A stretch of DNA of 64,000 nucleotides, taken from positions 3,337-67,336 of the forward strand of contig CAWHKQ010000011.1 in assembly GCA_963829925.1 (NCBI GenBank), read 5' to 3'. Shown here piece after piece: positions 1-64,000 of the stretch (position 1 is the first letter of the stretch; each line of letters opens with the position of its first letter). The notes beneath the pieces were generated by a model, which was given only the letters and a program-made list of their open reading frames with translations, was not told the origin of the DNA and did not search any database. Made by a program: the position numbers and the translations under genes. Origin of the DNA: an uncultured Acidobacteriota bacterium (lineage in GTDB: Bacteria; Acidobacteriota; Thermoanaerobaculia; UBA5066; Gp7-AA6).

Positions 1-275
1 TCGTCGAGCAGACGGCGGGCCTCTCCGAAGTCGTGGGCCTCGAGGTGCAGGCGCGCGACGAGCACCGGGTCGTCGCCGTCGAGGGCGTACGGCCGCGCCT
101 CGTCGACGCGGCCGGCGGCGATCAGAATTCGCGCCAGCGAGGCCGCCGCGGAGGCCCGGTCCTGTCTCTCGAGGGTCTCGGCCAGGCGGAAGAGCATGTC
201 CGCCTCCGGCATCAGTCCCGCCGACTCGCAGTGGCGCGCCGCGGCGCGCGCCCGCTGCGCCGGCGATTCCGTCAC
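1..275 (-). CDS. Hypothetical helical/TPR-like protein, N-terminal part (runs off the window edge)
   Basis: Manual translation from GTG at 275: MTESPAQRARAAARHCESAGLMPEADMLFRLAETLERQDRASAAASLARILIAAGRVDEA... It is open to base 1 and lies just downstream of DUF1028 on the same strand. Confidence 0.5.
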   Translation of the reverse strand, partial: MTESPAQRARAAARHCESAGLMPEADMLFRLAETLERQDRASAAASLARILIAAGRVDEARPYALDGDDPVLVARLHLEAHDFGEARRLLD

Positions 276-306
276 GGCAGCGGCCCCTCTTTTTCCCGAA
301 TGAGCT

Positions 307-1221
307 TCAGAAGGGTGCGGTCGATCTTTCCGTCCTGCCGGATGCGCGTGTCGTAGTTCTCCCAGCCCATGTAGTCGGCCAGGGCCTTCGTCCAGGCGTC
401 GTCCCAGGCGCCCTCGGTCCGCCCGTCCTTCCGAAATCCCTTCGCGACCAGGAGCTTCTGCAGATAACGGGCGTCCTCTCCCGCAGATCGGGATCACGTC
501 CTTCGGATCGCTCCGCTCGAAGTGGATCTTCTGCAGCTCGTACAGGCGGAAGATCTCGGCGATCGGGTCCTTGGCGTCGTAGACGGAGATGTCGACGTAC
601 GCGTCGCTCTTCCCGTCGTAGGAAGCCCCCGCGCGCACGACGACCAGGGCGGCGGACTGCCGGCCCCGCTTGTCCCCGCCGGCCTCGGCGCCCGCCCGGA
701 TCGACGCGAGCAGCCGCTCGGCGAGCGGCCCTTTCGTTTGCAGGAACGTCTTCTCCATCGCGGCCACGGTCTCCTCCGACACCAGGACGTTGCCCTGGAT
801 GGCGTAGTCGGGCCCCGTCCGCCCGCCGGCCCAGGGGAAGCAGGCCTCTCCCGTGAAGGTCGCCGAGCGGCCGCGGGCGTCGACGACGCCGACCTGGCGC
901 TGCGAAAGCTCCGGGTCGTCCCGGCCGATGATCGTCAGGACCTCCTCCGGCGTGGCGCCGAGCGCCAGCAGCTGCAGGCCCTTCGTCCCGAACTCGGAGT
1001 TGATGTACGACTGGGTGGCCACGGCCCCGACTCCCGCCTTCGCCCACGGCACCGCCGCGCGCACGTTCGGAAACTTCGACTGGACCGCGACTCCGAGGTC
1101 TCCGTTGGCCGGGTCCCGGGCGGCGATCGAAAAGGTCGAAACGCGCGGAGGCGGAGTCGTGAGCCGTGAGCCGTCGGCCGTCGAGCCGAAAGAGCGCCAG
1201 GGAGAGAAGCACGAGGGTCAT
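307..1221 (-). CDS. DUF1028 family protein (Ntn-hydrolase-like) with a C-terminal putative peptidoglycan-binding domain; frameshifted
   Basis: Manual minus-strand translation gives TFSIAARDPANGDLGVAVQSKFPNVRAAVPWAKAGVGAVATQS...GGDKRGRQSAAL, preceded by a signal-peptide-like MTLVLLSLAL. Indels near 1145 and 480. Confidence 0.85.
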   Translation of the reverse strand: MTLVLLSLALFRLDGRRLTAHDSASARFDLFDRRPGPGQRRPRSRGPVEVSERARGGAVGEGGSRGRGHPVVHQLRVRDEGPAAAGARRHAGGGPDDHRPGRPGAFAAPGRRRRRPRPLGDLHGRGLLPLGRRADGARLRHPGQRPGVGGDRGRDGEDVPANERAARRAAARVDPGGRRGRRGQAGPAVRRPGRRARGGFLRREERRVRRHLRLRRQGPDRRDLPPVRAAEDPLRAERSEGRDPDLRERTPVICRSSWSRRDFGRTGGPRAPGTTPGRRPWPTTWAGRTTTRASGRTERSTAPF

Positions 1222-1317
1222 TCGCGGAGCCTCCCGTCGTCCGGATTGTACGGGAGGGCCTCCGCTTCGGGCTCGACGGCTTGCGGTTCGCGCTCTTGTG
1301 CTAACTTCCCCTTCCCG

Positions 1318-2435
1318 ATGGCCGCCCCCGTCGCCGCGCCCGCCGCATTGAAGCGGACCCCGCTGTACGACTTGCACCGCGAGCTCGGAGCGAAGATGGT
1401 CGACTTCGGCGGCTGGGACATGCCCGTCCAGTACTCCGGCATTCTCGAGGAGCATCGCGCCGTGCGCGAGCGCGTCGGCCTCTTCGACGTGTCGCACATG
1501 GGCGAGCTCGAGGTGACGGGCCCCGGCGCTTTCGCGAGCCTGCAGGGGCTGACGCCGAACGACGTCGGCAAGCTCGCCGACGGGCGGATCCAGTATTCGG
1601 CGTTCCTGACGGAGAAGGGCACGTTCGTCGACGACCTGCTGGTCTACCGGCGCGCCGCGGACTCCTACCTCGTCGTGGTCAACGCCTCGAACACGCCGAA
1701 AGACTTCGCCTGGGCGACCGGCCGCGCGGAGGGGGACGTCCGGATCGAGGACCGGAGCGCGTCCTATGCTCTGATCGCCGTGCAGGGGCCCCGGTCCGCG
1801 GCTCTGCTCTCGCGGCTCTGCGCTCCGGACCCCTCCGACCTTCCTTACTACGGGTTTCGCGACACGCAGGTCGCGGGCTCGCCGGCCCTCGTCTCCCGCA
1901 CGGGTTACACGGGCGAGGACGGTTTCGAGATCTACTGCCGTCCGGAGGACGCCGAGCGGCTCTTCCGCAAGCTGCTCGAGGAGGGCAAGCCCGAGGGCGT
2001 GGCGCCCTGCGGCCTCGGAGCGCGGGACACCCTGCGGCTGGAAGCGAAGATGGCGCTCTACGGAAACGACATCGACGAGACGGTCACGGCCTGGGAGGCG
2101 ATCTCGGCTGGATCGTCAAGATCGCCAAGGGAGACTTCCTCGGCCGGGATGCCCTCGTCGCGCAGAAGCAGGCCGGCGTGCCGCGCAAGCTCGTGGGCTT
2201 CGAGATGATCGACCGCGGCATCGCGCGCCACGGGTACGCGGCGAAAACCGCCGCGGGCGACGGTGTCGTGACTTCGGGCACGCATTCGCCGACCCTCGGC
2301 AAGCCGATCGGCCTGGCGCTGCTGCCGGCGGGCGCGACGGCGATGGGAACCGACTTTCAGGTCGACATCCGTGGGCGCGGCGCCGCCGCGCGCGTCGTGG
2401 CGACCCCGTTCTACAAGAGGAGTGACTCGAAATGA
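1318..2435 (+). CDS. gcvT: Glycine cleavage system T protein (aminomethyltransferase); one frameshift near 2098
   Basis: LKRTPLYDLH, GLFDVSHMGE, SRTGYTGEDGFE, GLGARDTLRLEA and the C-terminal PFYKR, split across ORFs 853-2208 and 2178-2435. Confidence 0.95.
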
Positions 2436-2830
2436 GCAGTGCGAATCCCGAAGAGCTGCGCTACGCCGACAGCCACGAGTGGGTCCGGGTGGACGGGGAG
2501 ATCGGCACGATCGGAATCACCGACCACGCCCAGAAGCAGCTCGGGGAGATCGTCTACCTCGAGCTGCCCGAGGTCGGGCACGGCTACAACGCCGGCGACG
2601 AGTTCGGCACCGTCGGAGTCGGTCAAGGCCGTCTCGGAGCTGTACACGCCGGTTTCGGCGAGGTCGTCGAGATCAACAAGGCGGCCGTGGCCGAGCCGGG
2701 GATCATCAACGACGACCCGTTCGGAGACGGCTGGCTCATCAAGCTCAAGCTGTCGACCGACGACGCGGCCAGGCTCATGTCGGCCGACGAGTACGCCGCC
2801 TACGTGAAGGCGGAAGAGCAGGAAAAGTGA
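2432..2830 (+). CDS. gcvH: Glycine cleavage system H protein; internal compensated frameshift
   Basis: LRYADSHEWV and GITDHAQKQLGEIVYLELP; the lipoyl motif ESVKAVSELYTP lies in the alternate frame; NDDPFGDGWL. ATGA overlap with gcvT. Confidence 0.95.
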   Translation: MSSANPEELRYADSHEWVRVDGEIGTIGITDHAQKQLGEIVYLELPEVGHGYNAGDEFGTVGVGQGRLGAVHAGFGEVVEINKAAVAEPGIINDDPFGDGWLIKLKLSTDDAARLMSADEYAAYVKAEEQEK

Positions 2831-4175
2831 AGTTCCTGCCGACCTCCGACGCCGAGCGCCGGGAGATGCTCGCCGCGATCGGGGTCTCCTCGGTCGACGA
2901 TCTCTTCGCGGCGGTCCCGGCCGCGGTCCGGCAGCCGCCCGACCTCCCGGCGCCGCTCTCCGAGATCGAGATCCGGCGTTTCCTCGGCGGCCTCGCGGGC
3001 CGCAACGCGAACGCCCGCGACACGGCCTTCTTCCTGGGCGGCGGCCTCTACAACCACTACGTCTCGGCGATCGCCGACCAGATGCTCTACCGCGCCGAGT
3101 GGCTGACGTCCTACACGCCGTACCAGCCGGAGGTCTCCCAGGGCACCCTCCAGTCGATCTTCGAGTTCCAGACCCACATCTGCCTGCTGACGGGCCTCGA
3201 GGTCGCCAACGCGTCGCTCTACGAGGGGGCCTCGGCGCTCGTCGAAGCGCTGCTGATGGCCGAGCGCCTCTCGCGGGGCCGGAAGCGCGCGGTCCTCTCG
3301 GCCGGGATCCACCCCGAGTACCGCGAGACGGTGCGGACCTACTTCGCCAACCTGGGCCTCGAGTCGTGGAGGTGCCGGTCGGGGACGACGGACGCACCGA
3401 CGCGGCGGCGCCTGGCCGCCGCCGTCGACGCGACGACCTTCGCCGTGGCCGTCCAGTCGCCCAACGTCTTCGGCATCGTCGAGGACTGGAAGACGGGCTC
3501 CAGCGCCGCCAAGGCGGCAGGGCGCCCTCTCGGTCGCCGTCGTCGCCGAGGCGGCGTCCCTGGCGCTGCTCTCGCCGCCGGGGGAGGGAGGAGCCGACAT
3601 CGCCTGCGGCGAGGCCCAGTCCCTCGGCGTGCCGATGCACAACGGCGGGCCGCTGCTGGGATTCCTGTCCTGCCGCACCGAGCACCAGCGCCAGATCCCC
3701 GGGCGCCTCGTCGGAGAGACCCGCGACGCGGAGGGCCGGCGCGCCTTCTGCCTGACGCTGTCGACGCGCGAGCAGCACATCCGCCGCGAGAAGGCGACCT
3801 CGAACATCTGCACGAACCAGGGCTTGATGGCGCTGGCCGTCGAACATCCACATGTCGCTGCTCGGAAAGAAAGGCCTCCGCGAGGTCGCGCTCGCAGAGC
3901 CACGCCAAGGCCGAGTACCTCAAGGGGGAGATCGCGAGGGTGCCGGGCTACCGGATCCCCTACGCCGCCCCGACCTTCAACGAGTTCGTGGTCGAGGCGC
4001 CCGAGGACGCCGGCCCGCTGCTGTCGCGGCTGGCCGGGCAGAAGATCCTGGCCGGTATCCCGCTTTCGCGCTGGGACGCGAAGGACGCGCGGCGGTTCCT
4101 CGTCGCCGTGACCGAGATGAACCAGAAGGGCGAGATGGATCGCCTCGTGGCGGCCCTCGCGGGAGGCCCGCGTGA
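2827..4175 (+). CDS. gcvPA: Glycine dehydrogenase subunit 1; frameshifted
   Basis: GTG start overlaps the gcvH stop. [30 protein letters not shown] and [18 protein letters not shown] motifs are spread across frames. Confidence 0.93.
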
Positions 4176-5777
4176 GCGTGGAGGTCGAAGAAAAGACGGC
4201 GGCGGCTTCGGACCGCCTTCGCCCGGAGCCGCGCGTGGAGCCGCTGGTGTTCGAGCGCTCGGGCGAGGGCAAGGTCGGCTATTCGCTTCCCCCGCTCGAC
4301 GTGCCGGAAACCGTCGCGATTCCGAAGGCGCTCCTGCGGGGCGAGGTCGCGGGGGAGACCGAGATCTCGGAGGTCGAGGTCGCGCGGCACTTCACGAGGC
4401 TTTCGCGCCTGAACTTTTCGATCGACCAGAACCTCTATCCCCTCGGCTCCTGCACGATGAAGCACAACCCGCGGACCAACGAGGAGATGGCGAGGCTGGC
4501 CGGATTTGCCGCTGTCCATCCGCTGGCTCCCGAGGAGGTGTCGCAGGGGTCGCTCGAGCTCGCGTGGCAGCTCGAGCGGGTCCTGGCGGAGCTGACCGGG
4601 CTCGCCCGGGTGACCCTCCAGCCTTCCGCCGGCGCCCAGGGGGAGCTGGCGGGGATCCTCATGGTCCGCAAGGCTCTCGAGAAGACGGGCCGGCCGCGCA
4701 CGACCGTGCTCATCCCCGACTCGGCGCACGGGACCAACCCGGCCTCGGCGCACTTCGCGGGCTACAAGGTCAAGGAGCTCAAGTCCAACGCGCGCGGCAC
4801 GATCGACCTCGGCGTTCTCGAGGCGGCGATGACCGAGGAGGTGGCCGCGCTGATGCTGACCGTCCCGAACACGCTCGGCATCTTCGAGGACCAGATCCTG
4901 GAGATCGCCCGGATCGTGCACGCCCGGGGCGGCTACCTCTACTGCGACGGCGCGAACTTCAACGCCTTCGTCGGGCGTCGCCAAGCCCGGCCTGATGGGC
5001 GTGGACGTGATGCACATGAATCTCCACAAGACCTTCTCGACGCCGCACGGCGGGGGAGGCCCTGGCTCGGGGCCCGTGGCGGTGTGCCCGGCTCTCGTGC
5101 CGCACCTGCCGCGGCCGACCGTCGAGCGGCGCGACGACGGCACCTTTTTCCTCGACTTCGACCGGCCCGACTCGATCGGGAGGCTCCGCACGTTCCTCGG
5201 CAACTACGGCATGTTCGTGCGGGCCCTCGCCTACATCGCCTCGTACGGGAACCGGATCGGCGAGGTGGCGCGGGGAGCCGTTCTCAACGCCAACTACATC
5301 CGGGCCGGGCTGACGCGGGGTCTACCACCTGAAGTACGATGACGCCCACGATGCACGAGGTCGTGTTCTCCGACAAGCTCCAGCAGGAGCACGGCGTGTC
5401 CAACATGGACATTGCCAAGCGGCTGATGGACTACGGGTTCCATCCGCCGACCGTCAGCTTCCCGCTCATCGTGCACGGCGCGCTGATGATCGAGCCGACC
5501 GAGACCGAGGGAAAGCCTGGACTCGACGCCTTCATCCGCGGCCATGCGCGAGATCGCCCGCGAAAGCGCCGAGACTCCCGACCTCGTCCTCAAGGCCCCG
5601 CACACGACGCCGGTCAAGCGCGTCGACGAGGTGGGCGCCGCCCGCAACCTCGTGCTGCGCTGGAAGCCGGCCGCGGGAGACGGGAAGCGGGTAGAGGGTC
5701 GACGGCCGATTCTCGCGTCTTCGTTTCCCGCCTTCCGTCTTCCGCCTCCCGGCCGCTCGCCCGTGAGATATTCTTAG
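4172..5777 (+). CDS. gcvPB: Glycine dehydrogenase subunit 2; frameshifted, 3' end uncertain (5694 or 5777)
   Basis: [43 protein letters not shown] (PLP lysine), [11 protein letters not shown] and [12 protein letters not shown]. Confidence 0.93.
5674..5751. repeat. Inverted pair of degenerate 7-bp-period arrays (CGGRARR-like)
   Basis: Left arm cgggaga-cgggaag-cgggtag-agggtcg. Reverse complement of the right arm: cgggagg-cggaaga-cggaagg-cgggaaa. Confidence 0.55.
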
Positions 5778-5792
5778 CCGCAGCCCGGCACT

Positions 5793-6068
5793 ATGAGCGA
5801 CGCCTTCCACCGCAAATGCCCGCTCTGCGGGGGCGAGATGCTCCGCTCGCGGTCGAACACGTCCGGATACACGTCGTATTTCTGGAAGAAGCCGTGGAAG
5901 ACCGGGCTCTTCTCCTGGGGAGTCGAGAAGGTCTTCCCGTGGGCCTGCATGGGGTGCGGCGTCGTCCTCTTCTACCTCGACCGGCTTCCGGCGGTCGCCG
6001 AGGAATACCGTTCCTCGCGCTCCGACGCCCGCGCGCCGGAGGGGTACCCGGCCACGATCAAGCCTTGA
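5793..6068 (+). CDS. Small Zn-ribbon-like protein (CPLC...CMGC)
   Basis: 91 aa ORF with two CxxC motifs; its stop overlaps the TTG start of the DAK2-DegV gene. Confidence 0.7.
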
Positions 6069-7876
6069 TCGCGATCTGCTACCTGGACGGCAACCGCCTG
6101 TCGCGGGCCGTGATCGCCGGCGCCCACTTCGTCGCCGAGCGGGCCGAGGCCGCTCAACAAGATCAACGTCTTTCCCGTTGCCGACGGCGACACCGGGACC
6201 AACGTCGCCGGCACGCTGCAGAAAATCGCCGCGGGCATCTCGCGCGTGCGGCAACGCCACATCCGGCGAGATGTCGAAGGCGCTCGCCGACCAGGCGATC
6301 GGCGGCGCGCGCGGCAACTCCGGCGCGATCCTGGCGCAGTTCTTCTGCGGGTTCTCCGAGGGACTTCCCGACTCTCCGCGCGTTTCGACGCGCGCCTTCG
6401 GAACGGCCGTCGTTCGGGCGGCCGAGTCGGCGTACAGCGCCATTGCGCGGCCGGTCGAGGGGACGATCCTGACGGTCATCCGCGACTGGGCGCGGCACGT
6501 GGCCGACCGGGCCGAGGAGTGCCGCGACTTCGGCGTGCTCCTGCCCGAGTCGCTCAAGGCCGCGAAAGCGCTCGCTCGAGAACACGCCCAAGCAGATGAA
6601 GGCTCCTCGCAGAAGGCGGGCGTCGTGGACGCCGGCGCCCAGGGCTTCGTCTATCTGCTCGAGGGCATCGTCAAGTACCTCCGGGAGGCGGCGCGGCTGG
6701 CGCCGCCGCCCGTCGAGGTCCGGGAGGACGTCCGCGCCGCGGTCTTCGACCGGACGCCGGACGTCGATTCTCTTCCGCTACTGCACCGAGGTCCTCCTCG
6801 AAGGCGACGCGATCGACCGCGACGCGCTGCGGCGCGAGGCGGCGCTGCTGGGCGATTCGATCGTGATCGCCGGAGGCGCGGCGCGCGATGCGGCTCCACG
6901 TGCACACCAACGAGCCCGAGAAGCTCTTCGCGATGGCCGCGCGGTTCGCGCGACGTCGCGCAGACCAAGGTCGAGGACATGCGCGCGCAGCACGAGTCGC
7001 GCTTCGACAAGAACCGCGCGGAGCGGGTCGGCATCGTGACGGATTCGACCTGCGACCTGCCCGGACTCGCATGCTCGAGGAGCTGGGCATCGGCGTCGTG
7101 CCCGTCCGGGTCTACTTCGGCTCCGAGAACTACCTCGACAAGGTCACGCTCACGCCGTCCGAGTTCTACGCGCGCTTCGCGGTGACCGACGAGGCCCCGA
7201 AGACCTCGCAGCCGCCGCCGGCGGACTTCACTCAGGTCTACGAGAACGTCGCGGCGCACGCGGGCTCGATCGTCTCCGTGCACCTGTCTTCGGCGGTCTC
7301 GGGGACCTACCAGGCGGCCTCGGTCGGCGCGCGGCCGGTACGAGAAGACGACGATCGAGCACGTCGACAGCCGCAACGTCTCGGTCGGCCTCGGCCTGGT
7401 CGTGCGGGCCGCCGCCGAAGCCGCCGCGTCGGGCAAGGGCCCGGACGAGGTGGCGGCGTATCGCGCGCGAAGCCGCCGGCGCGCGTGCGCACTTTCATCG
7501 CGGTGCCGACTCTCAAGCACCTGGTGCGCGGCGGCCGCGTGTCGCCGCTGCAAGCGGGCTCATCGCGAAGCTGCTGGGTCTGCTGCCGGTCCTGACGATC
7601 TCTTCGGAGGGGAAGGCGGAGCCGGCCGCGAAGGCCCGGGGCTACGACGCGGCTCGCCGGAAAATGATGAAGCTGCTCTTCGAGGCTGCGGGAGAGGGCG
7701 TGGCGACCTCGCGCCGCTTCGGCGTGGCGCACTGCGACGCGGAGGACCGGGCCGAGGAGGTCGCGCGCGAGATCCGGGAACGCTACCCGGAGACCGACGT
7801 GATGATCGTCGAGTGCGGCCCCGCGCTCGGCGCGCACGGCGGGCCCGGGGCGCTGGCGGTGGCGGTACTTCCGTAG
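6065..7876 (+). CDS. DAK2 domain-DegV domain fusion (fatty acid kinase FakA/FakB-like); frameshifted
   Basis: N-terminal [49 protein letters not shown]-terminal DegV motifs [44 protein letters not shown]. Confidence 0.88.
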
Positions 7877-7877
7877 C

Positions 7878-8098
7878 CGTCGCCTACCGTCGCCTCCGCT
7901 CGTACGGGATCTGCCGCCTTCGGCGGCACCGGCCCGCGGCTCGCCTGTGGGCTCGACCGCGGGCCTGGTCCCTCCCTCGCTGCGGCTCCCGCGGCGCGAG
8001 GCGTCCTCCGCTGCGCTGGCGGAGATAAACGCCGTGCGTCGCGCGACGTTGCCTACGGCCGGGGGTCTGCCTTCGGTGGTCGGCTGCCTCGCGCCGCG
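7878..8098 (+). repeat. Structured intergenic repeat, copy A (multi-hairpin, REP/MITE-like)
   Basis: Near-identical to 21794-21939 and to the reverse complement of 22024-22176. Hairpins tgccgcc-ttc-ggcggca and ggcccgcgg...ccgcgggcc, and a terminal stem cgcggcgcgaggc...gcctcgcgccgcg. Confidence 0.85.
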
Positions 8099-8135
8099 TA
8101 CAGAATCGCCAGAATGGCGCGCGAGTCTCTTTGCC

Positions 8136-8175
8136 TGTCATCCCGAGCCCGAGCGGAGCGAGGGAGAGGGATCCC
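8136..8175 (+). repeat. Single arm of a CGTC/TGTC-type palindromic repeat
   Basis: tgtcatcccgagcccgagcggagcgagggagagggatccc matches the left arm of 48614-48707. Confidence 0.65.
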
Positions 8176-8213
8176 GGACTCGACTCGTGAAACCCCCTCA
8201 GGCTCCTCGCCTG

Positions 8214-10327
<2,114 letters not shown>

Positions 10328-10468
10328 GGTGACTTGATTCTAAGCCGCGGCGGAAGCCCGGCTTCGCGGTTGACGGCTCAGGGTTTACGTCATAGATTGC
10401 CGGACTAGCGTGCGAAGCTTCCATCCCGCCTTGAGCATTCCGCGGCGAAAACTTGAGGGAGGAGAATC

Positions 10469-11786
10469 GTGAGACAGCGACTTCGCGTCCCCGTTCCGCG
10501 GGTCTTTCTCGTCCTGGCGATCGTGGGGTTCCTTTCCAGCGATCCGGCGCTGTCCTCCGGCTTCCAGGTCATGACGCACGGCGCGCGGGCGACGGGCATG
10601 GGCCTGGCGTACGCGGGCATCGGCGGAGACCCGACGGCGATCTTCTACAACCCGGCCGGCATCGGGTGGATGACGCACTTCGAGACGTACATCGGCGCGA
10701 ACTTCCTGACGCGCACCGACGGCGGCGTCGTGGGCGCCAATCCGTTCCCGGGCGAGGGCGCCACCGCGAACATCGACAAGCAGTGGTTTTTCGTCCCCGA
10801 CGGGTACGCGGTGCTGCCCCTGACCAACGAGCTGAACTTCGGGATCGGCGGCTTCGCGCACTACGGACTCGGCCTGCGCTGGGAGGACCCGGAGAACGCG
10901 CCGACCCGGTTCGTGTCGCAGAACGCCGTGATCCGGTCCCTCGACGTCAACCCGGTCTTCTCGTACCGGCTCTTTCCGCAGCTCTCGATCGCCGTGGGCG
11001 CCGACTACCGGTTCTCCAAGGTGCAGCTCGAGCGCAACCAGGCTCTCTTCGACCCGTTCACGCAGTCCTTCCAGGACGTGGCCCACATCAAGCTCAACAG
11101 CGACCTGCTCTCCAACGGCGGATGGGGCTGGAACGCCGGCATCATGTTCAAGCCGGTCGAGGGGCTGTCGATTGGAGCCGCCTACCGCTCCAGCATCACG
11201 ATCGACTACGAGGGCGAGGCCACCTTCACCCAGAGGCCGACGGGCAACCCCATCATCGACGCGCAGGTCGTCGCCTCGCTGCCGACCGGCAACCCGCCCG
11301 TCGAGACGCGCATCAAGTTCCCCTCGAGCGTGAACATCGGCGCCGGCATCCAGCTCGCCGGCCGGCTTCCTCCTCGGGCTCGAGGCCGACTGGACGGAAT
11401 GGTCGACCTTCGATGAGCTGAACATCATCTTTCCGACGCTCACCGGCCGCGACCTCGACCGCATCACGGCCTGGGAAGACTCCTGGGCCTATCGCGTGGG
11501 CCTGGAGAAGGCCTTCGGCGAGTTTGCCATCCGGGTCGGCTACTACTACGACAACACGCCGCAGCCCGACTTCGACGTCGGCCCGCTCCTGTCCGACAAC
11601 GACCGCAACGTCTACACGGCGGGGTTCGGCTACAACACCGAGGCGTTCGGCTTCGACGTGGGAGCGGCTCTCATCAAGTTCAAGGAACGCACCATCGCGC
11701 CGCCCACGCCGCAGACGGACAACTTTTTCGGGACCTACTCGGAGACCGGCCTGGTTCTGAGCGCGGGCCTCCGGATTGCCCTTTAG
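10469..11786 (+). CDS. OmpP1/FadL/TodX family outer-membrane long-chain fatty acid channel; one frameshift near 11370
   Basis: Signal peptide, SGFQVMTHGARATGMGLA, DPTAIFYNPAGI, and amphipathic beta-strands to the C-terminus (VLSAGLRIAL). Confidence 0.88.
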
Positions 11787-11800
11787 GGCGGAGGGAAGCC

Positions 11801-13308
11801 ATGACGAAGATCACGCTTCGCTCGATCGTTCTCGGCGCCGCGCTGGCGCTCGGTCTCGCGGCGCCCGCCGCCGCTCAATTCGGCAAGTACGTCGCGCTCG
11901 GCGACAGCCTCACGGCCGGAGTCGAGGGCAACTGCGTCGTCGAGCGCAACCAGCGGGCGTCCTTCCCGGCCGTCATCGCGGAGCAGATCGGCATCGACGA
12001 TTTCCAGCAGCCCCTGGTGCAGGAGGTGCCGCTTTCGAGCCCCCTGACGGGCAGCCCGTGTCTGGGCGCCGTGTTCATTCCTCCGTCGACCATCACCGTC
12101 GGCGCCGTTTCCCAGCAGGGCGCTCCGCTGAACCTGTCGCTGCCCCGGCCCTACGACAATCTGGGGCTTCCCGGCGCGCGCGTGCGGGACCTCGTCGACC
12201 TGAGGCACGGCAATCCCGGCGGCACGACCGTCGAAATGAGCGCGGCCCTCGTGCTCCGCAACGTCCCGGGCTCGCCCTTCGACGGGACCAACGCGGTGGA
12301 GCAGGCCAACATCCTCCAGCCGGACCTCGTGACCCTGTGGATCGGCAATAACGACGTCCTCGGCGCGGCGCTCGCCGGCGTGGTCGTGGACGGCGTGACG
12401 CTGACCCCGGTGGCGGCGTTCACCGCAGAAGTACGACGAGGTCATGGCCGCGATGGCGGTCGGCGGCCGGACGATCGTCGGGGCCAACATCCCGGACGTC
12501 ACGGCGATCCCCTTCACGACGACGATTCCCGGGATCCTGATCAACCCGGCGACCCGGCAGCCCGTGATCATCAACGGAAACACGGTGCCGCTGCTCGGCG
12601 AGGGCAACGACGCGTATCCGTGCGAGCCGGTCCCGCCGGATCATGGCTGTCCCCTTCCCGCCGGAACGCTCGTGACGCTGCCGGCCTCGGCGCTCCTGGC
12701 GCAGGGGATCGGCGTGCCGGTCGCCGCCGGCGGCACGGGCCAGCCTCTCCCGGACGGCCGCTTCGTCCCCCCGGCCATGCTGGTATCCGGCGTGACGCTC
12801 TATCCGAACGAAGTCGCGGCGATCGTGACGCGCACCGACGAGATCAACGCCGTCATCGCGGCCGAGATCGGGGATCCGCTCGTCGACATCCATGCGTTCT
12901 TCGAGGACATCAAGGCCCACGGCTACCACGTCGGGGGGCTGACGCTGACCCCTTCGTTTTTGACCGGCGGCATCTTCTCCGCCGACGGGTTCCATGCCGT
13001 CGTCGATCGGGTACACGGTGATCGCCGACGAGTTCATCAAGGAGATGAACGACTCGCTCGCGACCGACATCCCGCGCCCGGATTTCTCCCACGTCCTCTT
13101 CACGCCCAACGTGCCCGTCTCCGTGCCCGCCACGGTCCCTCTGACCGACGGCGGGATCTGGGGCTACGGAATTTCGATGTGGAAAGACCTGCTCTCGGAC
13201 GTGACCCCGGCCTGGGGCCTGGTCATTCAGTACCCGGAGACCGTCCGGGCGACGCCCCGCGAGGGTGCAAGAGGGACCCGGACCGTGACCCGGGGCGAAG
13301 GGGACTGA
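11801..13308 (+). CDS. Secreted SGNH/GDSL hydrolase (lipase-like); frameshifted
   Basis: Signal peptide; block I ALGDSLTAG, block III WIGNND, block V DGFHP (across a frameshift). Confidence 0.85.
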
Positions 13309-13329
13309 CGCCCGACCGCGCGATTTGAG

Positions 13330-13359
13330 AGCCCCGGGCTGCCCCCGGGGCTTTTTGTT
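13330..13359 (+). terminator. Rho-independent terminator after the FadL-SGNH operon
   Basis: agccccggg-ctgcc-cccggggct followed by a T-tract. Confidence 0.8.
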
Positions 13360-13405
13360 CCTACCGGCTTCTGCTAGATTTCGCCGTCTTTTCGGGGGAT
13401 GCACC

Positions 13406-13969
13406 ATGGCCATGATTCCGGCGACACAGCTGCGGAGCGGGATGCTCATCATTCACAACGGCGAGCTCCACCGCGTCCACGAGATGATCCACAAGACGCC
13501 CGGCAACCTCCGGGGATTCGTTCAGGCCAAGATGCGCAACGTGCGCAGCGGATCGATGAACGAGCACCGGTTCGGCTCGACCGACCGCGTCGAGAAGGCC
13601 TCCCTCGACGAGCGGGAGATGGAGTACCTCTATTCCGACTCGGCCGGCCACCACTTCATGGACCAGAGCTCCTACGACCAACTCACCCTCTCCGACGAGG
13701 TGATCGGCGAGCAGATGAAGTACCTGCTTCCCAACACCGTCATCCACGTCGACTTCTACGAGGAGAACCCCGTCGGCATCGAGCTGCCCAACACCGTGAC
13801 TCTGAAGGTCATCGAGACCCAGCCCGGGATGAAGGGCGCCACGGCGTCGGCGTCGTACAAGCCGGCGACTCTCGAGACGGGACTCCAGGTGATGGTTCCG
13901 CAGTTCGTCGACGCGGGGATCCGCATCAAGATCGACACTCGGGACAACTCCTACGTCGAACGGGCGTAA
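13406..13969 (+). CDS. efp: Elongation factor P
   Basis: Typical length and motifs (LEYLY-like MEYLYSD, YKPATLETG, VPQFVDAG, KIDTR); the loop reads TPGNLRG. Confidence 0.95.
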   Translation: MAMIPATQLRSGMLIIHNGELHRVHEMIHKTPGNLRGFVQAKMRNVRSGSMNEHRFGSTDRVEKASLDEREMEYLYSDSAGHHFMDQSSYDQLTLSDEVIGEQMKYLLPNTVIHVDFYEENPVGIELPNTVTLKVIETQPGMKGATASASYKPATLETGLQVMVPQFVDAGIRIKIDTRDNSYVERA

Positions 13970-14000
13970 CCCCCTCGATGCTCCTGAGGGGCTCTACGCC

Positions 14001-14019
14001 ATATGCTGATCCAGCATAT
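14001..14019. promoter_or_regulatory. Perfect AT-rich 8-3-8 palindrome, candidate operator
   Basis: ATATGCTG-ATC-CAGCATAT, ~28 bp upstream of a -35 hexamer. Confidence 0.45.
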
Positions 14020-14046
14020 ATATCTGAGCCGATTGGCTTTTTAGGG

Positions 14047-14076
14047 TTGACGGCCCGCTACCGGCTTCCAGATAAT
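14047..14076 (+). promoter_or_regulatory. sigma70-like promoter of the M23 peptidase gene (probably leaderless)
   Basis: TTGACG-N18-GATAAT, 6 nt before the GTG at 14083. Confidence 0.6.
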
Positions 14077-14082
14077 CCGAGC

Positions 14083-15108
14083 GTGCGCAAGGCGTCGGTC
14101 ATTCCGGCGGCTTTTCTGGCCGCCGTTTTCGTTTTCAGCACCTCTCCCGATGTAGAGGCCGCAGGCGCGAGCTCCCGGACCGGTTCCGCAACCGCCCGCA
14201 AGCCGTCTTCGGCGCCGCGCGCGGCCGTCAAGAAGGCGCCTCCCACGCGGGAGAACGGGACCTCGGTCAGCAAGAAGAGCACCTCCGTGAAGAGGTCGAC
14301 CGTCCGAAAGAAGGGCGCCGTTCGCAAGCGTCCGGTGACTGCGGCGTCCCGCCGCTCGACACGGCCGAGCTCCCGGGAGGAGTCGCTCGTCAGCCGGGTG
14401 GCCGTCGAGACTCCCCAGTGGTACGGGCCTTTTCAGCCCGTGGAAACCTACGACTATCCGCGGCCGGGCTGCGAGCCCCTGGACGCGGTTCTGGAAGCCC
14501 ACGTCCACGAAGCGGACGCCGAGACCCCGGAGCTCGACGACGTCGCCGAGGCCGTTCCTTCGGGCGTCAACGCGCTGGCTCGGGTGGCCCGGACCCTGGG
14601 CTCACTCCTGCGGCCCAAGTCCTCCCTGACGACCCTGCGTCCCGAGGACGTCGACCTGTCCGACCTGCTTTCGGCCGGCGTGCAGATCCCGGTCGAAGGC
14701 GTGGACCCCAGCCGCCTTCGGGACTCCTTCCTGGCGTCGCGCGGCCGCCACGCGCAGCATCTGGCGATCGACATCGGCGCGCCGAGGGGCACGCCGGTCC
14801 TCGCGGCGGCGGACGGGCAGATCATGCAGATGCGCCGCGAGAAGCGGGGCGGCATCTCGCTCTACCAGAAGGATCCGACCGGCCGCTATCTGCTGTTCTA
14901 CTGCCACCTCTCCCGGTACGCCAAGGGGCTTGGGGCGGGCGACAACGTGCAGAAGGGCGAAATCGTCGGCTACGTCGGCTCGACCGGCCGCGTCATCGGG
15001 GGCCCCCACCTGCATTTCTCGATCACACGGCTGCCCGACGGTGACGACAACTTCAAGGCCGGGGTCGCGATCAATCCCTACCTGCTGTTCCTGGCCGCCG
15101 TTCCCTGA
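14083..15108 (+). CDS. M23 family metallopeptidase with signal peptide and a K/S/R-rich linker
   Basis: HLAID (HxxxD), GTPVLAAADG, YCHL, IVGYVGSTG and PHLHF (HxH). Confidence 0.9.
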   Translation: MRKASVIPAAFLAAVFVFSTSPDVEAAGASSRTGSATARKPSSAPRAAVKKAPPTRENGTSVSKKSTSVKRSTVRKKGAVRKRPVTAASRRSTRPSSREESLVSRVAVETPQWYGPFQPVETYDYPRPGCEPLDAVLEAHVHEADAETPELDDVAEAVPSGVNALARVARTLGSLLRPKSSLTTLRPEDVDLSDLLSAGVQIPVEGVDPSRLRDSFLASRGRHAQHLAIDIGAPRGTPVLAAADGQIMQMRREKRGGISLYQKDPTGRYLLFYCHLSRYAKGLGAGDNVQKGEIVGYVGSTGRVIGGPHLHFSITRLPDGDDNFKAGVAINPYLLFLAAVP

Positions 15109-15201
15109 GGGGTCAGGTCTTCATTTTTCGGATTCCGCCGCCGTTCTTCGCTCCCGGACAGCCGTCCTCGAAATCTCGAAAAACGGAATCGCTGACCCGG
15201 G

Positions 15202-18200
15202 CTACACGACCCGCGGGTCCTCGATCCGGAACAGCCGGTCCAGCCAGAGGCCCGTCAGCTTCTCCGAAACGGTGTTCTGCCTGAGCCGGGCGGCGAGGTT
15301 GCCCCAGTCCATCACGTCGAGCTTCTGGTCCTGGTTGAAGCAGGAGAACACGATCTCTTCGAGACCCGTGGCCGGGTCCACGTGCTTCTGCAGGCATTGG
15401 GCGCAGACCTCTTTCATCATGCACTGCATCGGGGAGTTGATCGAGGCGATGCCGACGTGGCCCGGATTCAGGTACGGAGCGAGGACGGTCTTGCGCGACC
15501 GCGCCACCGCCGCCATCATCCGGTCCGAGCCGATGACGATCAGGCGCTCGACGGCCGCCAGGGGGACCGGGACCTCCCCGAGCTTTCCGGTCGCGTAGGC
15601 CAGCATCGCTTCGACGATGTTGCCGACGAAGCTGCGGTCCGAAGGCCGCCGGACCGGGATCGGGTCGCCGCGATCGACCGAGAGGACCAGCGTGTCGGCG
15701 GCGGCTTCGAGCTCCTCCTGCTTGTAGAAGTCCTCGGCCTTCTTGTAGCCCGCGAAGTAGACGACCCGGTTCCCGAGCCGCCGGGCCTTTCGGCCGATCG
15801 AGAAGAGCACGGCGTTTCCCAGCCCCCCGCCGCAGAGCATGACCGTGCCGTTCTCCGGCAGCTCCGTGGCCGTTCCCGTGGGGCCCATCGCGATGACCGG
15901 CTGGCCGGGCTCGAGGACCGAGCACAGCCGCGTCGACCCGCCGATCTCGAGGGCGATCATCGAGAGCAGGCCCTTCCCGGCGTCGACCCACGCCCCCGTC
16001 AGGGCGCAGGGCTCCAGCAGCAGAGGAGAGCCCTCGATCTGCGGCGCTCGCGCCTCCAGGTTCTGGAGCCGGAAGAACTGGCCCGGCTGGAAATTTCGAG
16101 CGGCCGCGGGCGCGCGGACGACGACCTCGACGATCGTCGGGGTCAGGCGGTTGACCGCGACGACGCGAGCCGTCAGGTCCTCCTCCATGCGCTCGCGGAA
16201 GGCGTCCCACTCGGCGTCCGGCGCGAAGGCCGCGTCGGCCACGTGCAGGACGTCGGCGATCGCCCGATAGCCGTTCCGGGCCGAGGCCATCGCCTTGACG
16301 ACGTTGCCGTTGTAGGCGGGGTGGTTGTCGCCGAAGAACGTCACGAGCTTGCCGCCCTTCGAATAGCCCGTGAAGAACGCGCCCTCGTCGTCGGCCGGGG
16401 CGGGCTCCAGACGCCAGCCGCCGTTCTCGCGGAACGGCGCGGTGGGGCAGCGAAGAAGCGCTTCTTCGCGTCGAGGGCGAAGGCGTCCGGATACTCCTTC
16501 GCGTAGGTGATGTTCGGCGTCGTTCCGGCGGCGACGAGGAGGGTCCTCGCCGGAAGCTCCACGGTCTCCCCCGATCCGGAGCGCTGAAAGCGGACCGCGG
16601 CGAGCTTGCCGTGCTCGTCCGGCACCGCTTCGGACGGCTCCAGGCTCTCGATGAACGAGATTCCCTCCTCGAGCGCCTTGATGACCTCCTCGTGGTTGAG
16701 CCGGTAGGCCGGCGACTCCTCGAGCGTGCGGCGGTAGGCGATGGACACGCCGCCCCACTCGCGGCAGAGGCGCGCGAGGTCGGCCGCCTCGCCCGCCGCG
16801 TGCGCCCGTTCGCGCTCGGCGCGGACGGCCTGGCCGTGCGCGAGCAGGCGATCCAGAATCTCCCGCTCCTCCGGGTCGAAGCCGGCGCGGATCGGCTCCT
16901 CGCCCGCCTCGGCGCGCAGGGTCTCGTAGCGGGTCAGCGTCTTCTCGGCCTGAATCGGGTAGTAGGCCAGCAGCTCGGTCGCGGTGTCGATGGCCGTCAA
17001 CCCGCCGCCGATGACGATGGCGGGGAGCTCGGCCTGCGAGGTTCGCCAGCGCCTCTTCCTTGAAGGCGCCCGGTCAGCTGCAGGGCCATCAGGAAATCCG
17101 AAGCCTTCCGGACCCCGCGCAGGATGTTGTTGCGCATCGGGATGATCGTCGGGCGGCCGGCGCCGGCCGCGATCGCGACGTGGTCGAAGCCCGCGTCGAA
17201 GGCCTGCTCGGCCGACAGCGTCCCCCCGAAACGCACGCCGCCGAGGATCGAGAATCGGCGGCGGCGCGCCAGCGTGAGATGGATGAGCGTCAGGAAGTTC
17301 TTGTCCCAGCGCACGGTGATCCCGTACTCCGAGACGCCGCCGAATCCGGCCAGCGGCCGCCGGTCGAGGGGCCGGGAGAGCTCGGCCCAGTCGCGGATGG
17401 GCCGGATTCCCCGGCCGTCGGCGCCGGTCCAGTCCTCGGGCAGCGGCTCGATCTTCAGGCCGTCGATCCCGACGACCCCGCAGCCTTCGTTCAGGAGGTA
17501 GTGCGCCAGCGTGTAGCCCGCGGGCCCGAGACCGACGACGAGGACCTTGCGGCCGGTGTACGGGACCGCGTGCGGCCGCCGCGGCTGCAACGGGTTCCAG
17601 CGGGTCAGCAGGCCGTAGATCTCGACTCCCCAGGGGAGCTCGAGCACGTCCATCAGAACTCCGGTCTCGATCTGGGGGATGTTGACCGGGATCCTGCTTC
17701 TGGAAGATGCAGCCCTTCATGCAGTCGTTGCAGATGCGGTGGCCCGTGCCGGGGCACATCGGGTTGTCGATGCACACGAGGGCCAGCGCTCCGATCGAGT
17801 CGCCCTCGCGGCGGAGCTGGTGCATCTCCGAGATCTTTTCGTCGAGGGGGCAGCCCTTCAGCGGGATGCCCAGCGGGTTCTTCTGCCAGGAGCCGGTCTT
17901 CGCGTCGAAGAATCCCTTCGAGCAGGAGTCCTTCTCGCGCTCGTGGCAGAGGAGGCAGTAGTGCGTCTCGCCGAGGACCTCGCGGCGGGTCATCCGCGGG
18001 TCGGTCAGGCCGAAGCCCTCGCGGCGCCGGTGCCGTTCCGCCGGTCCGACACGCTCCTCGGGGAGCGCGGGGTTGGGACGCTCGGTCGCGACGAGGTTCT
18101 GGTAGTCGAGGGTTTCGGGCAGCCGGAAGGAGATCCAGCCGCGGATCTCGCCGCGCAGGGCCGGGTGTTCCCGGAGCGCGTGGCACCAGAAGGCGTAGCG

Positions 18201-18888
18201 CTCGAGGAGTCGCTCCAGGAACGCCAGGAGCTCGGCGTCGGAGTCGCCGGCGGCGCGGGGCAGGTCCGGGTCGGGCGAGGCGGCGGCGCGGCGGGCGATG
18301 TCGCGGGCGGCCTCCCGCGAGGCCGGCGGCACCTCCGGGGTCTTCTTCTGGCGGACGGCAGCGAGGAAGTCGGATTCCAGGTCGAGCAGGGTCACGGCCA
18401 TCCGAGATGTCGCGAGCTCCGGATCCTCTTTCCAGGGGAGGTCCGGGAAAAGGGCTTCGATGGCGGAAGCCGCGGCGCGCAGGGGAGCCGGATCGAGCGA
18501 TGGCAGGTCCTGCGGCAGCTTCGTGCGGACCGCCCGTCTCTGGAGGAAGTCCCGGCGGAACCGGAAGAGCACGGCCTCGGGCCCGGCCGACGCCGGCCTG
18601 GCGGCGCCACTCGGCTTCGATCCCGAAGAGCCGGGCGAGGAAGCGTCCGAGCGGGCGGGCGGCGTCCACGAGGAGGCGCGAGAGGGCGAGCGGGTCCAGC
18701 CCTTCGGGGTGGGCGCGATAGAGCCGGAGGCGCTCGGCCAGGGGCGGATCTTCGCGGGAGAGCCCCTCGAGGAAAGCGGCGTCCAGGTCCGCCAGCCGGT
18801 CCTCGCGGTGCAAATCCTGGTAGCTGAATCCGGGTTCGCCGAGAGGGAAGTCCCTCTCGGCGAGGGTTGGCGGCGGGGCGGTCTCCAA
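15202..18888 (-). CDS. Large fused flavoprotein: GltD/NfnB-like FeS-FAD-NAD(P) module plus a C-terminal PyrK/NfnA-like FAD-2Fe2S module; frameshifted
   Basis: CLLCHEREKDSC, GCPL, CPGTGHRICNDCMKGC, VVGLGPAG, VIGGGLTAID; then FQPGQFFRLQ, MGPTG, GGGLGNA and SPMQCMMKEVCAQC...FSC. Joined across ORFs 17653-18888, 16997-17653, 16341-18980 and 15202-16758. Confidence 0.85.
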
Positions 18889-18955
18889 GAGAAGCAGATT
18901 CTAGCAAGTCGGGAGCTCGGCGCTCCTGGTCCCTGCACCCGGGGAGCAACGCCCC

Positions 18956-19000
18956 TTGACCGCTCCCCGCCCTTTATCAATAATAGGAACGTTTACTGAT
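18956..19000 (+). promoter_or_regulatory. perR promoter overlapped by an imperfect inverted repeat (candidate PerR/Fur operator)
   Basis: TTGACC-N17-AATAAT, with ATCAATAA-N9-TTACTGAT at 18976-19000. Confidence 0.6.
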
Positions 19001-19425
19001 ATGGAGACCGTCCCGCGCCTCGCCTCCCGCCGGTCCACGCGCCAGCGGCGCCTGGTCTACGACGCCGTCCTGGCGACGGATGCCCACCCGACAGCAGAGG
19101 GTGTCTACGAGGCGGTGCGGCGCGCAATGCCGCGGATCTCGCTCGGGACCGTGTACCGGAACCTGCAGGTCCTGGTGGATGAAGGCCGGCTGAAATCGTT
19201 CACCCGGGACGGCCGCACGCGCTACGACGGCGATCTGGCCCCGCACGACCACTTCGCGTGCGACCGCTGCGGCCTGCTCCTCGACATTCCCCGCGCGGCC
19301 GAGCCCCTCCCGGCGGAAAAGCGCCTCCGGGCTCGGGGTTTCGCCGTCTCGGGTCGCGTTCTCGAATTTCACGGGCTGTGCCGGAAATGCCGGCGCGGCC
19401 TTCCAACCGCAAAAGGAGGACGGAA

Positions 19426-19429
<4 letters not shown>
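19001..19429 (+). CDS. Fur family regulator, PerR-like
   Basis: [35 protein letters not shown] and CRKC. The Asp at the PerR D104-equivalent position and the adjacent rubrerythrin support a PerR-type assignment. Confidence 0.85.
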
Positions 19430-19852
<423 letters not shown>

Positions 19853-19856
19853 CTCG

Positions 19857-21140
19857 GTGTTCGACCCGGCATCCCCCGGCTTCTTCGACCCGGCGGCGGT
19901 CGAGAAGGAGATGCGTCGTGTGGCCGACATCTGCCACACGTGCCGCCGCTGCTACAACCTGTGTCCCTCCTTCGACGTCCTCTTCCGGGCTCTGGATCGC
20001 CCGGAGGTGGACGGCGAGGCGGATCTCCTTCCCGCCGGCGATCTCGGCGAGTTCTCGGACCTCTGCTACGAGTGCAAGCTCTGCATCCCGCACTGCCCGT
20101 ACTATCCGCCGCACCGTTGGGACGTGGACGTCCCGCGCCTCGTCCTGCGGGACCGGGCGTCGCGTGTCCGGAACGAGGGCAAACCGGCTCTGCGCGAACG
20201 GGTGCTGGCCTCGGTGGACGCGCTCTCCGGGGTCGCCTGCGGCACGGCGGCCGTCGCCAACGCGCTCAACGAGTCCCGCTTCGCCCGGGTCCTTCTGGAG
20301 AAGACGTTCGGCGTGCACCGAGACCGCCTGCTCCCGACGTGGTCGGCGGAAACCTTCCTCCAGTGGTGGGCGCGCCGGGGGGGTCCGACCGAGCCGTCCG
20401 AGCGCGCGCCGCGCGGGGACCGGGTCGCGCTGTTCGTGACCTGCTCGGTCAACGCCAACAGCCCGGAGATCGGGCGCGCCGCCGTCGCGGTGCTCGAGAA
20501 GAACGGCTGCGAGGTCGTCGTCCCCGAGCAGCGCTGCTGCGGCATGCCGTTTCTCGAGAGCGGAGACCTCGACTCCGCGCGGGAGTGCCGCTGGGACAAC
20601 GTGACCGCACTGCTTCCGTTCGTCCGGGGGGGCTACACGGTCGTTTCACCGGGCCCGACCTGCAGCCTCATGCTGCGGAAGGAGTATCCGGTCCTGGGGC
20701 CCGAGGAGGAGGGGAAGGAGCTCGCCCGCGGGACCCTGGACCTCTGCGAGTACCTCATGCGCCGGCACGCGGCCGGGAGCCTCGCGACCGATTTTCAGCG
20801 ATCGCCCGGCAAAGTCCTCTACCAGGTGCCGTGCCACCTCAAGGTCCAGGACATCGGGTTCAAGTCGCGTGACCTCCTCGCTTTGATCCCGGGCAGCGAG
20901 GTCGTCACGATCGAGAGGTGCACCGGCCACGACGGGACCTGGAGCATGAAGACCGAGTACTTTCCTCTGTCCATGAAGGTCGGCCAGCCGGTCTTCGACG
21001 CCGTCCTCGCGGAGCGGCCGGACCGCGTGGCGACCGACTGCCCGCTGGCCGGGCTCCAGATCCGGCAGGGCACCGGAAAGACGCCGAAGCATCCGGTCCA
21101 GATTCTGGCGGAAGCGTACGGGCTCAGAGACGAGGCGTGA
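19857..21140 (+). CDS. Rubrerythrin-associated Fe-S oxidoreductase (HdrD/GlpC-like, CCG domains)
   Basis: [38 protein letters not shown] and TDCPLA. Confidence 0.88.
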
Positions 21141-21153
21141 GAGGCCCCGCCGC

Positions 21154-21729
21154 ATGAAGCCTCTGACCGCCTCCGACATCTCCAACCTCCACGAGTACGA
21201 GCTCGAGCGGCCGGCTTTCCGGAGCCGCGTCATCGAGAAGAAGAAACGCAGGAGAGTCGGCCTGGGCCCCCTGATGACGCTCGTGTTCGAGGACCGGGAC
21301 ACGATCCGCTTCCAGATCCAGGAAATGCTGCGGGTCGAGCGGATCGTGCAGCCGGACAAAGTGCAGCACGAGATCGAGACCTACAACGCGCTGCTGCCGG
21401 GCGCCGGAGAAGTCGCCGCCACGCTCTTCATCGAGATCACCGACCCCGCGCGCGTGCAGGAGGTCCTGGACGGCTTCGTCGGGCTGGACGAGCCGGGACG
21501 CCTGGCGCTGTCGGTCGGGGAGGCGACGTACCCGGCGCTCTTCGCGCCGGGCCAGAGCCGCGAGGACCGGATTTCGGCGGTGCACTACATCCGCTTCCCC
21601 GTGGGCGAGGACGGGCGCGCGGCCCTGGCCGCCGGCCGCGAGGCGGCCCTGCAGGTCGAGCACGGGGGCTACCACGCGCGGCAGGTTCTGACGAAGGAGA
21701 CCGTCGAGGAGCTGATCGGGGACTTGTAA
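21154..21729 (+). CDS. DUF3501 family protein
   Basis: YELERPAFR, IQEMLRVERI, EIETYNALLP, FIEI, SAVHYIRF; canonical position after rbr and the Fe-S oxidoreductase. Confidence 0.88.
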   Translation: MKPLTASDISNLHEYELERPAFRSRVIEKKKRRRVGLGPLMTLVFEDRDTIRFQIQEMLRVERIVQPDKVQHEIETYNALLPGAGEVAATLFIEITDPARVQEVLDGFVGLDEPGRLALSVGEATYPALFAPGQSREDRISAVHYIRFPVGEDGRAALAAGREAALQVEHGGYHARQVLTKETVEELIGDL

Positions 21730-21790
21730 CGTCGCCTACCGTCGCCTCGCTCGCTCCGGGATCTGCGGCCTTCGGCGGCACCGGCCTGCT
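21730..21790 (+). repeat. Partial (5') copy of the structured intergenic repeat
   Basis: cgtcgcctaccgtcgcct...gggatctgcggccttcggcggcaccggcctgc. Confidence 0.75.
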
Positions 21791-21793
21791 CCA

Positions 21794-21939
21794 CGTCGCC
21801 TCCGCTCGTACGGGATCTGCCGCCTGCGGCGGCACCGGCCTGCGGCTCGCCTGTGGGCTCGACCGCAGGCCTGATCCCTCCCTCGCTGCGGCTCCCGCGG
21901 CGCGGGGCTCCTCCCCTGTGGGAGACTCCCCGCGCCGCG
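21794..21939 (+). repeat. Structured intergenic repeat, copy B
   Basis: Matches copy A, with a compensatory C-G to T-A change in the central stem. Confidence 0.88.
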
Positions 21940-22023
21940 TACACGCCCACCTGTGCCGCTCGCCGACTCTTTCTTAGCCTGTCTCGAGAGCACGAGGCTT
22001 TTTGAGGCGCTGTTCGGTGAGTT

Positions 22024-22176
22024 CGCGGCGCGCGAAGTCTCCCGACGAAGGAGGGAGGAGGCGCGCGCCGCGGGAGCGAGCGCGTAGCGAAGGATCAGGC
22101 CCGCGGTCGAGCCCACAGGCGAGCCGCGGGCCGGTGCGCCCGAAGGGCGCAGATCCGAAGCGAAGCGCTCGCGACG
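22024..22176 (-). repeat. Structured intergenic repeat, copy C (inverted relative to B)
   Basis: The reverse complement reads cgtcgc...gatctgcgcccttcgggcgcaccggcccgcggctcgcctgtgggctcgaccgcgggcctg...cgcggcgcgcg...cgcgcgccgcg. Confidence 0.85.
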
Positions 22177-22198
22177 TGTGTAAACTCGTTCCTCGCCA

Positions 22199-24100
22199 AT
22201 GGGCCTGCGCCGCGTTCTTTTTCACGGGCCGCTGCCGGGCGATCTCGCGCTGCTTGCCCGGGAGCCCGGCATCGAGGCCCGGGAGTTTCGGGCCGACGCG
22301 TGGTCGTTGGCGCCGGACGAGGTCGGGATCGTCCTGGCCCTCGAGGCGCTTTCTCCGGCCCTCGCGCAGCCGCCTCCGGCGGGCCTGGGGGAGGCCGCCG
22401 ACCGGATCGGTCTCGTGCAGATCAGCGACCGGCTCGAGCCCCTGCACCCTTTCTGGGAAGCGCGGCCGTCTTTCTCGCTGCCGGGCGGAGTCCCGGCGGC
22501 ACACGTGTCCCGGGCCGCCCGGTCCCTGCTTCGCCTTCTCGAGGAGCGCGTGCGCGTGGCGCGCGACCGGCGGGCGCTGCTGTCCCGTACCGGCGAGATT
22601 CAGGCCCTCGTCGAGGTCGGCATCGCGCTGGCCGCGGAGACGAACCCGGACCGGCTGCTGGAGACGATCCTGACGCGCGCGCGGACTCTCACGTCCGCCG
22701 ACGCCGGCAGCCTCTATCTCGTCGAGCGGGAGTCGGGGGGTGAGACGCTGCATTTCGCTCTGGCGCAGAACGATTCGCTGAGCCTGGAGTTCGAGCCCGC
22801 CTCGCTTCCGCTCGACGACGGGTCGATCGCGGGTTTCGTGGCCCGGACCGCGGAGACGGTCCTGCTCTCCGACGCGCGGGCGATTCCCGAGAGCGCACCG
22901 TACCGCTTCGACCCGGAGTTCGACGAGCGGCACGGCTACCGCACCCGTTCGGTCCTCGCCGTCCCGATGTCCACGCCGGGAGGGCGCACGATCGGCGTCC
23001 TCCAGCTGATCAACCGGATGCGCCGCGTGGTCCCCGACGGGGCTGTCACGGCCTTCGTCCGGTCCGAAGTCGTGCCGTTCGACGCCGAACATGCGGAGAT
23101 GGCCCGGTCCCTCGCCACGCAGGCCGCGGTCGCCGTCGAGAACCGGCGGCTCACGGAGTCGATCCGGACGCTCTTCGACGGCTTCGTCGAGGCCTCGGTC
23201 ACGGCGATCGAGCAGCGCGACCCGGCCACCTCGGGGCATTCGCACCGCGTCGCCCGGCTGACGTGCGCTCTCGCGGAGGCCGCCGATCGCGAGACCGCCG
23301 GGCCGTACGCGGACTTCCGGATCGGCCGCGAGGAGATGCGGGAGCTGAGATACGCGGCCGTGCTGCACGACTTCGGAAAGGTCGGCGTCCGCGAGGACGT
23401 GCTCGTGAAGGCGCGCAAGCTCTCGCCCGGCGCCTTCGACCTGATGCGGTCCCGGTTCGAGCAGGCGAGGCTCGCGGCAGCGGCGTCGATCTGGGAGCGC
23501 GCGGCCTGCGAGGGATGGGACGAGAGCCGGGTGATCCCGGCCCTGGAGGAGACGAGGATCGAGCTCTCCCGCGCGTGGGAGGTCGTCGAACGCGCCAACG
23601 AGCCCGCCGTCCTCCCTCGGGAAACGGCGTCGGAGCTCGAGGCCCTGCGACGCCTGAGGTATCGCGACGCGTCCGGAGAAGTCGTGGAGCTCGTCCCCCC
23701 GGAGGAGATCGCTTCGCTCGCGATCCCGCTCGGCAGCTTGACGCCTCCCGAGCGGCTCGAGATCGAGTCCCATGTGACGCAGACCTTCCGCTTCCTGACC
23801 CGCATTCCCTGGACCCCGGACCTCGAGCGGGTGCCCGAGTGGGCCTACGCGCACCACGAGAAGCTCGACGGGTCCGGTTACCCCCGCCGGCTGAGGGCGG
23901 AAGCCATCCCCGTCCCGGCGCGGATGCTGACGATCTGCGACATCTTCGACGCGCTGGCGGCGCGGGACCGGCCCTACAAACGCGCCGTTCCCGAGGAGCG
24001 CTCCCTCGAGATCCTCGCCGCGGAGGCCCGGCGCGGCGCCGTGGACGCGGAGCTGCTCAGGATCTTCGTCGCGTCGGGGATCTGGAAGCCCATTCTCTGA
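22199..24100 (+). CDS. GAF + HD-GYP domain c-di-GMP phosphodiesterase
   Basis: GAF motifs (ADAGSLYL, SVLAVPM, GVLQLIN); HSHRVA, LHDFGK, HHEKLDGSGYP and ICDIFDAL. Confidence 0.92.
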   Translation: MGLRRVLFHGPLPGDLALLAREPGIEAREFRADAWSLAPDEVGIVLALEALSPALAQPPPAGLGEAADRIGLVQISDRLEPLHPFWEARPSFSLPGGVPAAHVSRAARSLLRLLEERVRVARDRRALLSRTGEIQALVEVGIALAAETNPDRLLETILTRARTLTSADAGSLYLVERESGGETLHFALAQNDSLSLEFEPASLPLDDGSIAGFVARTAETVLLSDARAIPESAPYRFDPEFDERHGYRTRSVLAVPMSTPGGRTIGVLQLINRMRRVVPDGAVTAFVRSEVVPFDAEHAEMARSLATQAAVAVENRRLTESIRTLFDGFVEASVTAIEQRDPATSGHSHRVARLTCALAEAADRETAGPYADFRIGREEMRELRYAAVLHDFGKVGVREDVLVKARKLSPGAFDLMRSRFEQARLAAAASIWERAACEGWDESRVIPALEETRIELSRAWEVVERANEPAVLPRETASELEALRRLRYRDASGEVVELVPPEEIASLAIPLGSLTPPERLEIESHVTQTFRFLTRIPWTPDLERVPEWAYAHHEKLDGSGYPRRLRAEAIPVPARMLTICDIFDALAARDRPYKRAVPEERSLEILAAEARRGAVDAELLRIFVASGIWKPIL

Positions 24101-24692
24101 TCCAGACCGGCGTGCCTTTCGAAAAGAGCCGACCCCATTTCCTCCGGCCACGAGCGAGGGCCGGCGAGGCGTGAAGAGCGACGACCTCGATCGGCTCGAG
24201 GGCCGACCAGCGGATCCCGGCCTGCTCGAGAGTCTCCAGCCAGCGGGCGGGAATCCGAACGTGCCGGGCGCTTTCGACGATCCAGTCCCGCGGTCCCGCT
24301 GAGAGGAGCGCGGCGCGAGCCCGGCGCTCGTCGATCAGCCCCTCCATGAGGAGACCCGCGGACGGCTCGCTCCGGCGGAAGGTGGCTCGGGAGGACGCTC
24401 CGACTTCCCGGACGCCGGCGGGCTCCGCGCGCAGGCCGCCGATGGCTTCGCCGAGCCCGGCGGGGACTCGGGGCCAGAGCAGACGTCGCGCCGCGGTCTG
24501 CAGAAACTCCAGGCTCCGGTCCGGCGGCCCCGAGGCGCACAGCACGATCCGGCTCGGCGCGCGGGGGTCGGCGAGGTAACTGCGCAGCGAGCAGGGCACG
24601 AGCACGGTTCCCGGCGCGAGCGCCGCAATGCGCTCCGCGGCGCGGCGCGCTTCGCCGAGGCGCGGAGCCAGGCAGGCGATGGAATCGGGCAT
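24057..24692 (-). CDS. Hypothetical protein
   Basis: 211 aa ORF filling the gap between HD-GYP and GGDEF; no recognisable motif; ~44 bp convergent overlap with the HD-GYP gene. Confidence 0.5.
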   Translation of the reverse strand: MPDSIACLAPRLGEARRAAERIAALAPGTVLVPCSLRSYLADPRAPSRIVLCASGPPDRSLEFLQTAARRLLWPRVPAGLGEAIGGLRAEPAGVREVGASSRATFRRSEPSAGLLMEGLIDERRARAALLSAGPRDWIVESARHVRIPARWLETLEQAGIRWSALEPIEVVALHASPALARGRRKWGRLFSKGTPVWIREWASRSPTRRRS

Positions 24693-24797
24693 CGAGGGGA
24701 TTCTATTTCTCCCGCTCCCGTCGGCGCGTCGAGCGCCGCTCGAAACGGGCCGCGGCCATTTCTGAGCGGCCTGCTAAACTCACACGCACAGAATCCA

Positions 24798-25995
24798 ATG
24801 CATACCTACCTCTTCTCCCTGCTCATCCAGGCCGCCGGCACGGTTCTGCTCTTCGTGGTCTTCCTTCTGCTCTATCGCAAGTTCCGGAGGCCGGCGTTTC
24901 TGGACTGGATCGCGTCGTGGGCGTTTTTCCTGACCGGGCTCGCCCTCCTGTGGATGGTCATGAGCCCGATCGGGAAAGACTCGCGCGCTGGCGCTCCTCG
25001 CGATGCTCGCGGCCATGCTCGCGCACGTGTTTTTCCTCCTGCGCGGCGTCTGGCGCTACCGCCGCGAGGCCGCCGCCGCCAGCCCCTTCGAGATGCTCTG
25101 GGCCGTCCCGATCATGGCGCGCCGCCTGGTGGCTCTCGGCGGGCCCGGCCGGGCCGGCGGCGGACTGGGCGGCCCCGCTCTCCTTCCTGCGGGCCGCGGC
25201 CTACCTGGTCACGGCCGTCGCCTTCGCCGTGACGCCCGGCTCGGCGGGCGGCCGCGCGATCCTTTCGGCGTCGTTCCTGCTCTGGGGGGTCGAGCGCGCA
25301 TGGGTGGCCACCTCCTACCTGCGGCACGGGGACGCCGCCTCGATGTCGGAGATGCTTCAATACGCCCACTTCTTCGAGATGTTCCTCGAGATGACGGTGG
25401 GCGTCGGGATCATCATCCTGCTCTTCGAGGCCAGCCAGGCGCAGCTCCAGCAGGAGATGCAGCGCCTGGTCGAGTCGGATTCCCAGGTCAAGGAGATGGG
25501 CATCCGCGACCGCCTGACGGGACTCTACAACCGGCACTACTTCAACGACGTGATCCGGCGCGAGCTCGCGCGTTCCCGCCGCCACGCGACCGCGCTCTCG
25601 GTCCTGCTCATCGACGTGGACCGCTTCAAGGAGATCAACGACCTGCGGGGCCACGGGGTCGGGGACGAGGTGCTGCAGTTCGTCGCGAACTACCTGACGG
25701 CCTGCGTGCGCGAGTCGGACATGGTGTTTCGCTGGGGGGGCGACGAGTTCCTGGTCCTCCTGACCCAGGCCGACGAGGCCTCGGCCGCGCAGAAGGCCGA
25801 GGAGCTGGCCGGAGCCTGCCGCACATCCCCGGCGCCGCGCAGCTCCAGCCCACGCTGTCCGTGGGGTGGGCGACGCACCTGCCCAAGGCCGAGTTCCCCA
25901 AGACGCTGGCCGAGGCCGACGCCCGGATGTACGAGATGAAGCTCAGGCGGAAGAAAGAGCGAGAAGCGCGAGCGCGGGATCTCGGGAGGCTCTGA
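24798..25995 (+). CDS. Multi-TM membrane sensor diguanylate cyclase (GGDEF); frameshifted
   Basis: Hydrophobic N-terminal helices; DRLTGLYNR, DVDRFKEIND, GHGVGD and RESD-N5-GGDEF (intact I-site); SVG and ADARMYEMK in the alternate frame. Confidence 0.9.
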
Positions 25996-26553
25996 GCAGG
26001 CTGTAGACGCCGCGCGCCGGGAGGCCCATCACGTTCGTGAACGAGCCGTGGATCTCCTCGATGAACCGCGCGCCCAGGCCCTGAACGCCGTAGGCGCCGG
26101 CCTTGTCGCGGGGCTCTCCGGTCGAGGCGTACCAGTGGATCTCCTCGGGCTCATCGGGGCGAATCGGACGCGGCTGACCTCGGCGATCCCCGTTCCCGGC
26201 GCGCCGCCGCGGCGTCAGCCGCACGGCCGTACGACCAGTGCTCCCGACCCGAGAGCCGCGCCAGCATGCGTTCCGCGTCCCGGTCGTCGCGCGGCTTCCC
26301 GAGAGTCTCGCCGTCGAGAAAGACGAGGGTGTCCGCGGCGAGGATCCAGGCGTCCGGCTGCCCGCGCGGAGGCCCGCGCCGCCTTCTCGGCCGCCAGCCG
26401 CGTGGCCGCGGCTTCCGCGGTCTCGCCCTCCCGCGGATCTTCGGGCACGTCCGTGGGCGACACGACGAAGGGGATGCCGAGCGAGCGCAGGATCTCGGCG
26501 CGGCGGGGGGAAGCGGAGGCGAGGACGAGGCGGGAGGTCTCGGCGCCGGACAC
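25943..26553 (-). CDS. maf: Maf family nucleoside triphosphate pyrophosphatase; frameshifted
   Basis: [29 protein letters not shown] and [10 protein letters not shown]. Confidence 0.92.
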
Positions 26554-26595
26554 CGGGAGATCTTGAGTCAGGGCCGCATCCCCCGGAGCGGAAGG

Positions 26596-29500
26596 CTACG
26601 GGTAGTACCCCGAGATCGTCCGCGCCTGCAGGTTCACCGGATCCACCTTGATCTCGACCTTGCGCCACTGGTCGCGGCTGTCGACGTTGGAGGAGTAGTA
26701 GGTCAGCAGGTACTGGCTCCGCAGGTCCTCGTTGATCTGACGGTACACCGCCTCGAGGTTCTTCGCCGAGTCGATGTAGAAGGTCTGGCCTCCGCTGACC
26801 TGGGCGATCTTGTTGAGCTTGTACTTGACCTCCAGGTCCGTGCCCGAGATCTTGAGCCCGATCCCGTAGACGGCGAGCCCGGACTTGCGCACGTACTCAA
26901 GCAGGGTGTCGTAGTCGAACTTGGAGACGGTGTCCTTCCCGTCCGTCAGGATCACCAGGGCCCGTTTGCCCTTCACTCCGGTGAACTGGTAGAGGCCGTA
27001 GATGATCGCGTCGTAGAGCGCCGTGGAGCCTTCGGCGCGCAGCCCCGCCAGGGAGCGGACGAGCTTGTCCTTGCGTCCGGTGAGCTTGGCGAGAAGGTAC
27101 GGCTCGTTGTCGAACGACACCACGAACGCGCGGTCCTTCTGGCCGACGGAGAAGTCGATGAACTTCAGGGCGGCCTGCTCGGCCTCGGGCAGGGACTCGA
27201 GCATCGAGGCCGACGTGTCGATGATGATGCCGAGGGAGAGCGGCAGGTTCTTGACGTACTCGAACCCCTGGATCGCCTGGAGCACGCCGTCCTCGAAGAC
27301 CTTGAAGTTGGACGCCTGCAGGTGGCTGACCGGCCGGCCCTTTTCCGTGACCGTCGTGTAGAGCTCGACGGCGTCGACGGTGACCTCCGAAACGAAGTCC
27401 GGGAGCGTTGACGTAGCGCAGGTCTTCGGACACCGTGCCGTCGTCGAGCGTGCCGATGACGCGCACGTAACTCAGCGATTTCGAGTCCTTGATGTTGACG
27501 GTCTGCTCGTAGGGCGCCTGGTAGAGAGTCGCGACGCGGGCCTCATTCGAATAGAACTCGAGCTTCTGGAGGGTCTTGCCTTCGGGCACGGCGATGGCCG
27601 CGAGGACCTTGGTGGGCCCCGAGACGCGCATGCCCTTGTCGGGCGAGAGGATCCGGACCCGGAAGACTTCACGACCCTCGTTGACGATGTACTCGTCCTC
27701 GCCCACGGAGCGTCCGGTGGGGCCATACGCCACGACGCGGACCGCCTGCTTGCGAGGCAGCGGCCCGAGGTTCAGGTCGGCCTCGAAGGGCGCCTTGGTC
27801 CGGGTCATGACCTTGGAGCCGTTGAGGTAGAAGTCGACGCTCTTGACGTTCTCCGCGGCCTTGGTCTCGAACCGCTGGAGCCCGGTGACGATCTCCTTGG
27901 CAACGGGCAGGAGCGCGATGGCCGAGGGCAGCAGACCGACGTCTTTGATCTTGTCGACGGCCGCCTTGCCTTCCGCTCGCGCCGCGACCATCTCCGGCGG
28001 CGGGGCGTCCGGCTGCTCGGGGACGTTCAGGGCCTCGGCGAGGTGCCCCTCCGCGTTCTGGTTGCCGTCCGAGATCTTCAGGATCAGCTTGTACTGTCCC
28101 GGATAGAGGTACCGCCGCACCGTCACCGGGATCTTCTCTCCGGCGATCTCCTGGGTCGGGATGTCGAAACGGTACTTGAAGTTGTCGATCAGGCGGTCGT
28201 CCTTGACGACCTCGCCGATCACGTCCACGTTGTAGAAGCTCTCCTCGCCGAGGGATCGGGCCTTCAGCTCCGCCTTGGGGACCAGGAGCGAGAGATCCAT
28301 GCCGATCTTGTTGGCGCGCAGCTCCGGGAACCGGACGAGCCGGGCGACGCCGAGCGCGGTCGCGCCTTCACGGACGTCGGTCGTCATCGAGAGGATCTGG
28401 TCGACGCCCTCCGTCTCGACGGTCGGCGGCTGGAACAGAAGGCTGGCGCTCCGCATCGAGAAGGCGCCGGAGCCGAGCACGGCGGAGCTGTACTGGAGCG
28501 CCTGCTGGACCGTGCGCCACTCGAAGCAGCTCTGGATGTCGGGAGCACGGGCGCCCATCGACATTCCGCCCGAGGAGCCGACGCCGACGTAGAGGACGCC
28601 CAGGCCGTCGATCGGGAGCCAGAGCTTGTAGGCGCCCGTGCCGTAAGGCTGGTAGAAGATCAGATAGACCTTGCTCTTGAGGGCCTCGATCCGCTCGTAG
28701 AACCAGATCTGGAGCGGGACGTAGACTTCCTGACAGTCGATCGGGACCACGGCGTCCGGCGGCCCGTTCATGACGAACATCTTCGCCCGGTCGTTGTGCA
28801 GGTCCCGGAACTGGGAGATGGCCTGCTCGACCCGCCGCGTGTACACGGCGCGGTAGTCGGTGCGGATGCCCATGGCGTCGATCGTGCGGCGCTTCCAGAA
28901 CGAGTCGATGAACTTGTCGCGCTGGTAGCTCTCGGCGATCTGGAGGAACACCTCGCGCTCGTCGTCGGTGATGATGAGCTCGACGAGAGTCATGAAGTCG
29001 CGATACTTCTGCGGCAGCGCCTCGGTGCGCTCCCGGATCTCGCGCTTGGAGAGCTTCTTTCGGGCCGGAGCCGGCCGGGATGCGACCGTCTCGGGAGTCT
29101 CGGGGCCGGCGGCGACCTTCGCGGAGGGCGACGAGGGGACCACCGCGTCGCCGGATGGGGCCTCGCTCGCCGGGCCCTCGACGTTCAGCGCCGTGGCCTT
29201 GTCGCCCTTGAGAGTCGGGAAACGGTCGGCGAGCTTCTCGAGACCCTCCGTGTCGACCTTGGGCGGCTCGCTCAACGCGAGAGCGATGTCGGCGACTCCG
29301 CGGGACCGGATGCGCTCGACGATGCGGACCACGTCGCACGCCTGATCGCAGGTCTTGGCGGCCGCGTACGGCCCGCACTCGGCCCCGGGAGCCGGGGGGG
29401 AGCCGATCGGCCGGCACGCCTGGGGTATGGAGCTCAGGCACGACCCGGGCGCGAGCAGCTCCCGGTCCGGGATGGCGGGATACCAGAGCCTCCACGGCGC

Positions 29501-30022
29501 GCCCGGCGAGCCCCGGTAGAACAGGAACTGCGTTTCCTTCTGAAGCGAACCCCCGCCGGCGGCGCTGCGGTAGGTCCAGACGGCGAGATCGCGAAAGACG
29601 TCATTACATTGTTCGTACTCCTGGACCGCCAGCGGCTCGCCATGAAGGACGACCACCCGGCCGGGATCGCTCGTCAGTCCTCCGTAAGTCGCTGGCGGCC
29701 GCTTCCCGGAAACCCTCGTAGCGGTTGCGGTAGCCGGGGCCGAGCGGGTCGGGCAGTCCCGGCTGTTCCCGGCGCTTCCAGAACTCTTCCCGGAAGATCT
29801 CGCGCTGGTGAGACTCGGTGAGCTGGAGGAAGAGGTTCTTCTCGTCCTGCAGGATGATCGGCGCGACGAACTCCTCGACCCACTTCCGGTCTTCCTCGGG
29901 GAGCGCCTTCAATTTCTCGGCGCGCTGATTGGCGAGTCAGCTCGGGCACGCCCTGCGCCCGCAATGGCCCCGCAGAGTGCGAACACCGCGACCGCACGAA
30001 GAGAGAGCGTCCGCGACTTCAT
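26596..30022 (-). CDS. Secreted tandem GWxTD-domain protein with Ig-like domains and a C-terminal VWA domain (~1140 aa); frameshifted
   Basis: Signal peptide; two GWxTD-type units (EEFWKRR...GLTSDPGRVVVLHGEP; DSFWKRR...HNDRAKMFVMNGPPD...QIWFY); Ig-like strands; VWA IDTSASM, GSTALYDAI, ILTDGKD, SGG, LRSQYLLTY. Confidence 0.82.
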
Positions 30023-30132
30023 CGGACTGTCGATCTTAACCCCCGGTTGCGCTACGGGTATTCCTTGAAGAAAGTTTTTCAGGAAGCTGGCTCCGGAGCG
30101 ATAATTTGAAGTACCTCCGGGAATCTGAAGTC

Positions 30133-31289
30133 ATGATTTACCTCGACAACAACGCCTCGACCTCGCTGGACCCGGAGGTCTGGGCGGCCATGGTCGAGGC
30201 GGCCGACGTCTACGGCAATCCCTCCTCCGTGCACGCCGAGGGACAGAAGGCTCGGCGCGCCGTCGAAGAGGCGCGGGCCGAGGTCGCCCGGCTGGTCGGC
30301 GGCCGTCCCGAGGAGGTCCTGCTGACCTCGGGCGGCACCGAATCCAACGCCCTGGCGTTCTTCGGAGCGACCGCGGGCCGCCGGGGACGCGTCGTCCTTT
30401 CGGGCGCGGAGCACCCTTCGGTTCGCGAGGCCGCCGCCCGGCTCTCGGGAAGACGGTCTTCGAGGTCGTGACGGTCGATCCGGAGCCCTCCGGAGCCCTC
30501 GAACCCGAACGCGTCCTCGCCGCGGTCACGCCCGGCACGGTTCTCGTTTCGGTCATGGCCGCCAACAACGAGTACGGAGGGGTCTACCCGATCGAGGCGC
30601 TGGCCCGCGGGGCGCGTGCCCGGGGGAGCCTCTTTCACACGGACGCCGTTCAGGCGGCTGGCCGGATCCCCGTGAACGCCGCGGCCTGGGGTGTCGACCT
30701 GCTTTCGATCTCGGCTCACAAGATGCACGGTCCCAAAGGGGCCGGAGCCCTCTTCGTCCGCCGCGGCGTGTCGCTGTCCCCGCACACTCCGGGGGGCGGA
30801 CAGGAGAAGCGCCTCCGCGCCGGCACCGAGAACACGCTCGCGATCGCCGGGTTCGGCGCGGCTTCGCGCCTGGGGGTCCGTCGGCTCGAGGGGGACGCTC
30901 CGGCGATCGGGGGCCGGCGGGATCGCCTGGAGCGCGGGATCCTGGAGTCAATCCCCGGCACCCGCGCCGTCGGAGAGCGAGGCCCGCGTCTGCCGAACAC
31001 GTCGGCGATCCGGTTCGCGGAAGCGTCCGGGGAGGCTCTGTTGATCCGCCTCGACCTCGAGGGCATCGCGGTCTCGGTCGGGAGCGCCTGCTCGAGCGGC
31101 ACGCTGGCGCCGTCCCCCGCCCTCCTCGCGCTCGGCTTGTCCCGGGAGGAGGCGAAGAGCGTCGTCCGCTTCTCCCTGTCCCGCCAGACGACCGACGCGG
31201 AGATCGCCCGCGTCCTGGAGATTCTGCCCGGCCTCGTGGGGGAGGTCCGGGCCGCGGCGGCGGCGTCGTGCGCGGGGAGTCCGTCGTGA
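30133..31289 (+). CDS. iscS: Cysteine desulfurase (IscS/NifS class I); one frameshift near 30455
   Basis: IYLDNNAST, YGNPSS, TSGGTESN, HTDAVQ, SAHKMHGPKG, RAGTEN and GSACSSG. Confidence 0.93.
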
Positions 31290-31864
31290 TCGTCGAGTGC
31301 GATCAGTGCCAGGCCAAATACCACTACGACGAGGCGCGTTTTGCGGGAAAGCCGTCCAAGAAGCTGCGCTGCTCGCGTTGCCAGACCATCTTCGAGGTGT
31401 TCAACACGCGGGCCTACGAGGCGCAGCCGGCCGTGCGGACCCCGCTCCCGCCGGACGAGACCCGGATCCGCCGGAGCGGCGACGCGCCGCGGGAGGACGC
31501 GAGCCACGACCGCCGCCGCACGGACGCGACACGCAAGCCGGCCGGCGAGCTCAAGCTGCCCTCCGACTTGAAGCTCTCGCTGGCCGTTATCGCGGGGCCC
31601 GACGCCGGAAAGATGTTCCAGATCGAGAAGCCCCGCATCGTGATCGGCCGGGAAGAGGTGGACCTGGTCCTGGACGACCCGGAGATCTCGCGGCATCACG
31701 CCGCCCTCGAAGTGCGCGGCGACCAGGTCAGCCTGCTCGACCTGGGCTCGACCAACGGAACGCTCGTCGGCGAAGAGCCGATCAGCGAAGTCGTGATCGA
31801 GAACCAGGGAGAGTTCACGGTCGGCGGCTCGACTCTGATGCTGATCGTCACGGCGGCGGGCTGA
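31286..31864 (+). CDS. MJ0042-type zinc-ribbon + FHA domain protein
   Basis: IVECDQCQAKY...LRCSRCQTIF; FHA motifs IGR, ISRHHA and DLGSTNGT. GTGA overlap with iscS. Confidence 0.88.
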   Translation: MIVECDQCQAKYHYDEARFAGKPSKKLRCSRCQTIFEVFNTRAYEAQPAVRTPLPPDETRIRRSGDAPREDASHDRRRTDATRKPAGELKLPSDLKLSLAVIAGPDAGKMFQIEKPRIVIGREEVDLVLDDPEISRHHAALEVRGDQVSLLDLGSTNGTLVGEEPISEVVIENQGEFTVGGSTLMLIVTAAG

Positions 31865-31896
31865 TCGCCGGACCCCGCCTCGGATAGGCTACGCGG

Positions 31897-32980
31897 ATGC
31901 GAATCGCCGTCGCGATGTCCGGGGGCGTGGACTCTTCGGTCGCCGCCCTCCTTCTGAAGGAGGCCGGCCACGAGCCGATCGGCCTCTCGATGCAGCTCTG
32001 GGACCACTCGCGCGAGGCCGGCCGGACGGGCCGGTGCTGCACGCTCGACGACCTGGCGGACGCGCGCCGGGTGGCCTGGGCGCTCGGGATCCGTCACTAC
32101 GTGCTGAACCTCGAGGACGAATTCCGGCGCGACGTCGTGCGCCCGTTCGTCGCGTCGTATCTCTCGGGCGAGACGCCGATCCCGTGCTCGGCGTGCAACA
32201 CGAAGGTCAAGTTCGCGACCCTCTGGGAGCGCGCGCGGGCCCTGGGCTGCGAGGCGGTGGCGACCGGCCACTACGTGCGCCGCGGCTCCGACGCCGCGGG
32301 CCGCCCCGTCCTCCGGAGGGGGATCGATCCGGCCAAGGACCAGTCCTATTTTCTCTACGACCTCACGACCGAGCAGCTCGCGGCGGCCCGCTTCCCGGTG
32401 GGGGAGCTGACCAAGGCGGAGGTCCGCGCCCACGCCCGCCGCGCCAGTCTCCCGACGGCCGACAAGGAGGAGAGCCAGGAGATCTGCTTCGTTCCGGCCG
32501 GGACCCGCGCGGGGGATTTCGTCGCCGAGCACGCCGCGGAGCTCGGTCTCGAGCTGCCTGCCGCGTCCGGGCCGCTCGAAGACGCCCGCGGCGGGAGCCT
32601 GGGCTCTCACGAGGGTCACTTTCGCTTCACGATCGGGCAGCGGCGAGGCATCGGTGTCGCCGCGATCGGAGAGGCTCTACGTCCTGGCGGTCGACGCCCC
32701 GGCCAACCGCGTCGTCGTGGGGCCGGGCCGCGACCTGGAGACGCGCGAGGCGCTCGTCGGCGACGCCCGGTATCCCGGCGGAGCTCCCCGGGGCCCGTTC
32801 CGTGCCGCGGTGCGCATCCGTCACCGCGCTCCCGAAGTTCCGGCCACGGTGTCGCCCCGTGACGACGGCACCGCGCGCGTCGAGTTCGATGCTCCGGTCC
32901 GCGCCGTCGCCCCCGGCCAGTCCTGCGTGTTCTACGACGGGGACGTGGTGCTCGGAGGGGGAGTCCTCAGGCGGAGTTGA
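31897..32980 (+). CDS. mnmA: tRNA-specific 2-thiouridylase; one frameshift near 32670
   Basis: AMSGGVDSS, PIPCSACN, ATGHY, KDQSYFL, ESQEICF, FTIGQRRG and PGQSCVFY. Confidence 0.95.
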
Positions 32981-32983
32981 CGG

Positions 32984-33286
32984 TCAGTTCGTTGGCGTGT
33001 CCGTCGCCTCCGTCGTCGGGGGCTGAAAGTCGGACCGGATCTCTCCGTAGCTGCGCTCGTAGATGTCGACGTTCTGCTGCAGGGCGCGCAGCAGCTGCTT
33101 GGCGTGATACGGCGTCGTGAGCACGCGGGCCAGACTTTCACGTCGGGGCGGCCCGGGACGAGCGCGGCCGAAGTCGAAGACGAACTCGGTCGGGTTGTGG
33201 AGGATGTTTGCGAAGTTGACGTAGTGGCCCTCCGCGGTCGCCTCGTCGATCGTGAACTTCACGGGGAGCGGCTTGGAATCGGTCAT
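32984..33286 (-). CDS. DUF3467 family protein
   Basis: GHYVNFANILHNPTEFVFDF...TPYHAK.LL.AL..NV..YERSYGEI pattern. Confidence 0.8.
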   Translation of the reverse strand: MTDSKPLPVKFTIDEATAEGHYVNFANILHNPTEFVFDFGRARPGPPRRESLARVLTTPYHAKQLLRALQQNVDIYERSYGEIRSDFQPPTTEATDTPTN

Positions 33287-33337
33287 GGAGGCCTCCGGTG
33301 TTCAGTCTAGCGCGGGCGCGGGGATACACTGGTCCCC

Positions 33338-34252
33338 ATGCGCGTCCTGACGGGAGCGCTGCTGCTGCTGTCGGTGGCGGCGGGCGGCCGCGGCTCAGCA
33401 TGTACCGTCGATCTCCGACCGTTCCCTGGGCCCGCAGAGATTTCGTCCAACCCCCTCGTCGCCGAGGGCGACCGCATGTATTCGCGCCGGCAGGAGGGCC
33501 GCGTCGGGCCGAAGGCCGGCGCCGGCCCGATCAACCAGGCGATCCTGGCTTACGAAGAGGCCGCCCGCGACCCGGATTACGTCGAGGCGCGCTGGAAACT
33601 GGTGCGGGCCCTCTACTTCAAGGGCGCGTACACGGGGTTGGACCCGGAATCCCGCAAGGCCGTTTTCCAGAAGGCGAGGCGCGTGGCCGAGGAGGCGATC
33701 GGGATCCTCCAGAAGAGCCTGGAGAAGAAGGCGTCAAGGGTTTCCTGGAGTACGGGCCCAACGTGCTGGCGGGACACTTCCGGACCGGTCGGATGCCGCG
33801 CCCACCTTCTTCTGGGCGGCGGTGGCGTGGGGAGAGTGGGCGCTCGCGGAGGGGAAGCTCGAGGCGGCCAGGACGGGCGCCGCCGAGACGATCCGCGACT
33901 ACGCGCTGACCGTAATCGGGATCGACCCGTGTTCGAGGAAGGCGGAGGCTACCGGATTCTCGGGCGACTCCACGACCAGGCGCCCTGGATCCCGTTCGTG
34001 ACGGGCTGGGTCTCACGGGACGAGGCGGTCAAGGCTCTGCGCCTGGCGGTGCAGCAGGACAAGCGCAATTTCGCCAACCGCCACTTCCTCGCCGAGGCTC
34101 TCTACCGCGGTGACGCCAGGGAAAAGACGGAGGCGATCGCCCTGGAAGAGGCGCTCGTGGCCGACGGGCCCTCGCCGCAGCATCTGGTCGAGGAGATCAA
34201 GACCCAGGAAGACGCGCGGCAAAACCTCGCGGCCTGGAAGAAAGCCGCGTAG
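33338..34252 (+). CDS. Secreted TPR-like helical protein (TatT-like); frameshifted
   Basis: Signal peptide; helical repeats; GGGYRILGRLHDQAPWIPF resembles TatT/TPR lipoproteins (family inferred). Confidence 0.6.
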   Translation: MRVLTGALLLLSVAAGGRGSACTVDLRPFPGPAEISSNPLVAEGDRMYSRRQEGRVGPKAGAGPINQAILAYEEAARDPDYVEARWKLVRALYFKGAYTGLDPESRKAVFQKARRVAEEAIGILQKSLEKKASRVSWSTGPTCWRDTSGPVGCRAHLLLGGGGVGRVGARGGEARGGQDGRRRDDPRLRADRNRDRPVFEEGGGYRILGRLHDQAPWIPFVTGWVSRDEAVKALRLAVQQDKRNFANRHFLAEALYRGDAREKTEAIALEEALVADGPSPQHLVEEIKTQEDARQNLAAWKKAA

Positions 34253-34720
34253 CCCGCGGACGCTCGGGGAGGGCGCGGAGGAGCTCGCGCACGGTGCGTC
34301 CGCTGACCGGGTGCCGCCAGTCCGGCGCGATCTCGGCCAGCGGGGCGAGCACGAACCGGCGGGTCTGCCATGCGCGGGTGCGGGAGAACGGGATCCGGCC
34401 GCGCCCGGCGGGCCCCGCCCAGATCCAGGATGTCCAGGTCGATCTCCCGCGGACCGTTCCGAAAGGACGGCGTCCGGCCCACGGCCTTCTCGACGCGTTG
34501 CAGCTCGCGCAGCAGCGCCGCGGCCGAGCGCCCCCAGGCGACGGCGGCGACCGCGTTCCAGAACGGCGGCTGCGCGGCATACCCGACCGGGTCGGTGCGA
34601 TAGAAAGAAGACATCGCCAGGACCGGGGCCGCCGCGGCGATTTCTCGAGAGCGCTCTGGATTCGGGCGCGGCGGTTGCCGACGGTTGGAGCCGAGCGCGA
34701 CGTAGGCGGTGCGCGTTCGA
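34197..34720 (-). CDS. folK: 2-amino-4-hydroxy-6-hydroxymethyldihydropteridine diphosphokinase; frameshifted, start not resolved
   Basis: AYVALGSN, SSFYRTDPVG, FWNAV, GPREIDLDIL, LPHPRM and RFVLAPLAEIAPDWRHP. Confidence 0.9.
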
Positions 34721-34729
34721 GGGCGGGGG

Positions 34730-35041
34730 CTAGTAGACTTCGTCTTCCTCTTCTTCGGCCTCGGCCGGCTCTTCGCCTTCCTCGAGTTCGTCGTCCTCGA
34801 GATCGGCCTCCGGTTCGGGCTCGGCCGGCCCTTCTTCACCGAACTCCTGCGGGTTCTCGTCGGGAATCGTCTCGAGGAGAGCCGAGCGGCGCGGCGGCCG
34901 CGGCGCCGGGGGCGGCGCGTCGTCGGACTTCGCGTTCTTCTGATTGGCTCCGCACTTTGGACAGATCGCCTCGGGCTTGCCGAGGTTGTAGAACTTCGTG
35001 TGGCAGTGGAAGCACTCGTACTTTTTACCGAGATCGGGCAT
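34730..35041 (-). CDS. FYDLN acid domain protein (TIGR02300-like)
   Basis: [31 protein letters not shown] followed by an acidic tail. Confidence 0.9.
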
Positions 35042-35119
35042 TTCCCCCTCGAAAGGCGGCCAAACCTAGCACGCGATTTTTCAAGGGTCAATGGCAGACC
35101 CTTTGCTAGGATCGAAACT

Positions 35120-36319
35120 ATGACGAAACAACCTCGCTCGCGCATTCTCCTGCTCCTCGCGGCCGGCCTCTTTCTCTCGGCGCTCCCGGCCCGCGCCCAG
35201 TTTCCCTGGGCCGGAGCCCGCTCCGTCGGCATGGGCGGGGCTCAGGTGGCGGCCGTCGACGACGGCACGGCGGCATGGGCCAACCCCGCCGCTCTGGGAC
35301 GGCTCGAGGGTTGGGGCATTCAGGTCTTCGGCAGCGGCCTGGCGGAGAACCGAAACAACCTGGTCGGGACGCTGGACAACCTGTCGAACCTTCCGTTCGA
35401 AGACATCGCCAGCGGCGAGCGGCTCGATCTGCTGCCCGAGCTCATCGCGGACCTGGACAATCTCGTGCAGCCCGACACCGCGGTCGTCTTCTCGGGCGTG
35501 GGGGCCATCGCCGCTCACTACAAAGGGTTCTCCCTTTCCGTCGGCACGGTCCCCTACGCCGGCATCTATCCGGTGATCGACCTGACACACATCATTCCGG
35601 GTGGCGGACCGTCCAACGGCCTCGAGTTCAACGAGTCCGGCCTCAACCTCGTCGGGCTCAACGCGCGGGAGGTCCGTCTGGCCTACGGCCACGGGTTCCT
35701 CGACAGCACCGTTCTCGTCGGAGGCGCGGCGCGAGTGGTTTTCGCGCGCACGTATTTCGCCCACTGCGGCGTTTTCGATTGCGAGAACAAGGATGTGGGC
35801 GATCTCATCAACGAGGCGTTCGACCAGAATGCCCTGAGCTCGACCAAGTTCGCGTTCGACCTGGGCGGCGAGGTCAACCTCGGGATCTTCCGATTTGGCG
35901 TCGTGGGAACCTCGCTCAACGAGCCCAGCTTCGACGTCGCTGTCGTGCCGGGCGCGCCGGCCTCGGTCCCGCTTCCGCGGCAGGTTCGGGGCGGAGTCGC
36001 CGTCACCCCCCTGCCGTTCATGACGCTCGCGGCCGACGGCGACTTCCTGAAGAGCGACACGCTCGCGCCGGGGACCCAGAGTCAGCAGCTCTCGATCGGC
36101 GCCGAGTTTCGCATTCCGCTCTTCGCCTTCCGGGCCGGCGGCTTTCACGACTTCGCCGCCATGGACGCCCCGTGGGGCTACTCTTTCGGCGTCGGCCTTC
36201 ACCTTCCGGCCGTGGCCATCGATGCCTCGGTCCTCCTGTCGCCCCAGGGAGGCGCAGACCCCACGGACGTCGACCGGGAGGTTCTGGGAGCCGGCGCCAG
36301 CGTCCGCGTTCACTTCTAG
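35120..36319 (+). CDS. Outer-membrane beta-barrel protein (TraF_2/FadL-like clan)
   Basis: Signal peptide, GARSVGMGGA..A..D..AAWANPAALG N-terminal motif, alternating strands and a C-terminal Phe. Confidence 0.7.
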   Translation: MTKQPRSRILLLLAAGLFLSALPARAQFPWAGARSVGMGGAQVAAVDDGTAAWANPAALGRLEGWGIQVFGSGLAENRNNLVGTLDNLSNLPFEDIASGERLDLLPELIADLDNLVQPDTAVVFSGVGAIAAHYKGFSLSVGTVPYAGIYPVIDLTHIIPGGGPSNGLEFNESGLNLVGLNAREVRLAYGHGFLDSTVLVGGAARVVFARTYFAHCGVFDCENKDVGDLINEAFDQNALSSTKFAFDLGGEVNLGIFRFGVVGTSLNEPSFDVAVVPGAPASVPLPRQVRGGVAVTPLPFMTLAADGDFLKSDTLAPGTQSQQLSIGAEFRIPLFAFRAGGFHDFAAMDAPWGYSFGVGLHLPAVAIDASVLLSPQGGADPTDVDREVLGAGASVRVHF

Positions 36320-37424
36320 TTGTTCGAGATCGACGCCCGCGATCCGGAGTCTTCCGGCCGACGGGGGCGGCTGCGGACCGGGCACGCCGGGATCGAAACC
36401 CCCTGCTTCATGCCCGTGGGGACCCGCGGCGCGGTCAAGGGAGTCGCGTTCGACTGGCTGGAGACCTGGGATTGCCGCGCCGTGCTCGCGAACACTTATC
36501 ACCTCATGGCGCGGCCGGGTCCCGAGACGATCTCCCGGGCCGGAGGTCTCCACGCCTTCATGGGATGGCCGCGCGCGATCCTGACCGACTCGGGAGGCTT
36601 CCAGGTGATGAGCCTGTCGGCGCATCGGAGGATCACCGAGGAAGGCGTCGAGTTCCGCACGCCCGAGGACGGCACGAAGCACTTCCTGACCCCCGAGCGG
36701 GCGATGGAGCTGCAGAGCGGATTCGGCGTCGACATCGCGATGATGCTGGACGTCTGTCCGCCGTTTCCGGCCGAGCGAGCCGAGATCGAGGAAGCCTGCC
36801 GGCTGACGCTCGCCTGGGCGGAGCGCTGCCGCCGGGCCTACGCCGGCCCGGGCCTGCTGTTCGGCATCCTGCAGGGCGGCACGCACGAGGACCTGCGCCG
36901 CGCCAGCGCCGGGCCTGCTGATCGCGCTGGACCTGCCGGGCTATGCGATCGGCGGCGTCGCCGTCGGAGAATCCAAGGACGCCGTCCGCTCGATGACCGC
37001 GCTCTCCGCGGCGCTTCTGCCCGATGAGAAGCCGCGGTATCTGATGGGCGTCGGCACGCCGGCCGATCTTCTCGCTTCCGTCCGCGCGGGCGTGGATCTC
37101 TTCGACTGCGTCCTGCCCACGCGCAACGGCCGCATGGGCCACGCCTACACGCGGCGCGGGGAGATCGCGATCAAGCACGAACGGTTCAAGGAGGACCTGG
37201 CCCCTCTCGATCCGGCGTGCGGATGCCCGGTGTGCCGCCGGCACAGCCGCGCGTATCTCAGGAATCTCTTCGTGCTCAAAGACTTCTCGGCGCCGATGCT
37301 GCTCTCGATGCACAACGTCTTCTTCTATCTGGCCTTCATGCGCGAGATCCGCGAGGCGATCTCGGAGGGCCGCCTGGCGGCCGTCGCGGCGCCCCCCGAG
37401 CAGAAGATTGCGGACGGGGCCTGA
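36320..37424 (+). CDS. tgt: Queuine tRNA-ribosyltransferase; one frameshift near 36912
   Basis: [51 protein letters not shown] and the CGCPVC..H zinc site. Confidence 0.95.
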
Positions 37425-37482
37425 ACCTTGCGGGGATTCCGCCGGCAGATGGCTGGTACTAGTATGGGAAAAGGGGACTGAC

Positions 37483-37950
37483 GTGAAGCTGAACGTCAAC
37501 GGAAAGGTCCGCGAGGTCTCGGCGCCTCCCGACATGCCGCTCCTCTGGGTCCTGCGGGACCTGCTCGGCCTGACCGGGACCAAGTACGGCTGCGGGATGG
37601 CGCAGTGCGGCGCGTGCACGGTCCACCTCAACGGCGCGGCGCACCGCTCGTGCGTTCTGCCGGTCTCGGAGGTCGAGGGCCGTGCCGTCACCACGATCGA
37701 AGGCCTCGGCGCGTCGGAGCTGCATCCCGTGCAGCGCGCCTGGATCCAGGCCGACGTCGTGCAGTGCGGTTACTGCCAGCCGGGACAGATCATGGCGGCG
37801 GCGGCGCTCCTGAGGATCGTGCCGAAGCCGACCGACGGCGACATCGACGCTGCTCTCTCGGCCAACCTGTGCCGCTGCGGCACGTACCAGCGCATCCGCG
37901 AGGCCGTTCACCTGGCCGCCGATCTTTCGGCGAAGAGAAGCAGGTCTTGA
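37483..37950 (+). CDS. (2Fe-2S)-binding small subunit of the xanthine/isoquinoline oxidoreductase family (IorA/CoxS-like)
   Basis: [24 protein letters not shown] and NLCRCGTY. Confidence 0.92.
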
Positions 37951-38587
37951 GCGCGCTCGAAGGCGTCTCCCGCCGCCTGCGCCGGCTTCCCCTGAGGCTC
38001 GCCTGAGGCGCGCGGCGGTTCTTCTGGCGGCGTCCGGGATCGGGGTGGCGGCCGCTCTGAGGTCCGCGCCGCCCGCCCGCTCCGTTTCGGACCAGGACGG
38101 CATCGCCGCCTTCGAGACCGTGCGCGCCGTGCTCCAGCACCCGCGCTGCCAGAACTGCCACATCCCCGGCGACGCGCCGCTGCAGTTCGACGCGGGGCTG
38201 CCCCACCTGCAGGACGTGATGCGCGGGCCCGAAGGAAAGGGCGCGCCCGGCCTCGCTTGCGCGACCTGCCACGCGACCGTCAATCCGCCGGCCAGCTACG
38301 GCGCGAGCATGCCGCCCGGCGCTCCCAACTGGCACCTGCCCCCGCCGGAGCAGAAGATGGTTTTCATCAACCTGACGTCGGGCGAGCTCTGCCGCGTGGT
38401 CCGGGATCCGAAGAAGAACGGCGGAAAGGATTTCGCCGCGCTCGTCGAGCACGTCGCGCACGACAAGCTCGTGCTCTGGGGCTGGGAGCCCGGCGTCGGC
38501 CGCGCGCCGGTCCCGGTGCCCCACGCCGAATTCGTCGCCAGGTTCAAGACGTGGATCGACGCCGGCGCTCCCTGCCCGACGCCCTGA
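37947..38587 (+). CDS. Periplasmic di-heme cytochrome c (type annotated as isoquinoline 1-oxidoreductase subunit); frameshift near the 5' end
   Basis: CQNCH and CATCH heme motifs, [18 protein letters not shown] and HDKLVLWGW; TTGA overlap with iorA. Confidence 0.75.
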
Positions 38588-38615
38588 GGCCTCCGACCCG
38601 CTCACTGGAGGAACG

Positions 38616-40187
38616 CTGGAAACGCCGCTGACGCCTCTCGAGTTCGCCCGGCGAACGCGCCGGCTGTACGGGGATCGCGAGGCGGTCGTCGACGGCCCCC
38701 GGCGGTTCACCTACTCCGAGTTCTTCGAGCGGTGCGACCGCGCTTCGGCGGCATTTCAGCGGATGGGCGTCCGGCCCGGCGATCGCGTCGCCACCATCGC
38801 GCCCAACACCGCCGCGCATCTGGAGTGCTTCTACTCGGTTCCCCAGATCGGGGCCGTGCTCGTCCCGATCAACTTCCGGCTGACGCCGGAGGAGTTCGCC
38901 TACATCCTCGAGCACAGCGGCGCGCGCGTCCTCTGCGCGCATGCCGACTATCTCGAGTCGGTGGACGCCGTCCGCGCGCGGATCCCGGGGCTCGAGCACT
39001 GCGTGGCCCTGGAGGGCGCGCGGCCCGGATGGCGCGACTACGAGGACGAGCTCGCCGCGTCGGGACCCGATTTCGAGAAGCCGCCGATCGGCGAGCGCGA
39101 TCTTCTGACCCTCAACTACACCAGCGGGACCACGGCCCGGCCCAAGGGCGTGATGATCACCCACAGAAACGCCTACACGAACGTGGTGGGCACGCTCCTG
39201 CACCATCCGATGGGCGTCCGGGACCGATATCTCTGGACGCTGCCGATGTTCCATGCCAACGGCTGGACGTTCGTGTGGACGGTGACGGCGGCCGGAGCCA
39301 CGCACGTGTGCCTGCGCAAGGTCGAGGCGGGCGCCGTGTTCGATGCCGTCGTCCGCGAGTCCGTGACGATGCTGTGCGCGGCGCCGACCGTGCTGATCTC
39401 CATCGCGAACGCGCCGGAGAGTGTCCGGCGCGGAGCGCCCCGGGGTCTGAGAGTCCTGACCGCCGGGGCGCCGCCCGCGGCCGCCACGATCGAGCGCGTC
39501 GAGGACGAGCTCGGTTGGACGATCACGCAGGTCTACGGGCTGACCGAGACCTCACCGTTCATCACCGTCTGCGAGCCGCGCCCCGAGCACGACGGCCTGA
39601 CGGCGGCGGAGCGCGCGGCCATGAAGGCGCGGCAGGGCGTCGAGCTGCTCACGTCGGGGGAGCTTCGAGTGGTCGACGCGGACGGGATCGAAGTGCCGCA
39701 CGACGGCCAGACCCTGGGGGAGATCGTCGTGCGAGGAAACGCCGTGATGGAAGGTTACTACCGCGATCCCGAGGGCACCGCGGAGGCGATGCGGGGCGGC
39801 TGGTTCCACAGCGGCGACGCGGCCGTCGTTCACCCCGATGGTTATGCCGAGATCCGCGACCGCTTCAAGGACGTCATCATCAGCGGCGGGGAGAACGTGT
39901 CGTCGATCGAGGTGGAGGGCGTCCTTCTGCGGCATCCCGCCGTGCTCGAGGCGGCCGTGGTCGGGCTTCCGCACGAGAAGTGGGGCGAAGCGCCCTACGC
40001 CTTCGTCGTCCTGCGCGGCGGCGCCGCGGCCACGGAGGAAGAGCTCACGCGGTTCGTCCGCGGCCACCTGGCCGGGTTCAAGACGCCGAAGGGAGTGACC
40101 TTCGTGGACGAGCTGCCGAAAACGGCGACGGGCAAGGTTCGCAAGTACGTCCTGCGCAAGGGCCGGGCCGCGATCTCGCGGCAATGA
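38616..40187 (+). CDS. Long-chain acyl-CoA synthetase (AMP-binding)
   Basis: ETPLTPLEFARR N-terminus, YTSGTTARPKG, YGLTE, GWFHSGD, RFKDVIISGGEN and PKTATGK. Start placed at CTG after a GGAGGA RBS. Confidence 0.92.
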   Translation: METPLTPLEFARRTRRLYGDREAVVDGPRRFTYSEFFERCDRASAAFQRMGVRPGDRVATIAPNTAAHLECFYSVPQIGAVLVPINFRLTPEEFAYILEHSGARVLCAHADYLESVDAVRARIPGLEHCVALEGARPGWRDYEDELAASGPDFEKPPIGERDLLTLNYTSGTTARPKGVMITHRNAYTNVVGTLLHHPMGVRDRYLWTLPMFHANGWTFVWTVTAAGATHVCLRKVEAGAVFDAVVRESVTMLCAAPTVLISIANAPESVRRGAPRGLRVLTAGAPPAAATIERVEDELGWTITQVYGLTETSPFITVCEPRPEHDGLTAAERAAMKARQGVELLTSGELRVVDADGIEVPHDGQTLGEIVVRGNAVMEGYYRDPEGTAEAMRGGWFHSGDAAVVHPDGYAEIRDRFKDVIISGGENVSSIEVEGVLLRHPAVLEAAVVGLPHEKWGEAPYAFVVLRGGAAATEEELTRFVRGHLAGFKTPKGVTFVDELPKTATGKVRKYVLRKGRAAISRQ

Positions 40188-40216
40188 CACGTTCGGCCCC
40201 GTGAGCCGCCGGCCGA

Positions 40217-40909
40217 TCACCCGATGATCAGGACCTCCGCGAGCGGTTTTTTCTGGATGACCGGGACCCGCGCGCCCTCGGCGGGGTAGCCCACGGGGAT
40301 CAGGAGATACGGCTTCTCGTGCGCGGGGCGGCCGAGGATCCCGTTGAGAAAGCCCATCGGCGAGGGGGTGTGCGTCAGGGTCGCGAGGCCGGAGAGGTGG
40401 AGCGCCGCGAGGAGGAAGCCGCAGGCGATCCCGACGGACTCGGCGGCGTAGTAGTTCTTCCGCTTGACGGCCGTCCCGTCGTCGACGCCGCCGGGCGGCG
40501 CCTCCGGCTCCCAGTCCATGCGGAAGACGGCGATCAGGTACGGCGCGATCTCGAGGAAAGGCTTGTGCCAGTCGGTGCCGAGCGGGGCGAGGGCTTCGAG
40601 CCATTCGCCGGGCATCCGACGCTCGTAGCTGTCCTTCTCCTCGGCTTCCGCCGCGACGCGGATCCGGCGCTTGACCGCCGGGTCGGAGACGACGACGAAC
40701 TTCCAGGGCTGCCGGTTGGCGCCCGAAGGCGCCAGGGCCGCGGCCCGCACGGCGCTTCGGACGAGCTCGAAGGGGACGGGCTCCGGCGAGAAGTCGCGCA
40801 CCGTGCGCCGCGCCGCGATCCGCGACAGAAACTCGGCCGAGCGGCGGCGCTGCTCCTCGGGCGCGAGGCGCTCGAAAGCGAGCGGCTCGAAGCGGGCTTT
40901 CGTTGTCAT
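40217..40909 (-). CDS. Nitroreductase superfamily protein, iodotyrosine deiodinase (IYD)-like
   Basis: RRTVRDFS, APSGANRQPW, EEKDSY, DWHKPFL, ESVGIACG and LTHTPSPM. Confidence 0.85.
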   Translation of the reverse strand: MTTKARFEPLAFERLAPEEQRRRSAEFLSRIAARRTVRDFSPEPVPFELVRSAVRAAALAPSGANRQPWKFVVVSDPAVKRRIRVAAEAEEKDSYERRMPGEWLEALAPLGTDWHKPFLEIAPYLIAVFRMDWEPEAPPGGVDDGTAVKRKNYYAAESVGIACGFLLAALHLSGLATLTHTPSPMGFLNGILGRPAHEKPYLLIPVGYPAEGARVPVIQKKPLAEVLIIG

Positions 40910-40932
40910 GGCCGTGTTATAGCCTCTCGCGA

Positions 40933-42189
40933 ATGAAAAAACTCGCCTGGGCTCTCGCGCTGTGCGCCGTCGCCGGCCTCGTCGCGGCGGACGACCTGAA
41001 AGAGCGCGCGCTCCGGCTGCACAGGAGCGCGATCGTCGTCGACACCCACGAGGACGTGCCGGAGTCCCTCGAGAGCAAGTGGAGAAACCTGGCGGTTCGA
41101 AACACCGTCGGCCACACCGACATCCCGCGCTGGAGGGAAGGGGGCGTGACCGCGCCGTTCGTCGTGGCCTACGTCAGCAGCGGGTACGCGAAGTCCGGCG
41201 GCGCCGCGAAGAAGGCCCTCGAGTTCATCGACCTGATCCACGGAATCGTCGGCGCGCATCCGAAGGACCTGGTCTTCGCGGACTCGGTGGCGGGGATCCG
41301 CCGGGCCAAGAGGGACGGGAAGATCGCGATCCTGATCGGCATCGAGGGAGGCCACGCGATCGAGGACTCGCTCGGCGCGTTGTCGGCTTTCCACCGTCTC
41401 GGCGTGCGCTACATGACGCTGACCCACACGAACACGAACAACTGGGCGGATTCCTCCGGGAACTTTTTCAGCACCGACTTCGATCCGAAGACCTACGCGG
41501 TGCACGGCGGCCTGACCGATTTCGGGCGCCAGGTCGTTCTGGAGATGAACCGGCTGGGCATACTGGTCGATGTCTCCCACGTCTCGGAGAAGACGATGTC
41601 CGACGTTCTGGCAGTCTCCAGGGCCCCGGTCTTCGCGTCTCACTCGTCGTGCCGCGCGCTGGCGAACATCCCGCGCAACATGACCGACGATCAGATCAAG
41701 GCCGTGGCTGCCGGAGGCGGCGTCGTCATGGTCAACGTCAGCACCCTCTTCCTGGATCAGAAGTCGGTGGACGCGTACCTGGCGGCCCGGACGGCCCTGC
41801 TGCCGCAGATCGCCGAGATCCGCCAGCGCCTCGAGGCCGATCCGAAAAAGAGGGACGAGGAAGAGCGCAAGCTGCGCCAGACGATCAAGTACCCGGACGC
41901 CGACTGGACCACGGCCGTCGACCATATCGAACGGGTCATGAAGCTCGGCGGGCCACAGGCGGTCGGCCTCGGCACCGACTACGACGGCATCGACGATCCG
42001 CCCGCCGGCCTGGAAGACGTCTCGAAGCTTCCGAAGCTGACCGAAGAGCTCCTCCGGCGCGGCCACTCCGAGGAGGTCGTGCGGGGAGTGCTCGGCGAAA
42101 ACTTCCTGCGCTTCTGGGAGAAGGCCGAGGCCGCGAAGAGGGCCATGCCGGCGAGGACCGAGCCGCTGCCATTTTCGAAGCCGAATTAG
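40933..42189 (+). CDS. Secreted membrane dipeptidase (peptidase M19)
   Basis: Signal peptide; VDTHED, GIEGGH, YMTLTH, VDVSHV, ASHSS and GTDYDG. Confidence 0.92.
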   Translation: MKKLAWALALCAVAGLVAADDLKERALRLHRSAIVVDTHEDVPESLESKWRNLAVRNTVGHTDIPRWREGGVTAPFVVAYVSSGYAKSGGAAKKALEFIDLIHGIVGAHPKDLVFADSVAGIRRAKRDGKIAILIGIEGGHAIEDSLGALSAFHRLGVRYMTLTHTNTNNWADSSGNFFSTDFDPKTYAVHGGLTDFGRQVVLEMNRLGILVDVSHVSEKTMSDVLAVSRAPVFASHSSCRALANIPRNMTDDQIKAVAAGGGVVMVNVSTLFLDQKSVDAYLAARTALLPQIAEIRQRLEADPKKRDEEERKLRQTIKYPDADWTTAVDHIERVMKLGGPQAVGLGTDYDGIDDPPAGLEDVSKLPKLTEELLRRGHSEEVVRGVLGENFLRFWEKAEAAKRAMPARTEPLPFSKPN

Positions 42190-42219
42190 ACTGGCGGGCA
42201 AAGTCGGGGAGAGGACGTC

Positions 42220-42981
42220 ATGGAGACTTCGCAGGGAAACGGGCGGCTCCCGGGCGCCCTCGTCGTGGGCGGGTCGATCCTGGTCGGGCTGGCGATCGGC
42301 GGCTTCTTCGTCGGCAGGGGAACGGAGCGCTTCCGCGCCGGCATCCGGACGGTGACGGTCAAGGGTCTCGTCGAGAAGGAGGTCAAGGCCGACCAGGCCA
42401 TCTGGACGCTCCAACTGAGGCGCGCGAGCAGCGACCTCGGGGACGCCCAGGCCAGGATCGGCGCCGACCGCCAGGCCGCGCTCGCCTTCCTCATCAAGCA
42501 GGGCTTCGGGGAAGCGGAGATCGAACGTTCCCCGATCCGCACGATCGACAAGCTCGCCCGCGAGTACGGGCAGCCGCAGGGCCATGACCCGCTGCGTTAC
42601 ATCCTGACGACCTCACTGGTCGTGACGACGCCGAAGGTCGATCTCGTGCGGACGGCGCTCGGCTCGACCGACGAGCTGCTGAAAGCGGGCATCGTGCTCG
42701 ACGGAGGGGAAGGCGGGGCCGCGAACCCCCGCTTCGTCGTGTCGACGTTCAACGACCTGCGGCCGCAGCTGCTGGCCGACGCCACGAAGAACGCCCGCGC
42801 GATGGCGCAGCAATTCGCCGCCGACTCCGGAGCCCGCGTCGGCAGCATCCGCTCGGCCAATCAGGGGATGATCCAGATCTTCGGAGTCGACGGAAACGAC
42901 GAATCGGCGCCGTTTTCCCCGACCAGCACGGTCATGAAGCGAATCCGGGTCGTGAGCACGTTCGAGTTCGCGCTCGAGTGA
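42220..42981 (+). CDS. SIMPL domain protein
   Basis: N-terminal TM segment; RTVTVKGLVEKEV.AD, DATKNARAMAQQFA.DSG..VG.IRSANQG and KRIRVVST. Confidence 0.88.
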   Translation: METSQGNGRLPGALVVGGSILVGLAIGGFFVGRGTERFRAGIRTVTVKGLVEKEVKADQAIWTLQLRRASSDLGDAQARIGADRQAALAFLIKQGFGEAEIERSPIRTIDKLAREYGQPQGHDPLRYILTTSLVVTTPKVDLVRTALGSTDELLKAGIVLDGGEGGAANPRFVVSTFNDLRPQLLADATKNARAMAQQFAADSGARVGSIRSANQGMIQIFGVDGNDESAPFSPTSTVMKRIRVVSTFEFALE

Positions 42982-43009
42982 GGACCGCCCGCTGTATGAT
43001 GCCGCCGCT

Positions 43010-43351
43010 ATGCTAACCCAGCTGCTTCAGACCGCGCCGGCGCCCGGCGGCGCCGCGGGAGGGCTCATCCAGTTCCTCCCGATGATCTTCATCTTCGTCA
43101 TCTTCTATTTCCTCCTGATCGCTCCCATGCGCAAGAAACAGAAGAAGACGCAGGAGATGCTCTCGAAGCTCAAGAAAGGCGACGAGGTCATCACGGGCGG
43201 CGGCATCTTCGGGCGCATCTCGGCGATCGACGAGGAGCGCGGGTTCGTCATCCTGCAGATCTCGGACAACACCAAGATCAAGGTGCTGCGCAGCGGGATC
43301 GTCGGCCTGGCCGGGGAACCCGAGGCAACTCCCGCCACGACAGCGACTTAA
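43010..43351 (+). CDS. yajC: Preprotein translocase subunit YajC
   Basis: FYFLLIAPMRKKQK and LKKGDEVIT.GGI.G; directly upstream of secD. Confidence 0.95.
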   Translation: MLTQLLQTAPAPGGAAGGLIQFLPMIFIFVIFYFLLIAPMRKKQKKTQEMLSKLKKGDEVITGGGIFGRISAIDEERGFVILQISDNTKIKVLRSGIVGLAGEPEATPATTAT

Positions 43352-43352
43352 A

Positions 43353-43439
43353 CGGTTTTGCGGTTCGCGGTCTGGAGTCGACGGCTGCGCGGCACGGTGC
43401 GCGCCCGGACCGCAGACAACGAGCTAGAAACCACAAACT
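43353..43439. repeat. Inverted pair of degenerate 7-bp-period arrays between yajC and secD
   Basis: Left gcggttc-gcggtct-ggagtcg-acggctg; right ccggacc-gcagaca-acgagct-agaaacc-acaaact. Confidence 0.5.
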
Positions 43440-43479
43440 CATTCCGGTAGACTCCGGCGTTCTTTTCTTTGGAGGGCAC

Positions 43480-45084
43480 TTGGGGAAGAAGCTTCGCTGG
43501 CGCATCCTGCTGATCGTCCTGGTCGTCGCCGGAGCCATTGCCGGCTTCGTCTGGACGGGCTACAACAACGCGAAGAAGGACTGGACCGGACCGGGCTCCC
43601 CGACCCTGACGGACGCCCTGAAGAAGGCCATCAAGCTCGGGCTCGACCTGCGCGGAGGCATTCACCTCGTGCTGCAGGTCAACACCGTCGACGCCGTGCG
43701 CGCCGAACGCAACGACGCGGTCGAGACGCTCAAGAGCGAGGCCCGGGACCTCAACCCGGGCCCGATCGAGCTGCCGACCGACGCCTCGTTCTCCGTGACC
43801 GTGCCCCCGCAGACGGACACGGCGAAGCTCGAAGAGATCGCGAAGCGCTTCCTGCCGGACTGGACGTACAGCACGGCGGGAGGCAAGTGGGTCTTCGTCC
43901 TGAAGGACCCGGCGCGGCGGGCCATCGAGGACAGCTCCGTCGCGCAGGCCCTCGAGACGATCCGCAACCGCGTCGACGAGTTCGGCGTGGCCGAGGCGCT
44001 GATCGCCCGCCAGGGCACGAACCGGATCCTGGTGCAGCTGCCCGGAATCGACGACCCGAAGCGGGTCAAGGACCTGATCAAGAACACGGCTTTCCTCGAG
44101 CTGTCGATCGTGGAGAAGGGGCCCTCGACCGAAGCGGCGCTGCTCGCCGAGTATCCGGGCGGCCGGATCCCGGCCGACCTCCGGCTGGTCGAGGCGCGCG
44201 CCGAGCCCGGCAGCCGCGAGCGCTCCTTCTACGTCGTGCGCAAGCAGGCGGCCATCACGGGCCGCGACCTGAAGAACGCGCGGCCGGCCCAGGGACAGCT
44301 CGGATCCCATTCGGTGTCCTTCTTCCTGACGGCGGGCGGCTCCCAGAAGTTCGGCGCCGTGACCGGGGCCAACATCAACAAGCGGCTGGCGATCATCCTC
44401 GACAACCGCGTGCAGTCCGCTCCCAACATCAAGGACCGCATCGAGGATCAGGGCGTGATCGAGGGAACCTTCACTCCCGAAGAGGCCAACGATCTCGCTC
44501 TCGTGCTCCGGGCCGGCGCTCTCCCGGCCGGGTTGACCTACCTGGAGGAGCGGACCGTCGGCCCCTCGCTCGGCCTCGACTCCATCCGGAAAGGCATCAC
44601 CGCGTCGGTCGTCGGCGCCGTGCTCGTCTTCGTGGCGCTCATCCTCTACTACCGCAAGGCCGGCCTGAACGCCGTCATCGCCCTGCTGCTCAACGCCCTG
44701 CTGCTCGCGGCCGCGATGGCGCTGTTCGATGCGACGCTGACCCTGCCGGGCATCGCCGGATTCATCCTGACGATCGGTATGGCCGTCGACTCGAACGTCC
44801 TCGTCTTCGAGCGCATCCGGGAAGAGCTCCGCAACGGGCGGGCTCCCAAGGCGGCCATCGAGAACGGGTTTTCGAAGGCCTTCGCGACGATCGTGGACAC
44901 GCACGCGACGACGATCATCTCGGCGCTGTTCCTGCTCCAGTTCGGGACCGGACCCGTCAAGGGGTTCGCGGTCACCCTGATCATCGGTCTCCTGATCTCG
45001 ATGTTCACGGCGGTCTTCGTGTCGCACACGCTGTTCGAGCTCGTCTACGGGCGCCGCCAGCACATCGACAGCATTTCGATCTAG
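43480..45084 (+). CDS. secD: Protein translocase subunit SecD
   Basis: LGLDLRGG, IRNRVDEFGV, VGPSLG, GMAVDSNVL.FERIREE and VKGFAVTL. Confidence 0.96.
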   Translation: MGKKLRWRILLIVLVVAGAIAGFVWTGYNNAKKDWTGPGSPTLTDALKKAIKLGLDLRGGIHLVLQVNTVDAVRAERNDAVETLKSEARDLNPGPIELPTDASFSVTVPPQTDTAKLEEIAKRFLPDWTYSTAGGKWVFVLKDPARRAIEDSSVAQALETIRNRVDEFGVAEALIARQGTNRILVQLPGIDDPKRVKDLIKNTAFLELSIVEKGPSTEAALLAEYPGGRIPADLRLVEARAEPGSRERSFYVVRKQAAITGRDLKNARPAQGQLGSHSVSFFLTAGGSQKFGAVTGANINKRLAIILDNRVQSAPNIKDRIEDQGVIEGTFTPEEANDLALVLRAGALPAGLTYLEERTVGPSLGLDSIRKGITASVVGAVLVFVALILYYRKAGLNAVIALLLNALLLAAAMALFDATLTLPGIAGFILTIGMAVDSNVLVFERIREELRNGRAPKAAIENGFSKAFATIVDTHATTIISALFLLQFGTGPVKGFAVTLIIGLLISMFTAVFVSHTLFELVYGRRQHIDSISI

Positions 45085-45103
45085 CCAGAAGAAAGAAGCA
45101 GAG

Positions 45104-46358
45104 ATGGAGCTTTTCCGCCAGACCAACATCGACTTTCTCCGGTACAAGTGGTGGGCGATCGGCGCCTCCTGGGCGCTGATCCTCCTCGGCGTCTTCACGG
45201 TGTTCGTGCAGAAGGGCCTGAAGTTCGGCATCGACTTCTCCGGAGGAACGGCGATCGCCGTCCGCTTCGCCGCGCCCCCCGACATCGACCGGCTGCGCAC
45301 GCTCCTGGAGGGCGCCGGCCTCGGCGAGATCGGCATCCAGCGCTACGAGGAGCCCGAGAAGAACTCGGTGCTGATCCGGGTGCAGCAGCAGGCCGCCGAA
45401 GGCCGGGACGTGGCCGACGACGTGCTCCAGGCCCTCCGGCAGGGTCTCCAGGCGCCGGCCGACCCGGGCAAGATCGACATCAACACGGAGGGCCGCGCCA
45501 CGCTGGCGGCGCGCCTGGCGGCCGCCGATCCCGACCGCGTCGCCGGCCGGTCCGACGTCGATCCCAACGCCGCTTACACGCAGGTCGCCGAGCGAATCAT
45601 CGCGCGGCGCTCGGAGCTCGGGCTCTTCAAGAGCCCCGCGGACATCGCCTCCGTTCCGGAGATCTCGGCGGCGGACAAGGCGTGGATCCAGGCCAACACG
45701 ACCGCGGGGCCCTTCGTGCTGCTCTCGGCCGAGAACGTCGGCCCGCAGGTCGGAAAAGACCTCCAGAAGAAGGCCATCCTGGCCATCGTCTGGTCCACGA
45801 TCGGCATGCTCGCCTACATCGCCTTCCGATTCCGGTCGCTGCCCTTCGGCGTCGGAGCCATCGTCGCGCTCATCCACGACACGCTCATCACGGTCGGGTT
45901 GCTCGCGCTGCTCGGCCGGGAGTTCAACCTGGTCGTCGTCGCCGCTCTCCTGACGCTCATCGGCTACTCGGTCAACGACACGGTCGTCGTCTACGACCGC
46001 GTGCGCGAGAACATGAAGACGCCGAAGAAGGAACCGCTCGAGGCGGTGATCAACCGGTCGATCAACCAGACGCTGTCCCGGACGATCCTCACTTCGGGCG
46101 CGACGATGCTCGTCGTGATCGCGATGTTCTTCCTCGGCGGCGAGGTTCTGAGGACCTTCGCCCTGACCCTGATGATCGGGATCATCATCGGAACGTATTC
46201 CTCGATCTACGTCGCCGCGGCGATCGTCGTCATCTGGAAGGAGTTCAAGAACCGGGGCAAGCTGGCCGTGGTTCCGGCGCGCGGTGAAGACCGAGCCGGT
46301 TCCGCCGGCCGCCACGGCGCCTCCCTCCGGCCGGAAGAAGCAGAAGGGCCGGCGGTAG
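45104..46358 (+). CDS. secF: Protein translocase subunit SecF (3' end probably 46358 after an indel; the ORF track reads to 46411)
   Basis: FGIDFSGG, VGPQVG, IHD, GYSVNDTVVVYDRVREN, QTLSRT and GTYSSIY; KKQKGRR-stop lies in a shifted frame. Confidence 0.95.
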
Positions 46359-46407
46359 AGCCTTCCCTCCTTTGCCTTCCTCCGGGTAACGCCGTACCCT
46401 TCCCGGG

Positions 46408-48591
46408 ATGATCCATTTCGAGGAGATCCTCGAAAAGGTCGAGGCCTACAACCCGAACAGCGACCTCGACCTGCTGCGGCGCGCCTACGTGTTCTCGGCC
46501 CGGGAGCACAAGGGGCAGGTGCGGCGCTCGGGGGAACCCTACCTCGTCCACCCTCTCAACGTCGCCTCGATCCTCGCCGACCTGAAGGCGGACGACGTGT
46601 CGATCGTCGTCGGGCTGCTCCACGACGTCCTCGAGGACACGCTGACGTCCCGGGAGGCGGTGGCCCAGCAGTTCGGCGAGGAGGTCGCGGAGCTGGTCGA
46701 CGGGCTGACCAAGATCGGCAGGTTCTCCTACGTCTCGCGCGAAGAGGAGCAGGCGGAGACCTTCCGCAAGATGATCCTCGCGATGATCTCGGACCTCCGG
46801 ATCGTCCTCGTCAAGCTGGCCGACCGCCTCCACAACATGCGCACGCTCGGCTTCCTGCCGGAGGCCAAGCGCCGCGAGATCGCCCGCGAGACGCTCGACA
46901 TCTACGCGCCGATCGCGCACCGCCTCGGCATGGGGAGCGTGCGGGGCGAGCTCGAGGACCTGGCGTTTCTGTATCTCGAGCCCGAGGAGCAGGAGCGCGT
47001 CGCCCGCGAAGTGGCCCGGCGGATGAAGGTCTCCGAGACGATGATCGGCGAGATCCGGAGGCGCATCGAGGCGCGGCTCGAGGAGGCCGAGATCCCGGGC
47101 GAAGTCTCCGGGCGGATGAAGCGGTATTTCTCGATCTGGTCCAAGATGAAGCGCACCGGCGTCGACGCCGCCCAGCTCTACGACATCCTCGCCTTCCGGG
47201 TCGTCGTCCCCGAGACGCGCGACTGTTACGCCGTGCTCGGCATGGTGCACCAGCTCTGGCGCCCGGTGCCCGGGCGGATCAAGGACTACGTCGCGATGCC
47301 GAAGCCCAACTTCTACCAGTCGCTCCACACGACGGTGATCGGCGAAGCGGGGCAACCGTTCGAGATCCAGATCCGGACCCGCGAGATGGACCTGATCGCC
47401 GAGCGGGGGATCGCGGCGCACTGGAAGTACAAGGAGGGCCGGCTCGGCCCGCACGCCGACGACGCGCGGTTCCAGTGGCTCCGGCAGCTGGTGGACTGGC
47501 AGAGCGACGTTTCCGACCCGCGACAGTTCCTGTCGTCCCTGAAGGTCGACCTCTATCCGGACGAGGTCTACACGTTCACCCCGCGGGGCGAGGTCTTCGC
47601 GTTTCCGCGCGGAGCGACGCCGATCGACTTCGCCTATCGGGTCCACACGGACGTCGGGCACCGGTGCGTCGGCGCGCGGGTCAACGGCAAGCTCGTGCCG
47701 CTGCGCACGCCCCTCCAGAGCGGAGACATCGTCGAGATCCTGACGGCGCCCAACCAGGCGCCCTCGCGCGACTGGCTCTCCTCGGTCGTGACGAGCCGCG
47801 CCCGCCACAAGATCCGCCACTTCATCCACGAAGAGGAGAAGCGGCAGGCGGTCGAGCTCGGGAGGCGTCTCCTCGAGCGGGAGCTCAAGAAATTCAAGCG
47901 CACCGTCAAGAAGCTGACCACCGACGGCACGCTCGCCCGCGAGCTGCCGCACTGGGGCTTCTCCCGCGTCGAGGACCTGTACGCGGCGATCGGCTACGGG
48001 AAGCTCGCGCCCCGGAACGCCCTGGAGCGGTTCGTGCCCGCCGAGGAGCTGACCCGCCCCGAAGCCGATCGGAAGGAATCGGCGGTGTCGCGCGTGGTCC
48101 GGAAGATCCTGCCGTTCGGCGTGCCCGACATCGTGGTCGTCGGACACAAGGACCTGCTCGCGGTGCTCGCCAAGTGCTGCAATCCCGTGCCCGGCGAGAA
48201 GATCATCGGCTACATCACTCGCGGCCGGGGGGTTTCGGTGCACTCGGAGAGCTGCCCGAACGTCAAGAACCTGCTGTACGACCCGGGCCGCAAGATCGAC
48301 GTGCAGTGGGCCGGTGAGAAGAAGGCGGCCTACGCCATCGAGCTCGAGGTTTCGACCGAAGACCGTCCCGGCCTGCTCGCCGACGTGACCCAGGCGATCG
48401 CCGGCGAAGGCTCGAACATCCGCCGCATCGAGGCGCGCGTCGAGGAGACGCGCGAGGCCACGGTCAGCGTGTCCCTCGAGACGGCGGACCTGAGGCAGCT
48501 CGAGAAGATCCTGGGCCGGATCCGGGCGATCAGCGGCGTGCGCGAGGTGGTCCGAAAGTACAACGTGCCGAAGGCGGGGGAGCGGGAGTGA
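46408..48591 (+). CDS. rel: Bifunctional (p)ppGpp synthetase/hydrolase Rel (HD-SYNTH-TGS-ACT)
   Basis: GEPYLVHP, LHD, ADRLHNMRTL, YQSLHT, AAHWKYKE, TPIDFAY, KCCNP and DRPGLL. The hydrolase HD motif is intact. Confidence 0.95.
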   Translation: MIHFEEILEKVEAYNPNSDLDLLRRAYVFSAREHKGQVRRSGEPYLVHPLNVASILADLKADDVSIVVGLLHDVLEDTLTSREAVAQQFGEEVAELVDGLTKIGRFSYVSREEEQAETFRKMILAMISDLRIVLVKLADRLHNMRTLGFLPEAKRREIARETLDIYAPIAHRLGMGSVRGELEDLAFLYLEPEEQERVAREVARRMKVSETMIGEIRRRIEARLEEAEIPGEVSGRMKRYFSIWSKMKRTGVDAAQLYDILAFRVVVPETRDCYAVLGMVHQLWRPVPGRIKDYVAMPKPNFYQSLHTTVIGEAGQPFEIQIRTREMDLIAERGIAAHWKYKEGRLGPHADDARFQWLRQLVDWQSDVSDPRQFLSSLKVDLYPDEVYTFTPRGEVFAFPRGATPIDFAYRVHTDVGHRCVGARVNGKLVPLRTPLQSGDIVEILTAPNQAPSRDWLSSVVTSRARHKIRHFIHEEEKRQAVELGRRLLERELKKFKRTVKKLTTDGTLARELPHWGFSRVEDLYAAIGYGKLAPRNALERFVPAEELTRPEADRKESAVSRVVRKILPFGVPDIVVVGHKDLLAVLAKCCNPVPGEKIIGYITRGRGVSVHSESCPNVKNLLYDPGRKIDVQWAGEKKAAYAIELEVSTEDRPGLLADVTQAIAGEGSNIRRIEARVEETREATVSVSLETADLRQLEKILGRIRAISGVREVVRKYNVPKAGERE

Positions 48592-48613
48592 CGCGCGAAG
48601 CGTAGCCGTCGCG

Positions 48614-48707
48614 CGTCATCCCGAGCGTCGCGAGGGATATCGGACGCGCCTCGGGACCCGGCGACGAGGCGCGGGATCCCTCGTCGCTCAGCTCCTGCGG
48701 GATGACG
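48614..48707. repeat. CGTC-tagged palindromic element (REPIN/MITE-like)
   Basis: Perfect 10-bp terminal inverted repeats cgtcatcccg/cgggatgacg, with nested IRs gagggat/atccctc and cgcgcctcg/cgaggcgcg. Lies between the convergent rel and rpmB genes. Confidence 0.8.
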
Positions 48708-48724
48708 GGCTGTGTGGGGGAGGC

Positions 48725-48940
48725 CTAGGCCTTCGCGGCCTTCGGGCGGGCGACGGGCTTGGAGACTTTGCCCGAACGGATGCAGCGTGTGCACGCCGAG
48801 ACGCGCCGGCTGACGCCGCCGATGACGGCGCGCACCGTCTTCAGATTCAGATGCCACTTGCGGTTCGAGATGTTGTGCGCGTGGCTGATGCTGTGTCCGG
48901 TCATCGGAATCTTTCCGCAAAACTGACAGTGCTGAGCCAT
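48725..48940 (-). CDS. rpmB: 50S ribosomal protein L28 (Zn-ribbon type)
   Basis: MAQHCQFCGK..GHSISHAHN..RKW.LNL and CTRCIRSGKV. Confidence 0.95.
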   Translation of the reverse strand: MAQHCQFCGKIPMTGHSISHAHNISNRKWHLNLKTVRAVIGGVSRRVSACTRCIRSGKVSKPVARPKAAKA

Positions 48941-49093
48941 GGTTTTCCCTTTCCGGACCTTCGGGTCGAAAAAACCCGCGAAGCCTACACCGCGGTTGTC
49001 GTCGACGCAACAAAGAACAGCTGTCCATTTTGTTGCGAGCCTGTCCGAGAGGCTTAAGTCTTTGCACGCCGGATGGTTTCAGGTTTCTATCTC

Positions 49094-49122
49094 TTGACTA
49101 CAGGAAATCCTTTTGCTATTTT
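49094..49122 (+). promoter_or_regulatory. sigma70-like promoter of the pilMNOPQ operon
   Basis: TTGACT-N17-TATTTT with an extended TG, in an AT-rich intergenic region. Confidence 0.6.
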
Positions 49123-49189
49123 GGCAACCAGCCGTAATAACCATAGGTCGAAGCCCGTAACCGTCTTTCTTTTTTCGGTAAGGCGAAGC

Positions 49190-50251
49190 GTGCTGTTCAG
49201 AAAATCCAAGAACCTGGTGGGTCTCGACATCGGGTCCTCGGCGATCAAACTCGTCGAACTAAAGGACTCGAAGGGTGGGGGATACCGTCTGGTGAAGACC
49301 GGCCTCGAGTCCCTGTCCCCCGAGGCCATCGTCGACGGCGCGATCATGGACTCCTCCCTGGTCGTCGACACCGTGAATCGCATCGTTTCGGCCCTCAGCG
49401 TGCGCAACCAGGAGTTCGGCACGTCTCTGTCCGGCCACTCGGTCATCATCAAGAAGATCTCGCTGCCGGCCATGTCACCGGAGGAGCTCGCCGAGTCCAT
49501 CCGGTGGGAGGCCGAGCAGTACGTCCCGTTCGACATCAACGACGTCAACCTCGACTACGTCGTTCTGGAGTCCGGCGGCGGCGAAACGATGGATGTCCTG
49601 CTGGTGGCCGTCAAGAAGGACAAGATCGGCGACTACACCAGCGTCATCACCCAGGCCGGGAAGACGCCGGTGCTCGTGGACGTGGACGCCTTCGCGCTGC
49701 AGAACGCGTACGAAGCCAACTACCCGGTCGAGCCGGGGCGCGTCGTGGCCCTGGTCAACATCGGCGCCTCCGTGACCAACGTCAACATCCTCTCCGGGGC
49801 CAACACGATTTTCTGGCGCGACATCTCCTTCGGGGGCAACCAGTACACCGACGCGATCCAGAAGCAGCTTTCGCTCTCCTTCGACCAGGCGGAGTCGCTC
49901 AAGAAGGGGGAGAAGTCGGGCGACCACTCGCTCCAGGACATTCTCCCGATCCTGCGGTCCGTCTCCGACGACCTGGCCCAGGAGCTCCAGAAGACCTTCG
50001 ACTTCTTCCTCGCCACGACCTCGACAGAGAAAATCGACCAGATCTTCATCTCGGGCGGGTCGTCCCGCGTCGTCAACCTCGACACACAGCTCAAAGACCG
50101 GTTCTCCATCGCCGTCGAGATCCTCAACCCCTTCCGCCAGATCGACATCGCGGGGGCACCGGTCTCGGGAGAGTGGCTGACGGATAACGCGCCGAGCCTG
50201 GCCGTGGCCGTGGGGCTCGCGATCCGCCACGTCGGGGACGAAGCGGCTTGA
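49190..50251 (+). CDS. pilM: Type IV pilus assembly protein PilM
   Basis: VGLDIGSSAIK, EAEQYVPF, LVNIGAS and ISGGSS (actin-like fold); start of the pil cluster. Confidence 0.95.
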   Translation: MLFRKSKNLVGLDIGSSAIKLVELKDSKGGGYRLVKTGLESLSPEAIVDGAIMDSSLVVDTVNRIVSALSVRNQEFGTSLSGHSVIIKKISLPAMSPEELAESIRWEAEQYVPFDINDVNLDYVVLESGGGETMDVLLVAVKKDKIGDYTSVITQAGKTPVLVDVDAFALQNAYEANYPVEPGRVVALVNIGASVTNVNILSGANTIFWRDISFGGNQYTDAIQKQLSLSFDQAESLKKGEKSGDHSLQDILPILRSVSDDLAQELQKTFDFFLATTSTEKIDQIFISGGSSRVVNLDTQLKDRFSIAVEILNPFRQIDIAGAPVSGEWLTDNAPSLAVAVGLAIRHVGDEAA

Positions 50252-50895
50252 TCAGGATCAACCTCCTCACCGAGGCCAGGGCGGCGGCCGCCAGGAAGAA
50301 GGGGCCGGCCCTTCCGACGGGAGCCAAGCTCAACAACCTGCTTCTGATCGGAGGGCTCGCCCTCGGTCTCATCTACATCGGAACCATGTTCCTGGTCCTG
50401 ACCGCGAACCGCCGCCGCCTCGACGAAGAGATCGGGAAGGCCAAGGAAGAAGTGGCCCGGCTCAAGTCGATCATCGACGAGGTGAAGGGTTACGAGGACA
50501 AGAAGCGCAGCCTCGAGGCCAAGATCGCCCTGATCAACGGACTGAAAACCAATCAGAAGGGCCCCGTCCGCCTGATGGACGAGGTGTCCAAGGCCCTGCC
50601 CGACCTGGTCTGGCTGACGGACATGCAGGTCGCGGGCGACCAGCTCACGCTCAAGGGGAAAACCCTTTCGCCCAACGCCGTGGCCACGTATCTCGAGAAC
50701 CTGAAGAAGAGCCCCTACTTCGCCGAGCCGGTCTTCAAGAACCTCGGCCGCGAGACCGGGCCTCAGGGGATCTACAACTGGGAGCTGGCCGTCAAGTTCA
50801 CGCACGGCCGGACGCCGGAGGCGGCGGCCGCGGCGGCGGCCGCGGGTGCTTCTCCTCAAACCGCGCCGGCCGCCGGCGCAAGGCCGGGAGCGTAA
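50248..50895 (+). CDS. pilN: Type IV pilus assembly protein PilN
   Basis: MIRINLL N-terminal motif, TM helix, coiled coil and PDLVWLT. Confidence 0.93.
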   Translation: MIRINLLTEARAAAARKKGPALPTGAKLNNLLLIGGLALGLIYIGTMFLVLTANRRRLDEEIGKAKEEVARLKSIIDEVKGYEDKKRSLEAKIALINGLKTNQKGPVRLMDEVSKALPDLVWLTDMQVAGDQLTLKGKTLSPNAVATYLENLKKSPYFAEPVFKNLGRETGPQGIYNWELAVKFTHGRTPEAAAAAAAAGASPQTAPAAGARPGA

Positions 50896-50898
50896 GCC

Positions 50899-51594
50899 GT
50901 GGCTGTCTTCGGCATCAACATCGAAGAGAAACCCTGGTACTACGCGCTGGGTATCGGGCTCGTGGTCGGCGCCCTGGTCGCGGGGGCGGTGCACTGGTTC
51001 TGGTTCAAGCCGATGCAGCAGGAGATCGCCGCCAAGAAGGTCGAGCTCGAAGGGCCTCAACCAGGAGATCCAGAAGGGCCGCGCCGCCGAGCGCAAGCTC
51101 TCGCAGTTCCGCGAAGAGGTCAAGCGCGCTGGAGCTCGAGCTGTCCAAGCTCCTTCAGATCCTGCCGTCCAAGCGGAACACGGAAGAGCTCATCAAGCGC
51201 ATCGAGACGCTCACCCGGCAGGGTGACTTCACGCTGAAGAAATTCACGCCCGGCGAGTTCGTCCAGAAGGAGTTCTACGCCGAGTGGCCGATCGACATCC
51301 AGGTCGAGGGGACGTACCACAACCTGGCGCTGTTCTTCGACCGGATGAGCCGGTTCTCGCGCATCGTCAACGTCGAGGACCTGAAGGTCGGCGTGCTGGG
51401 CGACGTGCCCGGGAAATCGATCGCAGTCGCAGTTCACGGCCAAGACCTTCATCTATACGGGCGACGAGACCGGGCAGGCGACCTCGACCGGCGATCTGCC
51501 GCCGGGCGCCGTGGCCCAGCCGGGCGTCACCCCGCCCGCCGCCGACAAGGCGCAGTCGTTGAAGGCACGGGCCGAGGGACGGGGGGTCGAATGA
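50899..51594 (+). CDS. pilO: Type IV pilus assembly protein PilO; frameshifted
   Basis: TM helix, coiled coil, ILPSKRN, GTYHNL.LFFD.MSRFSRIVNV; ATGA overlap with the next gene. Confidence 0.88.
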
Positions 51595-52109
51595 AGCGTC
51601 TCCTCCTGATCCTCGGATTCGCCGCCGGCGGAGCCGCGAGCCTGCTCGGGCAGGCGCCGACGCCGGCGCCCGCGCCCGTGGTGACGCCTCAGGCCGTCAT
51701 CGCCCCCGTGCCCGAGTCCCCCGGTCAGTCTCTGCTGGATCAGGACGAGTCCGCCATGTCGGGCCGCGCCTACTCGTACGATCCGGCCGGACGGCGCGAC
51801 CCGTTCCGCTCGCTGCTGATTCGGGAGCAGAGCCGCGGCGGCGTCGATCGGCCCCCGGGGATCGCCGGCATCGCGATCGACGACCTGATCGTGCACGGGA
51901 TCTGGAAGACCCGCTCGGGGTTCGTCGCGCAGATCCGCGCCACCGACAACAAGAGCTATCTGATTCGCGCCGGCGATCTCCTCTACGACGGAGAGGTCAC
52001 GCGGGTGGGTCCGAACGAGGTTTCGTTCCGGCAGAACCTCAACGATCCGCAGAGCGTGAAGCCATTTCGGGAAGTGACGAAGCAGCTCAACGCGACGGTC
52101 AAGCAGTGA
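51591..52109 (+). CDS. pilP: PilP-like protein
   Basis: Signal peptide, YDPAGRRDPF motif, C-terminal beta domain with GDLLYDGEV. Confidence 0.8.
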   Translation: MKRLLLILGFAAGGAASLLGQAPTPAPAPVVTPQAVIAPVPESPGQSLLDQDESAMSGRAYSYDPAGRRDPFRSLLIREQSRGGVDRPPGIAGIAIDDLIVHGIWKTRSGFVAQIRATDNKSYLIRAGDLLYDGEVTRVGPNEVSFRQNLNDPQSVKPFREVTKQLNATVKQ

Positions 52110-52156
52110 GGGCGGACGACCAGGGGAACGGGCTTTTCCGCGCGACGGGAGGAACG

Positions 52157-54876
52157 ATGCGAATGGCATTCAGAGGAACCGCGACGGCCACGGCGCTCGC
52201 GCTGGCGTGGGCAGCCGCCGTAGGCTGCTCCTCCAGAGGGCACGGAACGCGCGACGCCGCCGACGCGTCCGCAGTCTCGGCGGCTCCGGCCGCCGCCGCG
52301 GCGAACCCGGCCCAGGCCGCGTCCGCCAAGATCACCCAGGCCGCGCTCAACGAAGACACCGACGGGGCGCGCGTCGTTCTTTCCGCCGACGCTCCGCTGC
52401 TCTACACCTCGTACGAGCCGCGCCCCGACCTCCTGATCGTCGACCTCCGGGACGCGACCGTCGCGGACGGCTTCCAGACCCCGGCGGCCGTCGGCGGACT
52501 CGTCGAATCCATCAAGTTCGAGGAGCTCGACGAGCTCGGAAAGCGCATCACGCGCCTCTCGATCGCCCACCGGCCCAACGCCACGCCCGACGTGCGTTCG
52601 GTCGGACAGGGACTCGCGATCGCCTTCAACGGCGCCCCTGCCCCGGCCGAAGCGGAAACGGTGGCGGAGTCCGCTCCGGTCGCGTCGGCGCCGAGCGCGG
52701 CTCCCGCCGAGACCGTCGTGGCAACGGCCCTGACGCCCGACGCGGCGCCGGCGCCCGCAGTCTCGAGCGCCGCCCGCGGCGAGATGGCCCACGTCCTCGA
52801 GAGCATCGTCGCGGAGAACCGCGACGGGCACGTCGAGATCGCGCTTCTGGGCGACGGCTGGTTCACGCCCAGAGATTTCGTGCTGGCGAACCCGCCGCGC
52901 ATCGTCCTCGACCTGCCGGGCGTGAAGAACGAAGTGCGCCAGCGGGCGATCAGCGTCAAGGGCGAGCTCGTCTCGCGCGTCCGCGTGTCCCAGTTCCAGA
53001 CCTCGCCCGAGTACGTCACGCGGGTGGTCGTCGACCTCACGCGGCCCATGCCGCACACCATCGTCCCCGACGGCGAGCGCCTGGCGGTCCTGATCGGAGC
53101 CGACGTCTCCCGGGCGGAGGCGGCTCCGGCCGTGACGACGACGGTGGCGGCCGCCGCGCCTGTCGAGGCGAAGCCCGAACCCGTCGCGGAGCCGGCGCAA
53201 CCCCCGGTTTCCGATCCCGCCCCGTCGCCGACGACCCTCGTCCAGGAAACGGCGCCCCCGGCGGAAACCCCGGCCGTCTCCGTTGCCGCGGCGCCCGTGG
53301 CCGAAAACAAGCCGTGCGAAACAAGCCCGTGCCCAACGAAACGCCCGTCCCGGCGACGATCGTCGCCGTCGAGGCGCCCGCGCCTCCAGCTCCGGCGCCT
53401 CCGGCTCCCGCGTCCGACGAGCCGGTGACGGTGGCCGTGTCCCAGCCCGCTCCGGCTCCGGTTCCGGTTCAGAAGACCGTCGTGGCCGCGCCCCCTCCGG
53501 CGCCCGCAGCCCCCGCGCCTGCCTCGCGCCCGGCCGCCCGCCCGGCAAAACCCGCGGCTTCCCGCGGCGACGCGCTCTTCGAGGCCGCGGCCGCCGCTCT
53601 CGATCAGGAGCAGGCCCAGCGTCCCGATGTGGGCTCGACCTATCGCTCCCGCACGCTCTACGAGGCGCAGACCCAGTTCACCGGGGAGCCGATCTCCCTC
53701 GACCTCAAGGACGCCGACATCAAGGACGTGTTCCGCACGATCTCGCAGTTGACGGGCCTGAACATCGTCATCGACCCGGAAGTGCGCGGGACGGTCACCG
53801 TCCAGCTCGAGGACGTTCCCTGGGACCAGGCCCTCGACCTGATCCTCAAGCAGAACAGCCTCGGGTACGTCCTCGAGAACAACATCATGCGGATCGCGAC
53901 GACCGCGAAGCTCCAGGCCGAGGAGGGCGATCGCGCCCGCCTGGCGGAGGCGCGGCAGGCCGCCGAGCCGACGCGCACCGTCATCAAGAAGCTCTCCTAC
54001 GCCAGGGCCGCCGAGATCACGCCGACCCTCCAGAGCGTGATGTCCAAGCGCGGCTCGATCGTGGTCGACGGGCGGACGAACACGCTGATCATCCGGGAGA
54101 TCCCGACCTACCTGCCGGCCGTCCTGCAGCTGATCGACAACCTCGACACCGCCACGCCCCAGGTCGTCATCGAGTCGCGGATCGTCGAGACGACCAAGAG
54201 CCTCGGCCGGAGCCTCGGGATCAACTGGTCCGTCACCGGCGTCGCCGACCAGGTGCACGGGAACACGACGAACCTGATCTTCCCGAACACGATCGCCGGC
54301 GGGCTCAACGTCGGCCTCGGCAACGGGCCGACGGTGGCGTCGCTCGTCCTCGGCAACATCCTCAACACGTTCAACCTGGACGTGGCCCTGACGGCGGCCG
54401 AGAACCAGGGCCTCCTGAAGATCATCTCGTCGCCGAAGGTGACCTCGCTGACCAACACGCCCGCCCTGATCCAGTCGGGTGTCCAGATTCCCGTCCAGAC
54501 GACCGTCAACAACACGACGACCGTCATCTACGTCGATGCGACGCTCAAGCTCGACGTGACGCCTCAGATCACGGCGGAAGGCACGATCCTCCTGACGGTC
54601 AACGTGACCAAGCGCGAGCCGGCGGTCGCCTTGAACCTCTCGCTCGGCCAGAACGTCCCCTTGACGATCCGGGAGTACCGGGGCCAGGTGCTGGTCAAGG
54701 ACGGCGGCACGACCGTCATCGGCGGCATCTTCCAGATCAACGACCAGGACCAGTACAACATGATCCCCGGCCTCTGGAAGATCCCGATCCTGGGCAACCT
54801 CTTCAAGAACAAGACGCGGACCGAGAAGCACGACGAGTTGCTCATATTCATCACTCCCCGAATCCTGCGGTCGTAA
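52157..54876 (+). CDS. pilQ: Type IV pilus secretin PilQ with two AMIN domains and an N-terminal lipobox; one frameshift near 53320
   Basis: AAAVGC lipobox; AMIN motifs NPPRIVLDLPG and RVVVDL; ISLDLKDADI, VPWDQAL, VDGRTN, QVVIESRIVE, GGTTVIGG, IPILGNLFK and ELLIFITPRI. Confidence 0.95.
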
Positions 54877-54891
54877 AAGGGAGAAGGCGCA

Positions 54892-55470
54892 ATGAAGACC
54901 AGAATTCTGCTCGGAACCGCACTCGCGGGCGCGTTGGCGCTCTCAACCGGGTGCACGAACAAGCAGGGCGAGACCGAGGCCCCCGTGTTCATCACGGTGA
55001 GCCTCGAGGATCAGCCCGCTTTCGTCAACGTCGGCGAGACCGTCCCGGTGCAGGTCGACACGATCGAGCTGCAGTCCGCGTTGAAGAACCCGACGGCGGA
55101 CGACCCGCAGGGGTTCGCCGACACTCAGATCAACAGCTACACGGTGACTTTCCGCCGCACCGACGGGGGCACCGCGGTGCCCCCGGTCCAGACGTTCGGG
55201 GCCGGCATCCTCGTGCCCTCGGGCGGCACCGCGACCCTCGACAATTTTCCCATTGTCTACGGCCCGACTCTCCAGCAGTCGCCCCTGGACCAGCTCCTTC
55301 CGTTCAACGGGGGAATCGACCGGGAAACCGGCCTCGACCAGATCGCCACGACCTTCGACCTGACTTTCTTCGGCACGACGGTTTCGGGCCACCGCGTCCA
55401 GAGCGAAACCGCCAGCGGAATCCTGATCTTCCGGTTTGACGGTTCTGCGGCCGCGAGATCGGCCAAGTAA
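54892..55470 (+). CDS. Hypothetical lipoprotein (beta-rich)
   Basis: MKTRILLGTALAGALALSTGC lipobox; AGGAG-like RBS (GGGAGAAGG); 15 bp after pilQ. Confidence 0.8.
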   Translation: MKTRILLGTALAGALALSTGCTNKQGETEAPVFITVSLEDQPAFVNVGETVPVQVDTIELQSALKNPTADDPQGFADTQINSYTVTFRRTDGGTAVPPVQTFGAGILVPSGGTATLDNFPIVYGPTLQQSPLDQLLPFNGGIDRETGLDQIATTFDLTFFGTTVSGHRVQSETASGILIFRFDGSAAARSAK

Positions 55471-55479
55471 GGGGGATCC

Positions 55480-57105
55480 ATGCGCCGGATAGCCATCTCA
55501 CTGACCCTGGTCGCGCTCGTCGCGGGTCTCTACGGCTGCGCGGCGGATGCGCCCACGAGCCCGAGACCGGGACCCGGCACTGGGTCGAACGCCCTGCAGA
55601 TCAACCTGTTCACCAACGACGCCAACCCGAAGTCGGGCACCTGCACGCTGATCGAGGCCGTCGTGACGCTCAACGGCAACGCGGTGGCGGACGGGACCGG
55701 CGTGTCGTTCTCGACGGACTTCGGCACCTTCTCGCAGAACGGCCTTCCTCTGGTCTCCGTCGTCACCCAGAACGGGGTGGCGGTGACGGCTCTCTGCGGC
55801 CCCGCGGCGGGCACCGCGAGGGTGCGCGCGTCGGCGACCGTCAACGGGAACAGCGCCGCGACCAATCTGACGATCGTGTTCCAGTCCGACTCGGGGACCC
55901 TTCCCTTCGTTGTCTCCTGCAGCCCGAGCTTCGGCCCGACTGACGGGGGCACGAGCCTGACGATCACCGGAGGGCGTTTCTTCGGCTCGGCGGCCACGAC
56001 CCGGGTCCAGTTCACCGCCAATGGCGTGACCCGCGACGGCATTGTCCAGAGCGTGTCGGCGAGCCAGGTGACGGTCCTGACGCCTGCATTCCCCGAGCTC
56101 AGCTCTCCCAACACGCCCGCCGCGATCAGCCTGACGTTTGGTACTAACTCCGCCCAGCCGGTCGTCTTGTCGCTGCCGAGCTGCTTCGCCTTCGGAACAG
56201 CCTCGAGCGGCACTCCGACGATCGCGTCGATCCTGCCGTCCTCCGGCACGAACGACGGCAACACGCGGGTCACGATCGTGGGCTCCGGATTCTCGACCAC
56301 CTCGGGCGTGCAGGTGTTCTTCGGAAACGTCGAGGCGGCGGTCCTCTCGGTGTCCTTCAACCAGATCGTCGTTCTCTCTCCGCCGGCCTTCGGCGCCGGA
56401 GCCGAAAACCTCAACGCCACGGTGCAGGTCACGGTCAGGAACATCGCCTCCGGGGCCGTCTCGAACGGCGTTTCGTACCGGTTCACGCCGGCCGTACAGC
56501 TCACTTCGATCTCGAACAACGTGCAGAGGACGGATGTGTCGTTCACGGCGGTCACGATCTACGGGCAGGGCTTCGACGCGCCGGTGGCGGTTTCCCTGGC
56601 GGGCATCCCGGCGATCATCCAGTCGGTGTCTGCGACCGAGATCGTCGTCCTGCCGGTCTTCCCGCTCCTGAGTGGTTGCGCGAACCTCTCCGGCGACGTG
56701 TCGGTCACGAACATCAACACGGGGGACACCGCCACGGGACTCTCGTTCACGTACATCGTTCCGCAAATGGCGATCACCGGTGTCGCCCCGACCATCGGCT
56801 CGACCGGCGACTCGGTCACGATCACGGGCGTCAATTTCCCGGATACCGTGGGCGACGCCGAGGTCAAGTTCGGGAGCCGGACCGCCTTCGTGACTTCCGT
56901 CAGCCCGGGCTCCATCACCGTGACGGTCCCGCCGGGATCCGTGATCACGCCGCCGACCTGCGTCCCGCCGAACGTCGGCGGCGACCTCCAGAACGTCGAG
57001 ACGGTCGACGTGACCGTGACCGACCGCGCCACGACCTGCACGGCCACGGTGAATCAAGCCTTCACGTACCAGCTGCCGTGCGTCGACCCGACGCCGGTGC
57101 CCTGA
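55480..57105 (+). CDS. Lipoprotein with an invasin-like Ig domain and multiple IPT/TIG domains
   Basis: LVAGLYGC lipobox; repeated SPSFGPTDGGTSLTITG, PSSGTNDGNTRVTIVGSGF and PTIGSTGDSVTITG IPT signatures. Confidence 0.85.
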   Translation: MRRIAISLTLVALVAGLYGCAADAPTSPRPGPGTGSNALQINLFTNDANPKSGTCTLIEAVVTLNGNAVADGTGVSFSTDFGTFSQNGLPLVSVVTQNGVAVTALCGPAAGTARVRASATVNGNSAATNLTIVFQSDSGTLPFVVSCSPSFGPTDGGTSLTITGGRFFGSAATTRVQFTANGVTRDGIVQSVSASQVTVLTPAFPELSSPNTPAAISLTFGTNSAQPVVLSLPSCFAFGTASSGTPTIASILPSSGTNDGNTRVTIVGSGFSTTSGVQVFFGNVEAAVLSVSFNQIVVLSPPAFGAGAENLNATVQVTVRNIASGAVSNGVSYRFTPAVQLTSISNNVQRTDVSFTAVTIYGQGFDAPVAVSLAGIPAIIQSVSATEIVVLPVFPLLSGCANLSGDVSVTNINTGDTATGLSFTYIVPQMAITGVAPTIGSTGDSVTITGVNFPDTVGDAEVKFGSRTAFVTSVSPGSITVTVPPGSVITPPTCVPPNVGGDLQNVETVDVTVTDRATTCTATVNQAFTYQLPCVDPTPVP

Positions 57106-57117
57106 CGCCAGATCAAG

Positions 57118-57152
57118 ACGCCGCCCCTTTCCGGGGGCGGCGTTTTCTTTTT
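57118..57152 (+). terminator. Rho-independent terminator closing the pil-lipoprotein operon
   Basis: acgccgcccc-loop-ggggcggcgt followed by TTTCTTTTT. Confidence 0.85.
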
Positions 57153-57156
57153 ACCC

Positions 57157-58236
57157 GTGGCTGAGCCCACTGCGGAAGCCCGTATCCGCGATCTCGAGCG
57201 CCGGCTCGACATGGATCCCGGCTCGCGGCTGTTCGTCGCGCTCGCCGATGAGTACCGGAAGATCGGCAGAGTCCGCGACGCTCTCGGGGCTCTCCAGAAG
57301 GGCCTGCTGGCCCATCCCGGATACGTCGCGGCCCAGGTCGCTCTCGGGCGCGCCTATCTGGAGGCGGACCAGACCACCGACGCCATCGCCACCTTCACCA
57401 GGGTCCTGGCCGCGGACCCGGGCAACCTCGTGGCCGCCAAGTCGCTGGCCGAGATCTACCTGGCGCGGGGCGACAGCCTCGAGGCGCTCAAGAAGTACAA
57501 GCTCTACCGCGCGCTGTCCGGCGACCGAAAGGTCGACGAGACGATTGCGAGGCTCGAGCCGCAGGTCGCGCCCAGGCCGATCCTGCCGCTGAAGGCGGTG
57601 ATCACGAACGAGACCCCCCTACCGCCGCCGCCGAGCTTCCAGGACGTCGACAGGAGCCGCCGGCCTTCCCGCCCATCCCGGTCGGGGCCGTCGGCTTCGA
57701 GGCCGGTGGACCTCTCGGACCCGTTCGACATCACCTCGTTGGCCTTCGAGCCGGGCGAGGACTCGGGGCAGGGGCGGCGGCCCGAGGGGCTCTTCGAAAC
57801 GCCGACCCGCGACGCCGAGATCGCGGCGGAACCGCCACCGCTCTCCGAAGCCGTGACGCGGATCATCCCGGTTGCCGAGCTTCTGTCCCCCGCGCCATCT
57901 CCGCCTCCTTCCTTCGAGCCGCCGGCGGAGCCCGAGCTTCTCTCGACACCGTCGCCCGGCGAGGGCGGCGCCGAGCCGGGCCGACCCACGGGCCGCGGTC
58001 TGGCGGATCTCTACTACGCGCAGGGGCATTACGCGGAGGCGCTGCAGATCTACGACGATCTCGTCACCCGCCACCCGTTCGACGAGGACCTCAAGCGGAT
58101 GCGGCGCGATTCGGAAGCGCGCCTCCTGCCCGCGGGAGCCACGCCGTCGGACGCGGTCCCGGACCCCGGACTGGACCGCCGGATGGCCCGCATCCGGGTC
58201 CTGAAACGGTGGCTGTCTCAAGTCCATCCGGGGTGA
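57157..58236 (+). CDS. TPR protein (N- and C-terminal TPRs, Pro-rich linker)
   Basis: LFVALADEYRK and AQVALGRAY TPRs; C-terminal LADLYYAQGHYAEALQIY. Confidence 0.85.
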   Translation: MAEPTAEARIRDLERRLDMDPGSRLFVALADEYRKIGRVRDALGALQKGLLAHPGYVAAQVALGRAYLEADQTTDAIATFTRVLAADPGNLVAAKSLAEIYLARGDSLEALKKYKLYRALSGDRKVDETIARLEPQVAPRPILPLKAVITNETPLPPPPSFQDVDRSRRPSRPSRSGPSASRPVDLSDPFDITSLAFEPGEDSGQGRRPEGLFETPTRDAEIAAEPPPLSEAVTRIIPVAELLSPAPSPPPSFEPPAEPELLSTPSPGEGGAEPGRPTGRGLADLYYAQGHYAEALQIYDDLVTRHPFDEDLKRMRRDSEARLLPAGATPSDAVPDPGLDRRMARIRVLKRWLSQVHPG

Positions 58237-58271
58237 TCTCCGGGCCCGACCGTGACATCATCCCCAGTCGA

Positions 58272-58634
58272 ATGAACGTCTTTCAGGACACCCTGCGCCG
58301 GGTCGCGGAGCGCGTCGAAGGCACGCGGGCGGTGTCGCTGGTCGGCGTGGACGGCATCGCGATCGACTCCTACGTCAGCGCCGAAGGCCTTCCGATGGAT
58401 TCGCTCGCCGCCGAAACGGGCGCGCTCGTCAAGGCCGCCCAGTCGGCCCGGGCGCTCACCGAACACGGCCCGGTCGAGCAGGTGACCCTGTCCTCGGACC
58501 GCGCGGCCACGGTCCTCCACCGGGTGACCGAGGAGTATTATCTGATCCTCCTGCTGGCCCGGGACGGCAACTTCGGCCGGGGCCGCTTCGAGCTGCGCAA
58601 GGCCGCGGCCGCGCTGGAAAAGGAGTTGTTGTAG
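58272..58634 (+). CDS. Roadblock/LC7 domain protein (MglB-like)
   Basis: AVSLVGVDGIAI...YYLILLL..DGNFGRGRFEL pattern, 120 aa. Confidence 0.85.
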   Translation: MNVFQDTLRRVAERVEGTRAVSLVGVDGIAIDSYVSAEGLPMDSLAAETGALVKAAQSARALTEHGPVEQVTLSSDRAATVLHRVTEEYYLILLLARDGNFGRGRFELRKAAAALEKELL

Positions 58635-58637
58635 GCC

Positions 58638-59108
58638 ATGCTTTCGCTCAAGGAGATCCGGGAGCTCATCGATCTGGTGGCGGAGCGGGGCCTCTCCGGC
58701 CTCGAGATCGAGCGCTCCGGATTCCGCCTGCGCATCGACGGCCCGAGGGCGTCGGCCGTCGAGCCGGCCCTGCCTCATGCCCCGGCGCGCCCGGCGCCGT
58801 CGCCGGATTCCCGGGTCGCGACGTCGGCGGCCGAGCCCCCGGCCGCGGCCCCGGCGGAAGACAACGTCCACGTCATCACCTCGCCCATCGTCGGCACGTT
58901 CTACCGGTCCCCGTCGCCGGAGTCCGATCCGTTCGCGGAAGTCGGCGAGAAGATCGGGAAGGGCAAGATCCTCTGCATCATCGAGTCGATGAAACTGATG
59001 AACGAGATCGAATCGGACGTCGAGGGGGAAGTCGTGGCCGTCTACCCGCGCAACGGCCAGCCCGTCGAGTACGGGGAGAAGCTGTTCGCGATTCGCCTGG
59101 CCGCCTGA
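58638..59108 (+). CDS. accB: Biotin carboxyl carrier protein
   Basis: [20 protein letters not shown] (biotinyl Lys) and PVEYGE.LF. Confidence 0.96.
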
Positions 59109-59120
59109 TCTTCGGTTCCC

Positions 59121-60464
<1,344 letters not shown>

Positions 60465-60493
60465 CGAGTTCTGGCTCCCCGGACTCCGCGGCC

Positions 60494-61648
60494 TTGCGAC
60501 TGCACCTCCCGCCCGTCTATGCCGTCACGGATCGCGAGATCAGCGGCGTTTCCGGCGTTCCCGCTCTCGCCGGCCGCCTGTTCTCGGTCGGCGTGCGCTG
60601 CCTGCAGATCCGCGAGAAATCGCTGCCGGACCGGGAGCTGCTGAGCGCGGCCGACGCGACCGCCGCGCTCGCGCGGGACCACCGCGCGAGGGTCTTCGTC
60701 AACGACCGCGTCGACGTGGCGCGGATGTCGGGCCTCGGCGTGCATCTGGGCGACGAGGACCTTCCGCCCTCCGCCGCGCGCGCGGTCCTGGGTCCGGATG
60801 CGCCGATCGGCCTCTCGACGCACGACCTCGAGGCCTCCCTCCGCGCCTTCTCGGATCCGGCCGTCGACTACGTCGCGTTCGGGCCGATCTACGAAAGCAC
60901 GACGAAGTCCGGACGCGCGCCCCGGGGCCTCGAGGAACTCGCCCGCGTGGCGGCCGGAAAGACCAAAGCCCTCGTGGCCATCGGCGGCATCACGGCGGAG
61001 CGTCTCGACGCGGTCTGGGACGCGGGCGCCGACTCGGCGGCGATGATCGGAGGGCTCCTCGCCGGGGGCCGGGTCGAGGAGAACGCGCGGCGCGCGCTCG
61101 ACCGGGCGCGCCGGCGGAGCCTCCGCCGGCGGCTCTATCTCGTCGGCTTCATGGCTTCGGGGAAGACCTCGGTGGGCCAGCGGGTCGCGGAGAGACTGGG
61201 GCTGCCCTTCGTGGACCTCGACGCCGAAATCGAGCGCACCACCGGCAAGACGATCCGCGTCCTGTTCGAGGAGTCGGGGGAGACGGCCTTTCGCGAGCGC
61301 GAGGCGGAATTCCTGGCGGGAACCGAGTCGCTCCCCGCCGCCGTCATCGCCACGGGAGGGGGCAGCTTCGTGGGCGAAGGGAACCGGAGAACGATCGCGC
61401 GGCTCGGGACGTCGGTCTTTCTCGACGGGCCGCTCGAGGCCATACGCGCGCGCCTGAAGGGGAAAACCGACCGCCCGCTGTTCCAGAGCCCCGAGCAGCT
61501 CGAACGGCTCTTCGCCGAACGGGCTCCCTTCTATAGAATGGCCGCCGTCCGCGTGGGTTTGACCGGCGCAGAATCGATCGAGGACGCTGCGGATCGGGTG
61601 CTCACGGCTCTCGAGGATCGCGACCATGATTCCCTTGTGAAGGGGCCG
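60494..61648 (+). CDS. Thiamine-phosphate synthase fused in frame to shikimate kinase (ThiE-AroK); no stop before the next gene
   Basis: ThiE motifs QIREK, NDRVD, GVHLG, STH, GPIY.STTK and AIGGI. AroK motifs LVGFMASGKTS, DLD, GETAFRERE, ATGGG and RPL. One continuous frame. Confidence 0.85.
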
Positions 61649-62392
61649 ATGCGCTACCTGATCCTGTCCGACATCCATTCCAACGACGAGGCCCTCGCGG
61701 CGGTGCTGGCGCGCGTGCGGCGCAAGAAGTACGACCGGGTCGTCGTGCTGGGCGACTTCGTCGGGTACGGAGCGAGTCCGAACCAGGTCGTCGACCGCAT
61801 CCGCGCGATCCGCCGGGAGAAGGTCATGATCCGCGGCAACCACGACAAGGTCGTCTGCGGCATCGAGTCCGGGGACCTCTTCAACCCCGTCGCCCTCAAG
61901 GCCGCGCGCTGGACCACCGACAAGTTGACGCCGCGAAACCGCAAGTTTCTCGAGGTCCTCCCGGTGGGGCCCGCCGACGTGGATTCCGCGTTCTCGATCT
62001 GTCACGGCTCGCCACGGGACGAGGACGCCTACATCTTCACGGATTACGACGCCTATCTGAACTTCCGCGAGACCGCGGCCGCCGTGTGCTTCTTCGGCCA
62101 CAGCCACATTCCCTGCGTCTTCACGCTCGAGCCGCACGGCATCGTCGTGGAGCTCATCTCGGAGGACCGCGTCCGGTATCCGCTCCAGAAGGGCCTCCGC
62201 TACCTGATCAATCCGGGCTCCATCGGTCAGCCGCGCGACCGCAACGCCGCCGCGGCCTACGCGATCTACGACGCCGACGAGCACGTCGTCCACTTCGACC
62301 GCGTTCCGTACGCCGCCGAGAAGGCCCGAGACAAGATCTACAAGGCGGGCCTCCCGCACATCCTCGGGGATCGGCTCCTCGTGGGCGCTTAG
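61649..62392 (+). CDS. Metallophosphoesterase (YfcE/calcineurin-like)
   Basis: SDIHSN, LGDFVGYG, RGNHD, CHGSP, FGHSH and NPGSIGQPRD; own ATG preceded by a GAAGGGG RBS. Confidence 0.92.
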   Translation: MRYLILSDIHSNDEALAAVLARVRRKKYDRVVVLGDFVGYGASPNQVVDRIRAIRREKVMIRGNHDKVVCGIESGDLFNPVALKAARWTTDKLTPRNRKFLEVLPVGPADVDSAFSICHGSPRDEDAYIFTDYDAYLNFRETAAAVCFFGHSHIPCVFTLEPHGIVVELISEDRVRYPLQKGLRYLINPGSIGQPRDRNAAAAYAIYDADEHVVHFDRVPYAAEKARDKIYKAGLPHILGDRLLVGA

Positions 62393-62449
62393 CCCTCTGC
62401 CTGCCGGCGCATCTATAATCCGGCTCGAATTCCTCGGAAAGGCGGACGG

Positions 62450-64000
62450 ATGCGGCGTGGCCTGCGCGCGCTCGGAGCGGTGATTCTCTCGGCAGCCGCG
62501 GCTCACCCGCTGCGCGACGCGGGGCGCCGCTCCGGCGAGCACGCCGGCGCCGACACCGGCGCCCGCTCCCGCGTTCTCGCTCTCCGAGGCCGAGCCGCTG
62601 CTGCTCTCGCTCGAAGACCGCCGGGCGTTCGACGCGGCGGCGCTTTCGGCCGCGGCGAAGTCGCCCGACGCGTCCCTTCGCGCGCGGACCGCGCTCGCTC
62701 TCGCGCGCATCGGCGACGAACGTGCGGCGCCGTACCTCGAAGCGCTCCTGTCGGACCCCTCGCCGGACGTGCGCGCGGCCGCGGCGTTCGGGGCGGGGCT
62801 TCTGGGGGCGCCGCTCGCGGCCCGGTTGGCGAAATTGCTGGAGGATCCCGACCCCTCGGTTTCGGCGCGTGCGGCCTGGGCCCTCGGCTTCCTGGAGCGC
62901 AGGGAGGCCCAGGACGCCCTCCTGGCCGCCCTTCCCGGCCGCGACGATTCCGGAGCGCAGGGCGGCGATTCTGCGGGCGCTCTGGCGCTATCCCACCCCC
63001 GCGGCGGCCGCGGCCGCGGCGCCTTTCGTGACGGATCCGGACTCCCGCATTCGCGCGGCCGCCCTCTATGCGCTGGCCCGCCGGCCGCAGGAGGCGTCCC
63101 GTCCCCTGCTGACGGCGGCGCTTTCGGACCCCGACGCCGACACGGCGGCGCTGGCGGCGAGGGCCCTCGGGATCCTCGGCCAGCCGGAGGCGATCGGGCC
63201 GCTATCGGCCGCGCTCGAAGGCCGGGCTTCGGTCACGATCAACGCGATGGCCGCGCTGAAGGCGCTGCTCGAAAAGAGCGCGGAGGCGTCTCTGCCCGAA
63301 AGCCGGCGCGACCGGGTCCTCGCTCTGTCGGCCGAGGCGAACCCGAATCTCGCGGTGCCGGCCCTGGCGCTCCTGCGCTGGCTCGCCGCGGACCGCGAGG
63401 CGTTCCGGCGGCTCTGGCAGACGGCTTCGACGGGCTCCGGCCGCCGCCAGCAGATCGCCGTCCAGTCGTTGATGGCCGCCCGGGGGCCCGAAGCCCTCGC
63501 CATTGCCGACACCGCGATCGTTTCCGGGGACCCCTTCCTTCGCGGCGCCGCGGCGGAGGCATTGTCGTTTCTCCCGCCGGAGGAAGCGGCGTCGCGGCGG
63601 GAAGCCCTGGCCTCCGATCCCTCGGTCCTGGTCCGTCTCAAGGTCCTCGAGGGCCTGAGGACTCCGGAGGACGTGCGCGCCAACCTCTCTCTCGTGAATC
63701 GCCTTCTCGCGGACGCGGACGGGGGAGTCCGGGCGGCCGCGGTCGGCACGCTCTCGCAGCTCGAGGATCCCTCGACGATCCCGGTGTTTCGAGACGCGCT
63801 CGAAAAGTCGGCGGGGGATCGGGCCCCGGACGTGGCGATCGAAGTGATCGCCGCGGCCGAAAAGCAGTCTGCCCGCCCCGAAGCGCGCGAGCTCGTCGAG
63901 GCGGCGTACCGGCATCCCGCCACGCTGGTGTCGCGCCTGGCGCGGCGCGCTCTCGTCAAGACGTTTCAGGCCGATCCCGCCGGGCTGCCCTGGCGCGAAT
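62450..64000 (+). CDS. HEAT-repeat protein, frameshifted, continues past the window end
   Basis: Repeated LSDPSPDVRAAAAFGAG, DPDSRIRAAALYALAR and DADGGVRAAAVGTL units; signal-peptide-like start; TATAAT at 62414-62419. Confidence 0.8.

Follow-up and report, generated by a model that had tools for sequence, protein, structure and literature searches.

The locus examined here, from a Thermoanaerobaculia (Acidobacteriota) genome, probably holds two separable lipid-handling units that neighbor each other within a fixed gene order (gcvT-H-PA-PB ... efp-M23). The first would join a small zinc-ribbon-like ORF, by translational coupling, to the gene of a single-chain fatty acid kinase, in which the N-terminal (ATP/Mg) and middle (Cys-His-His, dimerization) domains of FakA are fused to a fatty-acid-binding DegV/FakB domain. 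We propose that the DegV domain takes a free fatty acid from the inner membrane and that its carboxylate is phosphorylated by the Dak2 domain, perhaps the one on the other chain of a dimer; the resulting acyl-phosphate would then be used by PlsY or, via PlsX, converted to acyl-ACP, with the covalent tether taking over the FakB-docking role of FakA_C. In the second unit, an exported Ser-Asp-His esterase would release or trim a hydrophobic acyl compound, which a FadL channel may carry across the outer membrane, and fatty acid could flow from this unit to the first.

Gene layout and frame integrity

Reanalysis of positions 5793 to 13359 of the window (the whole 64,000-nucleotide stretch of DNA analyzed) by ORF, Pfam and tblastn comparison reproduces the domains, order, strands and distances of the first-pass annotation, including the 2.59 kb gap between the fusion and FadL and a Ser/Thr protein kinase gene between them that is divergent from fadL. 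The features are as follows.

5793..6068, plus strand: 91-residue ORF, two CxxC pairs, zinc-ribbon-like
6065..7876, plus strand: single-chain fatty acid kinase gene, Dak2 + FakA-like_M + DegV (Pfam on fragments, tblastn with 597-residue orthologues); approximate domains Dak2/FakA_N ~6170-6675, FakA-like_M ~6770-7000, DegV/FakB ~7025-7873
8217..10309, minus strand: Ser/Thr protein kinase with C-terminal GAF domain (Pkinase and GAF matches, tblastn in two frames), frameshifted
10370..10398, plus strand: sigma-70-like promoter match TTGACG-17-TAGATT, by consensus only, 70 nt 5' of fadL
10469..11783, plus strand: FadL/OmpP1-family outer-membrane channel (Pfam Toluene_X, tblastn), one frame change near 11362
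11801..13308, plus strand: SGNH/GDSL hydrolase of ~500 residues (Lipase_GDSL match), large inserts, two frame changes
13331..13359, plus strand: intrinsic-terminator-like hairpin and U-tract (fold energy against shuffles), between the SGNH gene and efp

The 91-residue ORF ends in a TGA stop that shares bases with the TTG initiation codon of the fatty acid kinase gene (TTGA). This ORF shares 86% identity with the 91-residue ORF preceding the orthologue at another locus (L004) and occurs in families f1 and f3; it was not found in family f2 or at distant fusion loci, and returned no Pfam or NCBIfam match. The Ser/Thr protein kinase gene occupies the same position in f1 and f3 and is absent between the fatty acid kinase gene and fadL in f2.

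The domain content and order of the genes stand as described, but their open reading frames do not, and no ORF spans 6065 to 7876 in the present assembly. Relative to seven same-genus species, the fatty acid kinase gene has 12 insertions of its own, each 1-2 nt long and breaking the frame, and no unique deletions, and the Ser/Thr protein kinase gene, gcvT and gcvPB are also broken. This looks like assembly error, since all 12 changes are short insertions and none is a deletion. A decaying pseudogene, for which the density of 12 changes per 1.8 kb speaks (there is one in fadL and two in the SGNH gene), is very improbable given this pattern: translation between the breaks is still 57-90% identical to orthologues, the essential genes plsX and plsY, which lie outside this locus, are broken likewise, the adjoining protein kinase gene is equally badly hit (a noisy count), and the assembly has 57% marker completeness in 16 contigs versus 93-98% for congeners. 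Because the gene is not intact in this assembly, a function in the source organism assumes that the insertions are errors.

The Dak2-DegV fusion and its distribution

The fusion itself is genuine, as hundreds of clusters contain clean orthologues of 594-602 residues with all three domains in one ORF; clean relatives of the present gene encode one 597-residue protein in which a complete DegV/FakB domain takes the usual place of FakA_C. A clean orthologue (P0026) scores 134.6 bits for Dak2, 68.2 bits for FakA-like_M and 253.2 bits for DegV. The invariant residues N34, D40, D42, T43, N84 and D187 correspond to N32, D38, D40, T41, N82 and D185 of Staphylococcus aureus FakA, C237, H275 and H277 of the fusion correspond to C240, H282 and H284, and the DegV motifs TSQP, SGT, GGR and H-GPG are retained, such that clean orthologues keep all catalytic and carboxylate-binding residues. 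In an AF2 model (pLDDT 89), the N domain matches S. aureus FakA_N with a TM score of 0.93-0.96 and the C domain matches FakB/DegV structures with 0.85-0.89, superposing on FakB structures loaded with long-chain fatty acid. Residue alignment and fold thus uphold the reading of the gene as a FakA-FakB single chain with intact catalytic residues and predicted kinase activity. Against the FakA model TIGR03599 the fusion scores 298 bits, short of the 396-bit cut-off, and the match takes in positions 2-337 of 530 only. FakA_C is the part of FakA that binds FakB; on their own, FakA_N and the middle domain retain kinase activity but bind FakB with ten times lower affinity (PMC9136124). The literature searched contained no measured activity of any fused Dak2-DegV protein.

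Judged from sequence matches, the fusion is widespread among diderm phyla: representatives clustered at 50% identity yield over 130 end-to-end matches, 34-50% identical, and it occurs in Bacteroidota, Gemmatimonadota, Xanthomonadales isolates, Spirochaetota, Desulfobacterota and others. NCBI names these proteins "DegV family protein," and one JGI record reads [quoted passage not shown] At 8 of 47 distant diderm loci plsY adjoins the fusion, in seven of these downstream on the same strand at a median distance of -4 bp; this usually overlapping partner supports acyl-phosphate production. The source genome encodes both plsX and plsY, the presence of which had been proposed as a check, and 6065-7876 is its sole Dak2 and sole DegV locus.

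The FadL-SGNH pair and its linkage to the kinase gene

The fadL gene has a GTG start after GGAGGAG and encodes a signal-like N-terminus followed by a GFQV... hatch start. A fragment scores 100.6 bits for Pfam Toluene_X, and tblastn finds 60-65% identity to a 436-residue orthologue. Grouping with aromatic-hydrocarbon channels had been named as counting against fatty acid import; the best solved relatives are the Pseudomonas aeruginosa FadL homologue (PDB 3DWO, 6.8e-14) and Escherichia coli FadL (1T16, 3e-8), and TodX and TbuX gave no match even at E<=10. The SGNH protein begins with MTKITLRSIVLGAALALGLAAPAAAQ followed by FGKYVALGDSLTAG, and its description as secreted is borne out to the extent of this signal-like sequence ending in AAAQ, read by eye, which is the sole basis for predicted export. 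Block I GDS (S34), N187, D396 and H399 are invariant in 32 homologues. The AF2 model (pLDDT 81) matches the general SGNH fold only, lipases and carbohydrate esterases about equally, and the sequence finds no solved structure at E<=1.

That FadL and SGNH form a real, conserved two-gene pair is clear from phylum-level comparisons, in which FadL lies directly 5' of SGNH at 28 of 28 loci with enough sequence while flanking genes vary. By its sequence features the pair is a predicted operon, served by a promoter-like site and a terminator that belong to it, and is kept across Acidobacteriota with or without the kinase gene. Two sigma-70-like sites are observed in the region versus 0.3 expected from shuffles, and a similar site, TTGACT-17-AAGAAT, lies in the kinase-fadL spacer of an f2 genome (locus L092). 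The terminator reported to close the pair holds up: the hairpin at 13331-13359 (dG -23.6 kcal/mol, z -4.2; one of 200 shuffles folds as well) is followed by UUUUUGUU, although a simple pattern scanner did not detect it.

The kinase gene lies near FadL in one order only, within the fixed gcv...efp arrangement, at 0.2-10 kb through three families of that order. Its start in f2 is only some tens of nucleotides away from gcvPB, and in all seven kinase-bearing f2 genomes it stands directly 5' of fadL on the same strand, across a 169-188 bp spacer in which no terminator was found; read-through may co-express the two genes there. The proposed synteny therefore holds through this order but not outside it, where the genes lie on different contigs in other families of the class, and neither FadL nor SGNH occurs within 10 kb of the fusion at any of 79 further loci, even with profile HMMs (46 of these loci carry full-length fusions from other diderm lineages). 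Unlinked genes in relatives, which the first-pass annotation had set down beforehand as refuting, are thus what is found beyond the one order. Inside it, gcvPB and efp are linked to the kinase gene just as tightly, and two 97%-complete f2 genomes without any DegV gene keep gcvPB-FadL-SGNH-efp. Among 151 class genomes, 124 have FadL, 121 have SGNH and ~47 have a full-length fusion; family f5 has FadL-SGNH in 33 of 35 genomes and the fusion in none. FadL-SGNH is also present in every genome of the class that carries the fusion, weak evidence given a base rate of ~80% and the nonindependence of kin. That the two units lie close together reflects an inherited gene order within one order and is not evidence of mutual dependence.

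With the units separate in relatives, a single salvage route is plausible only. Such a route, in which SGNH lipase, FadL import and the single-chain kinase form one dedicated pathway delivering acyl-phosphate to PlsY/PlsX in place of FadD, is coherent biochemically, as all components, including plsX and plsY, are present and the kinase locus is the only one of its kind in the genome; FadL is FadL-like rather than TodX-like, the SGNH catalytic residues are intact, and kinase and FadL stay close in three families despite insertion of the protein kinase gene in f1 and f3, being directly adjacent in f2. The genomic link is nonetheless weak: it traces to a single ancestral arrangement that holds gcvPB and efp equally tightly, FadL-SGNH is bounded by a promoter-like site and a terminator of its own and persists without the kinase, and in many phyla the kinase has no FadL nearby and is paired with plsY instead. 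A same-genus genome also has four AMP-binding enzymes, one ~3 kb from a 3-hydroxyacyl-CoA dehydrogenase match. We hold the dedicated pathway to be less likely than not.

The candidate AMP-binding ligases and the 3-hydroxyacyl-CoA dehydrogenase genes of relatives (one ligase, at C1:496259-497440 of genome G024, is near a dehydrogenase match at 492968-493501), together with the far wider occurrence of FadL-SGNH than of the kinase, would suit a division of labor in which FadL-SGNH feeds an acyl-CoA synthetase and beta-oxidation and the kinase mainly recycles fatty acids from membrane lipid turnover, a role that PMC5539427 describes for Fak in S. aureus. We regard this catabolic arrangement as a tentative possibility, compatible with the two-unit explanation rather than opposed to it. 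It is highly unlikely that the kinase acts on another carboxylate, for example octanoate/lipoate for the GcvH encoded just upstream, or that FadL-SGNH handles a non-fatty-acid hydrophobic ester. The closeness of gcvPB in f2, a biotin/lipoate ligase domain in 2 of 121 neighbors of distant fusions and the carbohydrate esterases among the SGNH fold matches point that way; against it, the gcv linkage is limited to the same order, plsY is the recurrent partner across phyla, and the DegV domain keeps the FakB carboxylate site and its fit to fatty-acid-loaded structures. Two units side by side remain our preferred reading.

Comparison with known systems

The SGNH protein resembles the P. aeruginosa EstA passenger (3KVN), Legionella PlaA (8A24) and Vibrio thermolabile hemolysin (8H09) in fold and signal-like N-terminus, and shares the block I GDS serine, block III Asn and block V DxxH of exported GDSL/SGNH lipases, although fold matches are weak (TM 0.26-0.6 on the target side). 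Unlike them, it carries inserts that add ~200 residues, lacks an autotransporter barrel and has a fixed FadL pairing. Like FadL of the E. coli FadL-FadD system, which takes up and activates long-chain fatty acids (FadL structures 1T16, 3DWO), the channel is a FadL/OmpP1-family barrel with a signal peptide, an N-terminal GFQ hatch start and an NPA motif; unlike there, an SGNH hydrolase gene invariably comes next, no fadD lies beside it, and ~80 bits against the FadL equivalog cut-off of 585 make the protein a family member, not an orthologue.

Dihydroxyacetone kinases of the same superfamily offer a precedent, with the substrate-binding EDD domain and the Dak2 nucleotide domain in fused and split forms, single-chain in Citrobacter and split DhaK/DhaL in E. 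coli (PMC10848957); the Citrobacter kinase has the opposite domain order (DhaK-DhaL) and acts on dihydroxyacetone instead of a fatty acid. The nearest two-component system is FakA/FakB of Firmicutes (S. aureus, Streptococcus suis; PDB 7W7H, 7RM7, 8VIP, 4X9X; PMC9136124, PMC10848957). The fusion shares with FakA the Dak2 ATP/Mg domain, metal and nucleotide ligands included, and the middle domain with the Cys-His-His cluster, and with FakB the DegV fold and its Thr/Ser/His/Arg carboxylate site, and PlsX and PlsY are likewise the expected product sinks. It differs in being a single chain of ~597 residues, in which a complete FakB-type domain replaces the FakB-docking FakA_C, and in occurring in diderm phyla, whereas a 2023 review presents FakAB as a Gram-positive strategy (PMC10146087). 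Dak2-DegV fusions of identical architecture had already been pointed out by Erni et al. 2006 (cited by bioRxiv 10.1101/2021.02.16.431466), and the literature searched mentions the architecture only, without characterization; the present gene is one member of this large family, to which our analysis adds the plsY coupling, the spread over diderm phyla and the order-specific position near fadL.

Gene order and reading frames in the window

The window has a G+C content of 69–73% and belongs to contig 11 in an assembly of 3.8 Mb and 16 contigs. We placed its genes by tblastn with clean orthologues and confirmed families by Pfam on fragments, which gives the following order.

Upstream of the 91-aa ORF/kinase block: gcvT, gcvH, gcvPA and gcvPB
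5793-6068, + strand: 91-aa ORF (tblastn)
6065-7876, + strand: fused kinase (tblastn; Pfam)
8217-10309, minus strand: Ser/Thr kinase with a GAF domain (tblastn; Pfam)
10469-11783, + strand: FadL (tblastn; Pfam)
11801-13308, + strand: SGNH hydrolase (tblastn; Pfam)
From 13412: efp, with an M23 peptidase gene next (tblastn)

A 340-bp GC-rich spacer (7877-8216) separates the kinase gene from the protein kinase gene. We found no uninterrupted open frame in 6065-7876; on three-frame translation, Dak2, FakA-middle and DegV sequence switches frame repeatedly, and the translation between breaks is close to that of orthologues. A blastn indel count against the closest congener, which gave no alignment upstream of 5687, was too noisy at 84% identity, and an alignment with seven congeneric species was used instead. 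Among these eight sequences, 12 frame-breaking insertions (1-2 nt each) and one in-frame insertion (3 nt) are peculiar to the window's kinase gene, which has no deletion of its own. Also broken are FadL, the SGNH gene, the protein kinase, gcvT and gcvPB, as are plsX and plsY on other contigs, and marker completeness of the assembly is 57% versus 93-98% for congeners. The breaks in the kinase gene are most likely assembly errors; that the gene is instead a pseudogene is very improbable, given the congener alignment, the broken plsX and plsY and the low completeness. Insertions of 1-2 nt are frequent genome-wide (spanning 6152-7548 in the kinase gene) and fall mostly beside C/G dinucleotides, for example, CC[G]CT, CC[G]GC, GC[G]CG and CG[CT]GC. 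The parts described in the first-pass annotation, a Dak2-DegV fusion near a FadL-SGNH pair, are real, but their open frames are broken in this assembly, and any ORF-based reading of the genome needs homologue-guided correction.

A predicted single-chain Dak2-DegV kinase

The fusion itself is borne out by its homologues. A clean orthologue from a same-genus genome, P0026, is encoded by one 597-aa ORF in a 98%-complete assembly with neighbors as in the window, and a 101-residue DegV piece matches hundreds of single-ORF Dak2 + FakA-like_M + DegV proteins of 594-602 aa, the named ones from Thermoanaerobaculia. Among 1.84 billion cluster representatives, well over 100 aligned end to end at 34-50% identity. 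A scan of species-representative genomes, from which 80 fusion loci (not all) were kept, places full-length copies in Acidobacteriota, Bacteroidota, Gemmatimonadota, Desulfobacterota, Spirochaetota, Marinimicrobia, Fidelibacterota and Cloacimonadota, as well as in Gammaproteobacteria that include cultured Lysobacter and Pseudoxanthomonas. The fusion is real, complete and common. It is the sole Dak2 and the sole DegV locus of the window's genome, in which we found no stand-alone DegV gene.

Residue conservation was analyzed in 24 diverse fusions. In the Dak2 domain, N34, D40, D42, T43, N84 and D187 are invariant and, by alignment to Streptococcus suis FakA, correspond to the nucleotide and Mg ligands N32, D38, D40, T41, N82 and D185 of Staphylococcus aureus FakA (residues as listed in PMC9136124). 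The middle domain, which scores 68 bits against PF21645 in P0026, harbors invariant C237, H275 and H277, the counterparts of FakA catalytic C240, H282 and H284. T376, S408 and R486 of the DegV domain are invariant or nearly so and correspond to the carboxylate-binding Thr/Ser and the phosphotransfer Arg, the latter known from FakB1, where R173 is needed for phosphotransfer (PMC9136124). The carboxylate-site His lies within an H-GPG motif that aligns with S. aureus FakB2 and Thermus thermophilus DegV. An AlphaFold model of the fusion (mean pLDDT 89) superimposes on S. aureus FakA_N through its N domain (TM 0.93-0.96, rmsd 0.9 Å) and on fatty-acid-loaded crystal structures of FakB1, FakB2 and DegV through its C domain (TM 0.85-0.89, ~283 columns).

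The C domain has the complete two-lobed DegV EDD fold, including inserts missing from FakA_C. This full DegV domain (residues 318-596 of P0026, 253 bits) replaces the FakA_C that docks a separate FakB; it begins ~10 residues past the middle-domain helix, exactly at the expected start of FakA_C. The fusion scores 278 bits against the DegV model TIGR00762 (cut-off 99.7 bits) and matches only positions 2-337 of 530 in the FakA model TIGR03599, falling below that cut-off solely because FakA_C is missing; proteins of this type are therefore usually named “DegV family protein.”

FakA_N together with the middle domain retains kinase activity; FakB is bound by FakA_C, the removal of which increases the Km for FakB ~10-fold (PMC9136124). 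Since a FakB-type domain occupies the FakA_C position, its covalent tethering could substitute for docking through FakA_C. We infer each enzymatic step of the fusion pathway. As to origins, the DegV domain of P0026 (residues 375-577) and that of one other fusion exceed the cut-off of the Pfam FakA-like_C model (PF13684) at 36 and 43 bits; a third of the four fusions scored weakly and the fourth gave no match, and the four stand-alone DegV proteins of the class that were scored all stayed below the cut-off. This small sample hints that FakA_C may descend from a fusion-type DegV domain.

Of the independent evidence for an acyl-phosphate-forming fusion, gene context in distant lineages is, in our view, the strongest. 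Eight of 47 distant diderm loci have plsY adjoining the fusion, and in seven of the eight it follows on the same strand, with a median distance of -4 bp; represented are, among others, Spirochaetota, Fidelibacterota, Bacteroidia, Acetothermia and one Lysobacter isolate. The window's genome also carries both plsY (C16:47469-48001) and plsX (C15:234080-234988), the presence of which the first-pass annotation had left to be checked; both are frameshifted.

Other neighbors of the fusion vary. In 8/47 distant diderm loci (L020, L024, L025, L027, L031, L034, L043 and L045), it adjoins a gene for a DUF1295 membrane protein (steroid-reductase/ICMT-like), which is downstream on the same strand in seven cases, and further immediate neighbors include three lipocalin (Blc-type) and two patatin genes. 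In two other families of the class (loci L101 and L102), the neighbors are uninformative (an ABC ATPase, a GGDEF protein, a phosphoesterase and unknowns). In class genomes G041, G045, G097, G110, G138 and others, only the DegV half is matched (E 1e-28 to 1e-40) and Dak2 gives no hit at the threshold applied; these genomes may encode DegV as a stand-alone protein that has no evident kinase partner. Finally, the 91-aa ORF upstream of the kinase gene is conserved, harbors a CxxC...CxxC arrangement and is translationally coupled to it, its TGA stop overlapping the kinase TTG start (TTGA). It occurs only in the window's family (f1) and in f3, a family of the same order, matches no Pfam or NCBIfam family and could be a partner of the kinase specific to this lineage.

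The FadL-SGNH pair and its linkage to the kinase

FadL and the SGNH hydrolase form an operon of their own, which agrees with the earlier description of the two as one unit closed by a terminator. A pattern scan places a promoter-like site 70 nt upstream of fadL, and a GC-rich hairpin with a U-tract, recognized by reading and folding, ends the unit at 13331-13359; the pattern scanner gave no terminator there. FadL is matched in 124 and SGNH in 121 of the 151 genomes of the class, with the SGNH gene immediately 3' of FadL by coordinates, and the pair is intact in ten loci from other class families that lack gcv, efp and M23 nearby. In a 251-genome phylum sample, all 28 sufficiently long loci have FadL directly 5' of the SGNH gene; two of the 30 retrieved were cut by contig ends and left out. 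FadL followed by an SGNH hydrolase of ~430-510 aa is an invariant pair in several Acidobacteriota classes, whatever flanks it (L104-L143). To our knowledge, this fixed pairing is undescribed.

FadL matches Pfam Toluene_X (100.6 bits on the window fragment), and its best NCBIfam match is the FadL model, at 80.6 bits versus a 585-bit cut-off. Its N terminus is signal-like, and it has a GFQ hatch start and an NPA motif, with GFQV...NPA aligning to 3DWO. Its solved-structure matches are FadL-type chains only; a TodX/TbuX-type channel is provisionally disfavored, as no such chain is found among them even at E≤10. The SGNH hydrolase has an N terminus that reads by eye as signal-like and conserves the block I GDS(L) Ser, the block III Asn and the block V DxxH, with G32, D33, S34, N187, D396 and H399 invariant in 32 homologues and the same in 21 class orthologues. 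Its sequence matches no solved structure at E≤1, and ESM Atlas matches are to “GDSL-like” clusters only, mostly from Acidobacteriota. Fold matches are generic SGNH only and span lipases, lysophospholipases and carbohydrate esterases alike.

Linkage of the kinase to this pair was followed across the class. In f1, the two are on one contig 2.3-4.1 kb apart in 16/17 genomes; in f3, they lie 3.5-9.8 kb apart (3/3 genomes); and in f2, the third family of the order, fadL starts 169-188 bp past the kinase gene in all seven kinase-bearing genomes. No terminator was detected in the f2 spacer, and the kinase and fadL may be coexpressed in this family. The block gcvT-H-PA-PB/kinase/FadL-SGNH/efp/M23 is conserved in the order, and the kinase is therefore equally “linked” to glycine cleavage and EF-P. 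Nine of the 16 f2 genomes give no fusion match, and two of these, both 97% complete, have no DegV family gene that we could find; in these two, gcvPB runs directly into FadL-SGNH-efp. Within one f2 genus, g7, the fusion is found in six of ten species and is cleanly absent in L099 (genome G112) and L100 (G096) from the gcvPB/fadL junction that it occupies in L092-L094, a pattern that we read as a recent gain or loss polymorphism.

Outside the order, the genes are unlinked, the outcome that the first-pass annotation had named as counting against its route. The fusion and FadL are on separate contigs in families f8 and f11; in f5, 33/35 genomes have FadL-SGNH and none yielded the fusion; and in 79 other loci, searched first with single queries and again with HMMs from 50 and 52 orthologues, no FadL or SGNH gene lies within 10 kb of the fusion. 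The class and family tallies, the phylum sample and its locus L114 include the unpublished genomes G004 (f1), G104 (f3) and G135 (f5); without them, the counts become 15/16 linked in f1, 2/2 in f3 and 32/34 in f5, and the conclusions are the same. Judged by gene order, the kinase is tied to FadL-SGNH in one order only.

Possible fates of imported fatty acids and relation to known systems

The first-pass annotation had joined lipolysis, FadL import and activation by the fusion into one route. The single-chain kinase and the FadL-esterase pair stand, but a dedicated three-part route is no more than plausible, and for this window the case for it rests on inherited gene order. A same-genus genome encodes four AMP-binding ligases, one of them ~3 kb from a dehydrogenase, and gives four strong matches to 3-hydroxyacyl-CoA dehydrogenase; β-oxidation would be an equally plausible sink for imported fatty acids. 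A broader joint reading, which we consider doubtful as a whole, is that Dak2-M-DegV kinases would be the main means of free-fatty-acid activation in many diderm phyla (Acidobacteriota, Bacteroidota, Gemmatimonadota, Xanthomonadales and Spirochaetota), feeding acyl-phosphate directly to PlsY; that in the window's order the kinase would be functionally joined to the esterase-FadL import operon, a hybrid of Gram-negative outer-membrane uptake and “Gram-positive” activation; and that the fusion would be the undegraded form from which Firmicutes FakA_C derives.

A one-piece kinase that is widespread in diderms and often overlaps plsY suggests that the acyl-phosphate route is in much wider use than thought. 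This bears on the efficacy of fatty acid synthesis inhibitors against such bacteria and on lipid recycling by abundant soil Acidobacteriota, and the cultured Lysobacter and Pseudoxanthomonas carriers make the hypothesis testable. The FadL-SGNH pair is a second, separate lead, in which the hydrolase may be a dedicated esterase partner of the FadL channel.

A 2023 review treats FakAB as the Gram-positive strategy for using fatty acids from outside the cell and assigns FadD or acyl-ACP synthetases to Gram-negative bacteria (PMC10146087). The Dak2-DegV architecture was mentioned by Erni et al. in 2006, as cited in bioRxiv 10.1101/2021.02.16.431466, and one JGI record already names the fusion as a kinase plus binding subunit; the literature searched yielded no paper characterizing it. 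The window's kinase gene is an uncharacterized fused variant of a known system, distinguished from FakB, a stand-alone shuttle between membrane and FakA, by the covalent tethering of its DegV domain. FadL and the SGNH hydrolase each belong to a known family, and it is their fixed pairing that sets them apart.
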